This document shows, piece by piece, positions 1 to 64,000 of a stretch of DNA of 64,000 bases. Every line of letters starts with the position of its first letter. Position 1 is the stretch's first letter. The position numbers were made by a program, and so were the translations under genes. This DNA comes from Pseudomonadales bacterium (lineage in GTDB: Bacteria; Pseudomonadota; Gammaproteobacteria; Pseudomonadales; JAHEIH01), in the NCBI GenBank assembly GCA_035458985.1, contig DATHYR010000011.1, positions 23,491-87,490 of the forward strand. Reading direction: 5' to 3'. Under the pieces are notes generated by a model. The model did no database searches. It was not told the origin of the DNA and saw only the letters and a list, made by a program, of their open reading frames with translations.

Positions 1-1
1 G

Positions 2-976
2 CGCGCCCTGACTCGCTTGCTGATCGATATATCACCCAAATATTTTGCCCATGACAAATTAGCCTTCTTCGAAGAAACCGGCGGCGTTGGTATTGAATTT
101 TCTCAACTACCGTTTGATCATTTGATCTTTACCGGCTCTGGTCAAACTGGCCGTAAGGTCATGGCGGCAGCCGCTCAAAACCTTGTGCCGGTGACGCTTG
201 AATTGGGCGGCAAGTGCCCAGCAATTATTGCGCCCGATTACGATTTGGCAAAAGCCGTTGAGCGCATTATGTTTGTCAAATTATTCAATGCTGGCCAGAT
301 CTGTACTAACGTTGACTATGTCTTTGTGCCCAGCGACAAACGCCAGCCGTTTATTGATTTGTGCATGGATTACGTGCAGCAGCACTGCCCTGATATCAAT
401 AGTCCAGACTTCACGTCTATTATTGATGACGTCGCCTACCGTCGTGTCCTGGAAACCATTGATGACGCGAAAGACAAAGGTGCAACTGTTATTAATATGC
501 AACCCGAGCAAGTATCTGCAGAGGGCATGCGCAAAGTCGCACCCCACTTGATTTTAGACACCACGGAAGAGATGAACATTCGTCACCGCGAGACCTTTGG
601 CCCGCTGCTTATGGTGCACACCTATGACAGTCCACAACAAGCCATCGATTACATTAATCATCGCGACCGACCTTTGGCAATCTATCCGTTCAGTAACGAT
701 AAAGCGTTGATTCAGCGCTATATCGATAGCACCATGTCTGGCGGTGTTTCCGTGAATGACGCGTTATTCCATGTTGCTCAGCACGACTTACCGTTTGGTG
801 GCGTTGGAGCGAGCGGCATGGGGCACTATCACGGTTTTGATGGTTTCCTGACCTTCTCAAAACTTCGTCCAGTGTTTTATCAAGCACCGGTGACAGCGAT
901 GAAATTCTTGGCACCTCCTTACGGCAATTTCGCCACCAAAATGTTAAACTTCTTGACCAAATTTAATTCGCGCTAG
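2..976 (+). CDS. Aldehyde dehydrogenase family protein (coniferyl-aldehyde-DH-like), C-terminal part; 5' end lies outside the window
   Basis: The reading frame is open to the left edge. ALDH signatures are present: ELGGKCP, the catalytic-Cys motif FNAGQICTNVDY, and PFGGVGASGMG. Confidence 0.85.
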   Translation, partial: RALTRLLIDISPKYFAHDKLAFFEETGGVGIEFSQLPFDHLIFTGSGQTGRKVMAAAAQNLVPVTLELGGKCPAIIAPDYDLAKAVERIMFVKLFNAGQICTNVDYVFVPSDKRQPFIDLCMDYVQQHCPDINSPDFTSIIDDVAYRRVLETIDDAKDKGATVINMQPEQVSAEGMRKVAPHLILDTTEEMNIRHRETFGPLLMVHTYDSPQQAIDYINHRDRPLAIYPFSNDKALIQRYIDSTMSGGVSVNDALFHVAQHDLPFGGVGASGMGHYHGFDGFLTFSKLRPVFYQAPVTAMKFLAPPYGNFATKMLNFLTKFNSR

Positions 977-1016
977 CGTTGCGGGACGCGCGCTAGCCCT
1001 TTACGGAGAACGCGCG

Positions 1017-1406
1017 ATGACCACGGGCAGTTGGATACCTGACGCTGAAAAATCATCAATTAACCTTCCCGGCGAGGCCATCCTCGCCGAATGGTCTGCC
1101 ATGGGTGAAGACGCCATCAGCAATCTCAATGAGAGCCATATCAAAACACTCTCAATCACCATGACGGCGGGTGTTGATCTCTGGCAAACTCACCTTGCCT
1201 GCTGCGATAACGTGACGCTTGAGAGCCTGTTAAGATTTTTTACCCTCGCTGAAATGCACCATTCTCAACTGCGCGCCGACAAGCATAACCCGGCGATAGC
1301 GTGTGCGAAGCTATTGCGCAAACGAGGCCACAGCCTCGACAAATCATTATTGCAATGGATTCGAAGCGTGTCAGATAACCGCTTCCTCCCTTACGGCCCT
1401 TTGTAA
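1017..1406 (+). CDS. Hypothetical protein (129 aa), no recognisable family
   Basis: ATG is preceded by GGAG 8 nt upstream. The stop overlaps the start of the next gene (TAATG at 1404-1408). Confidence 0.5.
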   Translation: MTTGSWIPDAEKSSINLPGEAILAEWSAMGEDAISNLNESHIKTLSITMTAGVDLWQTHLACCDNVTLESLLRFFTLAEMHHSQLRADKHNPAIACAKLLRKRGHSLDKSLLQWIRSVSDNRFLPYGPL

Positions 1407-2092
1407 TGGCAAGTGTCAACGTGGCTGAGCAGGCTCAGCCCTATATCGTGCCGCCGTGTTACCGCGACGTTCGGATCTTATACCAAGATGAGGCGCTCCT
1501 CTTAGTAGAAAAACCCGATCTTCTGCTGTCGGTGCCAGGTCGTCTTCCAGAGAATAAAGATTGTATGATCACGCGCGTGCAGCAACACTTTCCAACGGCA
1601 ACGGTTGTGCATCGTCTCGATTTAGATACGTCGGGAATCATGATCGTGCCACTGTGTCGCGAGGCACATGCAGAGCTATCGCGCCAGTTTCAACGACGTA
1701 GCATAGGTAAAACCTATACCGCCGTACTGTGGGGATTACTTGAAAAAGACGAGGGCATCATAGAATTACCGATTGCGTGTGACTGGCTGAATCGACCCAA
1801 ACAGAAAATATGCTATGAGCACGGCAAGCATGCGTTTACCGAATATCGCGTGATTTCACGCGATGAAAAAAACTTCTCTACTCGGGTGACACTGCACCCC
1901 GTTACGGGTCGTTCTCATCAGCTGCGTATTCACAGCCGTGAATTAGGTCATCCGATTCTAGGTTGTGACATGTATGCACACCCACAAGCGCTACAAGCAG
2001 CACCCCGACTCATGCTTCACGCAACAGAAATTCGCTTCACCCATCCACTTAACGGAACCATGGTGGTCGGCTACTCATCGCCGCCATTTTGA
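1406..2092 (+). CDS. rluA: RluA-family RNA pseudouridine synthase
   Basis: Catalytic motif VVHRLDLDTSGIMIV plus GRSHQLRIH. The length of 228 aa is typical of RluA. Confidence 0.85.
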   Translation: MASVNVAEQAQPYIVPPCYRDVRILYQDEALLLVEKPDLLLSVPGRLPENKDCMITRVQQHFPTATVVHRLDLDTSGIMIVPLCREAHAELSRQFQRRSIGKTYTAVLWGLLEKDEGIIELPIACDWLNRPKQKICYEHGKHAFTEYRVISRDEKNFSTRVTLHPVTGRSHQLRIHSRELGHPILGCDMYAHPQALQAAPRLMLHATEIRFTHPLNGTMVVGYSSPPF

Positions 2093-5010
2093 ACCAAGGC
2101 CTTGCTCACCCCCTCTGATGCCATCCGCTGCTGACGGATGCGACTATCAATGGGAAGTCGCCCCCCCATGGCCAAAATATCTTCCCTCGATACTGGCGGG
2201 CTAAACAAATATCCCTGTGCATAATCACAACGTCGGTGATACAGCAACTCATACTGCTCTAGTGTCTCAACACCTTCAGCCACCACCTCCAACCCGAGAC
2301 CGTGCGCCATCGCAATGGCGGCGGATACCAATTCATAATCGCCGTGATCTTCAACAATATCCGCGACAAATGAACGGTCTATTTTGAGAGTATCAAAGGG
2401 GTAATTGCGGAGATAGCTCAAGGAGGAATAACCTGTACCAAAGTCGTCCATGGAAATGGCAATACCTAAATCCGAGAACTCTTGCAGAGCTCGCTCGACA
2501 TTTTCGTGACCACTGATCAGAACACCCTCGGTAATTTCAAATTCAATATTGCGTGTGCTTAAACCGCGCGCGGCGAGTTGCGCCTCAATACCGCCATGCC
2601 AATTAGGATCGCGGAATTGTCTAGGTGACGCATTAAGCGCGACAATCAAATCGCTGTGGTAACGTTGACGCCAGTCAGCAGCAAGATCCAACGACTTCTC
2701 TAATACAAAACGGCCAATCTCCATGATGTAACCGGAGTGTTCCGCAATAGGAATAAACTCATCAGGACTGATATTACCACCCTGAGGATGCGCCCATCGA
2801 ACCAGGGCTTCAACCGTAGCAAATTTTCCCGACATCACAGAAACAATCGGCTGGAAGTGGACATAGAATTCGCCTCGGTCAATGGCACCATTCATCCAAG
2901 ATTCAATTTCCAAGCGACGCGCTACCTCTTTGTTCATCGCTTCAGTGAAGTAGGACCAGGAATTTCGACCCATTTTTTTGGCGTTATACATTGCCGAATC
3001 GGCGTGGCGTAGCATTTCCGACTCCGTTTTACCGTCGGTCGGGTATATCGAGATACCGATACTCACCCCCACCACCAACTCATACTCTTCCACCGAAATA
3101 GGTTCGCGAATAGACTCGAGAATTTTGCGGGCTACAATCTCAACATCTTCTTTATACTCGGTACCGTTTAACAGCACCAAAAATTCATCGCCGCCGAGGC
3201 GACCTACCGTGTCCTGATCACGAATAATGCCCTTCAAACGACGGCCCACCTCCACGAGTAATTCGTCGCCTACTTCGTGACCAAGCGAATCATTAATCTT
3301 TTTAAAGTCATCCAAATCAAGGAATAGCACCGCGACTTGTGAGCTATTGCGGCGCGAATTGCGCAGCATTTGCCCTAAGCGATCGAGCAGCAGTGCTCGG
3401 TTGGGCAGGCCGGTGAGGGCATCGTATTGCGCCTGGTGAATCATGTCAGCATAAGCCAACTTTTGTTCAGTAATATCGGTATGAATAGCAACAACGTTGC
3501 GAAGCGTGCCATCCTCATTCACGAAGGGCACAAAGGTAGTTTCTAGCCAGTAGCGTTCACCACTGCGCTTTATTAGGCTTAATTCTCCCTGCCATACCTT
3601 CCCTAAATTCATGGTGTCGAAAATATCTTTTAGGATTCGTTCGTTCTGATAATCGCCACCGAAGCGTTTAAAGCTAGAGCCAATAAGCTCGCTTCGAGAA
3701 TACCCACTTAATTCACTGAATTGGTCATTGGCATCGGTAAAGGTGCCATCAGCATCTGCAACAACGATGATGCAATGTTGATCAAAGGCGAAGCGCTGAT
3801 CTTCAAGCTCCTTCATAAAGAACCGAAGCCGCTGCTTGGCAGACATGAGAACTTCATCATCTTTATTAATGCGTGTTTCTACATGATCAATCAGCGTCCC
3901 TAGCAACTGAATTTGTTTACCCCCATCATTGGCGGAGACATCACCATAGTGAGTCACTGCGGCGAGACGCCCTATAGACACATTTATCTTGGCATAGATG
4001 TCACGCACATAGCCCCAGCCAATAACCACAGATAATAGTAAGGTAGAAATAACAGTGATAAAGGCGACAAGATGGTACTGGTAAAGGGTGGCAAAGATCT
4101 CACGCTTTTCCTGATATACCAGCACGCCAAGATTAAATTCTGGAATATAGCGCCACTGTGCTAATACATCATCACCGACATGGTTTTTTACGCTCTCCGT
4201 GCCGCTGGCGGACTTGAAAACACGAGCAAGTGCATTGCCATGCTGTCTCGCTTGGAGAGGTTCTACCAGAATTTCGGGCTGGCCATTATTAACGCTGGGA
4301 TAAATGAGTCCATACGCCGCATCACCGCCCAGTTCAATGAAAGCAATTTGCCCCGTGTTGGCAAAAGACATCTGACCGTGATTAAACAACTCAAGCTCTG
4401 AGGCTTGACGGCCCATGGCAATACTACCTAACACCTGTTCATTAACAATGAGCGGCGCAACAATATACGTCACGCGATTATTAATCAGCTCGGCACTGAC
4501 AGGACCGGCTTGCTGAAGTGATTCTAAACTTGGATAAAAGGGCGACGCACTGATCTGAAGGTGGTCATTGGCGGCACGGACTAATGGCTTAAGCTGGCGA
4601 GATAAATACTCTTCATTTAATTCTCGCTGCTGTAGTTCAAAGACCGGATTAACGCGAAAGATTAAGCGGTGCTTACTGTCAAAAACCAAGATGTTGACAA
4701 AATTTCTACGATCCGCAAAACCATTCAAGGCCTCAATTAAATGCGCTTTATCAACCTCGGCATTTGATTGCCAAAAACGCGCAAATTTTTCATCCAGAAA
4801 GGGCCATTCATACAGAGACAAGACATCTTGCTGATTACTATTGAAAAGAAGGGTCAATTGATGGAATTTTTCTAAACTTTGTGCGCTCAAACGGCTTTCC
4901 GCCGACGCCTTCAAATCCTCTTTCAATGCTTGGCTAAGGACGAAGTACAATCCACCAAGTAAAAAAAGCATCAAAAAGACAAGGCCCAAATTGGCGTAAC
5001 GTCGGTTCAT
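2071..5010 (-). CDS. Membrane sensor with periplasmic domain, PAS, GGDEF and EAL domains (diguanylate cyclase/phosphodiesterase)
   Basis: Two TM segments flank a periplasmic region of about 290 aa. Intact motifs: RLGGDEFLVLL, EALVRW, DDFGTGYSSL, KIDRSF, EGVE. I chose the start at 5010 (MNRRYANLGLVFLML...) because it forms an ATGA overlap with the upstream stop. Confidence 0.9.
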   Translation of the reverse strand: MNRRYANLGLVFLMLFLLGGLYFVLSQALKEDLKASAESRLSAQSLEKFHQLTLLFNSNQQDVLSLYEWPFLDEKFARFWQSNAEVDKAHLIEALNGFADRRNFVNILVFDSKHRLIFRVNPVFELQQRELNEEYLSRQLKPLVRAANDHLQISASPFYPSLESLQQAGPVSAELINNRVTYIVAPLIVNEQVLGSIAMGRQASELELFNHGQMSFANTGQIAFIELGGDAAYGLIYPSVNNGQPEILVEPLQARQHGNALARVFKSASGTESVKNHVGDDVLAQWRYIPEFNLGVLVYQEKREIFATLYQYHLVAFITVISTLLLSVVIGWGYVRDIYAKINVSIGRLAAVTHYGDVSANDGGKQIQLLGTLIDHVETRINKDDEVLMSAKQRLRFFMKELEDQRFAFDQHCIIVVADADGTFTDANDQFSELSGYSRSELIGSSFKRFGGDYQNERILKDIFDTMNLGKVWQGELSLIKRSGERYWLETTFVPFVNEDGTLRNVVAIHTDITEQKLAYADMIHQAQYDALTGLPNRALLLDRLGQMLRNSRRNSSQVAVLFLDLDDFKKINDSLGHEVGDELLVEVGRRLKGIIRDQDTVGRLGGDEFLVLLNGTEYKEDVEIVARKILESIREPISVEEYELVVGVSIGISIYPTDGKTESEMLRHADSAMYNAKKMGRNSWSYFTEAMNKEVARRLEIESWMNGAIDRGEFYVHFQPIVSVMSGKFATVEALVRWAHPQGGNISPDEFIPIAEHSGYIMEIGRFVLEKSLDLAADWRQRYHSDLIVALNASPRQFRDPNWHGGIEAQLAARGLSTRNIEFEITEGVLISGHENVERALQEFSDLGIAISMDDFGTGYSSLSYLRNYPFDTLKIDRSFVADIVEDHGDYELVSAAIAMAHGLGLEVVAEGVETLEQYELLYHRRCDYAQGYLFSPPVSREDILAMGGRLPIDSRIRQQRMASEGVSKALVQNGGDE

Positions 5011-6266
5011 TTTGTATCTGCCACCATGGCCACGGCCTGCCATTTCTCGCCCCATTGAATATAGAGATCGTCAAGGTATTGATGCCATTTGCGCTTGCTA
5101 AAAAATACCGGATAGGGCGTGGGAGGGATGTATTCGAGATCGGTATAAATCACGCTAAAGCCCGCTAAGTTATCTAATTTGGCCAAATAAAATTTTCGCC
5201 AAACATGATTGGTATCGATGGCCACCACAAGGCGATCAGCGGGACCGTCGACAGATAATGAGGTTAGGTTGTGAATCACATCATTGGTGTGAAATGAATT
5301 CGATAACCGGACGGCATGTGCCCATAAATAAACCCCAGTATATGCTGCCTCAACCGCGGCAGAAACAATCATATTTTCCCCTGCAAAGGCTTTAAAGCGG
5401 GTAATGAAGTCCCTATTTTCCACCCTTGGTAAACTCTGAAAATAACTATTAGCAACATAAACAGGAAAGTTAATATGCCGTATATTCAGGTCCGACTCGG
5501 AAATACTGGTAGCAATCACGGCGGTCTGCTCATTGGATGAGGCTAATAATCGATAAAACTCACGATTGCTAGAACCATTCAACGTGCTGAAAATAAAATC
5601 TGGCTTGGCTGCCTGAACACGCGCCAGCAAACCCTGTAAACGCTCATCGCCCAATAAAAAATAAACCTCATCAACAACTTCACCGCCCAGCATGGTCACT
5701 TGGTTAGACGCAATCACATTGGCAATGCGAGGGAAAACATAGTCTGATCCTACCAACATGACCCGTGGACCAATATTTTTTAACCCCCACGCCAGCGCTG
5801 GCATCACTTGCTGCGCGGCGGTAGAACCGGTGTACAAGATATTGGGGGATGCCTCTACCCCTTCAAACTGAACGGGATACACGAGTAAACGGCCACTTCC
5901 CTCAAATAAAGGCTTAATCGTTTTGCGACACGACGAGGTCCAGCAACCAAACACCGTGCTCGCGTTATCCTCCTGTATCAGGGTTTTCGCTAAACGAAAA
6001 AATTGCTTATCGTCACTTTGCCCGTCGTACAGTATTGGCTCAATCTGTCTTCCCAGAAGACCACCATCACGATTGATCTCGTCGATCGCCATCATAGTAG
6101 CCATGGCAACGGGTTTTTCTGACTCCGCCATCGTTCCCGTCAAGGAATGCAATACGCCGACTTTAATTGTCGAATTTGTCGGGTCACATGCAGCAATCAG
6201 CAAAAGTACCGATAAAACGATACCAAGACGCGCTTGATAAACTGGCGTACTATTCAATCCACCCAA
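5007..6266 (-). CDS. Periplasmic binding protein, type-1 fold (UrtA/AmiC/LivK-like), probable lipoprotein
   Basis: IKVGVLHSLTGTMAESEKPV...AIDEINRDGGLLGRQIEPILYDGQSD resembles amide/urea/branched-chain-amino-acid binding proteins. Lipobox-like LLIAAC. TTG start with a strong GGGAGGA SD. Confidence 0.75.
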   Translation of the reverse strand: MGGLNSTPVYQARLGIVLSVLLLIAACDPTNSTIKVGVLHSLTGTMAESEKPVAMATMMAIDEINRDGGLLGRQIEPILYDGQSDDKQFFRLAKTLIQEDNASTVFGCWTSSCRKTIKPLFEGSGRLLVYPVQFEGVEASPNILYTGSTAAQQVMPALAWGLKNIGPRVMLVGSDYVFPRIANVIASNQVTMLGGEVVDEVYFLLGDERLQGLLARVQAAKPDFIFSTLNGSSNREFYRLLASSNEQTAVIATSISESDLNIRHINFPVYVANSYFQSLPRVENRDFITRFKAFAGENMIVSAAVEAAYTGVYLWAHAVRLSNSFHTNDVIHNLTSLSVDGPADRLVVAIDTNHVWRKFYLAKLDNLAGFSVIYTDLEYIPPTPYPVFFSKRKWHQYLDDLYIQWGEKWQAVAMVADTK

Positions 6267-6339
6267 CAGATATCCTCCCTTGTTAGCATAGAGAAATTAT
6301 AGTTAAGATCTAACAAATCGACTGAGGAATTTACCAAGA

Positions 6340-7515
6340 CTAACGATTAAAACGCTGGTACGTGCGTTCCATATACCTAGCGGCAGCAGGAGCATTAAGA
6401 ACCCCGCCACTATAACGAACAAAACCGCGGGACATGGCGTCCCAAACGATCACCATTTCAGGGCTATCTGGCATGATAACGGAGCGCTCCAACTGCTTGA
6501 TAAATACCGCATTCAAGCCATCGCCACTATTTATAAATTCTTGTCTAGCCCGTCTATTCACAGGCATCTGGGAGCCCTGCTGCAATAATTTAACTTGAAA
6601 GTCGGCACTTTGTACGTGGCGAGCAAACGAACGTAAGGCAGCCAATTTTTCAGGGCTGTGCCGGCTAAGCGCAGGAAAAACGATGACATAGGCAGAATAA
6701 TAAGAGCGCATAGGAAGACCATCGATATCGGGAAGCAAAGCGACACCAAGGTTATCACCTAAATGGCCTGATAACGCTTCTATCGCCCACGTGCCATTAA
6801 TATGGTAAGGCACGTCTCCCTCTACAAATCGCGCTAAACTGCAGCTGTAATTGCAGTTAGGATTGACCACTCCACGACTCGCAAGTTGCTTATAAAAACT
6901 CAGCGCATCGATCATCTCAGGCGTATCTAAATGTGGTTCACCATCGTGTAAAAATTTGACGCCTTTGGAAAGCACAAAGGGGGCAAACCAATACATCTCG
7001 TTATAACTCCAACTAAATATTGGCGTTTGATATGACGGAGATAGTTGATCCCACCCTGTCAACGGCTGATCGACTAAGGCTTTGTTATAAAATTGGAGCA
7101 AATGATTCCCCACCACAAAGGGAATAGCTTTCTGTGCGGCCACGGCGGGGACTTGCTCGGCAAGCTCGGGGGCTAAATCTGCCAAAAACCATGACGATGG
7201 CAATCTTTCAATCGCTAAATTTGGCAAGTTGGAGATATCTGGAGGTACTAACAACACGTCGGGCAGTGCGTCAACCTGACGACTTCTGAACAACTCACTT
7301 TTAAGCTGCTCTTGGTCAATAAAAATGGCTTTTAGTTGCAACTGCTGCTCACGCGCTTCATCGCGAAGCAAGGTGAGCAACCTTGATTCACTGTGACTGG
7401 TGACGAGGTTAATCTGCTCAGCCGCCACATAAGCACTAAACAATAAGGGCACACAGCACATTAATGCACCAGCGCATAACCTCGTCCATGTGGATGTGTT
7501 AAATACTTTAGCCAT
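6340..7515 (-). CDS. Extracellular solute-binding protein, family-1-like (sugar/polyamine SBP fold), orphan
   Basis: Signal peptide MAKVFNTSTWTRLCAGALMCCVPLLFSAYVAA. The overall length and the W/Y-rich pattern fit an SBP. The start at 7515 was chosen for the signal peptide, and no clear SD is present. Confidence 0.6.
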   Translation of the reverse strand: MAKVFNTSTWTRLCAGALMCCVPLLFSAYVAAEQINLVTSHSESRLLTLLRDEAREQQLQLKAIFIDQEQLKSELFRSRQVDALPDVLLVPPDISNLPNLAIERLPSSWFLADLAPELAEQVPAVAAQKAIPFVVGNHLLQFYNKALVDQPLTGWDQLSPSYQTPIFSWSYNEMYWFAPFVLSKGVKFLHDGEPHLDTPEMIDALSFYKQLASRGVVNPNCNYSCSLARFVEGDVPYHINGTWAIEALSGHLGDNLGVALLPDIDGLPMRSYYSAYVIVFPALSRHSPEKLAALRSFARHVQSADFQVKLLQQGSQMPVNRRARQEFINSGDGLNAVFIKQLERSVIMPDSPEMVIVWDAMSRGFVRYSGGVLNAPAAARYMERTYQRFNR

Positions 7516-7552
7516 ACACGAATATAGACAAGATTTTGGCAGGGCGTAAGAT

Positions 7553-8032
7553 TTATTTAGTACCCGCCAATCGTTCCAGTGCCTCACCACTTGTCCGGTA
7601 GATTATCCACTCCGATTGTGGCTTTGCACCCAAGGACTCATAAAATTCAATTGCGGGTGTATTCCAGTCCAACACACTCCATTCGAAACGTCCACAACCA
7701 CGCTCGACAGCCACCTTGGCCAGCGCCTGTAAAAGCGCTTTACCCGCGCCCAAACCCCGCGATTCGGGCATGACAAACAAATCCTCGAGGTACAATCCGG
7801 GCTTGCCCAACCATGTGGAAAAGTTGAAAAAATACAAAGCAAAGCCGATGGGCTGATCATCCATCTCAGCCATAAGGCAACCGCAGTGTGCGCTATCACC
7901 AAACAACGCCTCGTGCAGCTGGGGCGCGGTGGCATGAACCTCATGTTCCGCTTTTTCATAAATGGCTAATTGACGGATAAACCAAAGTATTTGACTAACA
8001 TCTGTCGGATTAGCAGGACGAATAGTAAGCAT
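7553..8032 (-). CDS. GNAT family N-acetyltransferase
   Basis: Acetyl-CoA binding motif RGLGAGKALLQAL. About 159 aa. AGGA SD upstream of the ATG at 8032. Confidence 0.8.
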   Translation of the reverse strand: MLTIRPANPTDVSQILWFIRQLAIYEKAEHEVHATAPQLHEALFGDSAHCGCLMAEMDDQPIGFALYFFNFSTWLGKPGLYLEDLFVMPESRGLGAGKALLQALAKVAVERGCGRFEWSVLDWNTPAIEFYESLGAKPQSEWIIYRTSGEALERLAGTK

Positions 8033-8042
8033 AATTAGATTC

Positions 8043-9776
8043 CTAGTGAGGCGAGCTGATTTCGCCTGGTCCTTCTCCGTGAAGGGTTCGCCAGGCATCA
8101 TATTGACTAAGAAACACTTGACCGGTTAAGTCGTGCATCAAATGTGTTTTTTGCAAGCGATCCATCACAGGGCCTTTAATCTCTGAAAAATGAAACGTGA
8201 CACCACTGTCTTTCAAGCGTAAATTAATCGCTTCAAGGCTTTCGAGGGCAGAGGCATCGATCAAGTTTACCGCGGGGCACATCATAATAAAGTGCTTCAC
8301 GTGACGATGCTGAGAAATTAAATCGTGGACACGATCCTCCAAGTACCTTGCATTGGCAAAATACAAACTCTCGTCGACCCTGAGGGTTAGAATTTCACGA
8401 TCAATTTCTACGTTAAAACGCTCAATATTGCGAAAGTGTTCCTTACCTGGCACCCGGCCTACAATGGCACTGTGAGGCGAACTTGTGCGATATAAAAACA
8501 AGAGTATTGACAGTCCAACTCCGGCGAGAATCCCAAGCTCAACACCCATCATCAACGTCACAACAATGGTCGCGGCCATCGATACAAAATCACTGGGCGA
8601 ATAACGCCACGTCTCTTTAATCGCCTTCACATCAACAAGAGAAAGCACCGCCACGATGATTGTCGCCGCGAGCGTAGCCTGTGGCAAAAAGTGGATCAAC
8701 GGGGTAAGAAAAAGCGTTGCCAGGGCGATACCTACCGCCGTAAATATGCCTGCTGCCGGTGTTTCTGCGCCAGCATCAAAGTTCACCACCGACCGTGAAA
8801 ACCCTCCGGTCACTGGAAATCCTCCCGATATCGCCGAAGCCACATTGGAGGCACCTAAGCCAATCAACTCCTGATTAGGCGAAATCCGTTGTCTTCGCTT
8901 GGCAGCCAAGGTCTGTGCAACCGATACCGACTCAACAAAACCGACGATTGAAATTAATAATGCAGAGACAAAAAGCTCTTTCCATAAAGGCACGTCAAAA
9001 TCGGGCAGCACCAAGCTTGGTAACCCTGAAGGTACGACACCGACAATGTTGACTCCCTGCTGATCCAGGCCAAAGGCGTAGGTTACTATGGTAGTACCGA
9101 CCACTGCCAATACAGGGCCCGCCTTCGCCACAAGATCGGCGGGACGCGGCGCCATCCCAAGTTTAATCAACAAAGGCTTAAGTTGGTGACGCACCCATAT
9201 CAGAAACACAAGCGCGGTTAAGCCCACGGCTAATGTTGTCATATTGGTATGCGATATATTTGCGGCTAACTCCACCAGAAGCTCATAAAGACTGTGGCCG
9301 TTAGCCTGTACACCCAGGATATGTTTCAACTGACTCGCGGCAATAATCAAACCTGAAGCGGTAATAAACCCTGAAATCACAGGATGACTAAGAAAATTAG
9401 CCAGCATACCCATCTGGAAGACCCCCATGGCAATGAGGATCAAACCAGAGATAAGGGCCAACACAATGGCCGCCGCCAAATATTCTGACGGCGTCGCTAG
9501 GTTCAAGTTACCCACGGCAGCGGCTGTCATCAATGACACCACAGCTACGGGTCCTACCGCGAGTGTTCGGCTTGTGCCAAATATGGCGTATGCGACGAGA
9601 GGTAAAATACTGGCATAAAGACCCACCTCAGCGGGCAATCCCGCCAATAACGCGTAAGCCAATGACTGAGGAATAAGCATGATGGTGACAATGAGTGCAG
9701 CAACAAGATCACTGGTCAATACATCTCTGTTGTAGCTCGCCAGCCACGCAGTGCAAGGAAGAAAACGTTTAAACAT
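8043..9776 (-). CDS. SulP family anion (sulfate-type) permease with C-terminal STAS domain
   Basis: The N-terminus (LTSDLVAALIVTIMLIPQSLAYALLAGLP) and the C-terminal STAS-like segment (LTLRVDESLYFANARYLED...) are typical of SulP. Confidence 0.85.
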   Translation of the reverse strand: MFKRFLPCTAWLASYNRDVLTSDLVAALIVTIMLIPQSLAYALLAGLPAEVGLYASILPLVAYAIFGTSRTLAVGPVAVVSLMTAAAVGNLNLATPSEYLAAAIVLALISGLILIAMGVFQMGMLANFLSHPVISGFITASGLIIAASQLKHILGVQANGHSLYELLVELAANISHTNMTTLAVGLTALVFLIWVRHQLKPLLIKLGMAPRPADLVAKAGPVLAVVGTTIVTYAFGLDQQGVNIVGVVPSGLPSLVLPDFDVPLWKELFVSALLISIVGFVESVSVAQTLAAKRRQRISPNQELIGLGASNVASAISGGFPVTGGFSRSVVNFDAGAETPAAGIFTAVGIALATLFLTPLIHFLPQATLAATIIVAVLSLVDVKAIKETWRYSPSDFVSMAATIVVTLMMGVELGILAGVGLSILLFLYRTSSPHSAIVGRVPGKEHFRNIERFNVEIDREILTLRVDESLYFANARYLEDRVHDLISQHRHVKHFIMMCPAVNLIDASALESLEAINLRLKDSGVTFHFSEIKGPVMDRLQKTHLMHDLTGQVFLSQYDAWRTLHGEGPGEISSPH

Positions 9777-9794
9777 AATTGGCTCAATAACGGC

Positions 9795-9826
9795 AGAAAA
9801 AGCGTCAGGAGGGAATGCCTCCCTCC
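9795..9826 (-). terminator. Possible intra-array hairpin/weak terminator between the SQR-fusion gene and sulP
   Basis: On the minus strand, GGAGGGA-ggcat-TCCCTCC (9826..9808) is followed by a moderately T-rich tract. Confidence 0.3.
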
Positions 9827-9836
9827 CATTGTGGCC

Positions 9837-11573
9837 TTACTTTTGATCTCTTTTACAGTCGAGAGCTTCACCCACTTCGTGAGCGACAGGCTGTAAAGGA
9901 AGAATTTTGGGGGCTGCCAACCACTCAACACCACGCATCATGGCGTCATAGTAAAGCCAAGGCATCATTTTTTCCTTTAACAGCCAGGCTGCCCTGGTTG
10001 GCTTGCGCCCATCCAACAACCATGCGGGGAAAGAGGGAAGTAATTTACCGCCATAGCCAAATTCCGCTAACACAATTTTTCCACGCTCCACGGTCAGTGG
10101 ACAAGACCCATAACCATCATAAACAGCACGAGGTGACTGACCATTGAGGACCATAATGACATTTTCAGCCACTACAGGGGCTTGTTTGCGCACCGCTGCG
10201 GCCGTCTTGGCATTGGGCATATTGCCGGCATCGCCGACAGCAAAAATATTGCCAAAGGTGACGTGCTGCATTGTTTCGGGACTGACATCTACCCACCCTG
10301 CCGCGTCGGCTAAAGGACTTGAGGCGATAAAATCGGGCGATTTTTGTGGCGGACATACATGCAACATATCAAACGGTTTTTCTATGTCTGTTACAACACC
10401 CTCTGCATCGGTCTGCTTGAAGTAAGCCACTTTATTGACACCATCAACCTCAACTAAATTGGTCTTGAAGTTCAACTGAATACGATATTTCTTGACGTAT
10501 TCCATGAGCGCAGGCACATACTCTGCCACACCAAACAAACCCGGGGTGGCGGTACAGAAATCAACGTCGATACCATCTAAGCGCCCCTGCCGCTGCCACT
10601 CATCGCAGGATAAGTACATGGCTTTTTGAGGTGCTCCAGCACATTTAATCGGCATCGGTGGCTGGGTAAATACCGCCTTGCCACGACGTAAGCCCTGCAC
10701 CAACTCCCACGTGTACGGCGCCATATCGACATGATAATTCGATGTCACACCGTGACTACCCAGCGTATCTTTGAGACCTTTGACAGCGTCCCAATCGAGC
10801 TGAAGACCCGGCGCGACAACCAAGACTCGGTAGCCGATAACTTCTCCATCCTCCAAGGTCACCGTCTGTTGATCAGGCTGAAAGGTCGCCACAGTGGTCT
10901 GATACCATTTAGCCTCCCGCGGGATGTAATCCACCATAGGACGCACCGTTTTTTCTCTTTTAAAGACCCCCCCACCAACGAGGGTCCATCCGGGCTGGTA
11001 ATAGTGCTCTGAACGAGGCTCCACCACGGCGATGTCAAGATCGGGTTGACGCTTTAATAGACTTGAGGCACATGCCAATCCACCAGCCCCACCCCCCACA
11101 ACAATCACATCGTGGCTACGACCAGCAACGCGAGGAACAGCCTCCTGTTTCGCACAGGGCTCACAAGCCAAGCGGTCCTTTAAAGCCGATAAATCGTACC
11201 CGGCGGCCGACGTCACTTCGAGAATATTTTCACCGGGCATGGCACCCGCCTGACTCAGCGCCCAGAGCGTCGCCGCACGGGCACCCGTCCGACAAAAAGA
11301 CAACACAGGCTCTGGCATTGACTGTAAATGCTGCGCGAAAGCGGCAACGTTGTCATCGGTCACTTGACCGGAGACGACAGATATCCAAGCCCAAGCAAGG
11401 CCATTGGCTTCTGCCGCCGCCTGCAACGCTTCTCGTGCAGGTTGATCGTTGGACTCACCATCAGGACGCAAATAAATAACGGACTTAAAGCCCTGCGAAG
11501 CAGCCACACCAAAATCTTGAAGCTGTAACTGCGCACTAACACTTAGCGCAGGAGTTATGCGTTTAATATCCAT
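9837..11573 (-). CDS. Fusion protein: DUF442/PTP-like sulfur-transferase domain + type II sulfide:quinone oxidoreductase-like flavoprotein
   Basis: The N-terminal ~140 aa resemble the DUF442 domain of Blh proteins. This is followed by the FAD motif VIVVGGGAGGLACA and KCAGAPQKAMYLS, which is characteristic of SQOR-type SQR. Confidence 0.75.
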   Translation of the reverse strand: MDIKRITPALSVSAQLQLQDFGVAASQGFKSVIYLRPDGESNDQPAREALQAAAEANGLAWAWISVVSGQVTDDNVAAFAQHLQSMPEPVLSFCRTGARAATLWALSQAGAMPGENILEVTSAAGYDLSALKDRLACEPCAKQEAVPRVAGRSHDVIVVGGGAGGLACASSLLKRQPDLDIAVVEPRSEHYYQPGWTLVGGGVFKREKTVRPMVDYIPREAKWYQTTVATFQPDQQTVTLEDGEVIGYRVLVVAPGLQLDWDAVKGLKDTLGSHGVTSNYHVDMAPYTWELVQGLRRGKAVFTQPPMPIKCAGAPQKAMYLSCDEWQRQGRLDGIDVDFCTATPGLFGVAEYVPALMEYVKKYRIQLNFKTNLVEVDGVNKVAYFKQTDAEGVVTDIEKPFDMLHVCPPQKSPDFIASSPLADAAGWVDVSPETMQHVTFGNIFAVGDAGNMPNAKTAAAVRKQAPVVAENVIMVLNGQSPRAVYDGYGSCPLTVERGKIVLAEFGYGGKLLPSFPAWLLDGRKPTRAAWLLKEKMMPWLYYDAMMRGVEWLAAPKILPLQPVAHEVGEALDCKRDQK

Positions 11574-11594
11574 GGCTGTGACTCCTTATTATTT

Positions 11595-12458
11595 TTAGAA
11601 TAAGTTAACTGGGATCTTGAGATACACTTGGCCATTGTCTTCTGCGGGTGGCAGATGACCTGCACGCATATTAACCTGCACGGATGGCAATATCAGACGA
11701 GGCATGTCCAGCGTAGCGTCTCTGTTTGTTCGCATCTCGACGAACTGATCTTCTGGCGTATCCATATTCACATGGATATTATGATATTTTTCTTCGCCTA
11801 CCGTGGTTTCGAATTTGAACCCTTCTCTGCCTGGCGCACCATAGTCGTGACACATATACATGCGAGTTGCTTCAGGTAATTGATAGAGGCGGTGGATAGA
11901 ATTAAACAAAACTCGGGCGTCGCCACCGGGAAAATCACAACGAGCAGTGCCGTAATCTGGCATGAACAAGGTATCACCAACGAACACCGCATCACCGATC
12001 AAGTAACTCATGCAAGCTGGCGTATGACCGGGGGTATGCATGGCCTGACATGCTATATTACCCAAGCTAAAGGTGTCGTTATCCTTCAACAATAGATCGA
12101 ATTGGCTACCATCACGCTGAAACCCTGTTCCCTCATTAAAGGCTTTGCCAAACACCTCTTGAACCACGGTGATATGGTCACCGATGGCCATGCGACCACC
12201 CGTTTTTTTCTGTAAATAAGGAGCTGCTGACAGATGATCAGCATGGACGTGCGTTTCTAGAATTAAATCGGCAATCAACCCGTTGGCAGTAATATAGTCG
12301 AGGATTTGATCCGCCATTTTGGTCGAGGTACTGCCCGACGCGTAATCAAAATCCAACACAGAATCAATAATCGCGCAATGCTTGGTTTCTGGACAGTGAA
12401 CCACATAACTGTAAGTAAACGTGGGGCGATCAAAAAACTCTTTAACAACTGGCGACAT
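11595..12458 (-). CDS. MBL-fold persulfide dioxygenase-like protein (ETHE1/Blh family)
   Basis: Metal motif LETHVHADH plus later His/Asp ligands. It sits immediately upstream of the SQR fusion. The ATG at 12458 has a GAGG SD. Confidence 0.7.
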   Translation of the reverse strand: MSPVVKEFFDRPTFTYSYVVHCPETKHCAIIDSVLDFDYASGSTSTKMADQILDYITANGLIADLILETHVHADHLSAAPYLQKKTGGRMAIGDHITVVQEVFGKAFNEGTGFQRDGSQFDLLLKDNDTFSLGNIACQAMHTPGHTPACMSYLIGDAVFVGDTLFMPDYGTARCDFPGGDARVLFNSIHRLYQLPEATRMYMCHDYGAPGREGFKFETTVGEEKYHNIHVNMDTPEDQFVEMRTNRDATLDMPRLILPSVQVNMRAGHLPPAEDNGQVYLKIPVNLF

Positions 12459-12490
12459 AAGTACAAGCCTCGTTATAACTAAAATTAATA

Positions 12491-12520
12491 AGCATATTTC
12501 ATTAAGAAATATGTTAGCAA
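12491..12520 (-). promoter_or_regulatory. Candidate sigma70 promoter (TTGCTA-N18-TATGCT) overlapped by a perfect palindrome CATATTTC-N5-GAAATATG (12493..12513)
   Basis: Read directly from the sequence, 35-55 nt upstream of the dioxygenase start. Confidence 0.4.
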
Positions 12521-12572
12521 TAATACCTGCCCTAAGCAATTGACCTAGGACAAGCTAACGAGAGTTATACGA

Positions 12573-13859
12573 CTATTTAATAAAGAAAATAAGGCTTTCT
12601 TCGGTATTGTTTTGTATGTCTCGGAAACGACGCATCATTTGGCTAGACACATGGGTATTCGCCGCCGCTAATAGCAATCCACTCGCCATGACCACATCAT
12701 GGCGAAGCTCATCCCCTTCAGAAAGTTCATCGAGCGTGATACCACCGAGTCGCGATGGAACACCGACTTCATCTAGGACAGATAAACAAATTTCTAAGAG
12801 GTCCGGATCATAAAAAGTACCCGCTCCCTCACGCAGCCATTTACTGGCGTCCGCATGACTCAGCGCACCACCAGGACCACCCTTGGCGGTGGCCATATTG
12901 TAATCAAGTAAAATACGCAATAGCCGAGAACCGAGCGGTATGTTGTGATCGGCCAAACCCGAGGGATACCCGGAGCCGTCGAAGTTTTCACCGTGGTGCT
13001 CAATAATGGCAGAGGTTTCACCTAACGCATCCAGCGGCGTAAGCATATCCGTACTCTCGCGCGGATACGTTTTCAATACATTTAACGCGTTGTCTGACAA
13101 CTCATGAACGGGACGACTCACCACATCCTCTGGCAGGCAAAGCTTGCCAATTTGAACCAGCTGGGCCGCCTGCAGAACACAGAGGCGCTGATTTTCATTC
13201 ATGTAGAGTTTCGCTGCACAGCGGTTAACGTGATAAAGCAAGTTCTCTAAAAACTCAGCCGGCAAATGACAATGACGGGTTGAAGCACTCGCAAAGATTT
13301 TAATAAATGTTGCGAGATTAATGCGCAACTCTTCTTGCTCAACATTGAGGAAGGCAACGGTCTTTTCCAACTGCCTGTTAGTCCGACGCACCTGGTCGTT
13401 GAGGGACATTTTACGAGCCTTCATAGACTCATAGGACTCTTTAATATGTTCGACTTCTCGCGCTTTTTCATCGTCGCGTAATTTAGAGTGCAGCAAACCC
13501 ATTATGCGTTCGACAAACTGGCGATTATCCCAAGGCTTTTCGATGTAGGCGTGGATCTTACCTTGATTAATTGCACGAGCAGTGGCTTCTTGATCTGAAT
13601 AACCCGTTAGCAAGACGCGCCGACTTTGCGGAGAAAACTTCGCGGCCGCAGCCAGAAGCTCAGCACCATCAAGTTTAGGCATGCGCATATCAGAAATTAT
13701 AAGGTCATAGCTGTTATGCATAACCATGTCTAACGCCTGATCTGGATCAGAGGCTAAATCTACTATGAAATCAGAACTGCGCAATAAACGTTTAAGTGCG
13801 TAGAGCACTTCCACCTCGTCATCTACACAGAGGATACGAGCCACTAAATTATCACTCAT
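12573..13859 (-). CDS. Response regulator: receiver domain + HD-GYP-type domain with degenerate HD dyad
   Basis: REC motif ILCVDDE...LIISDMRMPKLDG. HD-GYP signature HHGENFDGSGYPSGL. The canonical HDIGK position reads VQIGK. Confidence 0.8.
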   Translation of the reverse strand: MSDNLVARILCVDDEVEVLYALKRLLRSSDFIVDLASDPDQALDMVMHNSYDLIISDMRMPKLDGAELLAAAAKFSPQSRRVLLTGYSDQEATARAINQGKIHAYIEKPWDNRQFVERIMGLLHSKLRDDEKAREVEHIKESYESMKARKMSLNDQVRRTNRQLEKTVAFLNVEQEELRINLATFIKIFASASTRHCHLPAEFLENLLYHVNRCAAKLYMNENQRLCVLQAAQLVQIGKLCLPEDVVSRPVHELSDNALNVLKTYPRESTDMLTPLDALGETSAIIEHHGENFDGSGYPSGLADHNIPLGSRLLRILLDYNMATAKGGPGGALSHADASKWLREGAGTFYDPDLLEICLSVLDEVGVPSRLGGITLDELSEGDELRHDVVMASGLLLAAANTHVSSQMMRRFRDIQNNTEESLIFFIK

Positions 13860-13935
13860 GCCAAACTTCCAAGCTGTCAAATTTTTATTACAGAACTATA
13901 GCTCGTTAATGCGAGGAGTCAAAGCAAATCAGACC

Positions 13936-13960
13936 AAAAAAAAGCAGCGATTACGCTGCT
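13936..13960 (-). terminator. Rho-independent terminator
   Basis: On the minus strand, AGCAGCG-TAAT-CGCTGCT is followed by T7-8. The stem overlaps the stop codon of the 99-aa gene. Confidence 0.75.
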
Positions 13961-14250
13961 TTAGTTGATATCACTGAGTTCTCAGTTCCTTGATCATTGG
14001 GGATGTAAGCATCGGCCGCATAATCATTTTCCCACTCAGCATCATTCAGCAGATACTTGAATTGAAATTCAGCATCCGTTGGTAGGCGCAGCTTCAACTT
14101 GTAAGACCCTGTCTTCTTGTCAAATTTCATTGACTCAGGGGTCCAGTCATTAAAATCGCCTGCTAATTGAACTGACTTGACATCTTCGCGTGCAAATTCA
14201 AACACAACTTCAGCTTCAGACTTAGTTTTGAAAAACTTTTTACTTAACAT
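13951..14250 (-). CDS. Stand-alone CBM48/AMPK-beta glycogen-binding-like (early-set) domain protein
   Basis: VVFEFAREDVKSVQLAGDFNDWTPESMKFDKKTGSYKLKLRLPTDAEFQFKYLLNDAEWEND matches the E-set/CBM48 pattern (G-x-F-N-x-W...Y-K-F). Confidence 0.65.
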   Translation of the reverse strand: MLSKKFFKTKSEAEVVFEFAREDVKSVQLAGDFNDWTPESMKFDKKTGSYKLKLRLPTDAEFQFKYLLNDAEWENDYAADAYIPNDQGTENSVISTKAA

Positions 14251-14469
14251 GGATAAGCACTCCCTAGTTAGATATCCAAACAGCCGTTATTTTTTATCAT
14301 GCAATGCAAATTTGCCATGTATGGCGCTATGAATACGTATGCAAAGCTAGCTGCAAAAGACGCATTTCGAGGCAAAAAAAATCCATCTATCTTTTCGTCA
14401 AAAAATTAGCACAAAAAAGATCAGCGTCTACACTAAAGAAGCAGTCTTAAGAGAACAGGATATCCAATA

Positions 14470-15756
14470 ATGACTAGCCTCTCAGTTAGATCAGCGGTTT
14501 TGCTTGGGAGCATTACCGCCACGTCGCTATGCATAGCAGATCACGACTACGATGCCGAATTCGCCTACCAACAGATTAAAGCCTTACAGGCAGAAAACTC
14601 GGGCATCACGGAATTTGATATGCGCTTTGCCCTTGTGGCGATGTCGGTTCATCGATACGACGAAGCGATTTTTGCGCTGGAGCGGGTGCTTGAAGCACAG
14701 CCCAACAATGGCCGAGCGCGCACCGAGCTAGCGCGCTGTTATTTTGAAACTGGCCAATATCATCTTGCACGCACACTGTTTACGCAAGTCGCCGAAAACC
14801 AGGCGACACCCGCCACAGTGCAACACAATATCAATTACTACCTGCACGAAATGGATCAGCGCGGTAGCCAATTCGAGTTACAAAAACAGTTTTATGTCGA
14901 AGGCGGCATTGGAAGAGATAGCAACATTAATGCTGGCAGTGACTTGAGCAGCATTGACATTCCCAATCTCGGCAATGTGGCTCTCAGCGAGGCCAGCCTG
15001 GCACAAGATTCCAATACTCAGCACCTCGCGGCTGGCGCCAAACTTTACAAAGCTACCAGCAAATTTAAAGGCTGGTCGTTGCAAGCGGATGCTCAACAGA
15101 TCAACACCCCTGACAATAGCAATTACGACCAAGGCCTTGTTTCTATTGCAAGTGCTTTTCATTGGAGAGCGGAAGCCGATCGCTATCGGGTTGGCTTACA
15201 ATATCAAGCCCTGCAACTTGGCGGCGAAGATTTTTTCGCTAGTTTAGGGCTAGCCGCGCAATGGCACAGAACATTGAGTGAACGGTTGGTTGTTGGACTC
15301 ACGCTGCAGTGGCACGATGTTGATTTTGAAACCAATAACAATTTTCGCGATCACGACCGCGTACTTATGGGGAGTGACGTCCTTTTTGCCCGGGGCCAAT
15401 GGCGCCATCAATTGGGTAGCTTTATAGGTTCAGAACGCCCAACCAATGACCAGTTTGACTATGCCTTGCGGGATGCCATGTGGGGTCTCAATTATCGTTT
15501 AAGCTATATGCTCAATGCCAAATGGGTGCCTTACTTATCAGCCCAATACGTATCCAGCGACTATGGCGATACGCACCCTATATTTGCTTTGCAGCGCCAT
15601 GATAGCCAGCGCAGCCTTGAAGCAGGCCTTCTCTGGCAACCCGCCAAGGGCCTTACCATTAATCCAAGCCTTAGCGATACGCGCAACGACAGCAATATCG
15701 ATGCATACAGTTACGATCGCGATCGCGCGCAAATTAAGCTGCGCTACAACTTTTAG
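14470..15756 (+). CDS. Outer-membrane protein with N-terminal TPR region and C-terminal beta-barrel (Slam/DUF560-like, type XI secretion candidate)
   Basis: Signal peptide, then TPR-like helices (RYDEAIFALERVLEAQPNNGRARTELARCYFETGQYHLARTLF), then amphipathic strands ending in the OMP terminus IKLRYNF. Confidence 0.65.
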   Translation: MTSLSVRSAVLLGSITATSLCIADHDYDAEFAYQQIKALQAENSGITEFDMRFALVAMSVHRYDEAIFALERVLEAQPNNGRARTELARCYFETGQYHLARTLFTQVAENQATPATVQHNINYYLHEMDQRGSQFELQKQFYVEGGIGRDSNINAGSDLSSIDIPNLGNVALSEASLAQDSNTQHLAAGAKLYKATSKFKGWSLQADAQQINTPDNSNYDQGLVSIASAFHWRAEADRYRVGLQYQALQLGGEDFFASLGLAAQWHRTLSERLVVGLTLQWHDVDFETNNNFRDHDRVLMGSDVLFARGQWRHQLGSFIGSERPTNDQFDYALRDAMWGLNYRLSYMLNAKWVPYLSAQYVSSDYGDTHPIFALQRHDSQRSLEAGLLWQPAKGLTINPSLSDTRNDSNIDAYSYDRDRAQIKLRYNF

Positions 15757-15767
15757 GAGATGATGTC

Positions 15768-18086
15768 ATGCGTAAGTTACCACTATCGCTCATCGCCACG
15801 CCTCTCGCGCTAGCCATTACCGCCAGTCCAGCATGGGGCAATAGCAAAGCCGGCAAAGTCATACTAAGTAAGGGTGAAGTTAGTGCCACGCTTGCCGGCA
15901 GCGAACGCCAGTTGAAACGAGGTAAACCCATTTTTGAAGGGGATACTGTTAGCACGGGTAGTGGCGCCATGTTGCAGATGAATATGCTAGACAATGGCCT
16001 TATCTCACTCGCTGAGAATAGTGTCTTTTCGGTCGAAAGCTATCGCAATGACAGCGAGCGTGGCGAAGAGAGCGTGTTATTGAATATGGTAGAGGGCGGC
16101 TTTAGAGCTGTGACCGGTGGCATTGGCCAACAGAATCCCTCGGCTGTCAAAGTGCGCACGACAGTGGCTTCGATAGGTATCCGAGGCACGGGGTATGAAG
16201 TTTTTGAATTTAATGGATCGCTTTATGTGTCAATGCTATCGGGCACAGTGGATCTGAGTAATCGTGCCGGACGTCTAGTGATTGGCGAAAATGGCGAATT
16301 TAATTTTGCGCGCATCGATAGTGATAATACGCTACCGGTTGGACTTTATAGCCTGCCCGCCGATGTCGCTGCTAACAATCCGTTCTTCGCCTCGGTCGAC
16401 GTGCAAAGTCAAACCAACCCCTATCGGGTTCCGTTAGATCAGCTGGCGTTGAGAAGTTATCCCATCGTGGATTTCACACCGATCAATCCTGATGAAAACA
16501 TCGATAATCTCACGTTCACACCGGTATCCAATGACAATACTGACGGTCCCAACAACGGCGATGATGGTGGTACCGACAACCCAATTGATGATGACATCGG
16601 CGGGGATAACACCGCATTAAGTCCTGCTGAGTTTAGCGCCCCGGGGGTTACCGCCAAAGTTCTCCTTCCCGACAGTCCTCAACCCTACGCACTCAGCACA
16701 CGCACAAACAGGGCGGGTGACATTGTCTTAATGGTCGACCAAGATGCCACCGAGTCGAGTTATCAACGCCTTATTCGTCCGGGACTGGCAATGCCGGCGG
16801 AAGGCTACCCACGTACCATGGTTTTTGACAGCAAGACGACTTGGGGCGTTTGGCAAGCTAGTACAACGGCCCCTGCCACTCGATACACCCTGAGCGAAGG
16901 AATCCTTAGTAGTACACCCATTGAAGACACAATTTTTTGGATTTCAACGACACCTGCTACTGGACTTGTAGGTACTTACACCTTTCTTAGCACTGGCGCT
17001 TATATTGGCACGTCAACCGAAGGGGACATTGACAGCCTCAGCGCCAGCATGAGAATTAACTTTGATAGTGCCGTGGCAAGTAACGGTTTCTTAATTGTCG
17101 ATAGCGGTACTTACCGCTGGTCAACCCATTTTGAGGGTCCATTACAGGTGGGTATTAACGGCGAGCTAGGTGGCGACTTCACCCTCCGTGGAGATAACAA
17201 TAGCAGCGGCGTATTGAGCGGGTATTTTGTGACGTCGGATGAAATTTTCTTCACCGGCAGTTACAGCATCACCGACATCAACAGCGCTACAGCAAGAGGC
17301 CTATTGGCCATGGAAGGCTATCAGACCATCACCGTGTACGGTGGCGATGGCACCAATTTAGATCAATACGGAACACTGGCTACGTTTGAAGGCTCAGCCC
17401 TGTTACACGGCCCCACGGTGTTATCACCACTCACAACCACCCAGTTGGGCTACAACAGCACTGACGCGGACGGCACCCTCGCCGGATGGTTTGTCGAGCT
17501 GGACAACGCCGCCCCCGCCCCTGGCTTTCCTGTCCAAAAGACGGCGCTCTCTAGTAACACTTACTGGGGTGTTTGGAATGCCAATAGCACCAGCACAGCC
17601 AACCTTCGTTACAGGACCAGTGAAAATCGCGAGTACAACAGCCCTATCGAAGCAACGGTCTACTGGATGAGTACCGATGCTATAACGCTGACACGAACAG
17701 GCAGCGCTAGCTTTTCTAGCACCGGAGACTTTGTCGGCTCGAGCAACAGTGGCGCTGTCACTAGCCTCACCGCCAGCTTCGATTTTGATTTCGATAGTGC
17801 GTCACTCACCGGAGGGCAATTAGACTTAGTGGCCGGCGGTGACGCTTGGTCATTCCGTGTATCAGACGCCGCCAGTACCGAACTCAACATGGAGCACGGC
17901 TACTTTTCCGTGCGACAAACGCAAGTCAATGCTGAATCAAGTAACGGTGTATTTGGTGCGGTTGAAGGCTATTTTGTGGGAAGTGACGCGAGTGGCATCT
18001 CAGCCGCGTTTGGGCTTTTCCGGCAGGGTGACAGCAACTACCTCGACTCTGTTAACGGATTATTTAGCATGCAGGAAAGCCGCTAA
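15768..18086 (+). CDS. Secreted protein: FecR-like domain + acidic linker + two tandem TbpB/hemophilin-like beta-barrel modules (candidate Slam cargo)
   Basis: Type I signal peptide (ASPAWG/N, no Cys). FecR pattern GKVILSKGEVSA..GDTVSTGSGAMLQMNMLDNGLISL..IGIRGTGYEV..GTVDL. Two modules share WGVW, PIE.T..W.ST and GYFV.SD motifs. The gene starts 11 bp after the upstream gene and has a GGAG SD. Confidence 0.7.
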   Translation: MRKLPLSLIATPLALAITASPAWGNSKAGKVILSKGEVSATLAGSERQLKRGKPIFEGDTVSTGSGAMLQMNMLDNGLISLAENSVFSVESYRNDSERGEESVLLNMVEGGFRAVTGGIGQQNPSAVKVRTTVASIGIRGTGYEVFEFNGSLYVSMLSGTVDLSNRAGRLVIGENGEFNFARIDSDNTLPVGLYSLPADVAANNPFFASVDVQSQTNPYRVPLDQLALRSYPIVDFTPINPDENIDNLTFTPVSNDNTDGPNNGDDGGTDNPIDDDIGGDNTALSPAEFSAPGVTAKVLLPDSPQPYALSTRTNRAGDIVLMVDQDATESSYQRLIRPGLAMPAEGYPRTMVFDSKTTWGVWQASTTAPATRYTLSEGILSSTPIEDTIFWISTTPATGLVGTYTFLSTGAYIGTSTEGDIDSLSASMRINFDSAVASNGFLIVDSGTYRWSTHFEGPLQVGINGELGGDFTLRGDNNSSGVLSGYFVTSDEIFFTGSYSITDINSATARGLLAMEGYQTITVYGGDGTNLDQYGTLATFEGSALLHGPTVLSPLTTTQLGYNSTDADGTLAGWFVELDNAAPAPGFPVQKTALSSNTYWGVWNANSTSTANLRYRTSENREYNSPIEATVYWMSTDAITLTRTGSASFSSTGDFVGSSNSGAVTSLTASFDFDFDSASLTGGQLDLVAGGDAWSFRVSDAASTELNMEHGYFSVRQTQVNAESSNGVFGAVEGYFVGSDASGISAAFGLFRQGDSNYLDSVNGLFSMQESR

Positions 18087-18565
18087 TCCTTGCTATGCCC
18101 CAAAAAACGCTCAGCGAGTACCAGACCTTCACGCATGGCACTCGCTGCAGCGGTCACCTCTAACAAAAACGTGATCAAGGCGATAATTAACGCCAGCATG
18201 CAAAGGACAAATAGTCCGGCTATGACTTCACCAAGATTCGTGCTTAAAAACTGGCTGACAAAAATAGTAATAATGACGACACAGACCATCAACGCGCTAC
18301 TCGTCGCAAAGGTGATAGCAATATTGATGTAGCGCCCACGTCGCTCCAGACTTGACAACTCTTTATCTAATAGCGCGACTTGTTGCGGCGACAGTTGGCG
18401 GCGATCATTGCCATGCAGACGTCGACTACGATCGATCACGCGACCAAGCCGCGTTGTCATAACACCCAATAATGCCGCTATACCTGCCAACAAGAAAACC
18501 GGCGCCACCGCCACCTGAATGACCGAAGAAATAGCAAGATTGCTTAGAGGAAGGTCGTTGATCAT
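18083..18565 (-). CDS. DUF2721-like membrane protein
   Basis: N-terminus ISSVIQVAVAPVFLLAGIAALLGVMTTRLGRVIDRSRRL, a central coiled segment, and two C-terminal TM helices. Confidence 0.55.
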   Translation of the reverse strand: MINDLPLSNLAISSVIQVAVAPVFLLAGIAALLGVMTTRLGRVIDRSRRLHGNDRRQLSPQQVALLDKELSSLERRGRYINIAITFATSSALMVCVVIITIFVSQFLSTNLGEVIAGLFVLCMLALIIALITFLLEVTAAASAMREGLVLAERFLGHSKD

Positions 18566-18621
18566 GTCGGTCTCAAGTTAGGCAAAAGAGCAGTGTAATG
18601 CCGATCAATTAACCCAGCAAC

Positions 18622-19185
18622 TTACCCCTTCATTTTGGCGCGACGAATTTTCGCATCGGCTTCCATCACATAGTGAATCAACGCCTCTTCGTCGGCATGG
18701 CCTACGCCTTCAAAATTTAGCCGCCAACGATAAGCCTTTTTAAGATTGTCACAACCCACAACACGCGCCAATAACACTAGGCGGACATCTTGAGTCAGCA
18801 GGTGAAAACGGACCAAGCTCCCTTTTTCAACCGGCTCCTCACAGGTTATCGCCGCACCACAGGCACTCAAATTAATTCTCTGCACAACACAGGCAATGGT
18901 GTCATTGACGTCCAATTTCTCACCATGCTCGGCAATAACCAGGTTGAGTTTTTGATTGACCAATTTGATCAATTCAGCCGCCACGGGATCTTTGCTTTTA
19001 AGCGTATTGAGTAAGGTGCTGATACGCGCATCAAAACTGGCATTAAAGACATGCTCACCCCCTCGAGCCAACATTTCGCGATGACTTTCCGCTTCATGTT
19101 CACTCAATACTTCAACGGCCACGGGGGCCTCTGTATCAACACGAAAATAGCGTCTACGTTCTATTCCACCAGGTCCATGTGGCAT
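18622..19185 (-). CDS. PilZ domain protein with a ~90-aa insertion between the c-di-GMP binding motifs
   Basis: RRYFR (RxxxR) at aa 11-15 and NLSACG (D/NxSxxG) at aa 105-110. The ATG directly abuts the motB stop (TAG-ATG). Confidence 0.7.
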   Translation of the reverse strand: MPHGPGGIERRRYFRVDTEAPVAVEVLSEHEAESHREMLARGGEHVFNASFDARISTLLNTLKSKDPVAAELIKLVNQKLNLVIAEHGEKLDVNDTIACVVQRINLSACGAAITCEEPVEKGSLVRFHLLTQDVRLVLLARVVGCDNLKKAYRWRLNFEGVGHADEEALIHYVMEADAKIRRAKMKG

Positions 19186-20184
19186 CTAAAACACCTCATT
19201 AGGGTTTAATTGAAATAACGGTCGAGTATCAATTTCTAGGTCTCGTAATACATCGGGGGCATCGCGCCGCAACAAATCAACATCCGCTTGATCGACATCA
19301 TTCAAGCCCTGCTGAATGACAATTTCCACCCGTCGATTGATTGCTCGATTCTCCGTATTGTCATTTGCCACTAGCGGATGTGTATCCGCCAAGCCAGTGA
19401 CAGCCACACGCAAAGGGGAAAGGCGGCCTGAATCGAGTAACTCCATGGCGACCGATGAGGCCCTTGCACTACTGAGATCCCAATTTGAGCGAAAGCGCGC
19501 CGTATTAATGGGGACGTTATCGGTATGCCCTTGGATGGATATAGCGCCCGGTTGATTGACCAATACGTTGCCCACATTGCGAAGCACCTCTCGATATTCT
19601 GGCGCCAAGTCGGCTGAGCCGCTGGCAAACGAGCCGCGCTCTTTAATTCGCACAATTATCTTCCTACCACGTGTTTCAATTTCTACTTCACCACTGGCAA
19701 TCTGAGTCATTAAAGCTTGGGCTAATTCCATCGCATCTTGCTCAGTTTGCTTAACCATCTCTTCCAGTTTAGCCCGGATGTCGTCTTCTTGCTGAACGGT
19801 CAGCGAAGTCTGCACACCCGCTTCATCGTCCTGCTGCCCTTCCTCGACTTCCACTTCGCGGGCACATTCAAAATCTAACGTGGGGTCGAGGTTTGCATCG
19901 GTTTTCTGCCAAATCTCATTGATCGGTGTCGGCTCGGGACGGCCTGGAGAAAACTCTTGGGCTATCACAGAAGTCCCTTTGGGCGGATCGACCGCATAGA
20001 CTTGTGCTTGCACACCAAACGCCATTTTCATGGAACCTGCCAATCGCTTGAATTTCATAGCATCCATTTCAGAAAACGACAGCAACAAGACGAAAAAGCA
20101 CATCAACAATGACATTAAGTCAGCAAACGTCCCCATCCAGGGAGGCAGACCCGCTGGCGGGCATTTACAATCTTTGCCCGACAT
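19186..20184 (-). CDS. motB: Flagellar stator protein MotB/PomB family (OmpA-like C-terminal domain)
   Basis: N-terminal TM with the conserved Asp (TFADLMSLLMCFFVLLL). C-terminal OmpA-like segment (GHTDNVPI...NRRVEIV). Confidence 0.85.
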   Translation of the reverse strand: MSGKDCKCPPAGLPPWMGTFADLMSLLMCFFVLLLSFSEMDAMKFKRLAGSMKMAFGVQAQVYAVDPPKGTSVIAQEFSPGRPEPTPINEIWQKTDANLDPTLDFECAREVEVEEGQQDDEAGVQTSLTVQQEDDIRAKLEEMVKQTEQDAMELAQALMTQIASGEVEIETRGRKIIVRIKERGSFASGSADLAPEYREVLRNVGNVLVNQPGAISIQGHTDNVPINTARFRSNWDLSSARASSVAMELLDSGRLSPLRVAVTGLADTHPLVANDNTENRAINRRVEIVIQQGLNDVDQADVDLLRRDAPDVLRDLEIDTRPLFQLNPNEVF

Positions 20185-20948
20185 TAGTCATCCTCGCTTG
20201 CGCGTTGATTACTTGGCAGGTAGTTCTTCAACATGGCATCGATAATTTTAGGGTTTTGTCCCGCCTGAATACCAATAAGACCATCGATCATCATGCCCTT
20301 GCTTAGTGCCTCTTCCTTAGAGCGAAGCTCTAACTTATTCGCAATCGGAATGGCCACCATGTTCGCAATCATGGCCCCATATAGGGTGGTTAACAAAGCC
20401 ACCGCCATGGCTGGACCGATGGCTTTTGGGTCATCCATATTCGATAACATGGCTACCAAGCCAACCAACGTACCAATCATACCCATAGCAGGCGCGAGAT
20501 CAGCCATGACACGAAAGATCTTCACGCCGCTGTCATGACGATCTATGGTTTGATACATGTCAGTTTCTAAAAGATTTCGAACCACCGAGGCGTCGTGACC
20601 ATCGACTAATAATTGAATGCCATAGGCAAGAAAGTCGTTGCTTACCTCCTTGCCCTCAAGGGTCAATAGCCCACCTTTACGAGCAGAATCGGCCAATCCA
20701 ACTATTTCAGCGATCAATTCTAATGGCGCTATCGACTTCACCACAAAGGCTTTGCCGGCGACTTTTAGCGCGCCTAAAAATTGTGAAAGCCCAAAGTTAG
20801 CCATGGTGACAAGAATGGTACCGACGACCACGATCAGCACCGACGTCAAATCGCCAAACATGCCCAACACACCGTTACTTGAAAGAAACATTGCCACTGT
20901 GACAATGATAAAACCGCCGACAATACCGACTAGCGTTGCGAGATCCAC
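20184..20948 (-). CDS. motA: Flagellar stator protein MotA/PomA family
   Basis: A 254-aa four-TM MotA/TolQ/ExbB-type channel (APAMGMIGTLVGLV, LLTTLYGAMIAN). GTG start with an AAGGAG SD. There is a 1-nt overlap with motB (TAATG). Confidence 0.85.
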   Translation of the reverse strand: MDLATLVGIVGGFIIVTVAMFLSSNGVLGMFGDLTSVLIVVVGTILVTMANFGLSQFLGALKVAGKAFVVKSIAPLELIAEIVGLADSARKGGLLTLEGKEVSNDFLAYGIQLLVDGHDASVVRNLLETDMYQTIDRHDSGVKIFRVMADLAPAMGMIGTLVGLVAMLSNMDDPKAIGPAMAVALLTTLYGAMIANMVAIPIANKLELRSKEEALSKGMMIDGLIGIQAGQNPKIIDAMLKNYLPSNQRASEDD

Positions 20949-20996
20949 ACTGACTCCTTGGGTGTAGGCATTGAGTAATAAGACTAGTACATGGAA

Positions 20997-21024
20997 CTAT
21001 CGGCAAGTTTTATAATTACTGAAT
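20997..21024 (-). promoter_or_regulatory. Candidate sigma28 (FliA)-type promoter upstream of motA
   Basis: The minus strand reads TTCAGTAA-N11-GCCGATAG against the consensus TAAAGTTT-N11-GCCGATAA. The -10 element is good and the -35 element is weak. Confidence 0.35.
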
Positions 21025-21076
21025 TGACCCACTTCAAATGCTCGGTTATGGTTCTGCCCACACACGAGGTACCTAT

Positions 21077-21331
21077 ATGAGCGACGACAAACAAGCCCTA
21101 GATTTCGAGCAATCTCTGCAACAATTGGAAGCCTTGGTGGAAGCCATGGAAAACGGTGATCTTGGGTTAGAAGAATCGCTGCAAGCCTTTGAAAAAGGTG
21201 TTGCCTTAACTCGCGCGTGCCAAGCGGCACTCGACAACGCAGAACAACGCGTCAATGTGTTGCTGCAAGAAAACGGCAAACCGGTTGAGCAACCCTTTGC
21301 ACAGGACGACCTGAGTGACACGCCCTTTTAA
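21077..21331 (+). CDS. xseB: Exodeoxyribonuclease VII small subunit
   Basis: [49 protein letters not shown] is a typical XseB sequence. Confidence 0.9.
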
Positions 21332-22193
21332 AGACACGCTTCTCGACTGCCAAGCGCGCGTTCAACGCGCGCTGGAACATTTCCTCGATGATTACTTAAG
21401 CTCCATCGGTGGTGTTGAGACACGCTTATTGGCAGCTATTCGCTATAGTTTATTGGCGCCTGGTAAACGCGTTCGCCCTATGTTGGTTTACACCGCCGCT
21501 CAAGCGGTAGGCGATCATGACCCTTCAGAGGCCGACTGGGCGGCATGCGCGGTTGAATGCATTCATGCCTACTCCTTAATTCACGATGATTTACCCGCCA
21601 TGGACGATGATGACTTGCGTCGCAATCGTCCAACCTGCCATATTGCATTTGACGAAGCGACAGCCATACTCGCTGGCGATGCACTACAAGCCATGGCATT
21701 TGAGGCTTTATCTCGCACGGCACTCCCCATGCAAGCCGTAACCATTCTCGCAAGGGCTGCTCGCAACATGGTAGACGGTCAAGCCATAGATCAAGCTGCC
21801 ACTAATCAGATTCTAAGTCTTGAAGCACTGCAAGCCATGCACAGCGATAAAACTGGCGCACTCATTGTGGCAGCGTTAAAGCTCGGTGGCTTAGTAAGCG
21901 GCGCAAATCAACAGCAACTTGCCTGGCTAGAAGAATTCGGCCGCGCAGTTGGATTAGCGTTTCAAATTCAAGATGATATTTTAGACATCACCGCCACCAC
22001 CGAAGAATTAGGCAAACCGCAGAATTCAGATATCGAGGCGAATAAAGCTACCTACCCACGTTTTTTAGGGCTGCAAGGTGCACAGTCTGCACTGCAAGAC
22101 CAACACCAGCGGGCTATCGATGCACTTAGTGGATTTGACAATGCGATCGCCCTGAGCCAACTGGCTGATTACATTGTCGAAAGAAGACATTAA
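21315..22193 (+). CDS. ispA: (2E,6E)-farnesyl diphosphate synthase
   Basis: Two Asp-rich motifs, [16 protein letters not shown] and FQIQDDILD. The GTG start overlaps xseB, and the exact start is uncertain. Confidence 0.9.
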
Positions 22194-22252
22194 TTAGCCC
22201 TTCTTCACATGGGCGAATCGTATAAAGTACGGTAGAATCACTGTTTTTCTTA

Positions 22253-24133
22253 ATGACTGACATTATGTTTGATGCCATACCTGAACAACGCCCCTCGACG
22301 CCGCTGTTAGACGCCATTAATAGCCCGGCGGATTTGCGCGCGCTGGCAAAGTCACAGCTGCCTCAAGTGGCTAAGGAATTGCGAGAGTTCTTGCTTTTTA
22401 GCGTGGGTCAGTCTGGCGGCCATTTTGGCGCCGGCCTTGGCGTGGTCGAACTGACCATTGCCCTTCACTACATTTTTAATACCCCTGACGATAGGATCGT
22501 ATGGGATGTAGGTCACCAGTGCTACCCGCACAAAATTCTGACCGGGCGTCGTGAAGAGATGCACACCATGCGCCAAATGGGAGGACTCGCTGGCTTTCCT
22601 AAACGAGGTGAAAGTGAGTACGACACGTTTGGGGTAGGTCACTCCAGCACCAGTATTTCGGCCGCCCTTGGAATGGCGTTAGCAGCTCGCCAACAAGGCA
22701 TTAAACGACATTGCGTGGCTGTCATAGGCGATGGTGCGATGACAGGCGGGATGGCATTTGAAGCATTAGCCCACGCTGCACATACCCGCGCCAACCTGCT
22801 GGTTATTCTGAACGACAATCAAATGTCGATCTCTCACAACGCAGGTGGTTTAGCGTCTTATTTTGCCAAAATTTGGGCCAGTAAATTTTATACCCAGATC
22901 CGCGAAGGCGGAAAGAAAGTGCTGTCTAGCACCCCCTCGGTTCGCGCACTGGCCCGCCGTACTGAAGAACACATCAAGGGTATGGTGGCACCAGGCACAC
23001 TCTTTGAGGAACTGGGTTTCCACTACATCGGCCCTATCGATGGTCACAACATTGAAGACCTGCTCTATACCATTGGTAATATGCACGCCCTCGAAGGGCC
23101 TCAATTGCTGCACATTCAAACTAGAAAAGGCAAGGGCTTTAAACCCGCCGAGGCCGATCCCATTGGCTATCACGCTTTAAATAAGATAGCCCCCAAGCAT
23201 AGCAGCGCCCCTAAACGCCCCAAGTTTCAAGACATTTTTGGCCAATGGCTATGCGATGCCGCCGACGCTGATCCACTACTGGTAGGCATTACCCCGGCGA
23301 TGAAAGAGGGATCAGGGATGGTTGAGTTCGCCGACTGCTTCCCCGAGCGGTTTTTTGATGTGGCCATTGCTGAGCAACACGCTGTTACCTTAGGTGCCGG
23401 CATGGCATGCGACGGCAGCAAACCGGTAGTAGCGATTTATTCCACATTTCTTCAACGCGGCTATGATCAGTTAGTGCACGATGTGGCGATTCAAAATTTG
23501 GATGTGACATTTGCTATTGATCGCGCGGGCTTAGTCGGTGAAGACGGTCCTACCCACGCAGGCAACTTCGATCTTAGCTACATGCGCTGCATTCCGAATA
23601 TGATCATTGCTACGCCGTCGGATGAATGTGAAACACGCTTACTCCTACAGACGGCTTATGAGTATAAGGGACCTGCAGCCGTGCGTTATCCCCGTGGAAC
23701 AGGCTGCGGCGCCCAGCCGCGACTCAGTCTAGATACGGTAGACATTGGACGAGCGGTGCACGTGCACCAAGGTGATAAGAAGTTAGCTATTCTCGCGTTT
23801 GGCACGCTACTTCACCATTGTTTCTCGGCCGCTGAACAGCATGGCGCCGACATTTTTGATATGCGCTGGGTGAAACCCCTCGACACCGATCTGATCGACC
23901 GCTTAGCGTCCGAGGGATACACGCTGATCACCGTCGAAGAAAATGCCATTATGGGGGGAGCAGGAAGTGCCGTAAGCGAATATCTCCGCCACCGTCAATA
24001 CACTACACGACTCCTACAAATTGGCATTCCAGATCGGTTCATCGAACATGGCAAACCGACCGAGTTATTGGCCATCTGCCAACTAGATAGCGACGGTATT
24101 ACAGCACAAATTAGCCAATTCCTAGCGCAATAA
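22253..24133 (+). CDS. dxs: 1-deoxy-D-xylulose-5-phosphate synthase
   Basis: [19 protein letters not shown], the TPP motif [17 protein letters not shown]-like, and canonical xseB-ispA-dxs synteny. Confidence 0.95.
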
Positions 24134-24301
24134 CGGGTTCGGGCGCCAACGCAAACGACATGGTGTCATTTAGAAAAAGCAGGACCTTGTTATTTCTAAG
24201 GTGATCAATGTCACCTGCTACCATCCCGATCAGCGATCAGAGGTGTTATCGCTTCGATACTGTTGCTACGTTCAAAACAATGCTAGAAATGACGCTTGGT
24301 G

Positions 24302-24889
24302 TCAGTCTAAAAGATGACCAAGCTTGCCTACCTTGGTGGCAAGGTACTTTTGATTATGAGAATTATGCCCCGTCTTTAAGGGCAAGCGCTCAGCCACGTG
24401 AATCCCTAAACGCTCAAGTGCCGTCACCTTACGAGGGTTATTGGTCATCAGTCTGACGTGCTTAACACCTAGATGCTCACACATCGTTAGGCACATGGTG
24501 TAGTCGCGCAGATCTGCATCAAAACCCAGGGCTTCATTTGCTTCAACGGTATCCGCACCTTCATCCTGCAGATGATAGGCACGGATCTTATTTAACAAAC
24601 CTATACCTCGGCCTTCTTGGCGAAGATAAAAAATGACCCCGCGGCCTACTTCGGCAATCGCCTGCATAGCGGCCTGCAACTGTGAGCCACAGTCACACCG
24701 CATACTGAACAGCGCATCTCCCGTGAGGCACTCAGAATGAATACGCGCCAATACAGGCGCTTCACCACTGACGTCTCCCATACTTAACACCACATGTTCT
24801 TTGCCGCTAACAAGATCTTCAAAGCCATGCATTTCAAAAACACCGAAGGGAGTCGGCAACTGTGAGGATTCAACAAAACGTACGCTCAA
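24302..24889 (-). CDS. ribA: GTP cyclohydrolase II
   Basis: [23 protein letters not shown] zinc/catalytic motif. 195 aa. Confidence 0.9.
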
Positions 24890-24942
24890 GGCGGAGCACT
24901 CCGAGATAAAAGATCGATTTTAGCAGTTGTGGGTGGTATTTC

Positions 24943-25425
24943 CTACACGCTAATCACGCCGGATAAGGCGATAAGTTGTAGGCAAATCCAGGCAAAGCTA
25001 CCCGCCACGATATCATCTAGCATGATACCGATGCCGCCATGGACACGTTTATCCAGCCAACCTATCGGCATCGGCTTGAGAATATCAAATAGCCTGAACA
25101 GGACAAATCCGATCACCACCCAACCTATGCCCTGAGGGGCCGCAAACAGCGTCAGCCACATACCAACGAATTCATCCCACACAATACCGCTGTGATCGTG
25201 GACACCAAGATCTTGAGCCGTTTTACCACACAAATAAATGCCGATGACAGCCGACACGACCAGCAGGCCCAGGTAGAAGGGCTGTGAAAGGTCTTGCATG
25301 AAAAAGTAAGGTACCAATGCCGCTAGCGAACCAAAGGTACCTGGCGCCTTGGGTACCGCGCCCGATCCACAGCCAAACGCTAAAAAGTGGATAGGATTTC
25401 GCCAAACACTAACGGGAGTTGTCAT
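24943..25425 (-). CDS. pgpA: Phosphatidylglycerophosphatase A
   Basis: FGCGSGAVPKAPGTFGSLAAL motif. I chose the start at 25425 (MTTPVSVW...), which overlaps the end of thiL. Confidence 0.85.
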   Translation of the reverse strand: MTTPVSVWRNPIHFLAFGCGSGAVPKAPGTFGSLAALVPYFFMQDLSQPFYLGLLVVSAVIGIYLCGKTAQDLGVHDHSGIVWDEFVGMWLTLFAAPQGIGWVVIGFVLFRLFDILKPMPIGWLDKRVHGGIGIMLDDIVAGSFAWICLQLIALSGVISV

Positions 25426-26386
25426 CTGAAACCTCAAAATGTTGATATCCGCCGACGTGCACTGGGGCACCATCAAGAAAGACGCCGCTTCCAGCCTGGC
25501 AACGTCCAATTTTAGTCACCCGAAACGGTAGAGACAGCAGGGCCTCCACATGAGCCTCTGGGACGCAGAACGCCAACTGATAGTCATCACCACCTCGCGA
25601 AGCGGCATATAAGGCACGATCGCTGCTAGATAATTCTTTGACCACGGGATGAATGGGAATAGCTGAAGAATCAATCAACACAGCCAACTGACTACGCTTA
25701 GCAATATGGCCTATATCCGCTAGCAAGCCATCGGAAATATCCACCGCTGCTGATGCTATCCCCATTAAAGACTGTCCATAGGTGATACAACTTGCTGGCT
25801 CATAATACGCCGAAAGTAAGGCTTCAATACGAGGGTCTAAGGAGCCTTGTTGGTTGAGATAGTCCAAGGCAAGATGTGCTGCCCCGAGAGAGCCAGTCAC
25901 ATATATGCCATCGCCCTCTTTGGCACCATCACGCCGCAAGGCCTGACCGGCAGGCACTTCACCCATGACTTGAAGACTTAACGACAGCGGTCCTTGGGTC
26001 GTATCACCACCCACCAAGACAATGCCGTAATGCTGAGACGCCGCGGCAAGACCTGCGGAGAAGGCTTCTAGCCAAGCACTGTCAGGCATGGGCAATGTCA
26101 AGGCCAACGTGAAGCCCAATGGGCGCGCGCCCATCGCTGCCAAATCACTTACCGAGACCGCCAACGCACGCCAACCCAAGCGTTCAGGCGGTGCCGCCAA
26201 GGGAAAGTGTACACCAGCCACCAAGGTATCCACGGACACCGCTAACTGATAGCCAGGCGCAGGCGAAAGCAACGCGCAATCATCGCCAATAGATAAAGGT
26301 ATAGAGGGATTTAGGGGATTACCAGTCAGCGCCTGCACATCAAAAAACCGCGCGATCAGATCAAATTCTGACAGTGCTTGAGACAT
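25409..26386 (-). CDS. thiL: Thiamine-monophosphate kinase
   Basis: N-terminal SEFDLIARFF, AIR-synthase-like fold motifs, and synteny nusB-thiL-pgpA. Confidence 0.9.
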   Translation of the reverse strand: MSQALSEFDLIARFFDVQALTGNPLNPSIPLSIGDDCALLSPAPGYQLAVSVDTLVAGVHFPLAAPPERLGWRALAVSVSDLAAMGARPLGFTLALTLPMPDSAWLEAFSAGLAAASQHYGIVLVGGDTTQGPLSLSLQVMGEVPAGQALRRDGAKEGDGIYVTGSLGAAHLALDYLNQQGSLDPRIEALLSAYYEPASCITYGQSLMGIASAAVDISDGLLADIGHIAKRSQLAVLIDSSAIPIHPVVKELSSSDRALYAASRGGDDYQLAFCVPEAHVEALLSLPFRVTKIGRCQAGSGVFLDGAPVHVGGYQHFEVSDDNSR

Positions 26387-26402
26387 ACAGGCGCCTCACT
26401 AT

Positions 26403-26864
26403 TTAAAACGCAGGATTATCGGCGGCGATTTCAATAGCACGTGTTTGACGAGCTACTCTATCTAAAATACCGTTGATATATTTAAAACTATCGGTAGCAC
26501 CAAATTTCTTAGCGAGGTTTACCGCTTCGTTGATCGCTACTTTGTAAGGCACATCAATGCGCTGCATCAATTCATAGCTGCCAATGCGCAGCAAGGCCAA
26601 CTCAACGGCGCCAAGATCATCTTTATCACGATCTAAATGTTCCTCAAACAAACGATCAAGCTCACCAAGCATGTGAGGAATGCCGTGCAAAAGTTCACTA
26701 AAGTACTCGATATCGACATTCGACATATCATTATCGGCGCAAAATTCCACCTCTATTTGGGCGATACTTGCCCCTGCCATATGCCACTGATAAAGGGCTT
26801 GCATGGCATAGTGGCGCGCCTTATGGCGGCGCGCAGCCAAACGCTGTACGTCTTGTTTATTCAC
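26403..26864 (-). CDS. nusB: Transcription antitermination factor NusB
   Basis: ARHYAMQALYQW...; follows ribH directly. Confidence 0.9.
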   Translation of the reverse strand: MNKQDVQRLAARRHKARHYAMQALYQWHMAGASIAQIEVEFCADNDMSNVDIEYFSELLHGIPHMLGELDRLFEEHLDRDKDDLGAVELALLRIGSYELMQRIDVPYKVAINEAVNLAKKFGATDSFKYINGILDRVARQTRAIEIAADNPAF

Positions 26865-27338
26865 TTACAGTTTTCCCAGCAGACTAACCATTTCTACCGC
26901 AGAGATTGCCGCTTCTGCACCTTTGTTGCCCGCCTTAGTGCCCGAGCGCTCGATAGCCTGCTCAATGCTGTCAACAGTCAATACACCGAAAGTGACCGGC
27001 ACGCCGCTGTCCAGAGATACCTGAGCTAAGCCCTTTGTGCACTCGCCTGCGACATATTCAAAGTGAGGGGTGCCACCACGAATAACAGCGCCCAACGCGA
27101 TAATGGCATCGACATTACCTGCTTTGGCAATTTTCTGTGCCGCAATGGGCATTTCAAAAGCTCCGGGCACGCGAACAATGCGAATATTGCTGTCGGAAAC
27201 TCCATGGCGGCGCAAGGTATCCAATGCACCCTCCACTAAACTCTCCACCACAAAACTATTAAAACGACCTACCAACAAGGTATAGCGCGCGTCGCACGCA
27301 GTGAAATTACCTTCCACAGTGGTAACGTTTGAGACCAT
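26865..27338 (-). CDS. ribH: 6,7-dimethyl-8-ribityllumazine synthase
   Basis: [23 protein letters not shown]...VPGAFEMP...[16 protein letters not shown] is typical. Confidence 0.9.
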
Positions 27339-27368
27339 GTTATTTACCCTTCTATTGTCGGCCGTAGC

Positions 27369-28031
27369 CTATTTCAAAAATCCGTGTTGCGCCAAGAACG
27401 CTGCATCAATCCCACCATGGGTAGCACTGTCTGCCGCCTTATCGCCCATTAATAGCCGCTCTAAATAGCGCGCCACCACATCCACTTCCAAATTAACCTC
27501 ACTGCCGACGCGATAACGTCCCATGATGGTCTCATCCATGGTATGGGGGATGATATTCAATTCGAATCTCGCACCGTCAACCTTGTTGACTGTTAAGCTG
27601 ACACCATCCACCGTGATAGAACCTTTATGTGCAATGTATTTGGCCAGACCGCGAGGGGCCTCTATCCAAAATCGCCATGACCGCGCATCCTGAGAAATAC
27701 TTCTCACCACACCTAAACCATCGACGTGGCCACTCACAATATGTCCACCAAATCGAGCCGTCGGCGTCATGGCTTTCTCTAAATTCACATGACTACCCAC
27801 CTTTAAATCACCTAGCGAGGTATATTGCAATGTTTCACCAGAAACGTCAGCCCAAAAGCCATCATTAAGGAGTGTAACAACGGTAAGACACGTGCCATTG
27901 ACCGCGATACTGTCACCAATCAAGACATCGGTCAAATCCAGCTTACCGGTATTGAGTCGCATACGCAGATCACCCCCCACGGGTTGCTGCTCTGCTACAA
28001 AACCTTTCGCTTGAATAATTCCGGTAAACAT
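27369..28031 (-). CDS. ribE: Riboflavin synthase (alpha chain)
   Basis: [10 protein letters not shown]...GDSIAVNGTCLTV plus the internal repeat GSITVDGVSLTV. Confidence 0.9.
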   Translation of the reverse strand: MFTGIIQAKGFVAEQQPVGGDLRMRLNTGKLDLTDVLIGDSIAVNGTCLTVVTLLNDGFWADVSGETLQYTSLGDLKVGSHVNLEKAMTPTARFGGHIVSGHVDGLGVVRSISQDARSWRFWIEAPRGLAKYIAHKGSITVDGVSLTVNKVDGARFELNIIPHTMDETIMGRYRVGSEVNLEVDVVARYLERLLMGDKAADSATHGGIDAAFLAQHGFLK

Positions 28032-29143
28032 TACCCCTCCTGCGGGATCGCTATGATCCGAGTATCATCGCCAAACTGGCGACGATCAACAATTTTTAAT
28101 GCCACCTTTTCTACCATGTGTGCCAGCGGCAAATCAAACAGCGGTCGGGCGCTACTCCCTAACAACACTGGCGCGATATATACGTGCAACTCGTCGATCA
28201 AGCCCGCCTCTAACATTGCCCCAGAGAGGGTTGCCCCTGCTTCTATCAGCACGTCATTACACTGTTCTTTATCAGCCAAATAACGCAATGCACCCTCCAA
28301 ATCAACCGCTTGCGATTGACCTGTGACCCGCACAACACGAGCACCGCTCTGACGCAGCTCATCGGCATTACGCACATCTGGGTTACTATATAAAATGAGG
28401 CAACGTCCATCCGTACCAATAACCCGCGCGCCTTTAGGGGTACACAAGCGGGAATCCATGACCACCCGGAGCGGCTGCAGGCGAGGGGTCGTAAAACGCT
28501 CATCAACGCTAAGTTCGCGCACGGTGAGCCTTGAGTCATCAATCAAAATAGAGCCGATGCCCGTGATAATGGCACAACTCTCCGCGCGCAGTCGTTGCAC
28601 GTCAGCACGGGCTGGTGGGCTGGTAATCCACTGACTCTCACCATTTGCCATGGCCGTGCGACCATCAAGACTCATTGCCAATTTACAGCGGACTCTAGGT
28701 AGCCCTGTGCGCATACGCTTAATAAAGCCCGCATTGAGCATGGCTGCCTGTGTTTGCATAAGACCGCTAAGTACTTCGATACCCGCCTCGCGCAACTGCT
28801 GATGGCCTCGGCCAGACACTTGAGGATTAGGATCTTCCATGGCAGATACAACACGCGATATACCCGCCGCGATTAACGCTTGACTACAAGGCCCTGTTTT
28901 ACCACGGTGACTACATGGCTCAAGGGTGACATACGCGGTTGCACCGCGCGCAGCATCGCCAGCTAACGCTAACGCATTAACTTCAGCATGTCCTTCACCG
29001 GCATACTGATGCCAGCCTTCAGCCAATACAACACCCTGTTTGACAAGGACACAGCCCACACGCGGGTTAGGAGACGTCGAGTATCGACCTCGATCTGCCA
29101 ACTGAATGGCACGAGCCATGAAGTGATGATCAGTCGACATCAC
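28031..29143 (-). CDS. ribD: Bifunctional diaminohydroxyphosphoribosylaminopyrimidine deaminase / 5-amino-6-(5-phosphoribosylamino)uracil reductase
   Basis: Deaminase zinc motifs HAEVNAL and [11 protein letters not shown], followed by the C-terminal reductase domain. Confidence 0.9.
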
Positions 29144-29603
29144 TGCCTTTGCGGTCGGCGCTTAAACGGTCTATCTCTTGGCGGAATTCATCAAGATCTT
29201 TAAAGTCGCGGTATACGGAAGCAAATCGAACGAAAGCCACATGATCCATGTCACGTAGCTGCTGCATGACCTCTTCACCAATGAGCAATGAGCGAATCTC
29301 GCGCTCGCCAGTGGCTTGAAGCTTACGCTTGATGGTAGCGATAGCCGCTTCAATCAGCTCTACACTGACCGGGCGTTTTTCAACGGCACGTAAAATACCC
29401 GCACGCAACTTATCCTCGTTAAAGGGTTCGCGAACACCGTTACTTTTAATCACTTTGGGGAGAAGCAGTTCAGCTGTTTCAAAGGTGGTAAAACGTTCTT
29501 TGCAGCTTAAACACTCGCGCCGACGGCGAACTTGTCCGCCGTCGGCCACGAGACGCGAGTCAATAACTTTGGTGTCTGTTTCAGCACAAAATGGACAGTG
29601 CAC
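29130..29603 (-). CDS. nrdR: Transcriptional repressor NrdR
   Basis: [19 protein letters not shown] zinc ribbon plus an ATP-cone. Confidence 0.95.
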
Positions 29604-29626
29604 CTAGCAATCCTCGCCGATGGTAT

Positions 29627-30889
29627 TTACGCGTACACAGGGAAGCGCTTGCACAACGCTTTCACTTGCTCACGGACCTGAGGAACCACCGTATCACTGG
29701 TGCCATTTTCCAGAGAATCTAACACGTCACACATCCAATGCGTCAATTGAACACATTCCTCTTCACCAAAGCCACGCGTCGTAATCGCGGGCGTGCCAAC
29801 ACGAATGCCCGAGGTGACAAAGGGTGAACGTGGGTCGTTAGGCACCGCGTTCTTGTTGACCGTAATGTAGGCTTCGCCAAGGGCGGCGTCAGCATCCTTA
29901 CCTGAGTAAGGCTTGTTGATCAGATCTACCAACATCAAATGGTTTTCAGTACCGCCAGAAACAATATTAATGCCCCGCGCCATAAAGGTTTTAGCCATGG
30001 CTTTAGCGTTGCTAATCACTTTCTTTTGGTAGTCGACGAAGTCGGGACTCATCGCTTCTTTGAAGCTGACAGCCTTAGCGGCAATCACGTGCATCAAAGG
30101 ACCCCCTTGACCGCCGGGGAAAACCGCCGAATTGAGTTTTTTCTCGATCTCTGGGTTGGCTTTAGCCAAAATAATACCGCCGCGAGGTCCGCGCAGGGTT
30201 TTGTGGGTGGTCGAAGTCACAACGTCAGCAAATGGCACAGGGTTGGGATAGACACCCGCGGCAACCAAGCCAGCAACGTGGGCCATATCGACCAACAGGT
30301 AGGCGCCCACTTTGTCAGCGATCTCGCGGAAACGAGCCCAGTCAACAATACCAGAGTAAGCTGAGAAACCCGCTACAATCATTTTCGGCTTGTGCTCAAG
30401 GGCCAAGGCCTCGGCTTGATCGTAATCGATCACGCCAGTCTCGTTATTCAGACCATACTGAACAGCGTTGTAGACCTTGCCGGAGAAGTTAGGCTTGGCG
30501 CCGTGCGTTAAGTGACCACCAGCGTCCAAGCTCATACCCAGCACAGTATCACCTGCGTTCAGAAGGGCTAAGTACACGGCTGAGTTCGCTTGCGAACCTG
30601 AGTGAGGCTGTACGTTGGCGTAATCAGCGCCAAATAACTGTTTCGCCCGCTCAATCGCCAGCTCTTCAGCTTTATCAACGAACTCGCAACCACCGTAATA
30701 ACGCTTACCTGGATAGCCTTCAGCGTATTTATTGGTTAAACGGCTACCCTGAGCTTCCATCACACGAGGGCTAGCGTAGTTTTCAGAAGCGATCAACTCG
30801 ATATGCTCTTCTTGGCGTACATCTTCGGCTTGAATAGCCGCCAAAAGTTCATCATCGAAACCGGCGATTGTCATGTCATTACTGAACAT
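29627..30889 (-). CDS. glyA: Serine hydroxymethyltransferase
   Basis: ELIASENY, the PLP-Lys region [12 protein letters not shown], and a start at [12 protein letters not shown]. Confidence 0.95.
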
Positions 30890-31040
30890 TGATTTTCCTC
30901 TGAGTATTGAGCGATAAATGAGGGGGCAAATTATACACAACTCGCCCCTCTAAAGCATGATTAATGCTCAGTAAATTGCGATATTTCGAGAATTTTACAC
31001 CTTCCTCGATACACCGCCTTGTTGTCCTCCTGCACAACAG

Positions 31041-31070
31041 TACAAACCAACGCCATGGAAGTGCTATAAT
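31041..31070 (+). promoter_or_regulatory. Candidate extended -10 promoter for ettA (TACAAA-N18-TGCTATAAT)
   Basis: TGCTATAAT at 31062..31070, about 40 nt upstream of the ettA ATG. Confidence 0.45.
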
Positions 31071-31108
31071 CACCCCATTTTAAGCCTGCCACCTAACAAG
31101 GAATACTC

Positions 31109-32767
31109 ATGGCTCAATTCGTTTACAGCATGAATCGGGTGAATAAAATTGTTCCCCCTAAACGCCACATTCTCAAAAATATCTCTTTGTCGTTTTTTCC
31201 TGGCGCCAAGATTGGCGTATTAGGTTTAAACGGTGCGGGTAAATCCACCCTGCTCAAAATTATGGCAGGCATCGATACCGACATCGATGGTGAAGCTCGT
31301 CCCATGCCCGGCATCAAAATAGGTTACCTGGCACAAGAACCGCAACTGGATATGAACAAAGACGTGCGAGGTAACGTGGAAGACGGCGTTCGCGAAGCGC
31401 TTGATGCTTTGGCCGCGCTTGATCAAGTGTATGCGGACTACGCCGATCCGGAAGCTGACTTCGACAAATTGGCCAAGCGCCAAGCCCAGTTAGAAGACAT
31501 CATTAACGCCTGGGATGCGCACAACCTCAACCACCAACTTGAAATTGCCGCCGATGCACTTAGGCTTCCCGCATGGGACGCCGACGTCAGCAAGCTCTCA
31601 GGGGGAGAAAAGCGCCGCGTAGCTCTATGCCGATTACTGCTGTCAAAACCTGACATGCTGTTACTCGACGAGCCCACCAACCACCTGGATGCTGAATCAG
31701 TTGGCTGGCTGGAACGCTTCTTAGTCGACTTTCCCGGCACCGTGGTCGCCATTACGCACGACCGCTATTTCCTTGATAATGCAGCGGGATGGATTCTCGA
31801 ACTCGACCGCGGCCACGGCATTCCTTATGAGGGTAATTACACCTCTTGGCTGGAGCAAAAAGAGGCTCGCCTGGTGCAGGAGCAACGCGCCGAAGAAGCC
31901 CATACCAAGGCTTTGAAGCACGAATTAGAATGGGTTCGCCAAAACCCCAAAGGCCGCCACGCCAAGAACAAAGCGCGGATTGCACGCTTTGAAGAAATGC
32001 AATCTCGCGAGTTTCAGTCCCGCAATGAAACCAATGAGATTTATATCCCCCCCGGCGAGCGTCTCGGCGACAAAGTCATTGAATTTAAAAATGTCAGCAA
32101 GGGCTTTGGCAATGAATTGCTGATCGAGGACCTCAATCTCAGTATTCCCAAAGGGGCCATTGTTGGCATCATAGGCGGCAACGGCGCCGGCAAATCCACT
32201 CTCTTTCGAATGATCGCAGGGACCGAGCAGCCCGATAGTGGCAGCATTGAGCTTGGCGAAACGGTCAAAGTCGCGTTCGTAGAGCAAGGACGTGAAAACC
32301 TCAATGACAAAGCGTCGGTATGGGAAGCCGTTTCTGGCGGATCAGATATTTTGACGATCGGCAACTACGAAATCCCTTCACGCGCCTACGTTGGTCGCTT
32401 CAACTTCAAGGGTTCAGACCAGCAAAAACGCGTGGGCGAACTGTCGGGCGGTGAACGTGGTCGTCTGCACTTGGCCAACACGCTTAAACAAGGCGCCAAT
32501 GTACTGCTCTTAGACGAACCGTCCAATGACCTCGACGTAGAAACCCTTCGCGCCTTAGAAGAGGCGATTCAAAACTTCCCCGGTTGCGTACTGTGTATTT
32601 CGCACGATCGCTGGTTCCTCGACCGCATCGCTACGCATATTTTGGCGTATGAAGGCGCAGCCAAACTAACCTTTTTCGAAGGTAACTACACTGAGTATGA
32701 AGAAGACCGAGTCGCGCGCATGGGTAATGAACCGCCCAAACGCGTTAAATACACCAAGCTCAAATAG
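31109..32767 (+). CDS. ettA: Energy-dependent translational throttle protein EttA (ABC-F ATPase)
   Basis: [49 protein letters not shown]. Two ABC cassettes. 552 aa. Confidence 0.95.
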   Translation: MAQFVYSMNRVNKIVPPKRHILKNISLSFFPGAKIGVLGLNGAGKSTLLKIMAGIDTDIDGEARPMPGIKIGYLAQEPQLDMNKDVRGNVEDGVREALDALAALDQVYADYADPEADFDKLAKRQAQLEDIINAWDAHNLNHQLEIAADALRLPAWDADVSKLSGGEKRRVALCRLLLSKPDMLLLDEPTNHLDAESVGWLERFLVDFPGTVVAITHDRYFLDNAAGWILELDRGHGIPYEGNYTSWLEQKEARLVQEQRAEEAHTKALKHELEWVRQNPKGRHAKNKARIARFEEMQSREFQSRNETNEIYIPPGERLGDKVIEFKNVSKGFGNELLIEDLNLSIPKGAIVGIIGGNGAGKSTLFRMIAGTEQPDSGSIELGETVKVAFVEQGRENLNDKASVWEAVSGGSDILTIGNYEIPSRAYVGRFNFKGSDQQKRVGELSGGERGRLHLANTLKQGANVLLLDEPSNDLDVETLRALEEAIQNFPGCVLCISHDRWFLDRIATHILAYEGAAKLTFFEGNYTEYEEDRVARMGNEPPKRVKYTKLK

Positions 32768-32770
32768 TGA

Positions 32771-32800
32771 AAGGCGCCTCGGCGCCTTTCTTATTTTTTT
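32771..32800 (+). terminator. Rho-independent terminator of ettA
   Basis: AAGGCGCC-tc-GGCGCCTT followed by a T-rich run (tttcttattttttt). Confidence 0.75.
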
Positions 32801-32855
32801 AGCAATTCCGCCGACCTAGCCTATACTTTTGTAATCAACCCCGAGGTCCTATAGC

Positions 32856-33227
32856 ATGGAAAATATTAGCGATACCAATGACGAGCGACGCACCTTCAGC
32901 CGCATCAGCTTCGACGCCGATACGTTTCTATGTCAAGACGATCGCCGCTGGCCCGTTGAACTCATCGACATCTCACTGAATGGCGTGTTAGTAAAATTAC
33001 CCGACGGCTGGGACGGCGATCCGACTAAAGACACCGCTGTGTATATCCACCTTGGCGGCGACATTGCGATCAACATGATTACTCGTCTTACGCACCAACA
33101 AGAAGGCAGAGCCGGCTTTCAATGTGATCATATCGACCTAGAAAGCATCAGTCATTTGCGACGTTTGGTCGAACTCAACCTAGGGGATACCGACCTGCTA
33201 GAACGGGAACTAAGCCACCTCGCCTAG
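32856..33227 (+). CDS. Single-domain PilZ c-di-GMP receptor (PA4608/MapZ-like)
   Basis: RTFSR (RxxxR) and DISLNG (DxSxxG). As I recall PA4608, its C-terminal half closely matches HIDLESISHLRRLVELNLGD. Confidence 0.75.
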   Translation: MENISDTNDERRTFSRISFDADTFLCQDDRRWPVELIDISLNGVLVKLPDGWDGDPTKDTAVYIHLGGDIAINMITRLTHQQEGRAGFQCDHIDLESISHLRRLVELNLGDTDLLERELSHLA

Positions 33228-33886
33228 TACTGAGGATCGACACGTCCACCAATCGATTGGTTAAGCCTGAACCACCCCGCGATGCTGTAACGATCACGCT
33301 GGGCTGGCAATACCTCGTGCGGAAACTCTTCACTCAGAAAAACCACCAACGTGCCGAGTATCGGTGTGACTTTTAACAACGACCGATCATACCCATCAAA
33401 AATCTGCAACTCACCGCCATCATCCGGGTGCCAACCTGAATTCAAATACAATACCGTCGATAAAACACGGTTTGCTTCGCCCTTGAAGGCGTCATAATGC
33501 TTGCGGTAGAAATCGCCACACTGATAGTGAGCGAAATGACTTTCGTAAGAAAACAAACCTAACAGTAAGCGCCGATTTAGATATACCCGCAGACGCTCCG
33601 CCCATGCCATCCAACGCCTCTCCGCGTCAGTGACACCATCAATCCAGGCGATTTTATCGCGCCGTACAAAATTGTTTTCAGCCACCTCATTGCCGCGGCC
33701 AATCTTGGCAGCAGCAAACGCTTCAGCTTGTTCACGCGCCTGCTGTGCCAACGGTAACACGATACTGTCAGGCATACCCGCAGGGATAACACAGTAGCCA
33801 TCTCGCTCTATTGACGCAGCAATATTAGCGAACAATACATCCTCGCCACCGCCATCAAAGGTGTCAAAAAGTTGTGTGACGACCAT
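33224..33886 (-). CDS. 2OG-Fe(II) oxygenase (prolyl-4-hydroxylase-like)
   Basis: HxD (KHYDAF), distal His (FPHEVLP) and a 2OG-binding Arg (RYSIAGWF). The start lies 3 nt after the ptsP stop. Confidence 0.75.
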   Translation of the reverse strand: MVVTQLFDTFDGGGEDVLFANIAASIERDGYCVIPAGMPDSIVLPLAQQAREQAEAFAAAKIGRGNEVAENNFVRRDKIAWIDGVTDAERRWMAWAERLRVYLNRRLLLGLFSYESHFAHYQCGDFYRKHYDAFKGEANRVLSTVLYLNSGWHPDDGGELQIFDGYDRSLLKVTPILGTLVVFLSEEFPHEVLPAQRDRYSIAGWFRLNQSIGGRVDPQY

Positions 33887-33889
33887 GAT

Positions 33890-36127
33890 TTATCCTAGCG
33901 ACTTAAACAAGTAATCGACCCCACTGTCGCGGAGCTCTTGTAACAACAACTCGTGTATCGCTGCCGCCGAACTCTTTCGCAGGGCGCGTTGCAGAATTAA
34001 CGCCGCACGCTCCTGCGACAGCGCTCGAATCAGGCACTTAATTTTGGGCAGCTGGAAGGCACTCATGCTGAGACTATCCACATCCATACCGAGCAACAAA
34101 ATCACCGCCAAGGGGTGAGAAGCCATTTCTCCGCAAACGCCAATCTTGATACCAAGCGTTTTGGCCTTCCGAACAATGCGATAGACCTCAGAAATCACCG
34201 CGGGGTGGACATGATTGAAGAGTGAGGCCACGCGTTCGTTATTGCGATCGACCGCCAATAAATACTGGGTTAGGTCGTTAGAGCCAATCGATATAAAATC
34301 GACGCGATCAGACAGAAAATCCATCTGGCTGATCAGCGAAGGGACTTCGAGCATGATGCCCACTTTGGGCTGACGGACGTCCAACCCGGCATCGACCAGT
34401 TCTTTTCTACATTGATCCAACAGCGCCTTAAACGCATCGATTTGATCGATCTCACCCACCATGGGCACCATGATATTGAGCGTTGGTAGGCCTATCGACG
34501 CACGCAACATCGCCCTGAGCTGGGTACGAAGAATGGGGCGATTATCGAGAGCAAAACGAATACCTCGCCATCCTAAAAACGGGTTTTCTTCCTTAAAACT
34601 GAAATAAGGCAGTGGTTTATCACCCCCAATATCCAGTGTACGCATATACACAGGCTTGCCGTTATAGCACTCCAATACCTGCCGATATATGGCCTCTTGC
34701 TCACTCTCGGTAGGGAAGGATTCTGCCACCAAAAACGGGATTTCAGAGCGATAGAGACCAATACCCTCAGCGCCCATTTTGAGGCCAGGTGTAATTTCAG
34801 ACAGCAAGCCTGTATTGACGAACAGTTGAATGCGCTGACCATCTAAGGTGATGGCCATGAGATCGCGCAACTCTGCTAGCTCGGCATACTCTTGTACCTC
34901 GCGCTCGCGCAACTGGCGGTACTCTTGCAGTAGCGCTGGAGTAGGATGCACAAACACGCGCCCAAGATTGCCCTCCACAATGAGCGGCTGCCCCACATCG
35001 ATGGCTGAAATATTTTCTACGCCCATGACACAGGGAATACCCAAGGCTTTGGCGACAATCGCCGTGTGGGAGAGCCCCGAACCACTGCTTGAAATGACAC
35101 CCGCTAAACTGCCGTTAGGATAGGCAGCAATATCTGTCGCCGCTACGTTGTAACCCACTAGCACAATGGGCTCATCATGAACGACCGCTTCCAGGTCGAT
35201 GGCGCGACAGTGGGCCACAATTTTACTCGCGACATGAAATACGTCATCAGCGCGAGCCTTTAAATAGGGATCATCGATAGCTTGCAGAGCATCGATGATA
35301 TTTTCTGACGCTTGCTGCACAGCAAAGGAGGCACAATGGCCGATCTCGATAAAGCTGTAAACAGATTCGATGAACGTGGGATCCGACAGCATGGCGCCAT
35401 AGGCCTCCGCTAAGCTATCGAGATTGTGTTCGGCACTCAAACTGCCCAGCGTACTTTCGACATCGTGTTTGGCGCGTTCAAGCGCAGCCTCAAAACAGTG
35501 GCGCTGCTCTCCCGCATGATAACTGGGTTCGGGGTCGATATCTTCATACAGTTCGCTACTATCCACCCAAACGACTGTCCCAATCCCAATACCTGGAGAG
35601 GCAGCTTTACCATTGAGCACATAGTTGTGCAGTCCGTCCGTTTGAACAAAATCAGCAATATCGAAGTCCACTGCCAATTGAGAAGCAATGGTAATGACGA
35701 AAGATTCTTCCTCATCACTAAAGGCTCGTGATTCGTTGGTCTGAACAACCAACACACCCACCGTATGGCCTAAGTGAATAATAGGGACACCGAGGAAACC
35801 GACGAAACTGTCCTCCACCAACTCATCCACGCGATGAAACGCAGGATGACTGGGCGCATGAGACAGGTTGAGCGAGTTACCTGTGACGGCAATACTCCCC
35901 ACCAAACCCACACCCAGGGGCAAGCGCGTGATACCAATACCGGTTTCACTTAAACCACGCGTAGCGACCAACAACACCTCTTCACCCGTGGTCACATAGA
36001 GCGACGAGACAGGCACCGATAAGACATCGCAGATGGCATCCACCAAATGCTGGGCCTTCTCACGCTGAGTGCGCTTATCCGCCGCCGTTTCGATGATGGC
36101 GCGAAGTTGGTTAATGGAGACAGGCAT
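33890..36127 (-). CDS. ptsP: Phosphoenolpyruvate-protein phosphotransferase PtsP (GAF + enzyme I, nitrogen PTS)
   Basis: N-terminal GAF domain. Phospho-His region SGLSHTAIVAKALGIPCV. PEP-utilising C-terminus GSNDLTQY. Confidence 0.9.
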   Translation of the reverse strand: MPVSINQLRAIIETAADKRTQREKAQHLVDAICDVLSVPVSSLYVTTGEEVLLVATRGLSETGIGITRLPLGVGLVGSIAVTGNSLNLSHAPSHPAFHRVDELVEDSFVGFLGVPIIHLGHTVGVLVVQTNESRAFSDEEESFVITIASQLAVDFDIADFVQTDGLHNYVLNGKAASPGIGIGTVVWVDSSELYEDIDPEPSYHAGEQRHCFEAALERAKHDVESTLGSLSAEHNLDSLAEAYGAMLSDPTFIESVYSFIEIGHCASFAVQQASENIIDALQAIDDPYLKARADDVFHVASKIVAHCRAIDLEAVVHDEPIVLVGYNVAATDIAAYPNGSLAGVISSSGSGLSHTAIVAKALGIPCVMGVENISAIDVGQPLIVEGNLGRVFVHPTPALLQEYRQLREREVQEYAELAELRDLMAITLDGQRIQLFVNTGLLSEITPGLKMGAEGIGLYRSEIPFLVAESFPTESEQEAIYRQVLECYNGKPVYMRTLDIGGDKPLPYFSFKEENPFLGWRGIRFALDNRPILRTQLRAMLRASIGLPTLNIMVPMVGEIDQIDAFKALLDQCRKELVDAGLDVRQPKVGIMLEVPSLISQMDFLSDRVDFISIGSNDLTQYLLAVDRNNERVASLFNHVHPAVISEVYRIVRKAKTLGIKIGVCGEMASHPLAVILLLGMDVDSLSMSAFQLPKIKCLIRALSQERAALILQRALRKSSAAAIHELLLQELRDSGVDYLFKSLG

Positions 36128-36203
36128 GAATCATCCTTGCAGACGTAGTGTCACGAGTGTGACACCCATTCACTAATAATACGTGCAACGAACAGAAATA
36201 CAA

Positions 36204-37577
36204 TTATCTACGCCGAGCGAGACGCTTTTCGATCGCGGCGATCATGGCGCCAGCAATATCGTTACCCGTCGCCGTCTCTATGCCTTCTAAACCGGGCGAA
36301 GAATTCACCTCGAGCAACAAAGGCCCTTTACTGGAGCGAATGATATCAACCCCGGCCACCTGCAGCCCAAGGGTCTTGGCAGCTTTAATTGCCAACTTTC
36401 GCTCTGCTGGGGTAATTTTGACCACCGACGCCGTGCCTCCTTGGTGGATGTTGGCACGAAACTCTCCAGGTGCGGCGGTTCGCATAATAGAGGACACCAC
36501 CTTACCGCCAATCACAAAACATCGCAGATCTTTACCATCCGCTTCCTTGACGAATTCCTGCACGAGCAAGTTTGCACGGAGTGATTTAATCGCATTGATG
36601 ACACTCTCCGCTGCCTTATCGGTTTCAGCTAACACCACGCCCTTACCTTGCGTACCCTCTAATAACTTCACAATCAGCGGAGCACCGCCCACCATTTGTA
36701 TTAAATCATTGGTATCGGCCGGCGAGTTGGCAAAACCCGTAGTGGGAATATCGAGACCACTCTTCTGTAAAAGCTGTAACGAGTAAAGCTTATCGCGAGA
36801 GCTGGCTATAGATTCCGCGTTATTCTGGACATAAACACCCAAACTTTCGAAGTGGCGAGTAAGCGCACACCCATAAAACGTAATACTGGGACGAATACGC
36901 GGTATGAGCGCATCCAAATCATTGACCACATTACCACCGCGGTAATGAACTTCCGGGGCATCAGCATCGAGTTTCATATAACACTGCTTGATGTTCAAAA
37001 ACACCATTTCGTGCCCACGGGCCTCACCCGCCTCAATGATTCGGCGGTTACTGTAAAGGTCTGGATTGCTGGCTAACACGCCAATTTTCAGTCCACGCTT
37101 AGCCACTGTAGAGACACCATACATCTGGCGAACCTCAGTGATGGTGTGCTCACCCTGCTTAAAGCTGGCCGCAGGATCCACCAAAATTCGCCCCATCATG
37201 GCCTCTCGGCCTAACAACATACGGTATCCCATACTGTCGCGATTAGTCAGTGTTAGCTCAATTTCCCACTGATGCCCACCAATGTGAATTGGGGTTTTGA
37301 CCACAAATCGGCGCTCGGTGGTGCCACTGGAGGACTTGACCGTACGGCGATCCACCACCGGGGCTTCGCAACGAATAATGGTGACATCATCCTTTTGGAT
37401 TGGGTGCATATCAAATGACACCCAAGGCTCACCGTTGCGAGTAAAGGTGCGAATATTAAAGGCATGTAAGGCGGAGGTTTTTGCGCCTGAATCGACGCGG
37501 ACTTTAATGATGGGCAAGCCTAAGGACGGCAGTGAACACCACTCTTCACTACCCACGATAAATTTTGTTTCCATCAT
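36204..37577 (-). CDS. rimK: Fusion of a retropepsin-like 'ATP-dependent zinc protease' (RimB-like) domain and RimK alpha-L-glutamate ligase
   Basis: The N-terminal ~140 aa ([31 protein letters not shown]) are followed by an ATP-grasp region ([18 protein letters not shown]...[12 protein letters not shown]). Confidence 0.8.
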
Positions 37578-37636
37578 TAATACCCCGCTAAAACGCGAAG
37601 CATAGCCGAGAAATGATATTGTACAAAGGTTAATTT

Positions 37637-39004
37637 TTACACGTGCTGTAAGGCGTCGGAAAGACGTTTCACGGCAATCACCTGCATACCTTTCACACCA
37701 CCCTTAGGCACGTTAGCCGCCGGCACAATAGCTTTGGTAAAGCCATGCTTGGCTGCTTCAAACAGGCGCTCCTGACCACTAGGCACCGGCCTAATTTCGC
37801 CCGACAAACCCACCTCGCCAAACACCACCATGTCACGAGGTAGTGGGCGATCCTTGAAACTAGAGACAATCGACAACAACGTGGAAAGATCGGCACTGGT
37901 CTCCATGACCTTGACACCACCCACCACGTTAACAAATACGTCCTTATCACCCACCATGAGCCCACCGTGGCGGTGCAGTACCGCCAACAACATTGCCAAC
38001 CGATTTTGATCTAGCCCCACCGCCACACGGCGCGGATTGCCAAAGGGCGAGTCGTCCACCAAGGCCTGAATTTCAACCAACAATGGACGCGTTCCTTCCC
38101 AGACCACCGTCACCAAGCTGCCCGAACTAATTTCTTCGTCTCGAGAAAGAAAAATGGCGGAGGGGTTTTTGACTTCTTTTAAACCCTGCTCCGTCATGGC
38201 GAACACACCTAACTCGTTCACCGCCCCAAAGCGATTTTTTTGGCCGCGCAACGTTCTAAATCGGCTGTCATCGCCGCCTTCCAGCAGAATGGAGCAATCA
38301 ATCATATGCTCAAGCACCTTGGGACCCGCCAACGAACCATCCTTAGTGACATGGCCAACCAGGAATAACACAGTGCCGGTTTGCTTGGCGTATCGCGTCA
38401 GATAGGCCGCACACTCTCGCACCTGGGAAACACTCCCCGGTGCCGAAGAAATATCTGCCATGTGCATGACCTGGATTGAATCAACCACCAGTAACGTAGG
38501 TTGCAAACGCTGTGTTGCCGCACCAATGGCCTCAACGTCAGTTTCCGACATCATCTGCAATTTATCTGTCGGCAGCTTTAGTCGCTGCGCTCGCATAGCC
38601 ACTTGCTGCAATGACTCCTCACCCGTGACGTACAAAGCACTATGTAGTTGGGATAGTAAGCACAATGTCTGTAACAATAAGGTGCTCTTACCGGCGCCAG
38701 GGTGACCACCGATCAAAATCACTGAGCCAGGCACCAAGCCACCCCCCAGCACCCTATCCAACTCGCCGATACCGGTGGTTATTCGGGGCTGTTCTTGCAA
38801 GGCCACTTCAGCCAACGTGGTAATCTCACTTTGACTTCCTGAATACCCACCACGCCGAGGACTGCTAGCCGCTTTGCGGGTCGCAGGGCCAAGCGAAATC
38901 TCGACAATGGTATTCCAGGCGCTGCAATCAGGACATTGGCCCATCCATTTACTGAAGTCTGAGCCGCACTCATTGCAAACGAAGGCGGTGGTGTTTTTAG
39001 CCAT
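37637..39004 (-). CDS. radA: DNA repair protein RadA/Sms
   Basis: Zinc finger [20 protein letters not shown], Walker [20 protein letters not shown] motif, and a Lon-like C-terminus. Confidence 0.95.
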
Positions 39005-39016
39005 AACGCATCACTA

Positions 39017-39032
39017 CTGTATAAAAAAACAG
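39017..39032. promoter_or_regulatory. LexA (SOS) box CTGT-N8-ACAG
   Basis: taCTGTATAAAAAAACAGcc lies in the radA / 39118-gene divergent region. It sits just downstream of a minus-strand extended -10 (TGCTACAAT, 39037..39045). Confidence 0.55.
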
Positions 39033-39117
39033 CCCTTATTGTAGCAATAATTCGCCGCCAGACTAGCCCTTTGTCGTCTCGGACCGTAAAATCGTTCTCC
39101 AATCAAGAGAGCTATCC

Positions 39118-40254
39118 ATGTCCTTACTTCCCGAAACCCCCATTGCTATTCCGCCTTCTTTAGCTGCCACGCTTGGCTTAGAAGAAGCGGCATTGTTAGT
39201 GGTTCTTCAGGAATGTATGCGCCACAGCGACCTTCAACAGCAACAACAACGGGACTGGCTAACCATTAGCCGTGACCGCTTATTGAGCCTCGTGCCCTTT
39301 TGGACAGACGCGGACGTGCAACGGGTGCTACAAAACCTTCGTGACAAGGGCGTCATTCACGTCGACTCACCCCCCTTCACACAAGCTAATTTCTTGCGCG
39401 TTGCGTTTGATATTCCCAGTCGCATGCCACCAACCCCAGCCCCCTCTGTGAACATAAATCATGTGCCAGCCAATCAGGGCATCGGAGGCAGCCGCCTGAT
39501 CCCGCCTAACTGGCAACCGCCAGACAGCATTCTGCAAACACTAAAACAATTTAATGGTATTGATATAGCCTTTGCAGAATCTCAAGTGGCCCCCTTTGTT
39601 GTCTACTGGACTGAAAAGCGGGCAACAGCGGCGTCGTGGAGCAACAAATTCCGCTCATGGGTGTTGCGTGAATGGCGCGATAGAGAATCAGACTATTTAA
39701 AACCCAGCAACGACATTCCTATGCCGATGTACCGAGAATGGCAACCTTCGCGGGATGCGCTTGAGATTCTCAACAAGTCTGGTATTAGCCAAGCCTTCAT
39801 CGAAGATTGCGTTCCAGAATTTGTGCTCTACTGGCAAGAGCGCGGGGAAGCCTTAAAAACCTGGAATACTAAGTTTATTCAGCATATTCGAAACCAGTGG
39901 GAACGCTATACGAATGCCACACGCTTTGATAGCGAACCGCGTCGCATCGACGCGCAATGGCAGCCTAGCAACGATGTCTACGATGTACTGACCTTTGCAA
40001 ACATCGATATCGACTTTGCACGCCAACTCGTGCCAGAATTCGTCATGTACTGGCGCGAGAGTAATCGCGTGCAATCGTCATGGAACAGCAAATTCTTACA
40101 GCATGTTAAATATCGCTGGGCTCAGCGGCACCACATGCCAAACGCACTGAGTACGGGACAGCAACATGAAAAGCATCGATCATTTGGCCAACGAGGCGAA
40201 CAAAAGTCTGACATCATCGAGCGACTTGTCGACCGAAGCTGGGCCCAAAGCTAG
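39118..40254 (+). CDS. Winged-helix-like N-domain + three DnaT-like repeats; candidate lambda-O-derived replication protein (DopC-like)
   Basis: Three ~65-aa repeats (39499..40131) share W-Q-P...F-x-x-Y-W...(S/T)-W-(N/S)-x-K-F...W. Confidence 0.6.
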   Translation: MSLLPETPIAIPPSLAATLGLEEAALLVVLQECMRHSDLQQQQQRDWLTISRDRLLSLVPFWTDADVQRVLQNLRDKGVIHVDSPPFTQANFLRVAFDIPSRMPPTPAPSVNINHVPANQGIGGSRLIPPNWQPPDSILQTLKQFNGIDIAFAESQVAPFVVYWTEKRATAASWSNKFRSWVLREWRDRESDYLKPSNDIPMPMYREWQPSRDALEILNKSGISQAFIEDCVPEFVLYWQERGEALKTWNTKFIQHIRNQWERYTNATRFDSEPRRIDAQWQPSNDVYDVLTFANIDIDFARQLVPEFVMYWRESNRVQSSWNSKFLQHVKYRWAQRHHMPNALSTGQQHEKHRSFGQRGEQKSDIIERLVDRSWAQS

Positions 40255-40831
40255 CCGCCCCGTCTATAGTGATGACCTGATTGATGCTATCAATACCGTT
40301 TTCACTCAGTTTGAAGTGGCCTTCCCCAACTTATACAACCGCGCCTACAGTAGCGACAACGCCATCATGCTGGCAAAGCAGCTATGGGCGAATTCACTCC
40401 AAGAATTCAGTGGTGAACAAATTTTACGCGCCTGCCAGAAGGCCATTGAATCGTCTGATTTCATCCCAACCATCCACAATGTGCTCAGCCATTGTCGACA
40501 AGACCTGAGCAGTTACGGCCTTCCTTCACCGCGCGACGCCTATATTGAAGCTTGCAACGCCAGCGAGCCGCGGGCGGAATTCTCATGGAGCCACCCAGCG
40601 GTGTATTTTGCCGGTCGAGACGCTGGCTGGTTTTTTCTATCGAGTAATATCGAGAGCAAGGCCATGCCCGTGTTTGAAGCGGCTTATCGCAAAGTCTGCG
40701 ACCGTGTCTTGGCAGGAGAAAAATTAGCCATGCCCAACGCGCAGCGACTGCCAAGTGAAACAGCGACGCCTTTAAGCGCCGAGGAAAAAGTGCAGCGCAT
40801 GGCTGCGCTGCGCAAAGAGATAGGACTGTAA
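40166..40831 (+). CDS. Phage-lambda-P-like replication (helicase loader-type) protein (DopE-like)
   Basis: INTVFTQFEVAFPNLYNRAY..AKQLWANSL...SDFIPTIHNVLSHC parallels lambda P IINGVFSQLLATFPASLANRD..RRQWVLAF...RPFLPSPGQFVAWC (recalled from memory). The ATG at 40166 overlaps the upstream gene by 89 nt. Confidence 0.6.
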   Translation: MKSIDHLANEANKSLTSSSDLSTEAGPKASRPVYSDDLIDAINTVFTQFEVAFPNLYNRAYSSDNAIMLAKQLWANSLQEFSGEQILRACQKAIESSDFIPTIHNVLSHCRQDLSSYGLPSPRDAYIEACNASEPRAEFSWSHPAVYFAGRDAGWFFLSSNIESKAMPVFEAAYRKVCDRVLAGEKLAMPNAQRLPSETATPLSAEEKVQRMAALRKEIGL

Positions 40832-40832
40832 A

Positions 40833-41390
40833 TTATGCCGCCATCAAAAACTGATCCATTTTGTCTTGAATCGTGTGCTGCACATCACTAATTTGAAAAC
40901 TTGAAAGCCGCTTCAGCTCATTCACACGCAAGCGGTGTAAATGAATAATTGGCAATTTATTACCAAACTGGCGCAGATCAGTATTTTTTAATACCGGCAA
41001 AAAAGGCTCATCTTTAGGCATTTGTTGCGCAATTTTACGCAGCCCCTGTGCCAACGGAGATACGCGTAACTTACCATCAATACGCTGACCTAATACCAAC
41101 CCCTCTTTCCCGACACACTCACCAGGCATAATGTAAAGACCCGTTTTCACCACGGCCTCTTCAGTGATCGCTTGAAAAATATCATGAAATGCATACGGAT
41201 CGGGAAGCACCACCAAGCGACTGTAATCTTCACTCATGGGGGTGATTTCATAATTGGCATAGAGTTGGTGAACACTGCTAGAAAACACACACAGCGCTTG
41301 CTCAAAACGTTTCAGAAAATTGACGGCTTTTTCACGGTACTCAAAACCATTCAAATTCCAAATCATATCAGGGGCTACATCGGTATACAT
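40833..41390 (-). CDS. Hypothetical protein (185 aa)
   Basis: Long ORF with no overlapping alternative. No recognisable motif. Confidence 0.5.
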   Translation of the reverse strand: MYTDVAPDMIWNLNGFEYREKAVNFLKRFEQALCVFSSSVHQLYANYEITPMSEDYSRLVVLPDPYAFHDIFQAITEEAVVKTGLYIMPGECVGKEGLVLGQRIDGKLRVSPLAQGLRKIAQQMPKDEPFLPVLKNTDLRQFGNKLPIIHLHRLRVNELKRLSSFQISDVQHTIQDKMDQFLMAA

Positions 41391-41610
41391 GGTCTTATCC
41401 TCTCAAGGATTTCGTGAACTGTTGAGACCAATACTACGCCTTATTTATGGGCCAAAAGGTGAACCAATTCAAACAAAATCTGACATATTTCAAAATTGTG
41501 ATGTTGGTCACAGAGATAGTGCAGATGAACTCACAAGTCCAAGCAAAATGCCTCAAAATAATGGTTGCCTTCGTCATGCTGGCATACAAAAAGGGCTTTA
41601 AGGGAGAAAG

Positions 41611-41650
41611 ATTTGGTCACTATTGGTGGGATTTGGTGAGATTTGGTCAA
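41611..41650. repeat. Four tandem 10-bp units ATTTGGTCAC / TATTGGTGGG / ATTTGGTGAG / ATTTGGTCAA
   Basis: Read directly from the sequence. A fifth copy, ATGTTGGTCAC, is at 41501..41511. The last unit forms GGTCA-N5-TGACC. Confidence 0.8.
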
Positions 41651-41659
41651 ATTCTGACC

Positions 41660-43099
41660 TCAGTATTCGTCACGATACTCCATCGCCAAATTTTCGAAAC
41701 GCGTGTATTTGTTCACGAAGGCAAGCTTACACGTACCAATGGGGCCGTTACGCTGCTTACCGATAATGATTTCAGCTATACCCTTTTGATCTGTGTCTTC
41801 GTTATAGACTTCGTCACGGTAAATAAACATGATCACGTCGGCGTCCTGCTCAATCGCCCCTGATTCGCGCAAATCAGAGTTAATAGGACGTTTATTAGGA
41901 CGCTGTTCTAGACTGCGGTTTAGCTGGGACAAGGCCACAACAGGACAATTAAATTCACGGGCCACCGATTTCAACCCACGCGAAATCTCAGAAATCTCTG
42001 CTGTGCGGCCCTCTTTGAAGCCATTGATCTTCATCAGCTGTAGGTAATCCACCATCACCATGCCAATATCGCCATGCTCACGCTGTATTCTACGGAGTCG
42101 AGCGCGAATCTCCATGGGGGATAAGCCGGTTGAATCGTCGATAAACAGTGGCTTGTCTTTCATCTTGCGGACAGCCGTACTCAACTTCGGCCAATCCTCT
42201 TCGGTGAGCTTACCGGAGAAGACATGTTTTACATCAATTCTGCCGAGCGAACCGATCATACGCTTGACGATATCCTCGGCGGGCATCTCCATACTAAACA
42301 CCACGACAGGCTTAGATACCGCCAACATAGCATTTTCAACCAAGTTCATAGCGAACGTGGTTTTTCCCATCGAAGGACGACCCGCCACAATAACCAAGTT
42401 AGAGCGCTGTAGACCTGAGGTCATCTCATCGAGCCGCTCAAAACCTGTCGTAACCCCGGTAATGGCACTATCTGAATGAAAGAGCTCGTCAATTTGCGTG
42501 AGGGTTTTCTCGAGCACAGGATTAACGTACTGAGGTCCGCCTTCATTGGGGCGATCATCGCGAATGCGCAGAATGGTATTCTCGGCATTCTCAAGTAGCT
42601 CATCACTGGATTGTCCAGCGCTATCGTAGGCGCGATCAACAATATCCGACGCCGTCGCTATCAACTGTCGCAGTGTTGCCTTTTCACGCACTATATTGGC
42701 ATAGGCGCGAATATTCGCCGTGCTAGGGGTATTCTCAGCCAACACCGCCAGATAAGCCAGTCCACCAACCCTATCAAGCTCGCCTAGCACCTGGAGTTTA
42801 TCCGCCACCGTCACTACATCGATGGGTTGCTCTGCAGCCACTAAACCAGACATAGTGTCAAACAGCAGACGGTGATCTGCACGGTAAAAATCTTGGCTGC
42901 TCAGAACATCTGACACCATATCCCAAGCATTACCTTGGTCGCCAGCCGTTAGCATGAGACCACCGAGAACCGACTGCTCCGCCTCGATCGAGTGCGGGAC
43001 AATCTTCAGTGGCGTGTCAAAGCCTGCAGACAGTGACTCTTCAAACTGATCGTAGTCTGATCCTGCGTATTCTTCGTCTGGTAGTGGGATATCTTCCAT
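41660..43099 (-). CDS. dnaB: Replicative DNA helicase DnaB
   Basis: PHSIEAEQSVLGGLM, Walker A GRPSMGKTTFAMN, and SQLNRSLEQR. I chose the ATG at 43099 (MEDIPL...) over the TTG at 43114. Confidence 0.95.
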   Translation of the reverse strand: MEDIPLPDEEYAGSDYDQFEESLSAGFDTPLKIVPHSIEAEQSVLGGLMLTAGDQGNAWDMVSDVLSSQDFYRADHRLLFDTMSGLVAAEQPIDVVTVADKLQVLGELDRVGGLAYLAVLAENTPSTANIRAYANIVREKATLRQLIATASDIVDRAYDSAGQSSDELLENAENTILRIRDDRPNEGGPQYVNPVLEKTLTQIDELFHSDSAITGVTTGFERLDEMTSGLQRSNLVIVAGRPSMGKTTFAMNLVENAMLAVSKPVVVFSMEMPAEDIVKRMIGSLGRIDVKHVFSGKLTEEDWPKLSTAVRKMKDKPLFIDDSTGLSPMEIRARLRRIQREHGDIGMVMVDYLQLMKINGFKEGRTAEISEISRGLKSVAREFNCPVVALSQLNRSLEQRPNKRPINSDLRESGAIEQDADVIMFIYRDEVYNEDTDQKGIAEIIIGKQRNGPIGTCKLAFVNKYTRFENLAMEYRDEY

Positions 43100-43144
43100 G
43101 TCACCGATTAGCAAGGGAGCGTTTAAAAGAGCATCGATAATAAA

Positions 43145-43183
43145 AGAAAAAGCGAGAGGGGTAAAACCCCGTCTCGCTTTTTT
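43145..43183 (-). terminator. Rho-independent terminator after rplI (A/T runs on both sides)
   Basis: On the minus strand, AGCGAGACGGGG-tttta-CCCCTCTCGCT is followed by TTTTT. Confidence 0.75.
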
Positions 43184-43220
43184 AATCTGCGACGGATCGA
43201 ACCCGCCGAATCGCTAATGA

Positions 43221-43667
43221 TTACTCAGCAGCAATGGTCAGATTGATAACAGCAGTGACTTCGCTATGAAGCTGTACGTCAATTTCGTATTGACCCACTT
43301 CACGCAGTGCACCATTGGGCAAGCGAACTTCGCTTTTGTTTGCTTCTACACCAGCCGCAACGATCGCTTCAGCGATGTCACGCGTGCCGATAGAACCAAA
43401 CAACTTACCTTCATCGCCAGCTTTAGATGTAATCGTCACTTCTAAGCCCTGCAGTTTTTCACCGCGTGCTTTGGCAGCCGCCAAGGCTTCTGCTGAGGCT
43501 TTTTCTAACTCAGCGCGACGCGCTTCGAAATCAGCAATGTTTGCTTCGGTTGCAGGAACAGCTTTGCCAAAAGGCAACAGGTAGTTGCGGCCATAGCCAG
43601 CATTAACCTTAACTTTGTCACCCAGACCACCCAATTTACCTACTTTTTCCAGAAGAATAACTTCCAT
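43221..43667 (-). CDS. rplI: 50S ribosomal protein L9
   Basis: [36 protein letters not shown]. Confidence 0.95.
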
Positions 43668-43716
43668 CTTAAGTACCCTCTATGTATTTGCGCGACGTCT
43701 AATCGCGATTCTTATC

Positions 43717-44580
43717 TTACGCCGCAGTACGGTTTACGCGACGACGCACATCTATAAAACTATCAATGACCGCTAATAAGCAGATCACCCATTTAACTGG
43801 ATCAATTAACACTACACTGAAGTACAGTAACCACAGCCAACGTCGAGTGTTGTGGGCGCGATTGAACAAGTAATGCAACAACCCCAGTCCACTCATCAGT
43901 AGCGGCACCGATATCGCGGTAGCCCACAACGCGTATTCATTACCCAGCGTCAAACAGTAACCTGCAGACAACAGCAGCGCCGCTGCTGGACGGTAACTGA
44001 GCCTCAAATGGTGAAACTCTTTTGCAAAACCGCCTGGGTTGTAGAGCGTAGCTTGCCACCAACGCGCTAACAAAATACTCACTGAGGCACACAACGTATG
44101 CATCACCACCAAGCCACCGCTAATCAACTCTCTGCCAGGAGCAATAATATTTGCAGCACCTGGAGCGTCGGTTGGCAGGCCTTGGCGCCACTGCGCCACA
44201 AGCTCATCCATTACCTGCACAAGGAAGTCTAAATAAGGCGATGCAATGGTGAGCAATGCTACACCTAACAACACCCCAGTTACCGGAGCAACGATCAAGG
44301 TTAATGCCAAAGAAACAGTGTTTCGCAACACCACCGCCAGCAAAAACGCCGCTATCAAATTCGCCAGTGGCAATACCTCTGCAAGGAGATAAAGCACGGC
44401 ACCTGCCGGTAACAAAGACCACAACAGAAGGATAAGACCCTCTGACGTTCCTTTGCGCAACGTAACTAGAGCTACGACTGCCGCACCGACCCAAAAAAAC
44501 AACGACGTGCCGGTGCTTAAAACTGCGACTAACAATGCGGTCGCTCGGCGCCGCATTGCAAATTCAGCTAATGAACGCAT
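43717..44580 (-). CDS. Polytopic inner-membrane protein (DUF2232-like?) between rpsR and rplI
   Basis: Six to eight hydrophobic helices. The position matches the hypothetical membrane gene found between rpsR and rplI in pseudomonads (recalled). Confidence 0.55.
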   Translation of the reverse strand: MRSLAEFAMRRRATALLVAVLSTGTSLFFWVGAAVVALVTLRKGTSEGLILLLWSLLPAGAVLYLLAEVLPLANLIAAFLLAVVLRNTVSLALTLIVAPVTGVLLGVALLTIASPYLDFLVQVMDELVAQWRQGLPTDAPGAANIIAPGRELISGGLVVMHTLCASVSILLARWWQATLYNPGGFAKEFHHLRLSYRPAAALLLSAGYCLTLGNEYALWATAISVPLLMSGLGLLHYLFNRAHNTRRWLWLLYFSVVLIDPVKWVICLLAVIDSFIDVRRRVNRTAA

Positions 44581-44612
44581 TTAACCTCTCGGTGATACGT
44601 TCAGATCCACAC

Positions 44613-44840
44613 TTAATTGTGTGAATCAGTGTAAGGAATCAACGCCAAGTAACGCGCGCGCTTGATGGCAGTAGCCAACTGACGCTGATACTTAGCATTG
44701 GTGCCAGTAATACGACTTGGAACAATCTTGCCAGTCTCTGAAATATACGCTTTCAGAGTTTCCAAATCTTTATAATCAATTTGCTTTACGCCTTCAGCGG
44801 TAAAGCGACAGAACTTACGACGACGGAAAAAACGTGCCAT
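44613..44840 (-). CDS. rpsR: 30S ribosomal protein S18
   Basis: [47 protein letters not shown]. Confidence 0.95.
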
Positions 44841-44864
44841 GTTAAATCTCCTTGACCGCTAGGG

Positions 44865-45284
44865 TTATTCTTCGTTTGCGTCTTCGTCAGCTGAATCATC
44901 AGCATCGACTTCAGCAACTGCTTCTTCACGCGATGGACGACGCTCACGACGCTCGCGGCTCTCTTTCTCACCCTTCATGATCAGCGACTCTTCGGTAACA
45001 GCATCATCCATGCGGATAACCAAGTTACGCAGTACAGCATCGTTGTAGCGGAAAGAAGAATCCAACTCAGCCATCACAGCTTCGTTCGCTTCTATGTTCA
45101 TCAGCACGTAGTGTGCCTTGTGGATTTTGTTGATTGGATAAGCCAGTTGACGGCGGCCCCAATCTTCAAGACGATGGATAGCACCACCTTCTTTAGTGAT
45201 CAATTGTGAGTAGCGCTCGATCATGCCGGGCACTTGCTCGCTCTGGTCGGGGTGGACCATAAAAACAACTTCGTAGTGACGCAT
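44865..45284 (-). CDS. rpsF: 30S ribosomal protein S6
   Basis: [25 protein letters not shown], with an acidic C-terminal tail ending ...DEDANEE. Confidence 0.95.
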
Positions 45285-45305
45285 TGTAGCTCCTTACGGG
45301 TTAGA

Positions 45306-45328
45306 GTCTTCCGTTTCAACGGTAAGAC
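45306..45328 (-). promoter_or_regulatory. Hairpin in the rpsF 5' leader (possible S6:S18 autoregulatory element)
   Basis: The minus strand reads GUCUUACCG-UUGAAA-CGGAAGAC (8 bp with one bulged A), about 20 nt upstream of the AAGGAG SD. Confidence 0.35.
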
Positions 45329-45499
45329 AAGGAGACCTAGAGGTAGGTTTTTGGCCTAGCCTAAAGGAATGAGGCGCGCATATTACAGATTTCATTGGGC
45401 GCTTGCAAGTCATTGCACAAATAATATGCAGAGATAAACACTGCAATCACAACGTGTTAGGGGTAAAATAACCCTCATGCCGAGCTAGGGGATCTCACC

Positions 45500-45988
45500 A
45501 TGAATAACGCTGCTATTGACGAAGTGCTTATCGCCGTTCGTCGCGTTATACGCGCCACCGACTTACAGTCCAAACACCTTGTTAAAACGACAGGGCTTAC
45601 CACACCACAACTGTTGATCCTGCAAACCATTCACTCAAATAACGACCTTAATATAGGCCAGATTGCGCGACGAATAAGCTTGAGCCAAGCCACCGTTACG
45701 ACCATTATTGATCGCCTAGAAAGTCGCCAGTTGATCGCACGTACCCGCTCTAGCAGCGATCGCCGCAAAGTTCATTTAACACTCACCGATCTCGGCCTAG
45801 ACATTCTGGATAAGGCGCCACCTGCCCTACAAGAACAATTCATTAAGCAATTTTCAAGCTTGAAAGATTGGGAACAGCACATGATTACCTCGGCCTTACA
45901 ACGCGTGGCCGAAATGATGGACGCCCAACATATTGATGCCGCCCCCTTCTTAGAAATAGGCGCGTTACATCGAAGCGGCGAGGATTAA
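45500..45988 (+). CDS. MarR family transcriptional regulator
   Basis: The winged-HTH region LTTPQLLILQTIHSNNDLNIGQIARRISLSQATVTTIIDRLESRQLIAR..DRRKV. Confidence 0.85.
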   Translation: MNNAAIDEVLIAVRRVIRATDLQSKHLVKTTGLTTPQLLILQTIHSNNDLNIGQIARRISLSQATVTTIIDRLESRQLIARTRSSSDRRKVHLTLTDLGLDILDKAPPALQEQFIKQFSSLKDWEQHMITSALQRVAEMMDAQHIDAAPFLEIGALHRSGED

Positions 45989-47995
45989 TCAATACACACT
46001 GTGCAGAAAGTGCAGATGGTTTTCATAGCGCTGCAATACATCCAGCACTAACTGCTCCTGATTCCATCCCATGACATCATAGTCCTGCCCACCTTCACTC
46101 AAATGAACCTCCGCCCTAAAATAGACATTCTCTGGCGTATCAGGATCAGTAGGCACCTCGCTCGGGGCATTAAAGCCACCATCAGGCATACGGTGATGAC
46201 GGCAGCGCACTTCATACACAAAATCCAATTCATTGCCGTGATAAACCTCAAGCCGAACGCGCTGCCCCGCTTGAATCTCATCGACCACGCGACAAGACAC
46301 ATCATTTTTCTGCAATTCACTCGCAAATTGCTGTAACGCGGGCAAGGCAACTCGCTGTTGAAACTTAAGCACTTGCTTGTCGCCAGGAAAACGTAACAGA
46401 CTCGAGAGCCGCGACTGCCAACTCACCGTGGACGCACCCACGACCACCGGTGCCACCGCAGGACTGCCAGCCTGCACTTCACGCTTAGTGTAATCAAGGT
46501 GAAGCGCCTTAAAGAACCCCCACATGGCCCACAATAATGCCAGCGAAAATGGCAGAGCACCAATGATGGAGGCGGTTTGAAGGCTAGATAACCCCCCTGC
46601 ATAGAGCAAGACAATGGTGACCATACCAATCATTACCGACCATAAAATTCGCTGAAATAGGCTGGTATCGTCCCGCCCTTTGGCAGACAACATATTCAAG
46701 ATCATTGCACCGCTATCCGCCGAGGTCACAAAAAACACCACCACCATGACCAGCGAGATCACCGAGAGCACCCGAGAGAAGGGAAACGCCTCTAAAAAAT
46801 TAAACAACGCAACGGCCTGATTGCTATACACCGTATTGCCCAACTCAGGCAAGGTGCCATCCAATATCATCGAGATGGCACTGCTACCAAACACACTCAT
46901 CCAAAACAAATTAAACGCACAGGGTACCAACATTGCCCCCACAATGAATTGACGAATCGTTCGTCCACGGGATATACGAGCAATAAACAGGCCGACAAAA
47001 GGCGCCCAAGATAACCACCACCCCCAATACAAAATAGTCCACCCTCCTAACCAAGAGGTTGGGCGATAGGCATACAGGTTGGTCGTTTTATGAATTAATT
47101 CAGACAAATAGTCACCGACATTTTGTAAGAAACTCTGCAAAATGAAGATGGTGGGACCGGCAAAGAGCACACCTAGCAGTAATAATCCCGCCAGTCCTAT
47201 ATTAATTTCAGACAGTCGCTTAATACCAGCATCTAACCCCATCACCACCGACAAGGTCGCCAAACCAATAGTGATAATAATTAATACCACCTGAACAGCC
47301 GTACTGACCTCCACGCCAAACAACACATTGAGCCCTGAATTGATCTGGACAACACCCAGACCAAGACTGGTCGCAATGCCACACAGCGTTCCCAGAATGG
47401 CAAACACATCCACCGCCGCTCCAATACGACCATAAATACGCTCACCAATGAGTGGATACAACGCCGATCGCAACGTCAGCGGCAGACCATGTCGATGACT
47501 AAAATAGCCGAGGATAAGAGCCACAATGGCATAGATGGACCATGCGTGGATGCCCCAATGGAAAAACGTCAAACGCATCGCCTCGCCTGCAGCTGCGACG
47601 GTCTGCCCCTCCCCCTGAGGTGGCTGCATAAAATGCATGACTGGCTCGGCCACACCATAGAACATCAGGCCGATACCCATACCTGCCGAGAACAACATGG
47701 CAAACCACGATACATTAGAATAGGCGGGGGTCGAGTGATCCGGACCTAGCTTAATATCACCCAAACGCGAGAAGGCTAAGAACAAGACACACACAAGAAT
47801 AATGCCCACGACCAACACGTAATACCAACTGGCGTATTTAACGATTAACGCCTGAATGCTGGAAAACATGGTCGCACTGGCCTCCGGAAAGCTTCCCGCA
47901 AAACCGATGAGCGCAATCAAAATAGCAATTGCCCCAAAGAAGACCGGACGATCAATAAAAAAACTTCCCGGGGTATAAGCGGTATCAGATCGCAT
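45989..47995 (-). CDS. BCCT family transporter with long cytoplasmic C-terminal domain (BetT-like)
   Basis: BCCT signature region WTILYWGWWLSWAPFVGLFIARISRGRTIRQF. At 668 aa it resembles choline transporter BetT. Confidence 0.85.
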   Translation of the reverse strand: MRSDTAYTPGSFFIDRPVFFGAIAILIALIGFAGSFPEASATMFSSIQALIVKYASWYYVLVVGIILVCVLFLAFSRLGDIKLGPDHSTPAYSNVSWFAMLFSAGMGIGLMFYGVAEPVMHFMQPPQGEGQTVAAAGEAMRLTFFHWGIHAWSIYAIVALILGYFSHRHGLPLTLRSALYPLIGERIYGRIGAAVDVFAILGTLCGIATSLGLGVVQINSGLNVLFGVEVSTAVQVVLIIITIGLATLSVVMGLDAGIKRLSEINIGLAGLLLLGVLFAGPTIFILQSFLQNVGDYLSELIHKTTNLYAYRPTSWLGGWTILYWGWWLSWAPFVGLFIARISRGRTIRQFIVGAMLVPCAFNLFWMSVFGSSAISMILDGTLPELGNTVYSNQAVALFNFLEAFPFSRVLSVISLVMVVVFFVTSADSGAMILNMLSAKGRDDTSLFQRILWSVMIGMVTIVLLYAGGLSSLQTASIIGALPFSLALLWAMWGFFKALHLDYTKREVQAGSPAVAPVVVGASTVSWQSRLSSLLRFPGDKQVLKFQQRVALPALQQFASELQKNDVSCRVVDEIQAGQRVRLEVYHGNELDFVYEVRCRHHRMPDGGFNAPSEVPTDPDTPENVYFRAEVHLSEGGQDYDVMGWNQEQLVLDVLQRYENHLHFLHSVY

Positions 47996-48003
47996 GCGAT
48001 TCC

Positions 48004-50010
48004 TTAATGGTTAAATTCTTCTTCGAATCGTTGGCCCAAGGCCTTTTTTAAAGGATCCAACCAGGGCTCATAATTGCGCCACTGGTCAAGCCCACTGCGA
48101 TACAGCGGCTGGCGAACCTGCTCAGAGCTCGCGGTTCGCACTGCACGCTGCGTTTGATGGAAGTTCAGACAAGCTTTCTCAAAGGGCAGGCCGCAAAAAT
48201 CCAGCACTCGATGCACCTGAGACTCGAGATCGTCCACCACATGCTCATATTGGACAATAAGAATCTCTCCCGGGAACACCTGCTGCCAGTGATCCATCAG
48301 GTCAACGTAATCGCGATAGTACTGGCCGATATCTGCCAAATCATAGGAAAACTCCTGCCCCTCAGCAAACAGCTGCTTGAACCCCCCAAAGCAACACGCA
48401 GGAGCGGCACGGCGAGCATCAATAATCTTGGCATTAGGCAGCATCATCTTAATTAAGCCCACATGGCGAAAATTATTGGGCATTTTATCGATAAAAAATG
48501 GCGCGCCCTGACGATGAATACGTGTCTCTTCAATATAGGCCTCACCGAAGCCACGCAAGTCATCCGCTGTAAGATTCTTTAAAACGTCCGGGTAGTGGCT
48601 GACACCACTTATCCGCTTGCCTCGCCGCAGCCGCTGCGCCAAGGCGAGTACATTGGGCAGCTCTAACGTGCCATCTACCTGACTATGGGACGATAAAATT
48701 TGTTCCAGCAAGGTAGAGCCTGCCCTCGGCATTCCCAAAATAAAAATGGGATCCGGTGACTGACAACCGCCTTCCGCCACCTTTTCGACCAACGCGCGCG
48801 TGACAATTTCTTTTTGTCGCTGCATTTCAGTCGTCATGCTATCAGCATCGTAACGACTTTGAATTTTTTTGATGCGATTACCACGGCTGTAATACTCAAA
48901 CGACTTATCAAAAATATGGCGATCCTCGTAAGCCTTTCCCAGCGCAAAACTTAAATGCACGCGATCGTTGGGGGTCAATGCACCCTCCTCCTCAAGGCCA
49001 TGCATAGTCACAAGTTCCTCATCACTAAACGCATAGGTCTTAAGATTTGATAACGCATACCAGGCTTCACCATGGCGCGGATCGCTTGTGACAGCCGCGC
49101 GATAAGAGTCGACAGCCTGCGCGTGATGACCCGCTGTCTTAAGCGCGTGTCCACGGGTTGTCAATGTCGTTGGCTCACCAGGAAGGCGCAGCAATACCTT
49201 ATCAAGAAAAGCCACCGCCGTATCATAGTCACCGGTTTGCATTGACTCGATCGCGAAAAGCGATTGAAACTGAGGATTATCAGGACGTTTTTCAAGCAAC
49301 CATTGAGCCTGCTCAAAGGCAGCGGCGAATTTTTGTCGCTTGCGTAAGGTTTGCAAATAATCGACGCGCAGTTGAAGATGATCTGGCGCCATCTGAACCG
49401 CCGCATCAAGCAACAACTCAGCATCATCCAGAATACCTAATCGCACACCAATGTCTGCCAACAATCGCATTGCCTCAACATGATGCGGCACCTGCTGCAA
49501 GAACTGTCTAACCAGCTTTTCAGCCTTGACGAGCTTGCCTTGTGCCACCAAGTCAGAGACCATCAGCAAGGGGGGCGGCAACGATGATAAATACCTTACC
49601 TGCTCTATAACACCCTGTGCACGCGCATGATCACCGCGTTGCTGAAGTATCGATAGCTGCGACTGCCAGGCTGCAATAAGCGAGGGGTTTTGACGGGTAG
49701 CCTGATGATAAAACGCCATCGCTTCATTAGGCTTACCCATATCTCGGAATAGATGACCTTGCTCTTGCAAGGCGCGGCTGTGATTGGGTTCTAGTCTGCG
49801 CACTTCGCTTAAATGAAACGAGGCCTCATCAAATCGTCTGAGGTAACGCAAACACGCCGCTGCAAAGTAGTGAGCGTCCGCGTGGCCAGGGGAAGTACTT
49901 AGGAATTCATTCAAGTAACGCAGCGCAACATCGAATTGGTTGCTCGCCATCAAGCGCTGCAACATGGGCATATCTAAGCCCCGAGACTGATTTTCAGCTA
50001 CTTGTTCCAC
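48004..50010 (-). CDS. TPR-repeat protein with C-terminal sulfotransferase domain
   Basis: N-terminal TPRs over ~390 aa, then the PAPS 5'-PSB motif ILGMPRAGSTLLEQILSSH and a downstream 3'-PB-like region. The start is GTG at 50010, with an alternative ATG at 49971. Confidence 0.8.
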   Translation of the reverse strand: MEQVAENQSRGLDMPMLQRLMASNQFDVALRYLNEFLSTSPGHADAHYFAAACLRYLRRFDEASFHLSEVRRLEPNHSRALQEQGHLFRDMGKPNEAMAFYHQATRQNPSLIAAWQSQLSILQQRGDHARAQGVIEQVRYLSSLPPPLLMVSDLVAQGKLVKAEKLVRQFLQQVPHHVEAMRLLADIGVRLGILDDAELLLDAAVQMAPDHLQLRVDYLQTLRKRQKFAAAFEQAQWLLEKRPDNPQFQSLFAIESMQTGDYDTAVAFLDKVLLRLPGEPTTLTTRGHALKTAGHHAQAVDSYRAAVTSDPRHGEAWYALSNLKTYAFSDEELVTMHGLEEEGALTPNDRVHLSFALGKAYEDRHIFDKSFEYYSRGNRIKKIQSRYDADSMTTEMQRQKEIVTRALVEKVAEGGCQSPDPIFILGMPRAGSTLLEQILSSHSQVDGTLELPNVLALAQRLRRGKRISGVSHYPDVLKNLTADDLRGFGEAYIEETRIHRQGAPFFIDKMPNNFRHVGLIKMMLPNAKIIDARRAAPACCFGGFKQLFAEGQEFSYDLADIGQYYRDYVDLMDHWQQVFPGEILIVQYEHVVDDLESQVHRVLDFCGLPFEKACLNFHQTQRAVRTASSEQVRQPLYRSGLDQWRNYEPWLDPLKKALGQRFEEEFNH

Positions 50011-50081
50011 CCATCACCTTTATCATGGTTGTTAAATAAATTAGGTACCCTGCCAGAGTACCTGTTTGGTGAAATATGCGT

Positions 50082-52706
50082 CTAGAAGTTATAGGTAACA
50101 CGAACACCTGCCGTGCGAGGGCGCGCATAGGACACCCGTTCAACATCGTTGACGAAATTTCGCGCCATTTCAGCTCTTTCATCGGTGAGGTTGTTAACGT
50201 AGGCTTCTGCTGTCCAGGCGTTGGTACTCAAACCAGCCGTAATACCCATCATGGTCCAGCCAGCAATGCGATCGCGGTTGATGGTAATGATATCGCTATA
50301 TGAATGCGCTGAATGCGATACATGCGGCATGATATGCGCAATCATGTCACCCCCTAAACTCCACTCATAGCGAGCTTGAACATTACCCTGAAAACCTGGT
50401 GCAAACGCCAGAGAATCCCCCTGGCGTACATCTCCGGTCGGAGTAATCACCTTAGTGATCTCCGTATCCAAAATAGAAAACGCGCCACTAACAGAGAGAC
50501 CTGGCACGCTGTCAGGCTGATAAATAAAATCCGCCTCTAGACCCTTCACCTCTGCATCGGCCGCGTTATCAGAGAAGAACAAGTTAGTAATACTGGGATC
50601 AAAGATCGTGGTCTGCAAACGAGAGATCTCGACAAAAAACAGACTGCCATTAAAGCGCACCTGCCCATTCGCCAGGTCTGTTTTCCAACCTAACTCGTAA
50701 TTCAACACCTCATCGGTATCGAGCTCGAAAGGCACCGTGAAGGTTCCGCTCGCGTTGGTTTTGCCGCCGGGACGATTTAACAAACCCGGCCGGAAGCCCT
50801 CAGAAATCGTGCCGTAAAACAACATATCACTGCTTGGACGATAATTAATGGTCGCCTTAAAAATGCTTCCCTTAGCCACAGCTTTATCTGGGGCACGCAG
50901 GGCATTGAAGATGTATTGGTTATCCCCGTCGTAGGTGGCGATGTCGTAGGTAATTTTTTCCCCGCAAGTGCCGTTGTTGGTAAAGCTACCATCGCCATCG
51001 TATAGATCGGAGATATTGGTACCGTAGGAATCGGTATCGCCGTTATTGCCGCCATTACAGAACGATGAGTTTGCCCCACCCTCAAAATCGACCTCAATAT
51101 TGTAGTAACGAGCACCTAACGTTAATGCCCATTCACTTGAGAGATCCGCCGTTACCTCACCGAAGACACCGTACTGTTTATCGGTGCGCAACACGTCGTT
51201 TCGGAAAATCACACCCGCAGGAAACGGACCAGGGTCTGAGTTATAGGCACCCGGGAAGGGGTAGTTCGGCAAGAATCCTAATGGCTTAGTCGCCCCAGAA
51301 GGATCATAAAACTCATTCCACCACGTACGCGTTTTAACACTACCCGGATAGGTAAAGTCGTTGCGCTCTGCCAACTCCAAGTCACTTAAAAACGCCCCAG
51401 CAGTAAAGTTGGCGTTGTGATTAAGATTCCCTGTGACACGAAACTCATGCGTTTGCACGTTGGTATTCGTACTACTGTCTACCCACAAGTTAGGGGCCTG
51501 ACAAGTACCACTTGGTAAGCCGCCTGGTGCAAAGCTTGTGTATGTCACGAAGTAATCGCAGATGTAATACGGCAAGTACTGACCAACAAACAAGTAGTCT
51601 GAGTAATCAATACGCTGGGTAGTATCTCGGTCGGTGTAAGCACCGGTGTATACCACCTCTAACTCATCTAATAAGCCTTTGAGCGTCCAGCTCAGATTGT
51701 CATACGAATCTTCCATGACATTGTCTGAATACTGCTGGACCTGTAAATCATCCAGATTGGGATCAGCGAAGAAAACCCCATCGGACTCGATGCTCTGCGT
51801 GGCACCACTCAACAACAAGTTCCACTTGGCGTTGAGGTCGACCGACAACCCCAGGCGCGCACCGGTATAGGTCGCATCGTTGAAGTTCTCTTCTACCAGA
51901 GCACTATTATCGGCATCGAGGAAGGTGACCCCACTCAGATCAACTCCTGCCTGGAAACCTTGGCGAGCGGCATCCACTGGGACGCCATTGGCGCGCATTG
52001 TCCCGGCGGCTCTAAACCGTGCACTTTCAGAGGCATTGCGTGTCCCCTGAACGTTATCAATGTAACCGCCTTTATGATCACGATACGCCACTGTTCGCAG
52101 TGCTACGGCATCGCTCAATGGCACATTGTACATAAACTCAATATTGTTACTGGCGTCACCCGAGGCCGTCGTCGCTACCCCAGCTTTGACTTTACCGTAA
52201 GTACCGGTGTGATCCGGCTTATTGGTAATCAAACGCACCGTGCCCGCCTGAGAACTCGCACCAAATAAAGTACCTTGAGGCCCCGAGAGGACCTCCACGC
52301 GGTTTAAGTCGGCTGCATAAACGTCGAGGTTACGCCCGGGTTGCGCCAAGGGCTGCTCATCGAGATATAGCGCCACATTGGGGGCAAGACCAGCGACGCC
52401 CGCCGTCGTCAAATTCGGGGTTGTCGATGCGACACCTCGGATGTAAATGGTATTTTGCCCAGGGCCGCTACCACCGGCAGTCACACCGGGCAACTGTATG
52501 AGGTAATCTTCAAAATTCGAAATCCCCATCTGCGATAGTTTCGCCTCGGTGACGGCGGAGACTGCCAGGGGAATGTCTTGGGTAGAAGCCGAACGCTTGG
52601 TGGCGGTCACCACGACCTCTTCAATAGCAGCAAAGCTTTGTCCAGCCGCCATCGCCGATGTCACGGCCAGCACAGCCCCTGTCAATTTGCTTCGACCTAA
52701 AATCAT
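50082..52706 (-). CDS. TonB-dependent outer-membrane receptor
   Basis: Signal peptide, TonB box/plug (IEEVVVTATKR...), a long barrel, and the terminal VRVTYNF. Confidence 0.9.
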   Translation of the reverse strand: MILGRSKLTGAVLAVTSAMAAGQSFAAIEEVVVTATKRSASTQDIPLAVSAVTEAKLSQMGISNFEDYLIQLPGVTAGGSGPGQNTIYIRGVASTTPNLTTAGVAGLAPNVALYLDEQPLAQPGRNLDVYAADLNRVEVLSGPQGTLFGASSQAGTVRLITNKPDHTGTYGKVKAGVATTASGDASNNIEFMYNVPLSDAVALRTVAYRDHKGGYIDNVQGTRNASESARFRAAGTMRANGVPVDAARQGFQAGVDLSGVTFLDADNSALVEENFNDATYTGARLGLSVDLNAKWNLLLSGATQSIESDGVFFADPNLDDLQVQQYSDNVMEDSYDNLSWTLKGLLDELEVVYTGAYTDRDTTQRIDYSDYLFVGQYLPYYICDYFVTYTSFAPGGLPSGTCQAPNLWVDSSTNTNVQTHEFRVTGNLNHNANFTAGAFLSDLELAERNDFTYPGSVKTRTWWNEFYDPSGATKPLGFLPNYPFPGAYNSDPGPFPAGVIFRNDVLRTDKQYGVFGEVTADLSSEWALTLGARYYNIEVDFEGGANSSFCNGGNNGDTDSYGTNISDLYDGDGSFTNNGTCGEKITYDIATYDGDNQYIFNALRAPDKAVAKGSIFKATINYRPSSDMLFYGTISEGFRPGLLNRPGGKTNASGTFTVPFELDTDEVLNYELGWKTDLANGQVRFNGSLFFVEISRLQTTIFDPSITNLFFSDNAADAEVKGLEADFIYQPDSVPGLSVSGAFSILDTEITKVITPTGDVRQGDSLAFAPGFQGNVQARYEWSLGGDMIAHIMPHVSHSAHSYSDIITINRDRIAGWTMMGITAGLSTNAWTAEAYVNNLTDERAEMARNFVNDVERVSYARPRTAGVRVTYNF

Positions 52707-52907
52707 ATCAACCCCTTTAACATCATCTTCACTTCAAAATTTAGTTAGTAGTGTAAACAATTTTTAACGATGTTTGTAGGCTAATTTAATTTAATTGCAT
52801 GAAAAACAAGCAAATAAGTAATTATATTGCAAAATAAATCGTAACAATCTAGAAAAAAGTTAGGCAGCTAAAGATATTAAATACTTACATATCTAATATT
52901 AGATTAT

Positions 52908-52940
52908 TTGAACAAACAAAATCCCAGGCAAAGGTACCTG
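52908..52940 (-). terminator. Possible weak terminator after rlmB
   Basis: On the minus strand, CAGGTA-cctt-TGCCTG is followed by GGATTTTGTTTGTT. Confidence 0.3.
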
Positions 52941-52963
52941 TATTTATTGACACATTGAGGGAA

Positions 52964-53692
52964 TCAGTGGCGCTGACGCACCGCTTCGAAGAGCGCAATC
53001 CCAGTGGCGACAGAGACATTCAGACTACTGACAGCGCCCGCCATGGGTAATTTCACTAGGTAATCACAGCACTCACGCGTGAGACGACGCATACCCTTGC
53101 CTTCAGCGCCCATCACAATAGCCGTTGGCGTTTTAAAATCATAGCTCCACAAATAATCGTCCGCTTCACCCGCTGTGCCGACAATCCACACCCCTTGCTC
53201 TTGAAGGTTTTTAAGCGTGCGTGCCAAGTTGGTGACCGCAAAAAATGGCATAGTTTCCGCCGCACCACACGCCACCTTGCGCACGGTCGCGGTAATGCCA
53301 ACAGACTTATCCTTAGGAGCAATGACTGCATGTACACCCGCGGCCTCAGCGCTACGTAAACAAGCGCCTAAGTTATGTGGATCGGTAACGCCATCCAAAA
53401 TCAGTAACAGGGCTGGCGAATTCAGTCGGGCAATCAGTCCCGGCAAGGCCGATTCATCAAGACCCTTCTGCTCTCGACAAACCGCCACCACACCCTGGTG
53501 ATTTCCCTCAACCAATTCACTTAATTCATTCTTTGGCATTTGAACAACCGACACCCCGGCACGCTTCGCCAAGTCGGCAATTTGCTGAACCCGCTGGTCA
53601 TCGCGGCCGCGCTGAATTAAGACTTTTTTCACCTCAGCCGCACGCTGATTCAACATAGACTCAACAGCGTGCAATCCAAATACATAATCCAT
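52964..53692 (-). CDS. rlmB: 23S rRNA (guanosine-2'-O)-methyltransferase RlmB (SpoU/TrmH family)
   Basis: MDYVFGLHAVESML..., SPOUT motifs LDGVTDPHNLGACLRSA and SLNVSVATGIALFE, and synteny with rnr. Confidence 0.9.
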   Translation of the reverse strand: MDYVFGLHAVESMLNQRAAEVKKVLIQRGRDDQRVQQIADLAKRAGVSVVQMPKNELSELVEGNHQGVVAVCREQKGLDESALPGLIARLNSPALLLILDGVTDPHNLGACLRSAEAAGVHAVIAPKDKSVGITATVRKVACGAAETMPFFAVTNLARTLKNLQEQGVWIVGTAGEADDYLWSYDFKTPTAIVMGAEGKGMRRLTRECCDYLVKLPMAGAVSSLNVSVATGIALFEAVRQRH

Positions 53693-53722
53693 GTTATGAC
53701 GTTCCGACGTGTACGTTACCGA

Positions 53723-56149
53723 CTAGCGGCGAGATTTTTTCTTACTGACTGACGATTTTTTAGCCGACTTCTGGGCAGATTTCGTCGCTTGCTTGTCTTT
53801 CTTGGCACCACGCTTTCCACCACCGCCATCGCCGCGTTTACGTGATTGTTTAGCCGCCACTTCCGAGATTGGGCTGCGATTCTTGCCAGCAGCTGTCTTG
53901 CGTCTACGCACACTGGACACTACACCCAACAACTCTAGATCAACCTTACGCTCTTCTAACTTAACCGCCGCCACTTGGACGGACAATTCATCACCCAAAC
54001 CGTAGACGACCCCAGTACGCTCACCCAACAGACACATGCGAGCCGCATCAAACTGGTAATAATCATTTTGTAAGGCGGTAACATGTACCAACCCCTCGAC
54101 GTAGAGACCCTGCAACTCGACAAACAGGCCGAAATTGGTCACCGCCACCACCACACCGCGGAACTCTTCACCGACTTTATCAAGCAGATACTCGCACTTA
54201 AGCCAACTCACCACATCGCGCGTGGCTTCATCGGCTCGACGCTCTGTCATGGAGGTCTGCTCACCAAAATTAACCATCTTGCCTATATCGTAAGGATAAA
54301 TCTCTTTGGCACTGAGCGGCATGGCACCCTGGACACGTCGCACAACATTGCTCGACAGGCCTGAGCGTATCACGTAGCGAATCGCCCGGTGGGTTAACAA
54401 ATCCGGATAGCGACGAATCGGCGAGGTAAAGTGTGTGTAGGCGGAATAATGCAAACCAAAATGCCCCTGATTGTCTGGCGTATAAATCGCCTGGCTCATT
54501 GATCGCAACATCATGGTTTGAATTAAACTGGCATCAGGCCGGTCAGCCACCGCCTGCAACAATGTTTGGTAATCAGCAGGCGTGGGATTTTCTCCGCCCG
54601 TCAAGTCCAAACCCAAGCCCCCTAAGAACTCACGAAGATTTCCCAGACGCTCTTCTTTGGGCCCGTTGTGAACCCTAAATAATCCCGGGAGGTCGTGCTT
54701 CTCGAGAAAACGCGCTGCCGCGACGTTAGCACAAAGCATACATTCCTCGATTAGCTTGTGCGCATCGTTTCTCACCACAGGGACGATTTCGGCTATTTTC
54801 TTATCCGCCCCAAAGACCATTTGAGTCTCCGTGGTTTCAAAATCTATCGCACCGCGCTGATAGCGCGCATGGCGCAACGCATGGTAGAGATCATGCAAGT
54901 CTTCTAACACCGGCACGACAGGCGAGTATCGCTGCCTCAAGGGGTTATCAAGGCTGCGGTCATCCAAGATCTTGGCCACTTTGTTGTATGTCAGACGCGC
55001 CTTGGAATGCATCACTGCTTCATAGAAACAATAAGAACTAAGATTGCCTGTCGCACTGACTGTCATTTCAGCCACCATGCACAAACGATCAACCTCAGGA
55101 TTCAGTGAGCACAGTCCATTCGATAAGATTTCAGGCAACATCGGGACGACGCGACCGGGGAAGTATACCGAATTCCCTCGCGCAATCGCTTCGCGATCCA
55201 GCGGCGTGTTAGGGCGAACATAGTGGGAGACATCCGCAATAGCGACCCATAACCGCCAACCACCCCCGCTTTTCTTCTCGCAATACACGGCATCGTCAAA
55301 ATCGCGGGCATCTTCACCATCGATAGTGAGCAACGACATGCTGCGCAAATCAATACGATGCAGCTTATCCTCGTCACTTACCTCTGGCTGTAATGGGGCA
55401 ACTTGCTGCTCCACGTCATGAGGCCACACATGGGGAATACCATAACTTCGTATTGCAACATCAATTTCCATGCCTGGCGCCATATGGTCGCCGAGGATTT
55501 CGCTTATTTCACCAACCGGACGCGTCTGCCACGTGGGCTGAGTAATTAACCTCACCACCACAAATTGGCCATTCTCCGGCTGCAGTTCTCCGCCCTGAGG
55601 AACCGCAATATCAACGCCAATCCGAGGGTTTTCTGGTACGACGTAGCCAATACCGGCTTCGCGGAAATAACGCCCAACCAGCTCTTGAGTATTACGGCTA
55701 AGCACATCGACAATTCGTCCTTCCGGACGACCTTTCGGGTCGCGCCCAATAATACTGACTACCGCATCATCGCCATCGAGCACCCCTCGCATTTGCCGGG
55801 CACTGATATAAATATCATCGCCACCGGTGACTGGCACCAAAAATCCAAACCCATCGCGATGGCCTTGAATTTTACCTTTAATGAGATCCATCTTTTCGAT
55901 GAGACCAAAGCCTTGCTTGCGATTGCGCACGATTTGGCCGTCACGCTGCATGGCATTCAGGCGGCGGCGCAATGCTTCAAAGGCTTCATCGTCATTAATG
56001 TGGAGGGCTTCCGACAGCTCTTTAAAATTCATCGGCACGCCGCTCTCGCGCAGCGTCTCAAGAATCAGCTCTCGGCTGGCAATAGGATTTTCGTAATTAG
56101 CGGCTTCTCGAGCGGCTTGCGGGTCATTGGGACCAATAGTTTTTTTCAT
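53723..56149 (-). CDS. rnr: Ribonuclease R
   Basis: N-terminal HTH/CSD region, RNB domain (IDGEDARDFDDAVY), S1 domain, and a Lys-rich tail. Confidence 0.95.
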   Translation of the reverse strand: MKKTIGPNDPQAAREAANYENPIASRELILETLRESGVPMNFKELSEALHINDDEAFEALRRRLNAMQRDGQIVRNRKQGFGLIEKMDLIKGKIQGHRDGFGFLVPVTGGDDIYISARQMRGVLDGDDAVVSIIGRDPKGRPEGRIVDVLSRNTQELVGRYFREAGIGYVVPENPRIGVDIAVPQGGELQPENGQFVVVRLITQPTWQTRPVGEISEILGDHMAPGMEIDVAIRSYGIPHVWPHDVEQQVAPLQPEVSDEDKLHRIDLRSMSLLTIDGEDARDFDDAVYCEKKSGGGWRLWVAIADVSHYVRPNTPLDREAIARGNSVYFPGRVVPMLPEILSNGLCSLNPEVDRLCMVAEMTVSATGNLSSYCFYEAVMHSKARLTYNKVAKILDDRSLDNPLRQRYSPVVPVLEDLHDLYHALRHARYQRGAIDFETTETQMVFGADKKIAEIVPVVRNDAHKLIEECMLCANVAAARFLEKHDLPGLFRVHNGPKEERLGNLREFLGGLGLDLTGGENPTPADYQTLLQAVADRPDASLIQTMMLRSMSQAIYTPDNQGHFGLHYSAYTHFTSPIRRYPDLLTHRAIRYVIRSGLSSNVVRRVQGAMPLSAKEIYPYDIGKMVNFGEQTSMTERRADEATRDVVSWLKCEYLLDKVGEEFRGVVVAVTNFGLFVELQGLYVEGLVHVTALQNDYYQFDAARMCLLGERTGVVYGLGDELSVQVAAVKLEERKVDLELLGVVSSVRRRKTAAGKNRSPISEVAAKQSRKRGDGGGGKRGAKKDKQATKSAQKSAKKSSVSKKKSRR

Positions 56150-56247
56150 GTGTCGTCTTGAATAGTTTTGTTAAGTGTAACGCAGTTCAAAGCAATACGC
56201 TTGCACTGACCACGACAAATGTATTCAAACACCCATCACGACAACGG

Positions 56248-57003
56248 TTAAAAGTGATAGCTAACACTGGTAGTAAACGCTCGCTTAATAGGAGGAACAC
56301 CGACAAAGGCCTCACCATTATAGCGCCAGCTATATCCTACCTTGAGATCCAAACGATCAACGATTGGAAAGGCCACACTGGCATTAAACGTACTTCGATA
56401 ATCTGCAAAATCATTTATTGCAGGCTGAAAATACACCACCGCCGTCAGTAGTGCCTGGTTCGGCATTTTATATTGCACCTGTGATGACAGGGTAAATCTT
56501 GTCAAATCGCGGTCTTGACTGGCATCGTTGAGGTGCTCCTCTCGCTCGCTCATAACGCCCAGTAAGGTATGAAACGCATAACCCTGGTGCTGCTTTAACA
56601 ACGACAAGCCTGCACCATACAAACGCCGTAACGCCAATACTTCAAACTCATCTGTTTCGCGCTGGGCGAAGACCTCAAGATTAAGATCAGACAGCACGTG
56701 CTTTTGGATATAACGCGTATGCACTAGCGCACTATCGTCATTTTTTTTGCCATCAACATCACTGTAAGCGAGATTACCAAAAAACAACCACTGCCTAGCT
56801 TCATCGTTATTCGAGACACGAAAGCTGCCTTTGTAGTCTGTCTTGTCTACTGTTGTACTCGACGTGGCATAGCTGGCTTCCAGCGAGGTATACCAACCTT
56901 GAACCTGCTCTTTAAGACTATGGACAACAACCGTGGCATGGGAAACAGCACTAAAACCACCACAAAAAAATAACGTGGCCGCATAAACAAAACGGGGAAA
57001 CAT
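56248..57003 (-). CDS. Putative outer-membrane beta-barrel protein (DUF481/YdiY-like?)
   Basis: Signal peptide, alternating strands, and the C-terminal ...TTSVSYHF. Confidence 0.45.
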   Translation of the reverse strand: MFPRFVYAATLFFCGGFSAVSHATVVVHSLKEQVQGWYTSLEASYATSSTTVDKTDYKGSFRVSNNDEARQWLFFGNLAYSDVDGKKNDDSALVHTRYIQKHVLSDLNLEVFAQRETDEFEVLALRRLYGAGLSLLKQHQGYAFHTLLGVMSEREEHLNDASQDRDLTRFTLSSQVQYKMPNQALLTAVVYFQPAINDFADYRSTFNASVAFPIVDRLDLKVGYSWRYNGEAFVGVPPIKRAFTTSVSYHF

Positions 57004-57039
57004 GAGGAACCTTAGGTAATAATCAATGTAGACGCGATT

Positions 57040-57732
57040 TTACTCGATCAAGAGGCGATCATGCCAGTTATGGCACAACTGACTGGAGCGAACAAGCTCA
57101 TTGTTACACAACGTTTGGAAATGACGACGATTTTTGTTAGCTAAGCCTGCGCTGAAAGCATCAAATCGCTCGGGAGACAAACCACGTCGGTAGGCCCATT
57201 TCTTTGCCCCGATATAGCTAAACCAGCCGTAGCGAATATTATAAAACCGCCACATATCACCCTCGTCAATCAACATCAGTTCGATATCAAGATCAGGAAA
57301 GTTATCCCACACCGCCGTCATGTCTAGAACAGCACGTCCCGGCGCGTGCTCATCAAACGTCACATCATTTATGACGAACCGCTGACCGCTATAATTATCC
57401 AGAATTTCAAAGGCATAACGCTGCACTGTGCGATCAAGTATGCCATCTAAGGATTGCTGTTGCGCCTCACTGAGCGCCGCCACTTTCTCCGCCGTCGCCA
57501 AGCCCTCAAGACTCGCCCTTTTACTCCATAGTGGGACAACAAGATCTTGCACCATTGCCCAATAGGCATCAGGATCCTGCTTATACTGATCGCCCTTCTG
57601 TGCCAGCGCTGCACCAAACTGATTAAGCAAAGCCTCATAGGTGAGCAGAATATCTTCGCGCGGCGCAGCATTAAGGGCCATCCCCCAACACAGCGCCAAC
57701 CAAAATATGACTAAACGCCTCAAAAAGGCCAT
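57040..57732 (-). CDS. MlaC/Ttg2D-like periplasmic lipid-binding protein (tentative)
   Basis: Signal peptide. The block order parallels E. coli MlaC as recalled (DPDAYWAMVQDLVVPLW / LSEAQQQSL..RYAFEILDNYSGQRF / MWRFYNIRYGWFSYIG). Confidence 0.45.
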   Translation of the reverse strand: MAFLRRLVIFWLALCWGMALNAAPREDILLTYEALLNQFGAALAQKGDQYKQDPDAYWAMVQDLVVPLWSKRASLEGLATAEKVAALSEAQQQSLDGILDRTVQRYAFEILDNYSGQRFVINDVTFDEHAPGRAVLDMTAVWDNFPDLDIELMLIDEGDMWRFYNIRYGWFSYIGAKKWAYRRGLSPERFDAFSAGLANKNRRHFQTLCNNELVRSSQLCHNWHDRLLIE

Positions 57733-59489
57733 ACCATGGGCACAAGCCATACCACCACACCCCCTACCAATAGGGTTAATGGCAAACCCACCCGTAAGTA
57801 GTCAGCAAAACTGTAACCGCCAGGTCCTTGCACCATGAGATTGGTTTGATAACCAATGGGCGTGGCAAAACTGGCCGAGGCACCAAACAACACGGCCATT
57901 ACAAAGGGCATCGCATCCACACCCAGCCCACTCGCTATCGATAAGGCAATCGGGAACATTAAGACGGCGGCAGCGTTATTGGTGATTGTTTCAGTAATGA
58001 TGACAGTGGCCAGATAAAGTAGGAATAAATTAAGTAACGGATCACCGCCGCCCAAAGCCATAACGCCACTCGCCGCCATACCTGCCAAACCCGTCTTAAA
58101 GACCGCCACACCCAACGATAACGAAGCCCCAATAGCTATGACCACTCTCATATCGACACTGCGCTGCGCCGATTCAGCACTTAGACAGCGTGTCGCAATC
58201 ATACTGCCGGCCAGTAGCAGCGCGCCGCCACTAAGCGATAACAACCCAGAAACCACCGCTAAGACAAAAACTAACAGCAAACCCAAGGCAACCGGTGCCT
58301 TGCGAAGGTTCGGTAAAGTCGCACCATCTAAGCGGCTTAGTAGTAAAAAATCTCTGCTGTAACGATGGCGAGGCACAAAACCTCGAGCGGCCTCCAACAA
58401 CAGCGTATCACCCGCCCGCAACTCAATGGCGCCGACCTTTTGATTTAACCGCTCTCCCCCTCTTGAAACCGATAAAATGGCGCCACCAAAACGGGTACGA
58501 AATCGACTTTCCTTTACCGTTTTACCTACCAAAAATGAGCATGGCGAAATGACTGCCTCAATCAATGCACGATTGCTATGAGGGATATCAAGCTTTGAGA
58601 CTTGCTTTTCAGCCGGCGACAATCCATGAATTTGTCGCAACTCACTTACAGCCTCGGGCTGACCCACGAAAATTAAGATATCACCCCCATGAAGAATTTC
58701 TCTTGGTGTCACCGCCGGCATAATCCGCTCACCCGACTGTAGCTCAGATAAGAAGCTATACTGCAACTGGCGCAAACCAGCGTCAGCAATGGTTAAACCA
58801 TCCAACGGGCCACCAAGATCAACCTGCATAGCCACTGCATACTTCTGGGCATCCTCAAGAGAACTGACCAGATCCTCGCGCACTGGTAGCAGCCGATGAC
58901 CAATGATTAGAAAGTAAAGGATGCCAACGACGACCAGCGGCACGCCGACCAAGGCGGGAGAAAATAAATGCAAACTGCCACTGACTTCTGCCTGCTCAAT
59001 CAATCCACTCAGCAAGATATTGGTCGAGGTACCAATCATGGTACACATCCCTCCCAAAATAGAGGCAAAACTCAACGGCATGAGTAACTTGGACGCCGGT
59101 AGGCGGGAACGACGCGCCCAATCCTGCAACTGGGGGATAAACATTGCCACAACCGGCGTGTTACTGACAAAACCGCTGATGGTCGCCACTGGCAGCATCA
59201 TTCGCAGCGTTGAACGCTTGATACCCGCTCCTCGACCCAACGCGCGCTGCACCCAGACGGTAAGCGCGCCACTTTCTTTAAGCGCGGCTGAAACGACGTA
59301 AAAGGAGACAATCACAAAAATGGCAGGATTAGCAAAACCACCAAAAGCCTCTGTGGGCGTTAACACGCCAAGGACTAATAGCACCGTCATTGCCAATACC
59401 AAGGCATAATCTACCGCTAAAATGCCCCCTATGGCGACGACAAAAAAAGCCATCATAACGACAAGAGTAATTACGGCATCGATGCCCAT
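57720..59489 (-). CDS. SLC13/DASS-type permease with two central TrkA-C (RCK_C) domains
   Basis: N- and C-terminal polytopic halves flank a soluble insert of about 180 aa (GGDILIFVGQPEAVSEL.., RAGDTLLLEA). Confidence 0.75.
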   Translation of the reverse strand: MGIDAVITLVVMMAFFVVAIGGILAVDYALVLAMTVLLVLGVLTPTEAFGGFANPAIFVIVSFYVVSAALKESGALTVWVQRALGRGAGIKRSTLRMMLPVATISGFVSNTPVVAMFIPQLQDWARRSRLPASKLLMPLSFASILGGMCTMIGTSTNILLSGLIEQAEVSGSLHLFSPALVGVPLVVVGILYFLIIGHRLLPVREDLVSSLEDAQKYAVAMQVDLGGPLDGLTIADAGLRQLQYSFLSELQSGERIMPAVTPREILHGGDILIFVGQPEAVSELRQIHGLSPAEKQVSKLDIPHSNRALIEAVISPCSFLVGKTVKESRFRTRFGGAILSVSRGGERLNQKVGAIELRAGDTLLLEAARGFVPRHRYSRDFLLLSRLDGATLPNLRKAPVALGLLLVFVLAVVSGLLSLSGGALLLAGSMIATRCLSAESAQRSVDMRVVIAIGASLSLGVAVFKTGLAGMAASGVMALGGGDPLLNLFLLYLATVIITETITNNAAAVLMFPIALSIASGLGVDAMPFVMAVLFGASASFATPIGYQTNLMVQGPGGYSFADYLRVGLPLTLLVGGVVVWLVPMVWPF

Positions 59490-59557
59490 AACGCATTCCT
59501 ACAAAACATTTAGGGCAGTATAAACGTATAGACTACGTTTCGACACAGCCATTTAGA

Positions 59558-60622
59558 ATGAGAGATCTGATAACCATGCGAGCCACCGCCTGCGCCCTTT
59601 TTGTTGCCATAGCTTCTAGCTCTATTGCATGCGCCACAACCGATGGAAACATCGAGCCAACTATCCTAGACAGCCGGGAAAAGCCCGCGACGTCGTTTTT
59701 TAGCATCTTGTGGAAGCGCTTCACTAATACGAGTCCACACATGGAGCCGATCAAACCCATACCGGTGGTCGATCCAGGGGAATCCCTAAAGAGTGGTGAG
59801 AGCGACAAGCTGGTCAAACTTGGTCATTCAACGGTACTTATCCGCCTTGATGGAGAGTGGATCATTACAGATCCAATGTTCAGTGAACGGGCGTCACCTT
59901 TCAGCTTTGTGGGGCCAAAGCGCTTTCACGCGCCTGCCGTATCACTGGACAATTTACCGGAACTCAGCGCAGTGGTAATAAGCCATGATCATTATGATCA
60001 TCTCGACGAAGCCACCATTAAAGCGATTAATACCAAGACACAACGATTTTTAGTCCCTAGCCGTGTCGAACATCATTTGATCGATTGGGGCATTGCCCCT
60101 GAAAAAATTACGGCCATGGCATGGTGGGAGTCGACAGACGTCGGAAGTGTCATCGTCACAGCCACCCCAAGCCAACACTTTTCTGGTCGCTGGCTTAACG
60201 ACCGAAACCAAACGCTTTGGGCAAGCTGGGCGCTGCGCGGACAACGCCATAACATTTTCTTTAGCGGCGATACCGGTTATTTCAATGGCTTTAAACACAT
60301 TGGAGAGCGGCTTGGACCGTTTGACATTACCCTTATGGAGGCGGGAGCCTACAACGATATGTGGTCAAATATCCATTTATTCCCCCAGCAAACGCTGCAA
60401 GCACATCGCGATTTGCGCGGTAAAAGGATGATTCCAATACATAACAGCACGTTTAACTTGGCTTTCCATCCTTGGTTCGAACCGCTCGTGGAATTAGACA
60501 AATTAACGACAGAGGAGGATCAAATGCTTACACCTCGGTTCGGTGAAATTATTGACTTAACTAACGTGGAGCATACTGAAAAGTGGTGGCAGCCACTGCT
60601 TCCTTGGTATCGAGAAAACTGA
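59558..60622 (+). CDS. Exported MBL-fold metallo-hydrolase (NAPE-PLD-like)
   Basis: VVISHDHYDHLD motif. Signal peptide MRATACALFVAIASSSIA. Alternative start at 59576. Confidence 0.8.
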   Translation: MRDLITMRATACALFVAIASSSIACATTDGNIEPTILDSREKPATSFFSILWKRFTNTSPHMEPIKPIPVVDPGESLKSGESDKLVKLGHSTVLIRLDGEWIITDPMFSERASPFSFVGPKRFHAPAVSLDNLPELSAVVISHDHYDHLDEATIKAINTKTQRFLVPSRVEHHLIDWGIAPEKITAMAWWESTDVGSVIVTATPSQHFSGRWLNDRNQTLWASWALRGQRHNIFFSGDTGYFNGFKHIGERLGPFDITLMEAGAYNDMWSNIHLFPQQTLQAHRDLRGKRMIPIHNSTFNLAFHPWFEPLVELDKLTTEEDQMLTPRFGEIIDLTNVEHTEKWWQPLLPWYREN

Positions 60623-60785
60623 TTGCACACATTGAGTGCGCATCACGCACGATAACCGTGCAATGTATGTATGCGCCATGCGAACAAAAGCATTAAGCCA
60701 TTGTTTTTCATATATAAAATAATTGGCATGGCGCATGCTAAATATTAAGAGAGATATTTGTCTCTGTTGACTTTGCTCATTTTTT

Positions 60786-60810
60786 GCGCCCTTCGGGGCG
60801 CTTTTTTTTT
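60786..60810 (+). terminator. Strong Rho-independent terminator (UUCG tetraloop)
   Basis: GCGCCC-TTCG-GGGCGC followed by T9. It lies 165 nt after the nearest plus-strand stop codon. Confidence 0.8.
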
Positions 60811-60970
60811 GGCCACTTTTAAGACCCACGGCCTACCGCCGTTACAAAGTAACGTCAAGCCATCTAGTCATGTGCATAAGTACCCTGATTGATTCTATCA
60901 ACAGTGACGTTCACGCTGACGACAACAGATTTTTAACACCCATGGATTACCCATTACCCAAATAACAGGC

Positions 60971-61003
60971 AAAAAAAAGCCGGGGTAAACCCCGGCAAAA
61001 AAA
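60971..61003 (-). terminator. Rho-independent terminator after the halogenase gene
   Basis: On the minus strand, GCCGGGG-TTTA-CCCCGGC is followed by T8. Confidence 0.75.
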
Positions 61004-61071
61004 CGAGTCAGCTCTCACAAGCCATCGCATTCAAAGGAAGGAAACAATCCAATGAAACTTTCAATTCTCCA

Positions 61072-62571
61072 TTAATTCATACCGGCTTCTTTACAATAAT
61101 GGTCGATAAATTTTTGGTGCTCAGGTAGCTGGGAAACTAATCGTTGCGCGGACTTATGTATGCCGTTCAAAAAGCCTTCAAGTTCATCATCTTCCATCAT
61201 GTTTGCAATCGGATGGTACTGCTCAGGATATAGCCCTTGCCCCAACATAACTTGCGTCCAAGAATTCTCGCCAAATAATTCCGTAGGTACTTTAAAGACC
61301 TTACCTGTTTCCTTAAAGAGCTCTATGCGGTGCTTCAATGAATCTGGAATTTCCATGGATTTCACATGCCGCCAAAAAGGAGAGTCTGTTCTTTCAGTGA
61401 CATGATAATGAAGGATGATAAAGTCTCGGATATTTTCAATTTCGGCCATCATTTGATGATTAAATTCTTCAATATCAGGCTTGCGAACACCGTAATGTGG
61501 GAACATCTGCATGAAACGTACAACGGCACGCTGAATCAAATGAATGCTGGTCGATTCTAAAGGCTCCATGAAGCCACTAGATAAGCCAACCGCGATACAG
61601 TTTTTCACCCAATGACGACGACGCATACCTGTTTTAAAGCTAATAGGCCGTGGCTCAGTGACCATCTTGCCCTCTAAATTAGCACGCAACTTTGTTTCGG
61701 CCTCGTCACGAGAAAGGAACTTACTGCAATAGACGAATCCATTACCCGTTCTATGCTGCAACGGAATGCGCCATTGCCAACCAGCTTCATGAGCAATGGA
61801 ACGAGTATATGGAATAGGGGGCTGGATATTTTCGGTCTGCACGGCCAGCGCGCTATCGCATGGCAACCAGTGCTGCCAATCATCAAAGCCAGCATGCAAT
61901 GTTTGCTCAATCAGCAGGGCCCTGAAACCTGTACAGTCAACGAAAAAATCGCCGTCTATGCGTTGACCCGAGGCAAGAGTTAACGCCTCGATAAATCCAG
62001 TCTCCGGGTGTTGATGCACTTGCTTGATATTGCCTTCAATTCTTACAGCACCATGCGTCTCAGCTATGTTTCTTAAAAACTTAGCATATCTTGCAGAATC
62101 GAAATGGTACGCATAATTTAAACCATGATTTGGCAATACAGCGAATCTATTGTGCTTAGCGGCCACCCACTCATTGCAGTACTCGCCATATTCATGAGCA
62201 ATACCTTTTTCCTTACCTTTGAGCCAAAAATGTTGGAATCCAGCCGCCCAACAGTCCTTACCGGTATATCCAAAGGAATGAATATAATCCTTTCCTACAT
62301 CTAGCCAGTTCTCGAAGCTAATACCTAGTTTGAAGGTACCGCCTACCGCCTTGATAAAATCTTGCTCTTTAATTTTGAGCAATTCATGCAAGGTTTGTAG
62401 CGTAGGAATCGTCGCTTCACCCACACCAACTGTGCCAATTTCCTCAGATTCTACAAGTGTTACTTTAACTGTTTTGCCAAGTAACTTTGCAATAGAAGCC
62501 GCCGTCATCCAACCCGCCGTGCCACCACCGGCAATAACGACATGTTCAATTCGATCTTGGTTCATACTCAC
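61072..62571 (-). CDS. Flavin-dependent tryptophan-halogenase-family protein
   Basis: GGGTAGW (GxGxxG), GVGEATIPTL, FKLGISF (candidate catalytic Lys), GWQWRIPL (WxWxIP), SGFMEPLEST. Confidence 0.85.
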   Translation of the reverse strand: MSMNQDRIEHVVIAGGGTAGWMTAASIAKLLGKTVKVTLVESEEIGTVGVGEATIPTLQTLHELLKIKEQDFIKAVGGTFKLGISFENWLDVGKDYIHSFGYTGKDCWAAGFQHFWLKGKEKGIAHEYGEYCNEWVAAKHNRFAVLPNHGLNYAYHFDSARYAKFLRNIAETHGAVRIEGNIKQVHQHPETGFIEALTLASGQRIDGDFFVDCTGFRALLIEQTLHAGFDDWQHWLPCDSALAVQTENIQPPIPYTRSIAHEAGWQWRIPLQHRTGNGFVYCSKFLSRDEAETKLRANLEGKMVTEPRPISFKTGMRRRHWVKNCIAVGLSSGFMEPLESTSIHLIQRAVVRFMQMFPHYGVRKPDIEEFNHQMMAEIENIRDFIILHYHVTERTDSPFWRHVKSMEIPDSLKHRIELFKETGKVFKVPTELFGENSWTQVMLGQGLYPEQYHPIANMMEDDELEGFLNGIHKSAQRLVSQLPEHQKFIDHYCKEAGMN

Positions 62572-62590
62572 TCCGTTAGGTCTAACCCAA

Positions 62591-63616
62591 TTATTGGTTC
62601 AGTCGATTGATGAGATCAGAGCGTAATCTGAAGACATCTTCTGGCTTCAACTCACCTAAATAACCTTGTGCATGAGCCGGTATATGGCTCATATCATGAC
62701 GATCACTTTCAAAAATGTAGTAGTTAAAAATATGTTGCCATGCTTTCTTTTGTACCGGGGACAAATGTCTTAAACCCATCACTGCATGAAGCAACGCGTT
62801 AAATGGTGACCCACGCATCCCTGAGACATCGTCAATCCACCAATAATTGACCAGCATATTGCAACTAGACAGTGACTTAACGTGATGCCACCACATGCTT
62901 GGGATAAAGATCGCATCGCCTGCCTCTAAAACAACCGTTTGTGCATGCTTTAACGCCTCTGTGAACAGTGGAAAAGCCTCAAAATCAGGCTGATCGAAAT
63001 TGACCAAACTAATTGGCTGGCCCGAGGGTGTTCTATCAATGGGTCCCACATAAAGATTGTCGATTTGTGACGTGGGGAAAAAAGTGAAACGTCTCCGCCC
63101 CCTCACAACACATGCCACATTATGCGGAAAATCATAATGAGCAGACACCGTGGTCTTGTTGCCCATCCAAAAATTCACAAGCGGCATACCAGGAACTGAC
63201 AAGGCATTCTCGTTTTGAAAACCTGGTAACCACTGATCCACAGGCGTCGATCCTACATAAATTGAACCTGCCTGATCCTCAGGCAACACCTCCTGTTCCA
63301 TGAGACGTTCCATGACATCAGGAAGTGGCGCACTACCCGATTTAAAATTAAAGTTATTAAATGCCTCGTTGTAGCCGAATCGCCCTTTAACAGTTGGCCC
63401 AGCGACATACGCAGTGACAGGGCGTTCTCTGGTCCAAAAACGCGCCAAATAACCAGCCAGGGCTTTGAATCCTTGCTCCTCAGTAGAGACTGCCGGCCAA
63501 TGATTGACTAAGCCTTTAATAACAACAGGCTGCTCACTTTCAAACACATGCGAAGGAATAACACCCGCTTTTTCAGGTGTTATCGACGAAACGAGTGGCA
63601 GTGCGTCATAGATCAT
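62591..63616 (-). CDS. Cupin-like / JmjC-like domain protein
   Basis: The double-stranded beta-helix core contains SAHYDFPHN...GDAIFIPSMWWHHV (a JmjC/cupin-8-like H-x-D...H arrangement). Confidence 0.7.
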   Translation of the reverse strand: MIYDALPLVSSITPEKAGVIPSHVFESEQPVVIKGLVNHWPAVSTEEQGFKALAGYLARFWTRERPVTAYVAGPTVKGRFGYNEAFNNFNFKSGSAPLPDVMERLMEQEVLPEDQAGSIYVGSTPVDQWLPGFQNENALSVPGMPLVNFWMGNKTTVSAHYDFPHNVACVVRGRRRFTFFPTSQIDNLYVGPIDRTPSGQPISLVNFDQPDFEAFPLFTEALKHAQTVVLEAGDAIFIPSMWWHHVKSLSSCNMLVNYWWIDDVSGMRGSPFNALLHAVMGLRHLSPVQKKAWQHIFNYYIFESDRHDMSHIPAHAQGYLGELKPEDVFRLRSDLINRLNQ

Positions 63617-64000
63617 GCCGCGGCGACCTTTAATTCCTTTAACTTAACCATTTTGGTTATATTGGACAGCGAAGCAATCATCATGAAAATAGGTAACAAA
63701 AAGCCCTTAGCCGAAAGACGTTCTAATGTTGCCCCATCCAGCTGCTTTAAACGATCTTCATCAATAGTGTAGAAACCTAATAATTGATTGTGTGATCCAT
63801 TAGTCAGCTTGATATCAAATGTTACGGATTCGATGAGATTTAACGCCTTGAGCTCGGCAGTAAACTGCTCAGTAATCTCTGCATTCAGATAGATAGTCTC
63901 AAGTAAATCAGCAATCTGCTCTAAGTAATCGGTGCGCCCGCCCAACGGCTGGAAAAGGGCTTCACCTCGTTCTAAATTCACACGAGGATGGTCCAAATCA
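63613..64000 (-). CDS. SapC-family protein, C-terminal part (5' end outside the window)
   Basis: The ORF is open to the right edge. It has an ATGA overlap with the cupin gene. The call rests mainly on the recurrent SapC-cupin-halogenase gene order, so sequence recognition is weak. Confidence 0.45.
   Translation of the reverse strand, partial: DLDHPRVNLERGEALFQPLGGRTDYLEQIADLLETIYLNAEITEQFTAELKALNLIESVTFDIKLTNGSHNQLLGFYTIDEDRLKQLDGATLERLSAKGFLLPIFMMIASLSNITKMVKLKELKVAAA

What the first reader, a model, noticed from the sequence alone, without database searches (positions are those of the whole stretch)
14470..18086. Slam/DUF560-type (type XI secretion-like) outer-membrane protein coupled to a non-lipidated FecR-domain cargo with duplicated TbpB-like barrels
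Seen in sequence: 14470..15756 encodes a signal peptide, TPR-like helices and a beta-barrel ending in IKLRYNF. A 772-aa gene starts 11 bp later behind a GGAG SD. That protein has a type I signal peptide (ASPAWG/N) with no lipobox Cys, a clear FecR-type segment, a D/N/G-rich linker, and two tandem modules. Each module carries the signature of 8-stranded TbpB/hemophilin-type barrels (..TY.F.STG..(I/V)G(T/S)S....(L)(S/T)AS..(I/F)(N/D)FDSA....G.L..., ending GYFV.SD....(F/A)(T/F)G). Established knowledge: DUF560/Slam proteins (Neisseria Slam1/2, Xenorhabdus NilB) have a TPR + barrel architecture and are encoded next to their cargo. They recognise the cargo through a C-terminal TbpB-like barrel. Unlipidated secreted cargo is known, for example the Acinetobacter hemophilin-type hemophore. 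Inference: this is a Slam-cargo pair in which the cargo carries a FecR-like effector/sensor domain and a duplicated targeting barrel. I do not know of this combination having been characterised. Its ligand and role (surface sensor, scavenger or adhesin) are open.
Basis: partly seen in the sequence, partly recalled or inferred. Interest (0 to 1): 0.75.

Follow-up and report, generated by a model that had tools for sequence, protein, structure and literature searches.

The report
Slam secretion pair with plug-like cargo
Two adjacent genes encode a Slam-type (type 11 secretion) outer-membrane channel and an unusual lipid-free passenger: a TbpB-like two-lobed protein whose conserved N-terminal domain resembles the "plug" that anchors giant RTX adhesins. 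The pair belongs to a widespread family, mostly from marine and other environmental bacteria, that I could not find described.

Summary

- **The channel gene.** 14470..15756 encodes a signal peptide, TPR repeats and a full-length SlipAM/DUF560 barrel (37.1 bits, Pfam cut-off 22).
- **The cargo gene.** It starts 11 nt later at 15768. The 772-aa protein has no cysteine. It carries a type I signal peptide, a FecR domain (48.5 bits), an acidic low-complexity linker and two homologous modules (37% identity, E=2e-23).
- **The modules are TbpB-like.** An AlphaFold model of module 2 (pLDDT 88.8) matches only Slam cargo in its top ten PDB hits: NHBA and TbpB C-lobe. Each module is a handle plus barrel, like one TbpB lobe.
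- **The pairing is conserved.** 25 of 27 module-bearing FecR genes in other genomes have a Slam-like gene directly upstream. None of 25 short FecR proteins does.
- **The family is populated.** The module profile finds 295 clusters, with 1–7 modules per protein.

New here: the N-terminal domain is homologous to the periplasmic plug domain of RTX adhesins (PDB 5IX9, E=1.4e-8). It is the best-conserved part of the protein, and in Reinekea and Gynuella it is also fused to the Slam protein itself.

My best reading is that the cargo is exported C-terminus first and stays tethered by a periplasmic plug. That step is inferred, not shown. The ligand is unknown. I rate it a new variant of a known kind.

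The parts
14470..15756 (+). Gene for the Slam/T11SS-type outer-membrane protein (428 aa, ends ...IKLRYNF)
   Evidence: ORF. Pfam TPR_19 plus SlipAM above their cut-offs. Relatives 83% identical sit in the same context.
14470..14538 (+). Predicted Sec signal peptide of the OMP (about aa 1-23, MTSLSVRSAVLLGSITATSLCIA)
   Evidence: Read from the sequence. TSLC is not a canonical lipobox. The cleavage site is inferred.
14626..14808 (+). Periplasmic TPR region of the OMP (aa 53-113)
   Evidence: Pfam TPR_19 44.1 bits and TPR_16. TPR_Slam is weak, 22.7 bits against a cut-off of 35.2.
14887..15753 (+). SlipAM/DUF560 beta-barrel domain (aa 140-428)
   Evidence: PF04575 profile positions 2-288 of 288, 37.1 bits against a cut-off of 22. 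My barrel-only HMM built from A2 gives E=3e-121.
15754..15758 (+). AGGAG Shine-Dalgarno sequence overlapping the OMP stop codon, 9 nt before the cargo ATG
   Evidence: Sequence read. Suggests an operon with translational coupling.
15768..18086 (+). Gene for the 772-aa non-lipidated cargo
   Evidence: ORF. Full-length homologues P0001-P0006 at 51-99% identity. No cysteine.
15768..15839 (+). Type I signal peptide (aa 1-24, ...ASPAWG/N)
   Evidence: Sequence. No cysteine anywhere in the protein.
15846..16322 (+). N-terminal beta-sandwich domain (aa ~27-185). Pfam FecR covers aa 59-161. About aa 32-107 resembles the RTX-adhesin retention/plug domain.
   Evidence: PF04773 48.5 bits. A6 profile against PDB 5ix9_A, E=1.4e-8. 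Foldseek to 5ix9: TM-score normalised to the target 0.75, rmsd 1.0 Å, 31% identity. NCBIfam retention_LapA 24.3 bits, below its cut-off.
16323..16787 (+). Low-complexity acidic linker (aa 186-340) with a D/N/G-rich core
   Evidence: Composition. pLDDT 20-35 in the full-length AF2 model. The family median linker is 225 aa and 19% acidic.
16788..17327 (+). Module 1 (aa 341-520): TbpB-lobe-like handle plus barrel
   Evidence: 37% identical to module 2, E=2e-23. Member of the module family. The full-length model aligns with bilobed TbpB.
17328..17522 (+). Inter-module segment (aa 521-585)
   Evidence: Lies between the two HMM-defined modules. Predicted beta-rich at low confidence.
17523..18083 (+). 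Module 2 (aa 586-772), at the extreme C-terminus: handle strands plus a TbpB-type barrel. This is the presumed Slam recognition and export signal.
   Evidence: AF2 pLDDT 88.8, pTM 0.84. Foldseek top ten are NHBA C-domain and TbpB. Profile hits to TbpB, NHBA and haemophore. hhalign 94% to PF01298-bearing C-termini.

Best explanation
This is a two-gene operon for a type 11 (Slam/DUF560) secretion system and its dedicated cargo.

**The proposed pathway**
1. Both proteins enter the periplasm through Sec. This is read from the signal peptides.
2. The 428-aa protein inserts into the outer membrane as a TPR-plus-barrel translocon. This is family membership by profile.
3. The cargo's last module, a TbpB-type handle plus barrel at the extreme C-terminus, is recognised by the translocon. 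The polypeptide is threaded outward unfolded, C-terminus first, as proposed for Slam1 and TbpB. This is inferred from homology and strict synteny.
4. The two TbpB-like lobes fold outside the cell.
5. The cargo has no lipid anchor. I propose that the strongly conserved N-terminal beta-sandwich folds in the periplasm and cannot pass the pore. Pfam calls this domain FecR, and its first half is homologous to the plug domain of RTX adhesins.
6. The protein would then stay tethered through, or at, the Slam channel by its ~150-aa acidic disordered linker. That would be the type 11 counterpart of LapA/MpIBP retention in TolC-like pores. This step is inferred, not shown.

The exposed lobes would act as a binding or adhesive surface protein. 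The ligand is unknown. No TonB-dependent receptor or ECF sigma factor lies nearby, so classical metal piracy or FecIR signalling is unlikely.

**How likely:** about 0.85 that this is a Slam-cargo export pair, and about 0.5 of that for the plug-tether step. The confidence given (0.42) is for the whole statement including the plug-tether step.
For: **The OMP is Slam-type.** Full-length SlipAM match above the cut-off, plus TPR.

**The modules are TbpB-type.**
- AF2 of module 2 gives pLDDT 88.8.
- Foldseek's top ten are NHBA and TbpB (E from 6.7e-5, TM-score normalised to the query ~0.5), with HpuA at ranks 14-15.
- Even the poor full-length model aligns over 500-680 columns with bilobed TbpB (E ~5e-8).
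- Of the 12 PDB hits to the 42-module profile, 11 are TbpB, NHBA (GNA2132) or haemophore.
- 9 of 42 modules hit PF01298 on their own.
- hhalign to PF01298-bearing C-termini gives 94% probability, E=1.3e-7.

**The pairing is conserved.**
- A Slam-like gene lies directly upstream of 25 of 27 module-bearing FecR genes, and of none of 25 short FecR genes.
- Independent examples are Agitococcus (two tandem pairs), a metagenome protein with FecR plus TbpB_B_D at 51.6 bits, and Victivallales.
- Starting from OMP homologues, three of four have FecR-module genes downstream.

**For the plug step.**
- The N-domain profile hits only 5ix9 (MpIBP RIN) significantly, E=1.4e-8.
- The Foldseek match to 5ix9 has TM-score normalised to the target 0.75, rmsd 1.0 Å and 31% identity.
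- The aligned 5ix9 segment hits NCBIfam's LapA retention-module model, 41.6 bits on a 76-aa fragment against a full-length cut-off of 50. All nine family proteins tested, the window cargo included, hit that model below its cut-off.
- RIN is periplasmic and too large for its pore (PMC5550230). The LapA retention module was modelled on 5ix9 (10.1101/198937).
- The N-domain is more conserved than the modules: 26-61% against 17-32% identity to the window protein. That is the reverse of known Slam cargo.
- In Reinekea and Gynuella the Slam protein itself carries an N-terminal FecR domain ahead of its periplasmic TPR.
- The window cargo has no cysteine, and a crude lipobox pattern flags only 5 of the 150 best hits, so lipidation is rare or absent in the family.
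- Slam export is proposed to start from a C-terminal motif of an unfolded substrate (PMC9090332).
Against: - No experiment on any member was found in the full-text library searched, so export, topology and tethering are all inferred.
- The window modules themselves do not reach PF01298 or slam_lipo thresholds. The link to TbpB rests on a family profile with marginal PDB E-values (0.002-0.07) plus a predicted structure.
- The retention_LapA matches are below NCBIfam's cut-off. No LapG-type di-alanine site is conserved, and no LapD or LapG gene is seen within ±8 kb.
- Non-lipidated Slam cargo characterised so far (hemophilin class) is released, not tethered.
- Leptospira FecR-domain lipoproteins (Lsa33, LipL45), which also match weakly, are named by NCBIfam a surface adhesin and a lipoprotein. 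A FecR domain may therefore work outside the cell.
- Some loci have two or three cargo genes per Slam gene. That sits awkwardly with one cargo occupying one pore permanently.
Confidence: 0.42

Rival explanations
1. This is the same Slam-cargo export pair, but the whole cargo crosses the outer membrane. The FecR domain is then an extracellular ligand-binding or adhesive 'effector' domain. The protein is released into the medium like hemophilin-type hemophores, or sticks to the cell surface non-covalently.
For: - In known Slam cargo the N-terminal part is the functional, exported domain, and non-lipidated cargo is secreted (Grossman 2025, PMC12282271).
- The N-domain also matches the Leptospira proteins Lsa33 and LipL45 weakly.
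- Slam substrates are translocated unfolded with Skp as a holdase (PMC9090332), so the N-domain need not fold first.
- Several cargo genes can follow a single Slam gene.
Against: - The N-domain is the most conserved part of the family, while the modules and linkers diversify.
- Its only significant solved relative is a periplasmic plug.
- It is fused to the periplasmic end of the Slam protein in Reinekea and Gynuella.
- No TonB-dependent receptor is nearby to receive a scavenged ligand.
Confidence: 0.33
2. This is not a translocon-passenger pair. On this reading the FecR protein is a periplasmic partner or regulator of a Slam-like barrel that has another job, such as a porin or the export of something else. 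It would bind the barrel's TPR domain and stay in the periplasm.
For: - Co-occurrence alone does not prove export.
- Marine cluster 3 T11SS OMPs rarely sit next to barrel-type cargo and may have changed function (PMC12282271).
- The FecR-Slam fusion proteins show that FecR can act as a periplasmic appendage of the barrel.
- Several upstream OMPs (Bermanella type) do not reach the SlipAM threshold.
Against: - The cargo ends in the fold that marks Slam cargo, a TbpB-type barrel at the extreme C-terminus, in nearly every family member. In most of the 150 best hits the last module ends within about 10 residues of the C-terminus.
- Proteins with up to seven modules and linkers of hundreds of residues look like extended surface fibres, not periplasmic regulators.
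Confidence: 0.1
3. This is a FecR-type cell-surface signalling component. On this reading it is an anti-sigma-like sensor that relays an outer-membrane signal to transcription.
For: The Pfam FecR domain is above its cut-off. A putative anti-sigma factor (4m0n) is a weak PDB match to the second half of the domain, E=0.24.
Against: - There is no cytoplasmic anti-sigma domain and no transmembrane helix. The FecR domain follows a cleavable signal peptide directly.
- No ECF sigma factor or TonB-dependent transducer lies within ±8 kb in the window lineage or the other loci examined.
- Short FecR proteins retrieved by the same scan never have a Slam neighbour.
Confidence: 0.03

Closest known systems
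Slam1/Slam2-TbpB/LbpB/HpuA/fHbp systems of Neisseria (type 11 secretion, DUF560/SlipAM)
   Same: - A TPR plus DUF560 barrel OMP is encoded next to its cargo.
- The cargo ends in a TbpB-type 8-stranded barrel.
- The cargo is bilobed, with a handle plus barrel twice, like TbpB.
- Both proteins are Sec-dependent.
   Different: - The cargo is not a lipoprotein and has no cysteine.
- It carries an extra conserved N-terminal FecR/retention-like domain and a long acidic linker.
- No TonB-dependent receptor partner is nearby.
- The hosts are mostly free-living bacteria from marine and other environmental samples, not host-adapted pathogens.
Hemophilin-type hemophores with their T11SS OMP (Hpl, HphA of Acinetobacter, HrpC of Xenorhabdus)
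   Same: Non-lipidated, Sec-secreted cargo with a C-terminal barrel, encoded next to a DUF560 OMP.
   Different: - Hemophilins are small (~250 aa), with a single handle plus barrel, and are released.
- They sit beside TonB-dependent receptor and haem-utilisation genes.
- In those loci FecR appears only as a separate neighbouring regulator gene.
Multi-barrel 'Psychrobacter/Sphingomonas surface proteins' predicted as T11SS cargo (Grossman et al. 2025, PMC12282271)
   Same: Two or three handle-barrel pairs in tandem, preceded by a low-complexity N-terminal region. Predicted cargo of an adjacent T11SS OMP.
   Different: Those are mostly lipoproteins with Pro/Thr-repeat N-termini and no FecR domain. 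FecR is absent from the ~10 architectures listed in that paper.
N-terminal retention module of RTX adhesins (MpIBP RIN, PDB 5IX9; LapA of Pseudomonas fluorescens)
   Same: - A homologous N-terminal beta-sandwich (E=1.4e-8).
- The same order of parts: plug, flexible Gly/Asp-rich linker, extracellular domains, then a C-terminal export signal.
- No lipid anchor.
   Different: - RTX adhesins use type 1 secretion (ABC transporter, TolC-like pore, no Sec signal peptide).
- They have Ca-binding RTX repeats and a LapG cleavage site.
- Here the route is Sec plus a Slam barrel, and none of those elements is present.
FecR/PupR anti-sigma regulators
   Same: They share the Pfam PF04773 domain, which is periplasmic in those proteins.
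   Different: This protein has no anti-sigma domain, no membrane helix, and no partner ECF sigma factor or TonB-dependent transducer. It is not a member of that regulatory system.

Membership tests
T11SS / Slam outer-membrane protein (DUF560, Pfam SlipAM PF04575) | C-terminal DUF560/SlipAM barrel domain | tested here: met
   PF04575 at aa 140-428, profile positions 2-288 of 288, 37.1 bits against a cut-off of 22.
T11SS / Slam outer-membrane protein (DUF560, Pfam SlipAM PF04575) | N-terminal periplasmic TPR domain after a signal peptide | tested here: met
   TPR_19 44.1 bits at aa 61-113. TPR_Slam is only 22.7 bits against 35.2. The hydrophobic N-terminus is read from the sequence.
T11SS / Slam outer-membrane protein (DUF560, Pfam SlipAM PF04575) | 14-stranded barrel fold | not tested
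No Slam structure was found among PDB sequences.
T11SS / Slam outer-membrane protein (DUF560, Pfam SlipAM PF04575) | Encoded next to a cargo gene whose product ends in a TbpB-type barrel | tested here: met
   The gap to the cargo is 11 nt. The pairing holds in 25 of 27 related loci.
T11SS / Slam outer-membrane protein (DUF560, Pfam SlipAM PF04575) | OMP-dependent surface exposure or secretion of the cargo | not testable with these tools
   Needs co-expression or knockout experiments.
Slam-dependent cargo (TbpB_B_D PF01298 / lipoprotein C / NCBIfam slam_lipo) | Sequence match to PF01298 or NF041636 above the cut-off | tested here: not met
   - The window protein has no PF01298 hit, and slam_lipo gives E=0.64.
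- At family level, 9 of 42 modules hit PF01298, best E=1.1e-6.
- hhalign to PF01298-bearing C-termini gives 94%.
Slam-dependent cargo (TbpB_B_D PF01298 / lipoprotein C / NCBIfam slam_lipo) | 8-stranded TbpB-type beta-barrel at the extreme C-terminus, preceded by a handle or pedestal sheet | tested here: met
   - AF2 pLDDT 88.8, with four or five short strands followed by about nine long strands.
- Foldseek top ten are NHBA C-domain and TbpB, E from 6.7e-5, probability 1.00.
- This rests on a predicted structure, not a solved one.
Slam-dependent cargo (TbpB_B_D PF01298 / lipoprotein C / NCBIfam slam_lipo) | Sec signal peptide, lipobox type in surface lipoproteins and type I in the hemophilin class | tested here: met
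   A type I signal peptide with no cysteine. This fits the non-lipidated class only.
Slam-dependent cargo (TbpB_B_D PF01298 / lipoprotein C / NCBIfam slam_lipo) | Partner TonB-dependent receptor in the locus, typical of TbpB, LbpB and hemophilin | tested here: not met
   None within ±8 kb in the window lineage or in the other loci examined.
FecR-type anti-sigma regulator (FecIRA / PupIR cell-surface signalling) | PF04773 domain | tested here: met
   48.5 bits against a cut-off of 24.
FecR-type anti-sigma regulator (FecIRA / PupIR cell-surface signalling) | N-terminal cytoplasmic anti-sigma domain and one transmembrane helix | tested here: not met
   The FecR domain begins about 30 residues after a cleavable signal peptide.
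FecR-type anti-sigma regulator (FecIRA / PupIR cell-surface signalling) | Adjacent ECF sigma factor and TonB-dependent transducer | tested here: not met
   Absent from the annotated neighbourhoods.
RTX-adhesin retention module (NCBIfam NF033682; MpIBP RIN, PDB 5IX9) | N-terminal beta-sandwich homologous to RIN or the LapA retention module | tested here: inconclusive
   - The family profile against 5ix9 gives E=1.4e-8.
- The Foldseek match has TM-score normalised to the target 0.75 and 31% identity.
- NF033682 scores only 24.3 bits for the window protein and 16-33 bits for relatives, against a cut-off of 50.
RTX-adhesin retention module (NCBIfam NF033682; MpIBP RIN, PDB 5IX9) | Type 1 secretion: C-terminal RTX signal, ABC transporter, MFP and TolC-like genes, no Sec signal peptide | tested here: not met
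   A Sec signal peptide is present. No RTX repeats or T1SS genes are in the locus.
RTX-adhesin retention module (NCBIfam NF033682; MpIBP RIN, PDB 5IX9) | LapG di-alanine cleavage site with LapD and LapG genes | tested here: not met
   The motif VAAN lies in the linker shortly after the N-domain (...LPADVAANNPFF...), but the di-alanine is not conserved in P0007 or P0008. No LapD or LapG gene lies within ±8 kb.

The most novel reading that the evidence does not exclude
A new way of displaying proteins on the Gram-negative surface: non-lipidated type 11 secretion cargo held in place by a periplasmic plug.

The plug would be an N-terminal FecR/RIN-like domain that cannot pass the Slam barrel. The protein would stay threaded through the translocon by a long acidic linker, just as LapA and MpIBP are held in TolC-like pores. 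If so, the same retention domain has been recruited by two unrelated secretion systems.

The family would then be a widespread class of adhesin-like surface fibres with 1-7 TbpB-like lobes, found mainly in Oceanospirillales, Cellvibrionales and other mostly uncultured bacteria. Release might be regulated by proteolysis.
Probability: 0.4. Interest if true: 0.82.

Novelty: new variant of a known kind. Interest (0 to 1): 0.7.

Why it matters
- **It extends type 11 secretion beyond animal-associated bacteria.** Experimental knowledge comes from a handful of such systems. What the many environmental Slam-like proteins export is an explicit open question (PMC12282271).
- **It gives that question a concrete candidate.** The cargo family holds 295 clusters at 50% identity, has near-perfect synteny, and occurs in cultured strains (Bermanella sp. 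R86531, Reinekea blandensis MED297, Saccharospirillum mangrovi).
- **It raises a testable mechanism.** The N-terminal domain resembles the RTX-adhesin plug. A lipid-free Slam cargo could therefore stay on the cell by plugging its own translocon. If true, this links two secretion systems through a shared retention device and gives 'FecR' domains a role outside iron signalling.
- **It corrects an annotation habit.** These proteins are labelled 'FecR family protein' or 'hypothetical'. Co-occurrence surveys have filed FecR next to Slam genes under regulators.

Tried and rejected
- **Homologue search with the C-terminal half of the cargo.** It returned nothing. The word index was swamped by low-complexity words, and one of three searches was lost.
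- **Full-length AF2 with ten sequences.** Mean pLDDT was only 44, so I used it only as weak support.
- **Shallow module profile A3.** The 12-sequence profile found nothing among PDB sequences and gave only 28% hhalign probability to PF01298-bearing C-termini. The deeper 42-sequence profile A5 was needed.
- **OMP profile against PDB.** It returned only TPR proteins and OmpX, so no solved Slam was available for comparison.
- **Promoter and terminator scans around the operon.** Hits were no more frequent than in shuffled sequence, so I make no claim from them.
- **Rejected: a FecIR-type signalling role.** There is no anti-sigma domain, transmembrane helix, ECF sigma factor or TonB-dependent transducer.
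- **Rejected: PgaA/BcsC/EpsL-type or porin identity for the OMP.** Those hits are 13-25 bits against cut-offs of 29 (Pfam OMP_b-brl, seen on relatives) to 290 bits.
- **Rejected: a LapG-cleavable site.** The di-alanine is not conserved.
- **Rejected: chance adjacency.** 25 of 27 module-bearing genes have a Slam neighbour against 0 of 25 short FecR genes.

Full report
**1. What is in the sequence**

The two ORFs are exactly as described. 14470..15756 (+) encodes 428 aa ending in IKLRYNF, and 15768..18086 (+) encodes 772 aa. The junction reads ...ttt taGGAG atgatgtc ATG. The gap is therefore 11 nt, and the Shine-Dalgarno sequence overlaps the stop codon of the first gene. This is a translationally coupled operon. 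Its neighbours run on the opposite strand on both sides.

Pfam gives the first protein TPR_19 at aa 61-113 (44 bits). It also gives PF04575 SlipAM at aa 140-428, covering profile positions 2-288 of 288 at 37.1 bits against a cut-off of 22. Other outer-membrane families (EpsL, KdgM, OmpL, DUF2860) appear only as short C-terminal matches far below their cut-offs.

The second protein has these parts:
- **Signal peptide.** Type I...ASPAWG/N. The whole protein has no cysteine.
- **FecR domain.** PF04773 at aa 59-161, 48.5 bits against a cut-off of 24.
- **Linker.** About 155 aa, acidic and low-complexity.
- **Two modules.** They align with each other at 37% identity over 161 aa, E=2e-23.

**2. Are the modules TbpB-like?**

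The window sequence alone does not reach PF01298. NCBIfam slam_lipo gives only E=0.64. I therefore widened the family.

An exhaustive HMMER search with a 12-sequence module profile found 295 representative proteins at E≤1e-3 and 160 at E≤1e-10. Many of them carry 2-7 tandem modules, and in most of the 150 best hits the last module ends within about 10 residues of the C-terminus.

A diverse 42-module alignment (A5) gave three results:
- **PDB sequences.** Of the 12 PDB hits, 11 are TbpB (4qq1, E=0.0019), GNA2132/NHBA or a haemophore.
- **Pfam.** 9 of 42 members hit PF01298 individually, best E=1.1e-6.
- **Profile comparison.** hhalign against the C-termini of three FecR proteins that do carry PF01298 gave 94% probability, E=1.3e-7.

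AlphaFold2 of module 2 with that alignment gave pLDDT 88.8 and pTM 0.84. The model has four or five short N-terminal strands followed by about nine long strands. Foldseek against the PDB returned only Slam cargo in the top ten, NHBA C-domain (6.7e-5) and TbpB C-lobe or full-length TbpB. HpuA follows at ranks 14-15, and the NMR structure of NHBA lies further down.

The full-length model is poor (pLDDT 44). Even so, it aligned over 500-680 columns with whole bilobed TbpB at E~5e-8.

So each module is a handle-plus-barrel lobe, and the C-terminal half of the protein is a TbpB-like bilobe. This is how TbpB itself is built (PMC12282271). The phrase 'duplicated targeting barrel' is therefore slightly off.

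**3. Is the pairing real?**

- **Close relatives.** Genomes at 78-80% identity (Cellvibrionales and Pseudomonadales MAGs) keep the whole neighbourhood.
- **Distant FecR proteins.** Their contigs show the same arrangement:
  - Agitococcus has two tandem SlipAM-FecR pairs.
  - A JGI metagenome contig has SlipAM (26.9 bits) followed by a 565-aa protein with FecR and TbpB_B_D at 51.6 bits.
  - A Victivallales MAG has TPR-SlipAM followed by FecR/TbpB_B_D.
- **A scan of one genome per species.** It returned 62 loci. I scored six-frame ORFs with my own HMMs for the Slam barrel, the FecR domain and the module.
  - 25 of 27 module-bearing FecR genes have a Slam-like gene immediately upstream on the same strand.
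  - The two exceptions are the second cargo gene of one operon and a gene at a contig edge.
  - None of 25 short (160-480 aa) FecR proteins retrieved by the same scan has one.
- **The reverse test.** Four OMP homologues at 26-31% identity were looked up. Three are followed by FecR-module genes, including three in a row in Saccharospirillum mangrovi. The fourth is followed by a >2,000-aa protein with a FecR-like N-terminus.

Carriers include cultured strains: Bermanella sp. R86531, Oceaniserpentilla, Reinekea blandensis MED297 and S. mangrovi. No TonB-dependent receptor or ECF sigma factor is present in the neighbourhoods examined.

**4. The N-terminal domain**

Among the 150 best module-bearing proteins, 85 have this domain directly after a signal peptide. 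Most of the remainder look like N-terminally truncated metagenomic fragments.

The N-domain is the most conserved part of the family. It shows 26-61% identity to the window protein, against 17-32% for the modules.

A profile of 21 N-domains has a single significant hit among PDB sequences: 5ix9_A, E=1.4e-8, over about 76 residues.
- 5IX9 is the RIN domain of the Marinomonas ice-binding RTX adhesin.
- RIN sits in the periplasm, is too large for the TolC-like pore, and is proposed to plug it so that the adhesin stays attached (PMC5550230).
- The LapA retention module was modelled on it (10.1101/198937).

Foldseek independently matched that part of the model to 5ix9, with TM-score normalised to the target 0.75, rmsd 1.0 Å and 31% identity. 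The aligned 5ix9 segment hits NCBIfam's retention_LapA model, at 41.6 bits for a 76-aa fragment against a full-length cut-off of 50. All nine family proteins tested, the window cargo included, hit that model too, but below its cut-off.

In Reinekea and Gynuella the Slam protein itself begins with a FecR domain (60 bits) ahead of its TPR and barrel. A FecR-module cargo gene follows it. The N-terminal part of a Slam protein is periplasmic, so this fusion places a FecR domain in the periplasm next to the translocon.

**5. Mechanism**

*Shown:* the domain content, the fold prediction, homology of the modules to Slam cargo, and conserved operon structure.

*Inferred:* the OMP exports the cargo. The current Slam model has a C-terminal motif of an unfolded substrate recognised first, with the chain then threaded outward (PMC9090332).

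The rest of the architecture parallels LapA and MpIBP part for part:
- a conserved RIN-like N-domain;
- a disordered acidic linker, with a family median of 225 aa;
- extracellular lobes;
- a C-terminal export signal;
- no lipid anchor.

I therefore favour a tethered, plug-retained surface protein. I put this at about 0.4 overall.

The main rival, at about 0.33, is complete export with FecR as an extracellular effector and the protein released or loosely bound. A periplasmic regulator role (about 0.1) and FecIR-type signalling (about 0.03) are unlikely.

The ligand is unknown. Proteins with up to seven lobes suggest adhesin-like fibres rather than nutrient piracy.

**6. Comparison with what is known, and novelty**

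- **The OMP** meets the sequence-defined criteria for the Slam/T11SS family.
- **The cargo** meets the structural criterion for Slam cargo but not the Pfam or NCBIfam thresholds. It lacks the lipid anchor and the receptor partner of the classical systems.
- **It is not a FecR anti-sigma factor.**
- **It is not an RTX adhesin.** It has a Sec signal peptide and no T1SS.

In the full-text library available, FecR appears in T11SS papers only as a neighbouring regulator gene or in a supplementary co-occurrence table beside sigma-70 domains. It is not among the ~10 cargo architectures listed in 2025. No paper combines 'DUF560' or 'Slam' with FecR as cargo. The library does not cover subscription-only papers.

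I class this as a new variant of a known kind, with a possibly new retention mechanism.

Noticed in passing
L033:9932-11875, L034/L035:9848-11872 (Reinekea), L044:9953-11929 (Gynuella): Here the Slam-like OMP is itself a fusion of signal peptide, FecR domain (60 bits), TPR and barrel, 647-674 aa long. A FecR-module cargo gene follows it. This Rosetta-stone-type fusion places a FecR domain at the periplasmic end of the translocon.
   Followed up: partly
L003 and L004: 6703-7395 and 7392-7988: In the lineage of the 51%-identical cargo P0006, the OMP gene is split by a single frameshift near aa 222. The split appears in two Logan assemblies with identical sequence. An intact version 96-99% identical exists (P0052). 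It could be an assembly error or a pseudogene, or the two assemblies may carry the same sequence.
   Followed up: partly
L007:4640-13198 (Agitococcus MAG); L074:5001-11416 (Saccharospirillum mangrovi CP031415); L036:8615-14792: The cassette varies in copy number. Agitococcus has two tandem OMP-cargo pairs, S. mangrovi has one OMP followed by three FecR-module genes, and L036 has one OMP followed by two.
   Followed up: partly
L040:1977-8828 (Gammaproteobacteria MAG); P0075-P0079, P0100: Giant family members of 1,800-2,300 aa carry 6-7 tandem TbpB-like modules behind one FecR domain. In L040 no Slam gene is visible, but only 1,976 bp of contig lie upstream.
   Followed up: no
window 12573..13880 (-), 18622..19185 (-), 19186..20948 (-): The operon is flanked by genes linked to c-di-GMP and motility:
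- a response regulator with an HD-GYP-type (HD_5) domain;
- a PilZ-like protein;
- MotA and MotB.

A response-regulator HD_5 gene also lies near the unrelated cassette in L008. Bermanella-type loci have a divergent cNMP-binding gene directly upstream (L005, L010). This may hint at regulation like that of LapA, or it may be coincidence.
   Followed up: no
window 18083..18086: The cargo stop codon overlaps the 3' end of the convergent DUF2721 gene (18083..18565, minus strand) by 4 nt. No terminator-like hairpin lies between them.
   Followed up: no
L023 (contig JBLHVV010000010.1, labelled Crocinitomicaceae MAG): A Bermanella-like Slam-FecR cassette sits in a MAG assigned to Bacteroidota. Most likely the contig was mis-binned, rather than a true occurrence outside Proteobacteria. 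The Victivallales (L009) and Campylobacterota (L048, L052, L053) occurrences are more divergent and may be genuine.
   Followed up: no
window 13951..14250 (-): A small 99-aa gene is transcribed divergently from the operon. It has a weak AMPK1_CBM (glycogen-binding-like) match in a relative (L003) and a strong terminator-like hairpin at 13962-13941. It is conserved next to the cassette in the close relatives L001 and L003.
   Followed up: no
L005:6555-7922, L010:4511-5893, L019:8525-9898: The Bermanella-type upstream OMPs (455-460 aa) do not reach Pfam's SlipAM threshold. They show only TPR plus a weak OMP_b-brl match. They do match a barrel HMM built from the window OMP's homologues at E=1e-39 to 1e-44. 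Pfam-based surveys of T11SS would miss this branch.
   Followed up: partly

Follow-up and report, generated by a model that had tools for sequence, protein, structure and literature searches.

A resident dopC-dopE gene pair, a candidate helicase-loading system, between radA and dnaB in an uncultured Pseudomonadales genome

How the replicative helicase is loaded in bacteria with neither DciA nor DnaC is a standing problem, to which the DopC/DopE pair was proposed as a third answer in species reported to lack both loaders (Brezellec et al. 2017, PMC5509034). Two adjacent genes lying between radA and dnaB in a metagenome-assembled genome of an uncultured member of the Pseudomonadales/Cellvibrionales raise this question again: are they such a pair, and what would they do for their host, a Cellvibrionales-type gammaproteobacterium? 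A first-pass annotation, made from the letters alone, had taken them for a chromosomal lambda O/P-like pair of the DopC/DopE type. The phylogenomic study to which it referred exists, and its remark that biochemical confirmation is lacking agrees with the literature, in which we found neither a biochemical test nor any other experiment on any DopC/DopE. We analysed the whole 64-kb stretch that surrounds the genes (the window); its features are collected in Table 1.

Table 1. Positions of the genes, domains and motifs of the dopC-dopE locus in the window (AF2, from the predicted model).
Feature	Position	Strand	Size or residues	Basis and remarks
radA	37637..39004	-		divergent, upstream of dopC; zinc ribbon, KaiC-like ATPase and Lon_C/ChlI domains
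dopC (gene 1)	39118..40254	+	378 aa	ORF; winged-helix N-domain, 3 DnaT-type domains, C-terminal tail
DopC N-terminal winged-helix domain (predicted)	39133..39417	+	aa 6-100	AF2 pLDDT mostly 85-97; topology H-H-E-E-H-H-E-E
DnaT-type repeat 1	39499..39699	+	aa 128-194	repeat HMM E 1.3e-34
DnaT-type repeat 2	39727..39927	+	aa 204-270	repeat HMM E 1.3e-38; best Pfam DnaT stretch aa 203-268
DnaT-type repeat 3	39946..40149	+	aa 277-344	repeat HMM E 8.4e-39
dopC 3'/dopE 5' out-of-frame overlap	40166..40254	+	89 nt	coding in both frames
DopC C-terminal motif D-R-S-W-A	40231..40245	+	aa 372-376	two residues before stop
dopE (gene 2)	40166..40831	+	221 aa	ORF; lambda-P-family helicase loader candidate
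DopE N-terminal helix (predicted)	40169..40213	+	aa 2-16	AF2, low pLDDT ~50; consensus MQxINxLLxxAxKxL
DopE compact helical domains (predicted)	40271..40711	+	aa 36-112, 122-182	AF2 pLDDT mostly 84-93; 75 around aa 111-120
DopE C-terminal helix (predicted)	40778..40822	+	aa 205-219	AF2 pLDDT ~79-90
Lineage-specific ORF	40833..41390	-	185 aa	between dopE and dnaB
dnaB	41660..43114	-		replicative helicase; Pfam DnaB_C 3.7e-106, DnaB N-domain 2.3e-31
rplI, DUF2232 membrane protein, rpsR, rpsF	43221..45284	-		ORFs

The pair consists of resident chromosomal genes, with a non-prophage context and a synteny conserved among relatives. Relatives of the pair are present in at least 555 species genomes, and our survey covered 80 related loci from the Cellvibrionaceae, Halieaceae, Spongiibacteraceae, Pseudohongiellaceae and others. 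Wherever the upstream region was available, dopE is immediately preceded by dopC in the same orientation (79/79 loci); about half of the 80 have radA upstream of dopC on the other strand, and the dnaB-rplI-rpsR-rpsF block follows dopCE in about 20, mainly from Halieaceae, Spongiibacteraceae/Zhongshania and Litorivivens. DopE loci from Simiduia, Zhongshania, Haliea and Cellvibrio are among the relatives, and DopC matches proteins of Teredinibacter turnerae, Cellvibrio, Halioglobus, Gilvimarinus and Marinimicrobium with E-values of about 1e-97 to 1e-104 at 89-99% coverage. Judged by this full-length homology to named genera, by the adjacency and by the chromosomal synteny, the two genes can be assigned as orthologues of dopC and dopE, as had been proposed from the letters, and thus as another case of the published kind, a known and experimentally uncharacterised one.

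The surroundings agree with this assignment. Among the ORFs of the window that were scanned against Pfam (a part of the total), we found housekeeping genes only and no phage-type, DciA or IstB/DnaC domain, so the neighbours had been rightly described as core and not phage genes. The gap between rpsR and rpsF (44841..44864) measures 24 nt and therefore holds no priB, which had already been noted as missing there. At the E-values obtained, these gene-content and domain matches cannot be due to chance. The host genome presumably lacks both dciA and dnaC. The 185-aa ORF downstream of dopE, where the GC content falls to 0.44-0.47, gave no significant match in Pfam, NCBIfam or PHROG; in the 80-locus survey it was found only in the three closest relatives, with a 46% match in Dasania, and it probably stands outside the dopC/dopE system.

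The same context decides on whether the pair could be a decaying prophage replication module without a host function. The families of both proteins are indeed associated with phages (PHROGs 109 and 1032), and in BFVD there are matches to phage replication proteins. However, the 64-kb window shows no phage genes among the ORFs scanned; both ORFs are intact in about 80 loci, at identities of 40-90%, and adjacent there in a conserved chromosomal synteny; and the pair is under strong purifying selection, its dual-coding overlap included. DopE shares 38-92% pairwise identity with the DopE proteins of Cellvibrionales/Oceanospirillales but only 25-30% with the best phage P proteins, values that appear to group it with the former and not with the latter. 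The prophage-remnant alternative is in effect refuted.

What kind of protein, then, does each gene encode? Gene 2 had been read as collinear with lambda P, and this reading holds. Its product matches Phage_lambda_P (PF06992) over aa 41-188, with E 5.1e-14 and a score of 52.8 bits where the cut-off is 26; it also matches PHROG 109, 'P-like helicase loader' (E 1e-24), and BLASTP aligns its residues 42-221 with lambda P at 26% identity (E 4e-8), running into the C-terminal helix, where PLSAEEKVQRMAALRKEIGL aligns against PLNRAQALAKIAEIKAKFGL of the lambda P C-terminus. The AF2 model (pLDDT 79.7) found a sole significant Foldseek match in the PDB, 9oa1_Y, which is lambda P in the DnaB6:P5 complex (E 4e-4, prob 1.00, 194 columns). 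In this model, disordered stretches (aa 17-35 and 183-204) separate the two compact helical domains from the helices at the N-terminus and the C-terminus. Set against the domain plan I-IV of lambda P, including the role of its C-terminal element (PMC12661323), the compact domains are the predicted counterparts of domains II and III, and the N-terminal helix is a candidate counterpart of domain I, the lasso at the N-terminus. The first compact domain also resembles the N-domain of the SPP1 loader G39P (1no1, prob 0.98). In one public annotation, dopE begins at TTG 40226, which shortens it by 20 codons; distant homologues conserve the 20 N-terminal aa that are lost in this way, and 40166, which keeps the conserved N-terminal helix, is probably the true start.

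By analogy, the DnaB encoded next to the pair is the presumed client of DopE. Its determinant residue is Thr313 (nt 42176..42178), which aligns with G299/S296 of the E. coli/V. cholerae DnaB. This residue is Ser in all DciA species (PMC8216460), and across the window and 22 related loci it is Ala in 13, Ser in 5, Thr in 4 and Gln in 1. A non-Ser determinant is in keeping with the loader having changed at the DH-LH site; since Ser is kept in 5 of the 23 dopE-linked DnaBs, this signal is weak.

Gene 1 carries the Pfam DnaT domain (PF17948) three times (whole-protein E 1.4e-66), in accordance with the three DnaT-like repeats of about 65 aa seen earlier. The range then given, 39499..40131, extends to 39499..40149 with the repeat HMM that we built and that sets the boundaries in Table 1, and the signature described, WQP ... 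F-V-x-Y-W ... S/T-W-N/S-x-K-F ... W, is visible in 3/3 repeats. A protein 100% identical to DopC (P0121) bears the name 'DnaT-like ssDNA-binding domain-containing protein'. The profile of the DopC family finds the structures of the E. coli DnaT C-terminal domain (4ou6/4ou7/9zbu) at repeat 1, with an E-value of about 1e-3, matches the DnaT structure 2ru8 as well, and aligns with full-length DnaT over its C-terminal part only (chain positions 83-146). When the whole DopC model (mean pLDDT 83.5) was searched against the PDB with Foldseek, DnaT was not among the matches: these mostly reflected the N-domain, the DnaT-type domains being small. We take W140 and K143 of DnaT to be its ssDNA contacts; the Trp and Lys at these positions are invariant or near-invariant in repeat 1 of the family alignment, as is the W-x-x-K motif of repeats 2 and 3, read there as a motif and not from a residue-by-residue alignment to DnaT. 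Three DnaT repeats are present in 119/121 DopC proteins and in 78/80 loci, and the triple architecture, first singled out as worth characterising, is in fact the family norm and no peculiarity of this locus. For DnaT itself, the C-terminal domain (CTD) forms filaments on ssDNA with 2 nt per CTD-CTD interface, and the protein is assumed to be a trimer in solution, in methods that cite earlier work (PMC13377028).

The N-terminal part of DopC, described before as winged-helix-like, is now predicted with high confidence to be an initiator-type winged helix. Its best Foldseek matches in the PDB are the N-domains of plasmid RepA initiators (4pt7, 4pql), followed by winged-helix regulators of the CRP and CodY types, with RepE and ORC1 lower down. 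In hhalign, it matches the N-terminus of the 'DnaD-like primosome initiator' of Stenotrophomonas phage QH16 with prob 98% and E 3e-14.

An ancestry of gene 1 in lambda O was tried in four ways and rejected for want of support in any of them. BLASTP of DopC against lambda O gave nothing; in hhalign, the DopC profile scored prob 0.1% against the single lambda O protein and 0.3% against a lambda-O-family profile, which is shallow (Neff 2.5) because the homologue search gave mostly near-identical E. coli fragments, and which may miss a remote homology; and none of 61 DopC proteins matches Phage_rep_O (PF04492) or HTH_36 (PF13730) even at E<=1, the positive controls for Phage_rep_O being lambda O (5.7e-36) and PAJU2 gp63 (3.9e-19). 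In PMC5509034, the DopC N-terminus had been linked to that of lambda O via HTH_36 (HHpred). Of the lambda O/P-like label, the P half stands on PF06992 and on the fold of 9oa1_Y, whereas the O half finds no support in these searches. DopC and lambda O have in common only where their genes lie and a winged helix of the generic initiator type. The comparisons suggest that the ancestor of dopC was a phage DnaD-like/DnaT-domain organiser and not lambda O, an origin that, if true, alters the domestication story.

An initiator-type winged helix, and the fact that the lambda origin sits inside gene O, would also allow DopC to be an initiator that fires a second, lambda-ori-like origin in or beside its own gene. 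We regard this as highly improbable: the direct repeats at 38.9-41.5 kb are all two-copy and form no iteron-like array, and two of them, D1 and D7, lie inside dopC and mirror the protein repeats; DnaA boxes in the window (11 found, 14 expected) form no cluster; the cumulative GC skew goes steadily down across 30-50 kb with no turning point; and in 13 genomes the GC-skew minima lie at gidA-dnaA and not at dopC (PMC5509034).

The two genes are joined by an overlap that is under constraint in both frames. It measures 89 nt in 48 loci, the window included, and 92 nt in 13, and encodes both the N-terminal helix of DopE and the D-R-S-W-A tail of DopC. Entropy per site is 0.7-1.26 bits within it and rises to 1.68-1.77 in the 30-nt flanks; in the codon-position pattern, dopE dominates over the first 45 nt and dopC over the last 44 nt. 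In the tail, whose consensus is RxTDRSWAx* (48 loci), D372, S374, W375 and A376 do not vary among 61 DopC proteins, in which R373 reaches a conservation of at least 90%, and D-x-S-W-A variants are kept across the 50%-identity cluster representatives of DopC. A phage protein with two DnaT domains and no adjacent P-like gene also has a DRSWA tail, and the tail need not therefore bind DopE. The overlap, the tail and the three-repeat norm, conserved details that emerge from comparing the 80 loci, are not described in the literature that we searched; the text of PMC5509034, as far as we searched it, mentions neither these three nor the missing similarity to lambda O.

Together, these features make it likely, in our judgement, that the resident pair works as a helicase-loading system in which DopE is a DnaB loader of the lambda P family, DopC an ssDNA adaptor, and the overlap a means of coupling their synthesis. 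The domain content and homology, the fold, the conservation, the synteny and the gene overlap are observed; each step of the mechanism that follows is inferred. If DopE acts as lambda P does, several molecules of it would hold the DnaB hexamer, with their C-terminal helix inserted between DnaB subunits at the DH-LH junction, and would open the ring into a spiral for delivery onto ssDNA; DopE would so replace DciA or DnaC. DopC would be the adaptor, made of a winged helix of the phage replication-organiser type, three linked domains of the DnaT C-terminal type and the D-R-S-W-A tail. Its three DnaT domains could coat a short piece of ssDNA, like a pre-assembled DnaT mini-filament, while the tail would tether DopC to DopE and/or DnaB; DopC might in this way mark the ssDNA at an opened origin or an abandoned fork, where DopE-DnaB would be loaded. 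The conserved 89-nt overlap would couple the synthesis of both proteins.

A narrower reading, which partly overlaps with the preceding one and which we consider possible but clearly less probable, is that DopC-DopE is mainly a replication-restart module, comparable in function to the E. coli dnaT-dnaC operon: once PriA has recognised an abandoned fork, DopC would take over the ssDNA of the lagging strand in the manner of DnaT, and DnaB would be reloaded by DopE, with loading at oriC proceeding without DopC or by another route. PriA/PriB-dependent restart is the sole annotated function of the DnaT domain; a DnaT-domain gene followed by a phage-derived loader mirrors the order of dnaT-dnaC, a reading already raised in PMC5509034; and priB is absent from its usual rpsF-rpsR site, its loss in Vibrionaceae going together with the acquisition of a viral loader (PMC11087808). 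DopC, however, has a winged helix in place of the DnaT N-terminal domain and the PriA/PriB-docking linker. Moreover, other loaders are reported absent from these genomes and, if PMC5509034 is right in this, DopE must serve oriC as well.

It is very unlikely that the pair is chiefly a defence, in which a high-affinity resident loader monopolises DnaB against helicase-hijacking phages. The authors of PMC5509034 suggested that selection might favour the pair for this reason, and lambda P does out-compete DnaC for DnaB (PMC5509034), but the locus has no defence-island context, universal vertical inheritance beside core replication genes fits an essential role better, and the DnaT repeats would be left unexplained.

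A bolder version of the loader-adaptor reading can also be put forward, although we hold it, taken as a whole, to be rather unlikely. Here DopC would be a DnaT trimer, or filament nucleus, in one chain, wired to DopE through its D-R-S-W-A tail and the lasso-like helix of DopE, both written in the same 89 nt; the two proteins would form one machine that loads at the origin and restarts forks with no need of DciA, DnaC, PriB or DnaT; through its dual coding, the overlap would act as a genetic lock on the two genes, holding them together in hundreds of species since domestication; and the ancestor would be a phage DnaD-like/DnaT-domain organiser with a P-type loader, not a lambda O/P pair.

The locus itself is ordinary and adds nothing to the catalogue of systems; it is the comparison of 80 loci that gives experimental handles, namely the probable true start of dopE, the conserved D-x-S-W-A peptide at the C-terminus of DopC, the position in the DH helix of DnaB where Ser is not fixed any more in these lineages, and the fixed number of three DnaT modules per DopC, which matches the reported DnaT trimer.

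Placed beside the systems already known, the pair shows the following similarities and differences. (i) With the DopC/DopE of Cellvibrionales and some Oceanospirillales (PMC5509034) it shares families, gene order, adjacency, non-prophage context and the lack of origin features in dopC, and nothing essential differs. (ii) Lambda P (PF06992; DnaB6:P5 structures 6BBM and 9OA1) and DopE have a common family profile, an identity that extends nearly end to end, and a shared four-part plan, in which a helix at either end is joined by a disordered link to two compact domains in the middle. DopE, in contrast, is resident and vertically inherited, has a partner that is not O, and overlaps the upstream gene by 89 nt instead of the 4 nt of lambda. 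(iii) Lambda O (PF04492) and DopC are both encoded directly upstream of a P-type gene, and an N-terminal winged-helix DNA-binding fold is expected in both; DopC, however, lacks iterons and, by Pfam, a C-domain of the Phg_2220_C type, and has three DnaT domains instead. (iv) Each DopC repeat resembles the C-terminal domain of E. coli DnaT (PF17948; 4OU6, 2RU8, preprimosome 9ZBT/9ZBU), and in both dnaT-dnaC and dopC-dopE a DnaT-domain gene stands ahead of a phage-derived loader gene. DnaT, which oligomerises, carries a single domain of this type; DopC unites three in one chain and has a winged helix in place of the DnaT N-domain and PriB-docking linker; without this oligomerisation domain and linker, DopC is a DnaT-domain protein and not a DnaT orthologue. 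To our knowledge, DnaT has no D-R-S-W-A tail. (v) The phage 'DnaD-like primosome initiator'/DnaT-domain initiation proteins (PHROG 1032, 11233, 6493; vB_SmaS_QH16 XCZ72503.1), with an N-domain homologous to that of DopC followed by a DnaT domain, are the closest phage architecture to DopC that we found, but they carry one DnaT domain and not three, have no DRSWA tail, and are followed by RusA and not by a P-like gene. No phage with the complete DopC-DopE arrangement was found among GenBank phages or in an IMG/VR scan with the DopC alignment, which returned a single locus (L085), where a protein with two DnaT domains and a DRSWA tail has methylases beside it in place of a P-like gene. In GenBank, phages whose N-domain resembles that of DopC (QH16, StM171) have RusA downstream, and the initiators of those that carry P-like genes (PAJU2, P12026) are O-type or unrelated. 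As a separate observation, the QH16 C-terminus resembles the DopE C-terminal helix weakly (17 columns, prob 7%). (vi) VdhL1/VdhL2 of the Vibrionaceae are likewise virus-derived replacements of DciA with an upstream companion gene and loss of priB, and VdhL stimulates DnaB in vitro (PMC11087808). They belong to a different protein family, PF06992 being undetected in VdhL by PfamScan, and while VdhL was acquired repeatedly and recently, DopE was acquired once, in an old ancestor.

The gene pair between radA and dnaB is an ordinary member of the DopC/DopE system, known but unvalidated, and not a novel architecture. Brezellec et al. 2017 (PMC5509034) described dopE as a lambda-P-like gene and dopC as its upstream companion carrying a DnaT C-terminal motif, the two being resident in Cellvibrionales and some Oceanospirillales, in lineages reported to lack both dciA and dnaC/dnaI, and put the pair forward as a third type of helicase 'matchmaker'. 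The first-pass annotation had described this study accurately, and its assignment of the locus to the same type is right. Full-length homologues of the proteins occur in Teredinibacter turnerae, Cellvibrio, Halioglobus, Gilvimarinus, Marinimicrobium, Simiduia, Zhongshania and Haliea. A DopE relative was found in at least 555 genomes in a scan with one genome per species, and among the best 80 of these loci dopE is immediately preceded by dopC in 79 of the 79 in which the upstream region is present. We consider it virtually certain that the pair belongs to the DopC/DopE families. Both proteins are 100% identical to 'Pseudomonadales bacterium' MAG proteins, and the nearest phage P proteins share only 25-30% identity with DopE. 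In the same best 80 of at least 555 loci, a divergent radA stands upstream in about half, and the dnaB-rplI-DUF2232-rpsR-rpsF block follows downstream in about 20, mainly from Halieaceae, Spongiibacteraceae/Zhongshania and Litorivivens. Later papers mention DopE as a proposed loader and nothing more, and in the literature we found no experimental study of it. Pairs of dopC and dopE of the usual Cellvibrionales type (40-44% identity) were also seen on two MAG contigs labelled 'uncultured Klebsiella sp.' (L049) and 'Rhodoferax sp.' (L080), which are probably mis-binned or mislabelled.

Features of the dopC-dopE locus and of the two encoded proteins
Feature	Position	Strand	Remarks
radA	37637..39004	-	on one side of dopC-dopE
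dopC (gene 1)	39118..40254	+	ORF, 378 aa
dopE (gene 2)	40166..40831	+	ORF, 221 aa
ORF without assigned function	40833..41390	-	185 aa, between dopE and dnaB
dnaB-rplI-DUF2232-rpsR-rpsF	beyond the 185-aa ORF	all -	gene order in the window
DopC winged helix	residues 6-100		AF2, confident
DopC disordered linker	residues 105-123		AF2
DopC DnaT repeats	residues 128-194, 204-270, 277-344 (nt 39499..40149)	+	repeat HMM
DopC three helical DnaT-type domains			AF2; links of about 6-9 residues between blocks
DopC disordered stretch	residues 347-364		AF2
DopC short C-terminal helix	residues 362-377		AF2
DopE N-terminal helix	residues 2-16		AF2, low confidence
DopE disordered stretch	residues 17-35		AF2
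DopE two compact helical domains	residues 36-112 and 122-182		AF2
DopE disordered stretch	residues 183-204		AF2
DopE C-terminal helix	residues 205-219		AF2

The surroundings are those of a core chromosomal region, as had been claimed from the sequence alone. Among the window ORFs scanned against Pfam only housekeeping functions were recognised (a riboflavin operon, nusB, thiL, pgpA, nrdR, motAB, a polyprenyl synthetase, a RimK-like fusion, radA, dnaB and a MarR regulator), and no phage, DciA or IstB/DnaC domains. Because the gap between rpsF and rpsR is only 24 nt, priB is not located there, again as first noted. Neither iterons, nor a DnaA-box cluster, nor a turning point of GC skew was found at the locus, which agrees with the view that dopC is not an origin (PMC5509034). 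Two neighbouring ORFs deserve mention. The 185-aa ORF, which matches nothing in Pfam or NCBIfam and nothing significantly in PHROG, lies within a local GC dip (0.44-0.47 vs about 0.50). Apart from a 46% match in Dasania (L025), where it is on the other strand, it was confined to the three closest relatives. In a single 457-aa ORF at 36204..37577 (-), a complete RimK ATP-grasp ligase (Rimk_N + RimK) is fused to PF05618, a 'putative ATP-dependent zinc protease' domain.

Both genes placed at 39118-40831 by the first-pass annotation are present with the content it gave them, three DnaT domains in the first and Phage_lambda_P in the second. DopC carries three Pfam DnaT DNA-binding domains (whole-protein E 1.4e-66), and an HMM built from its three repeat copies sets them at coordinates that agree with those first read for the three ~65-aa repeats and their signature. 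The family profile matches the solved DnaT C-terminal domains 4ou6, 4ou7 and 2ru8 as well as the 2026 preprimosome entries 9zbt/9zbu, and PHROG 1032, 'replication initiation protein', matches the repeats. In the AF2 model (mean pLDDT 83.5) the winged helix resembles, by PDB structure comparison, the N-domains of the plasmid RepA initiators 4pt7 and 4pql, with further likenesses to the regulators CRP and CodY, and RepE and ORC1 lower in the list. Against predicted viral structures, 13 phage proteins matched DopC at E<=1e-3 and more at weaker E-values, with names including replication protein, replication initiator and replisome organizer.

The triple DnaT architecture, singled out at first as worth characterising, is real but not peculiar to this locus: three repeats are the norm of the DopC family. 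Three were counted in 119 of 121 homologues and at 78 of 80 genomic loci (the best 80 of at least 555), and Teredinibacter-type proteins have four. When the winged helix by itself was searched exhaustively against 1.84 billion representatives, no more than 321 clusters reached E<=1e-3; the 149 representatives new from this search have three (34), four (5), two (10), one (18) or no (82) DnaT repeats, many of the low-count entries being short fragments or phage-like proteins. Since E. coli DnaT is taken to be a trimer in solution, and lagging-strand ssDNA is bound by a filament of its C-terminal domains, two bases to each domain-domain interface (PMC13377028), the three covalently linked domains of DopC might act as a pre-formed filament nucleus. 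In Dasania phycosphaerae (L025) dopE is preceded by an ORF of only 219 aa (9216..9875), which has two DnaT repeats and no detectable winged helix and stops 126 nt before dopE; truncation or a frameshift of dopC, or a faulty assembly, could explain it.

The original label, 'lambda O/P-like', holds for the P half, whereas at the sequence level its O half finds no support. BLASTP gave no match between lambda O and DopC, and the DopC N-terminal profile scored probabilities of 0.1% against lambda O, 0.2% against the PF04492-positive PAJU2 O protein and 0.3% against a lambda-O-family profile, which was shallow enough that a very remote homology may have escaped it. While lambda O and PAJU2 gp63 match PF04492 strongly, none of 61 DopC proteins matched Phage_rep_O or HTH_36 at E<=1. 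By contrast, a 'DnaD-like primosome initiator' of Stenotrophomonas phage vB_SmaS_QH16 (XCZ72503.1, L002:2986-3852), which also carries one DnaT domain, has an N-terminus clearly homologous to the DopC N-domain (probability 98%, E 3e-14). That DopC is a lambda O that exchanged its C-domain is a less simple account, and the simplest reading is that its ancestor was a phage organiser already joining this winged helix to a DnaT domain. Besides its DopC-type winged helix and DnaT domain, the QH16 protein has the C-terminus PLSPEENRKRFAEAFALLK, which bears a weak likeness (17 columns, hhalign probability 7%) to the C-terminal lasso helix of DopE/lambda P; it could be organiser plus loader in one protein. 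A giant protein of 3655 aa (P0241) has 42 tandem stretches matching winged-helix residues 53-97 (E 1e-76) and no DnaT repeats.

The two genes overlap out of frame, and their relative frame is the same throughout. With the first in-frame ATG of dopE taken as its start, dopC stops 89 nt inside dopE in 48 loci, the window included (40166..40254), and 92 nt inside in 13 more, whereas the lambda O/P overlap is only 4 nt. Both the length and the two encoded peptides are kept across loci only about 40% identical in protein, and per-site entropy is 0.7-1.26 bits inside the overlap vs 1.68-1.77 bits in the 30 nt before and after it. Over the first 45 nt, which encode the DopE N-terminal helix (consensus MQxINxLLxxAxKxL), dopE codon position 3 is the most variable; in the last 44 nt, which encode the DopC tail (RxTDRSWAx-stop), it is dopC codon position 3. 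D372, S374, W375 and A376 never vary among 61 DopC proteins, and D-x-S-W-A variants are kept throughout the family. That the tail does not simply arise from the overlap is shown by a bona fide phage contig (IMG/VR UViG_3300037424_000596, L085:2862-3659): it codes for a protein of 265 aa, with two DnaT domains, that ends in LTDRSWAE and has no P-like gene beside it. This protein shares 48% identity with DopC repeats 2-3 and differs at its N-terminus; its neighbours are a SNF2/DEAD helicase, two DNA methylases, DUF1367 and NinG, and the contig also carries an M15 peptidase. We infer that synthesis of DopC and DopE is translationally coupled through the overlap, and that the DopC tail and DopE N-terminal helix act in assembling a DopC-DopE-DnaB complex. 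Since this helix is conserved, dopE probably starts at ATG 40166; in one public annotation an identical protein (P0001, called 'replication protein P', 201 aa) begins 20 codons later, at TTG 40226, and loses the helix, so that its start is probably mis-annotated.

According to Marsin et al. 2021 (PMC8216460), one residue of the DnaB DH helix modulates loader binding; DciA species invariably have Ser there (V. cholerae S296), and DnaC species have Gly, Ala or Asn (E. coli G299). Aligned to the E. coli and V. cholerae helicases, the window DnaB has Thr313 (nt 42176..42178) at this position; together with 22 related dopE-linked dnaB loci the count is Ala 13, Ser 5, Thr 4 and Gln 1. Such a relaxed Ser rule is consistent with a loader change at the DH-LH site, weakly so because some lineages keep Ser.

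The collinearity of gene 2 with lambda P, first noticed from the sequence alone, was confirmed: DopE aligns with it from residue 42 through the last residue (26% identity, E 4e-8) and matches Phage_lambda_P (E 5.1e-14) and PHROG 109, 'P-like helicase loader' (E 1e-24). The sole significant PDB match of its AF2 model (from a 61-sequence alignment, mean pLDDT 79.7) is 9oa1_Y, lambda P of the E. coli DnaB6:P5 complex (E 4e-4, probability 1.00, 194 columns). In our judgement the most likely function, for which there is a good though not compelling case, is that DopE would put DnaB onto DNA in a lambda-P-like way and DopC would serve it as a DnaT-like ssDNA adaptor, the pair serving initiation and probably restart. 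The first compact domain of DopE also resembles the SPP1 loader G39P. Lambda P consists of an N-terminal lasso (1-29), domains II (30-119) and III (120-192) and a C-terminal lasso (193-233), whose helix enters the DH-LH junction of adjacent DnaB subunits (PMC12661323); because the predicted DopE layout matches this four-domain plan and its C-terminus aligns with the C-terminal lasso, DopE may open the DnaB ring as lambda P does.
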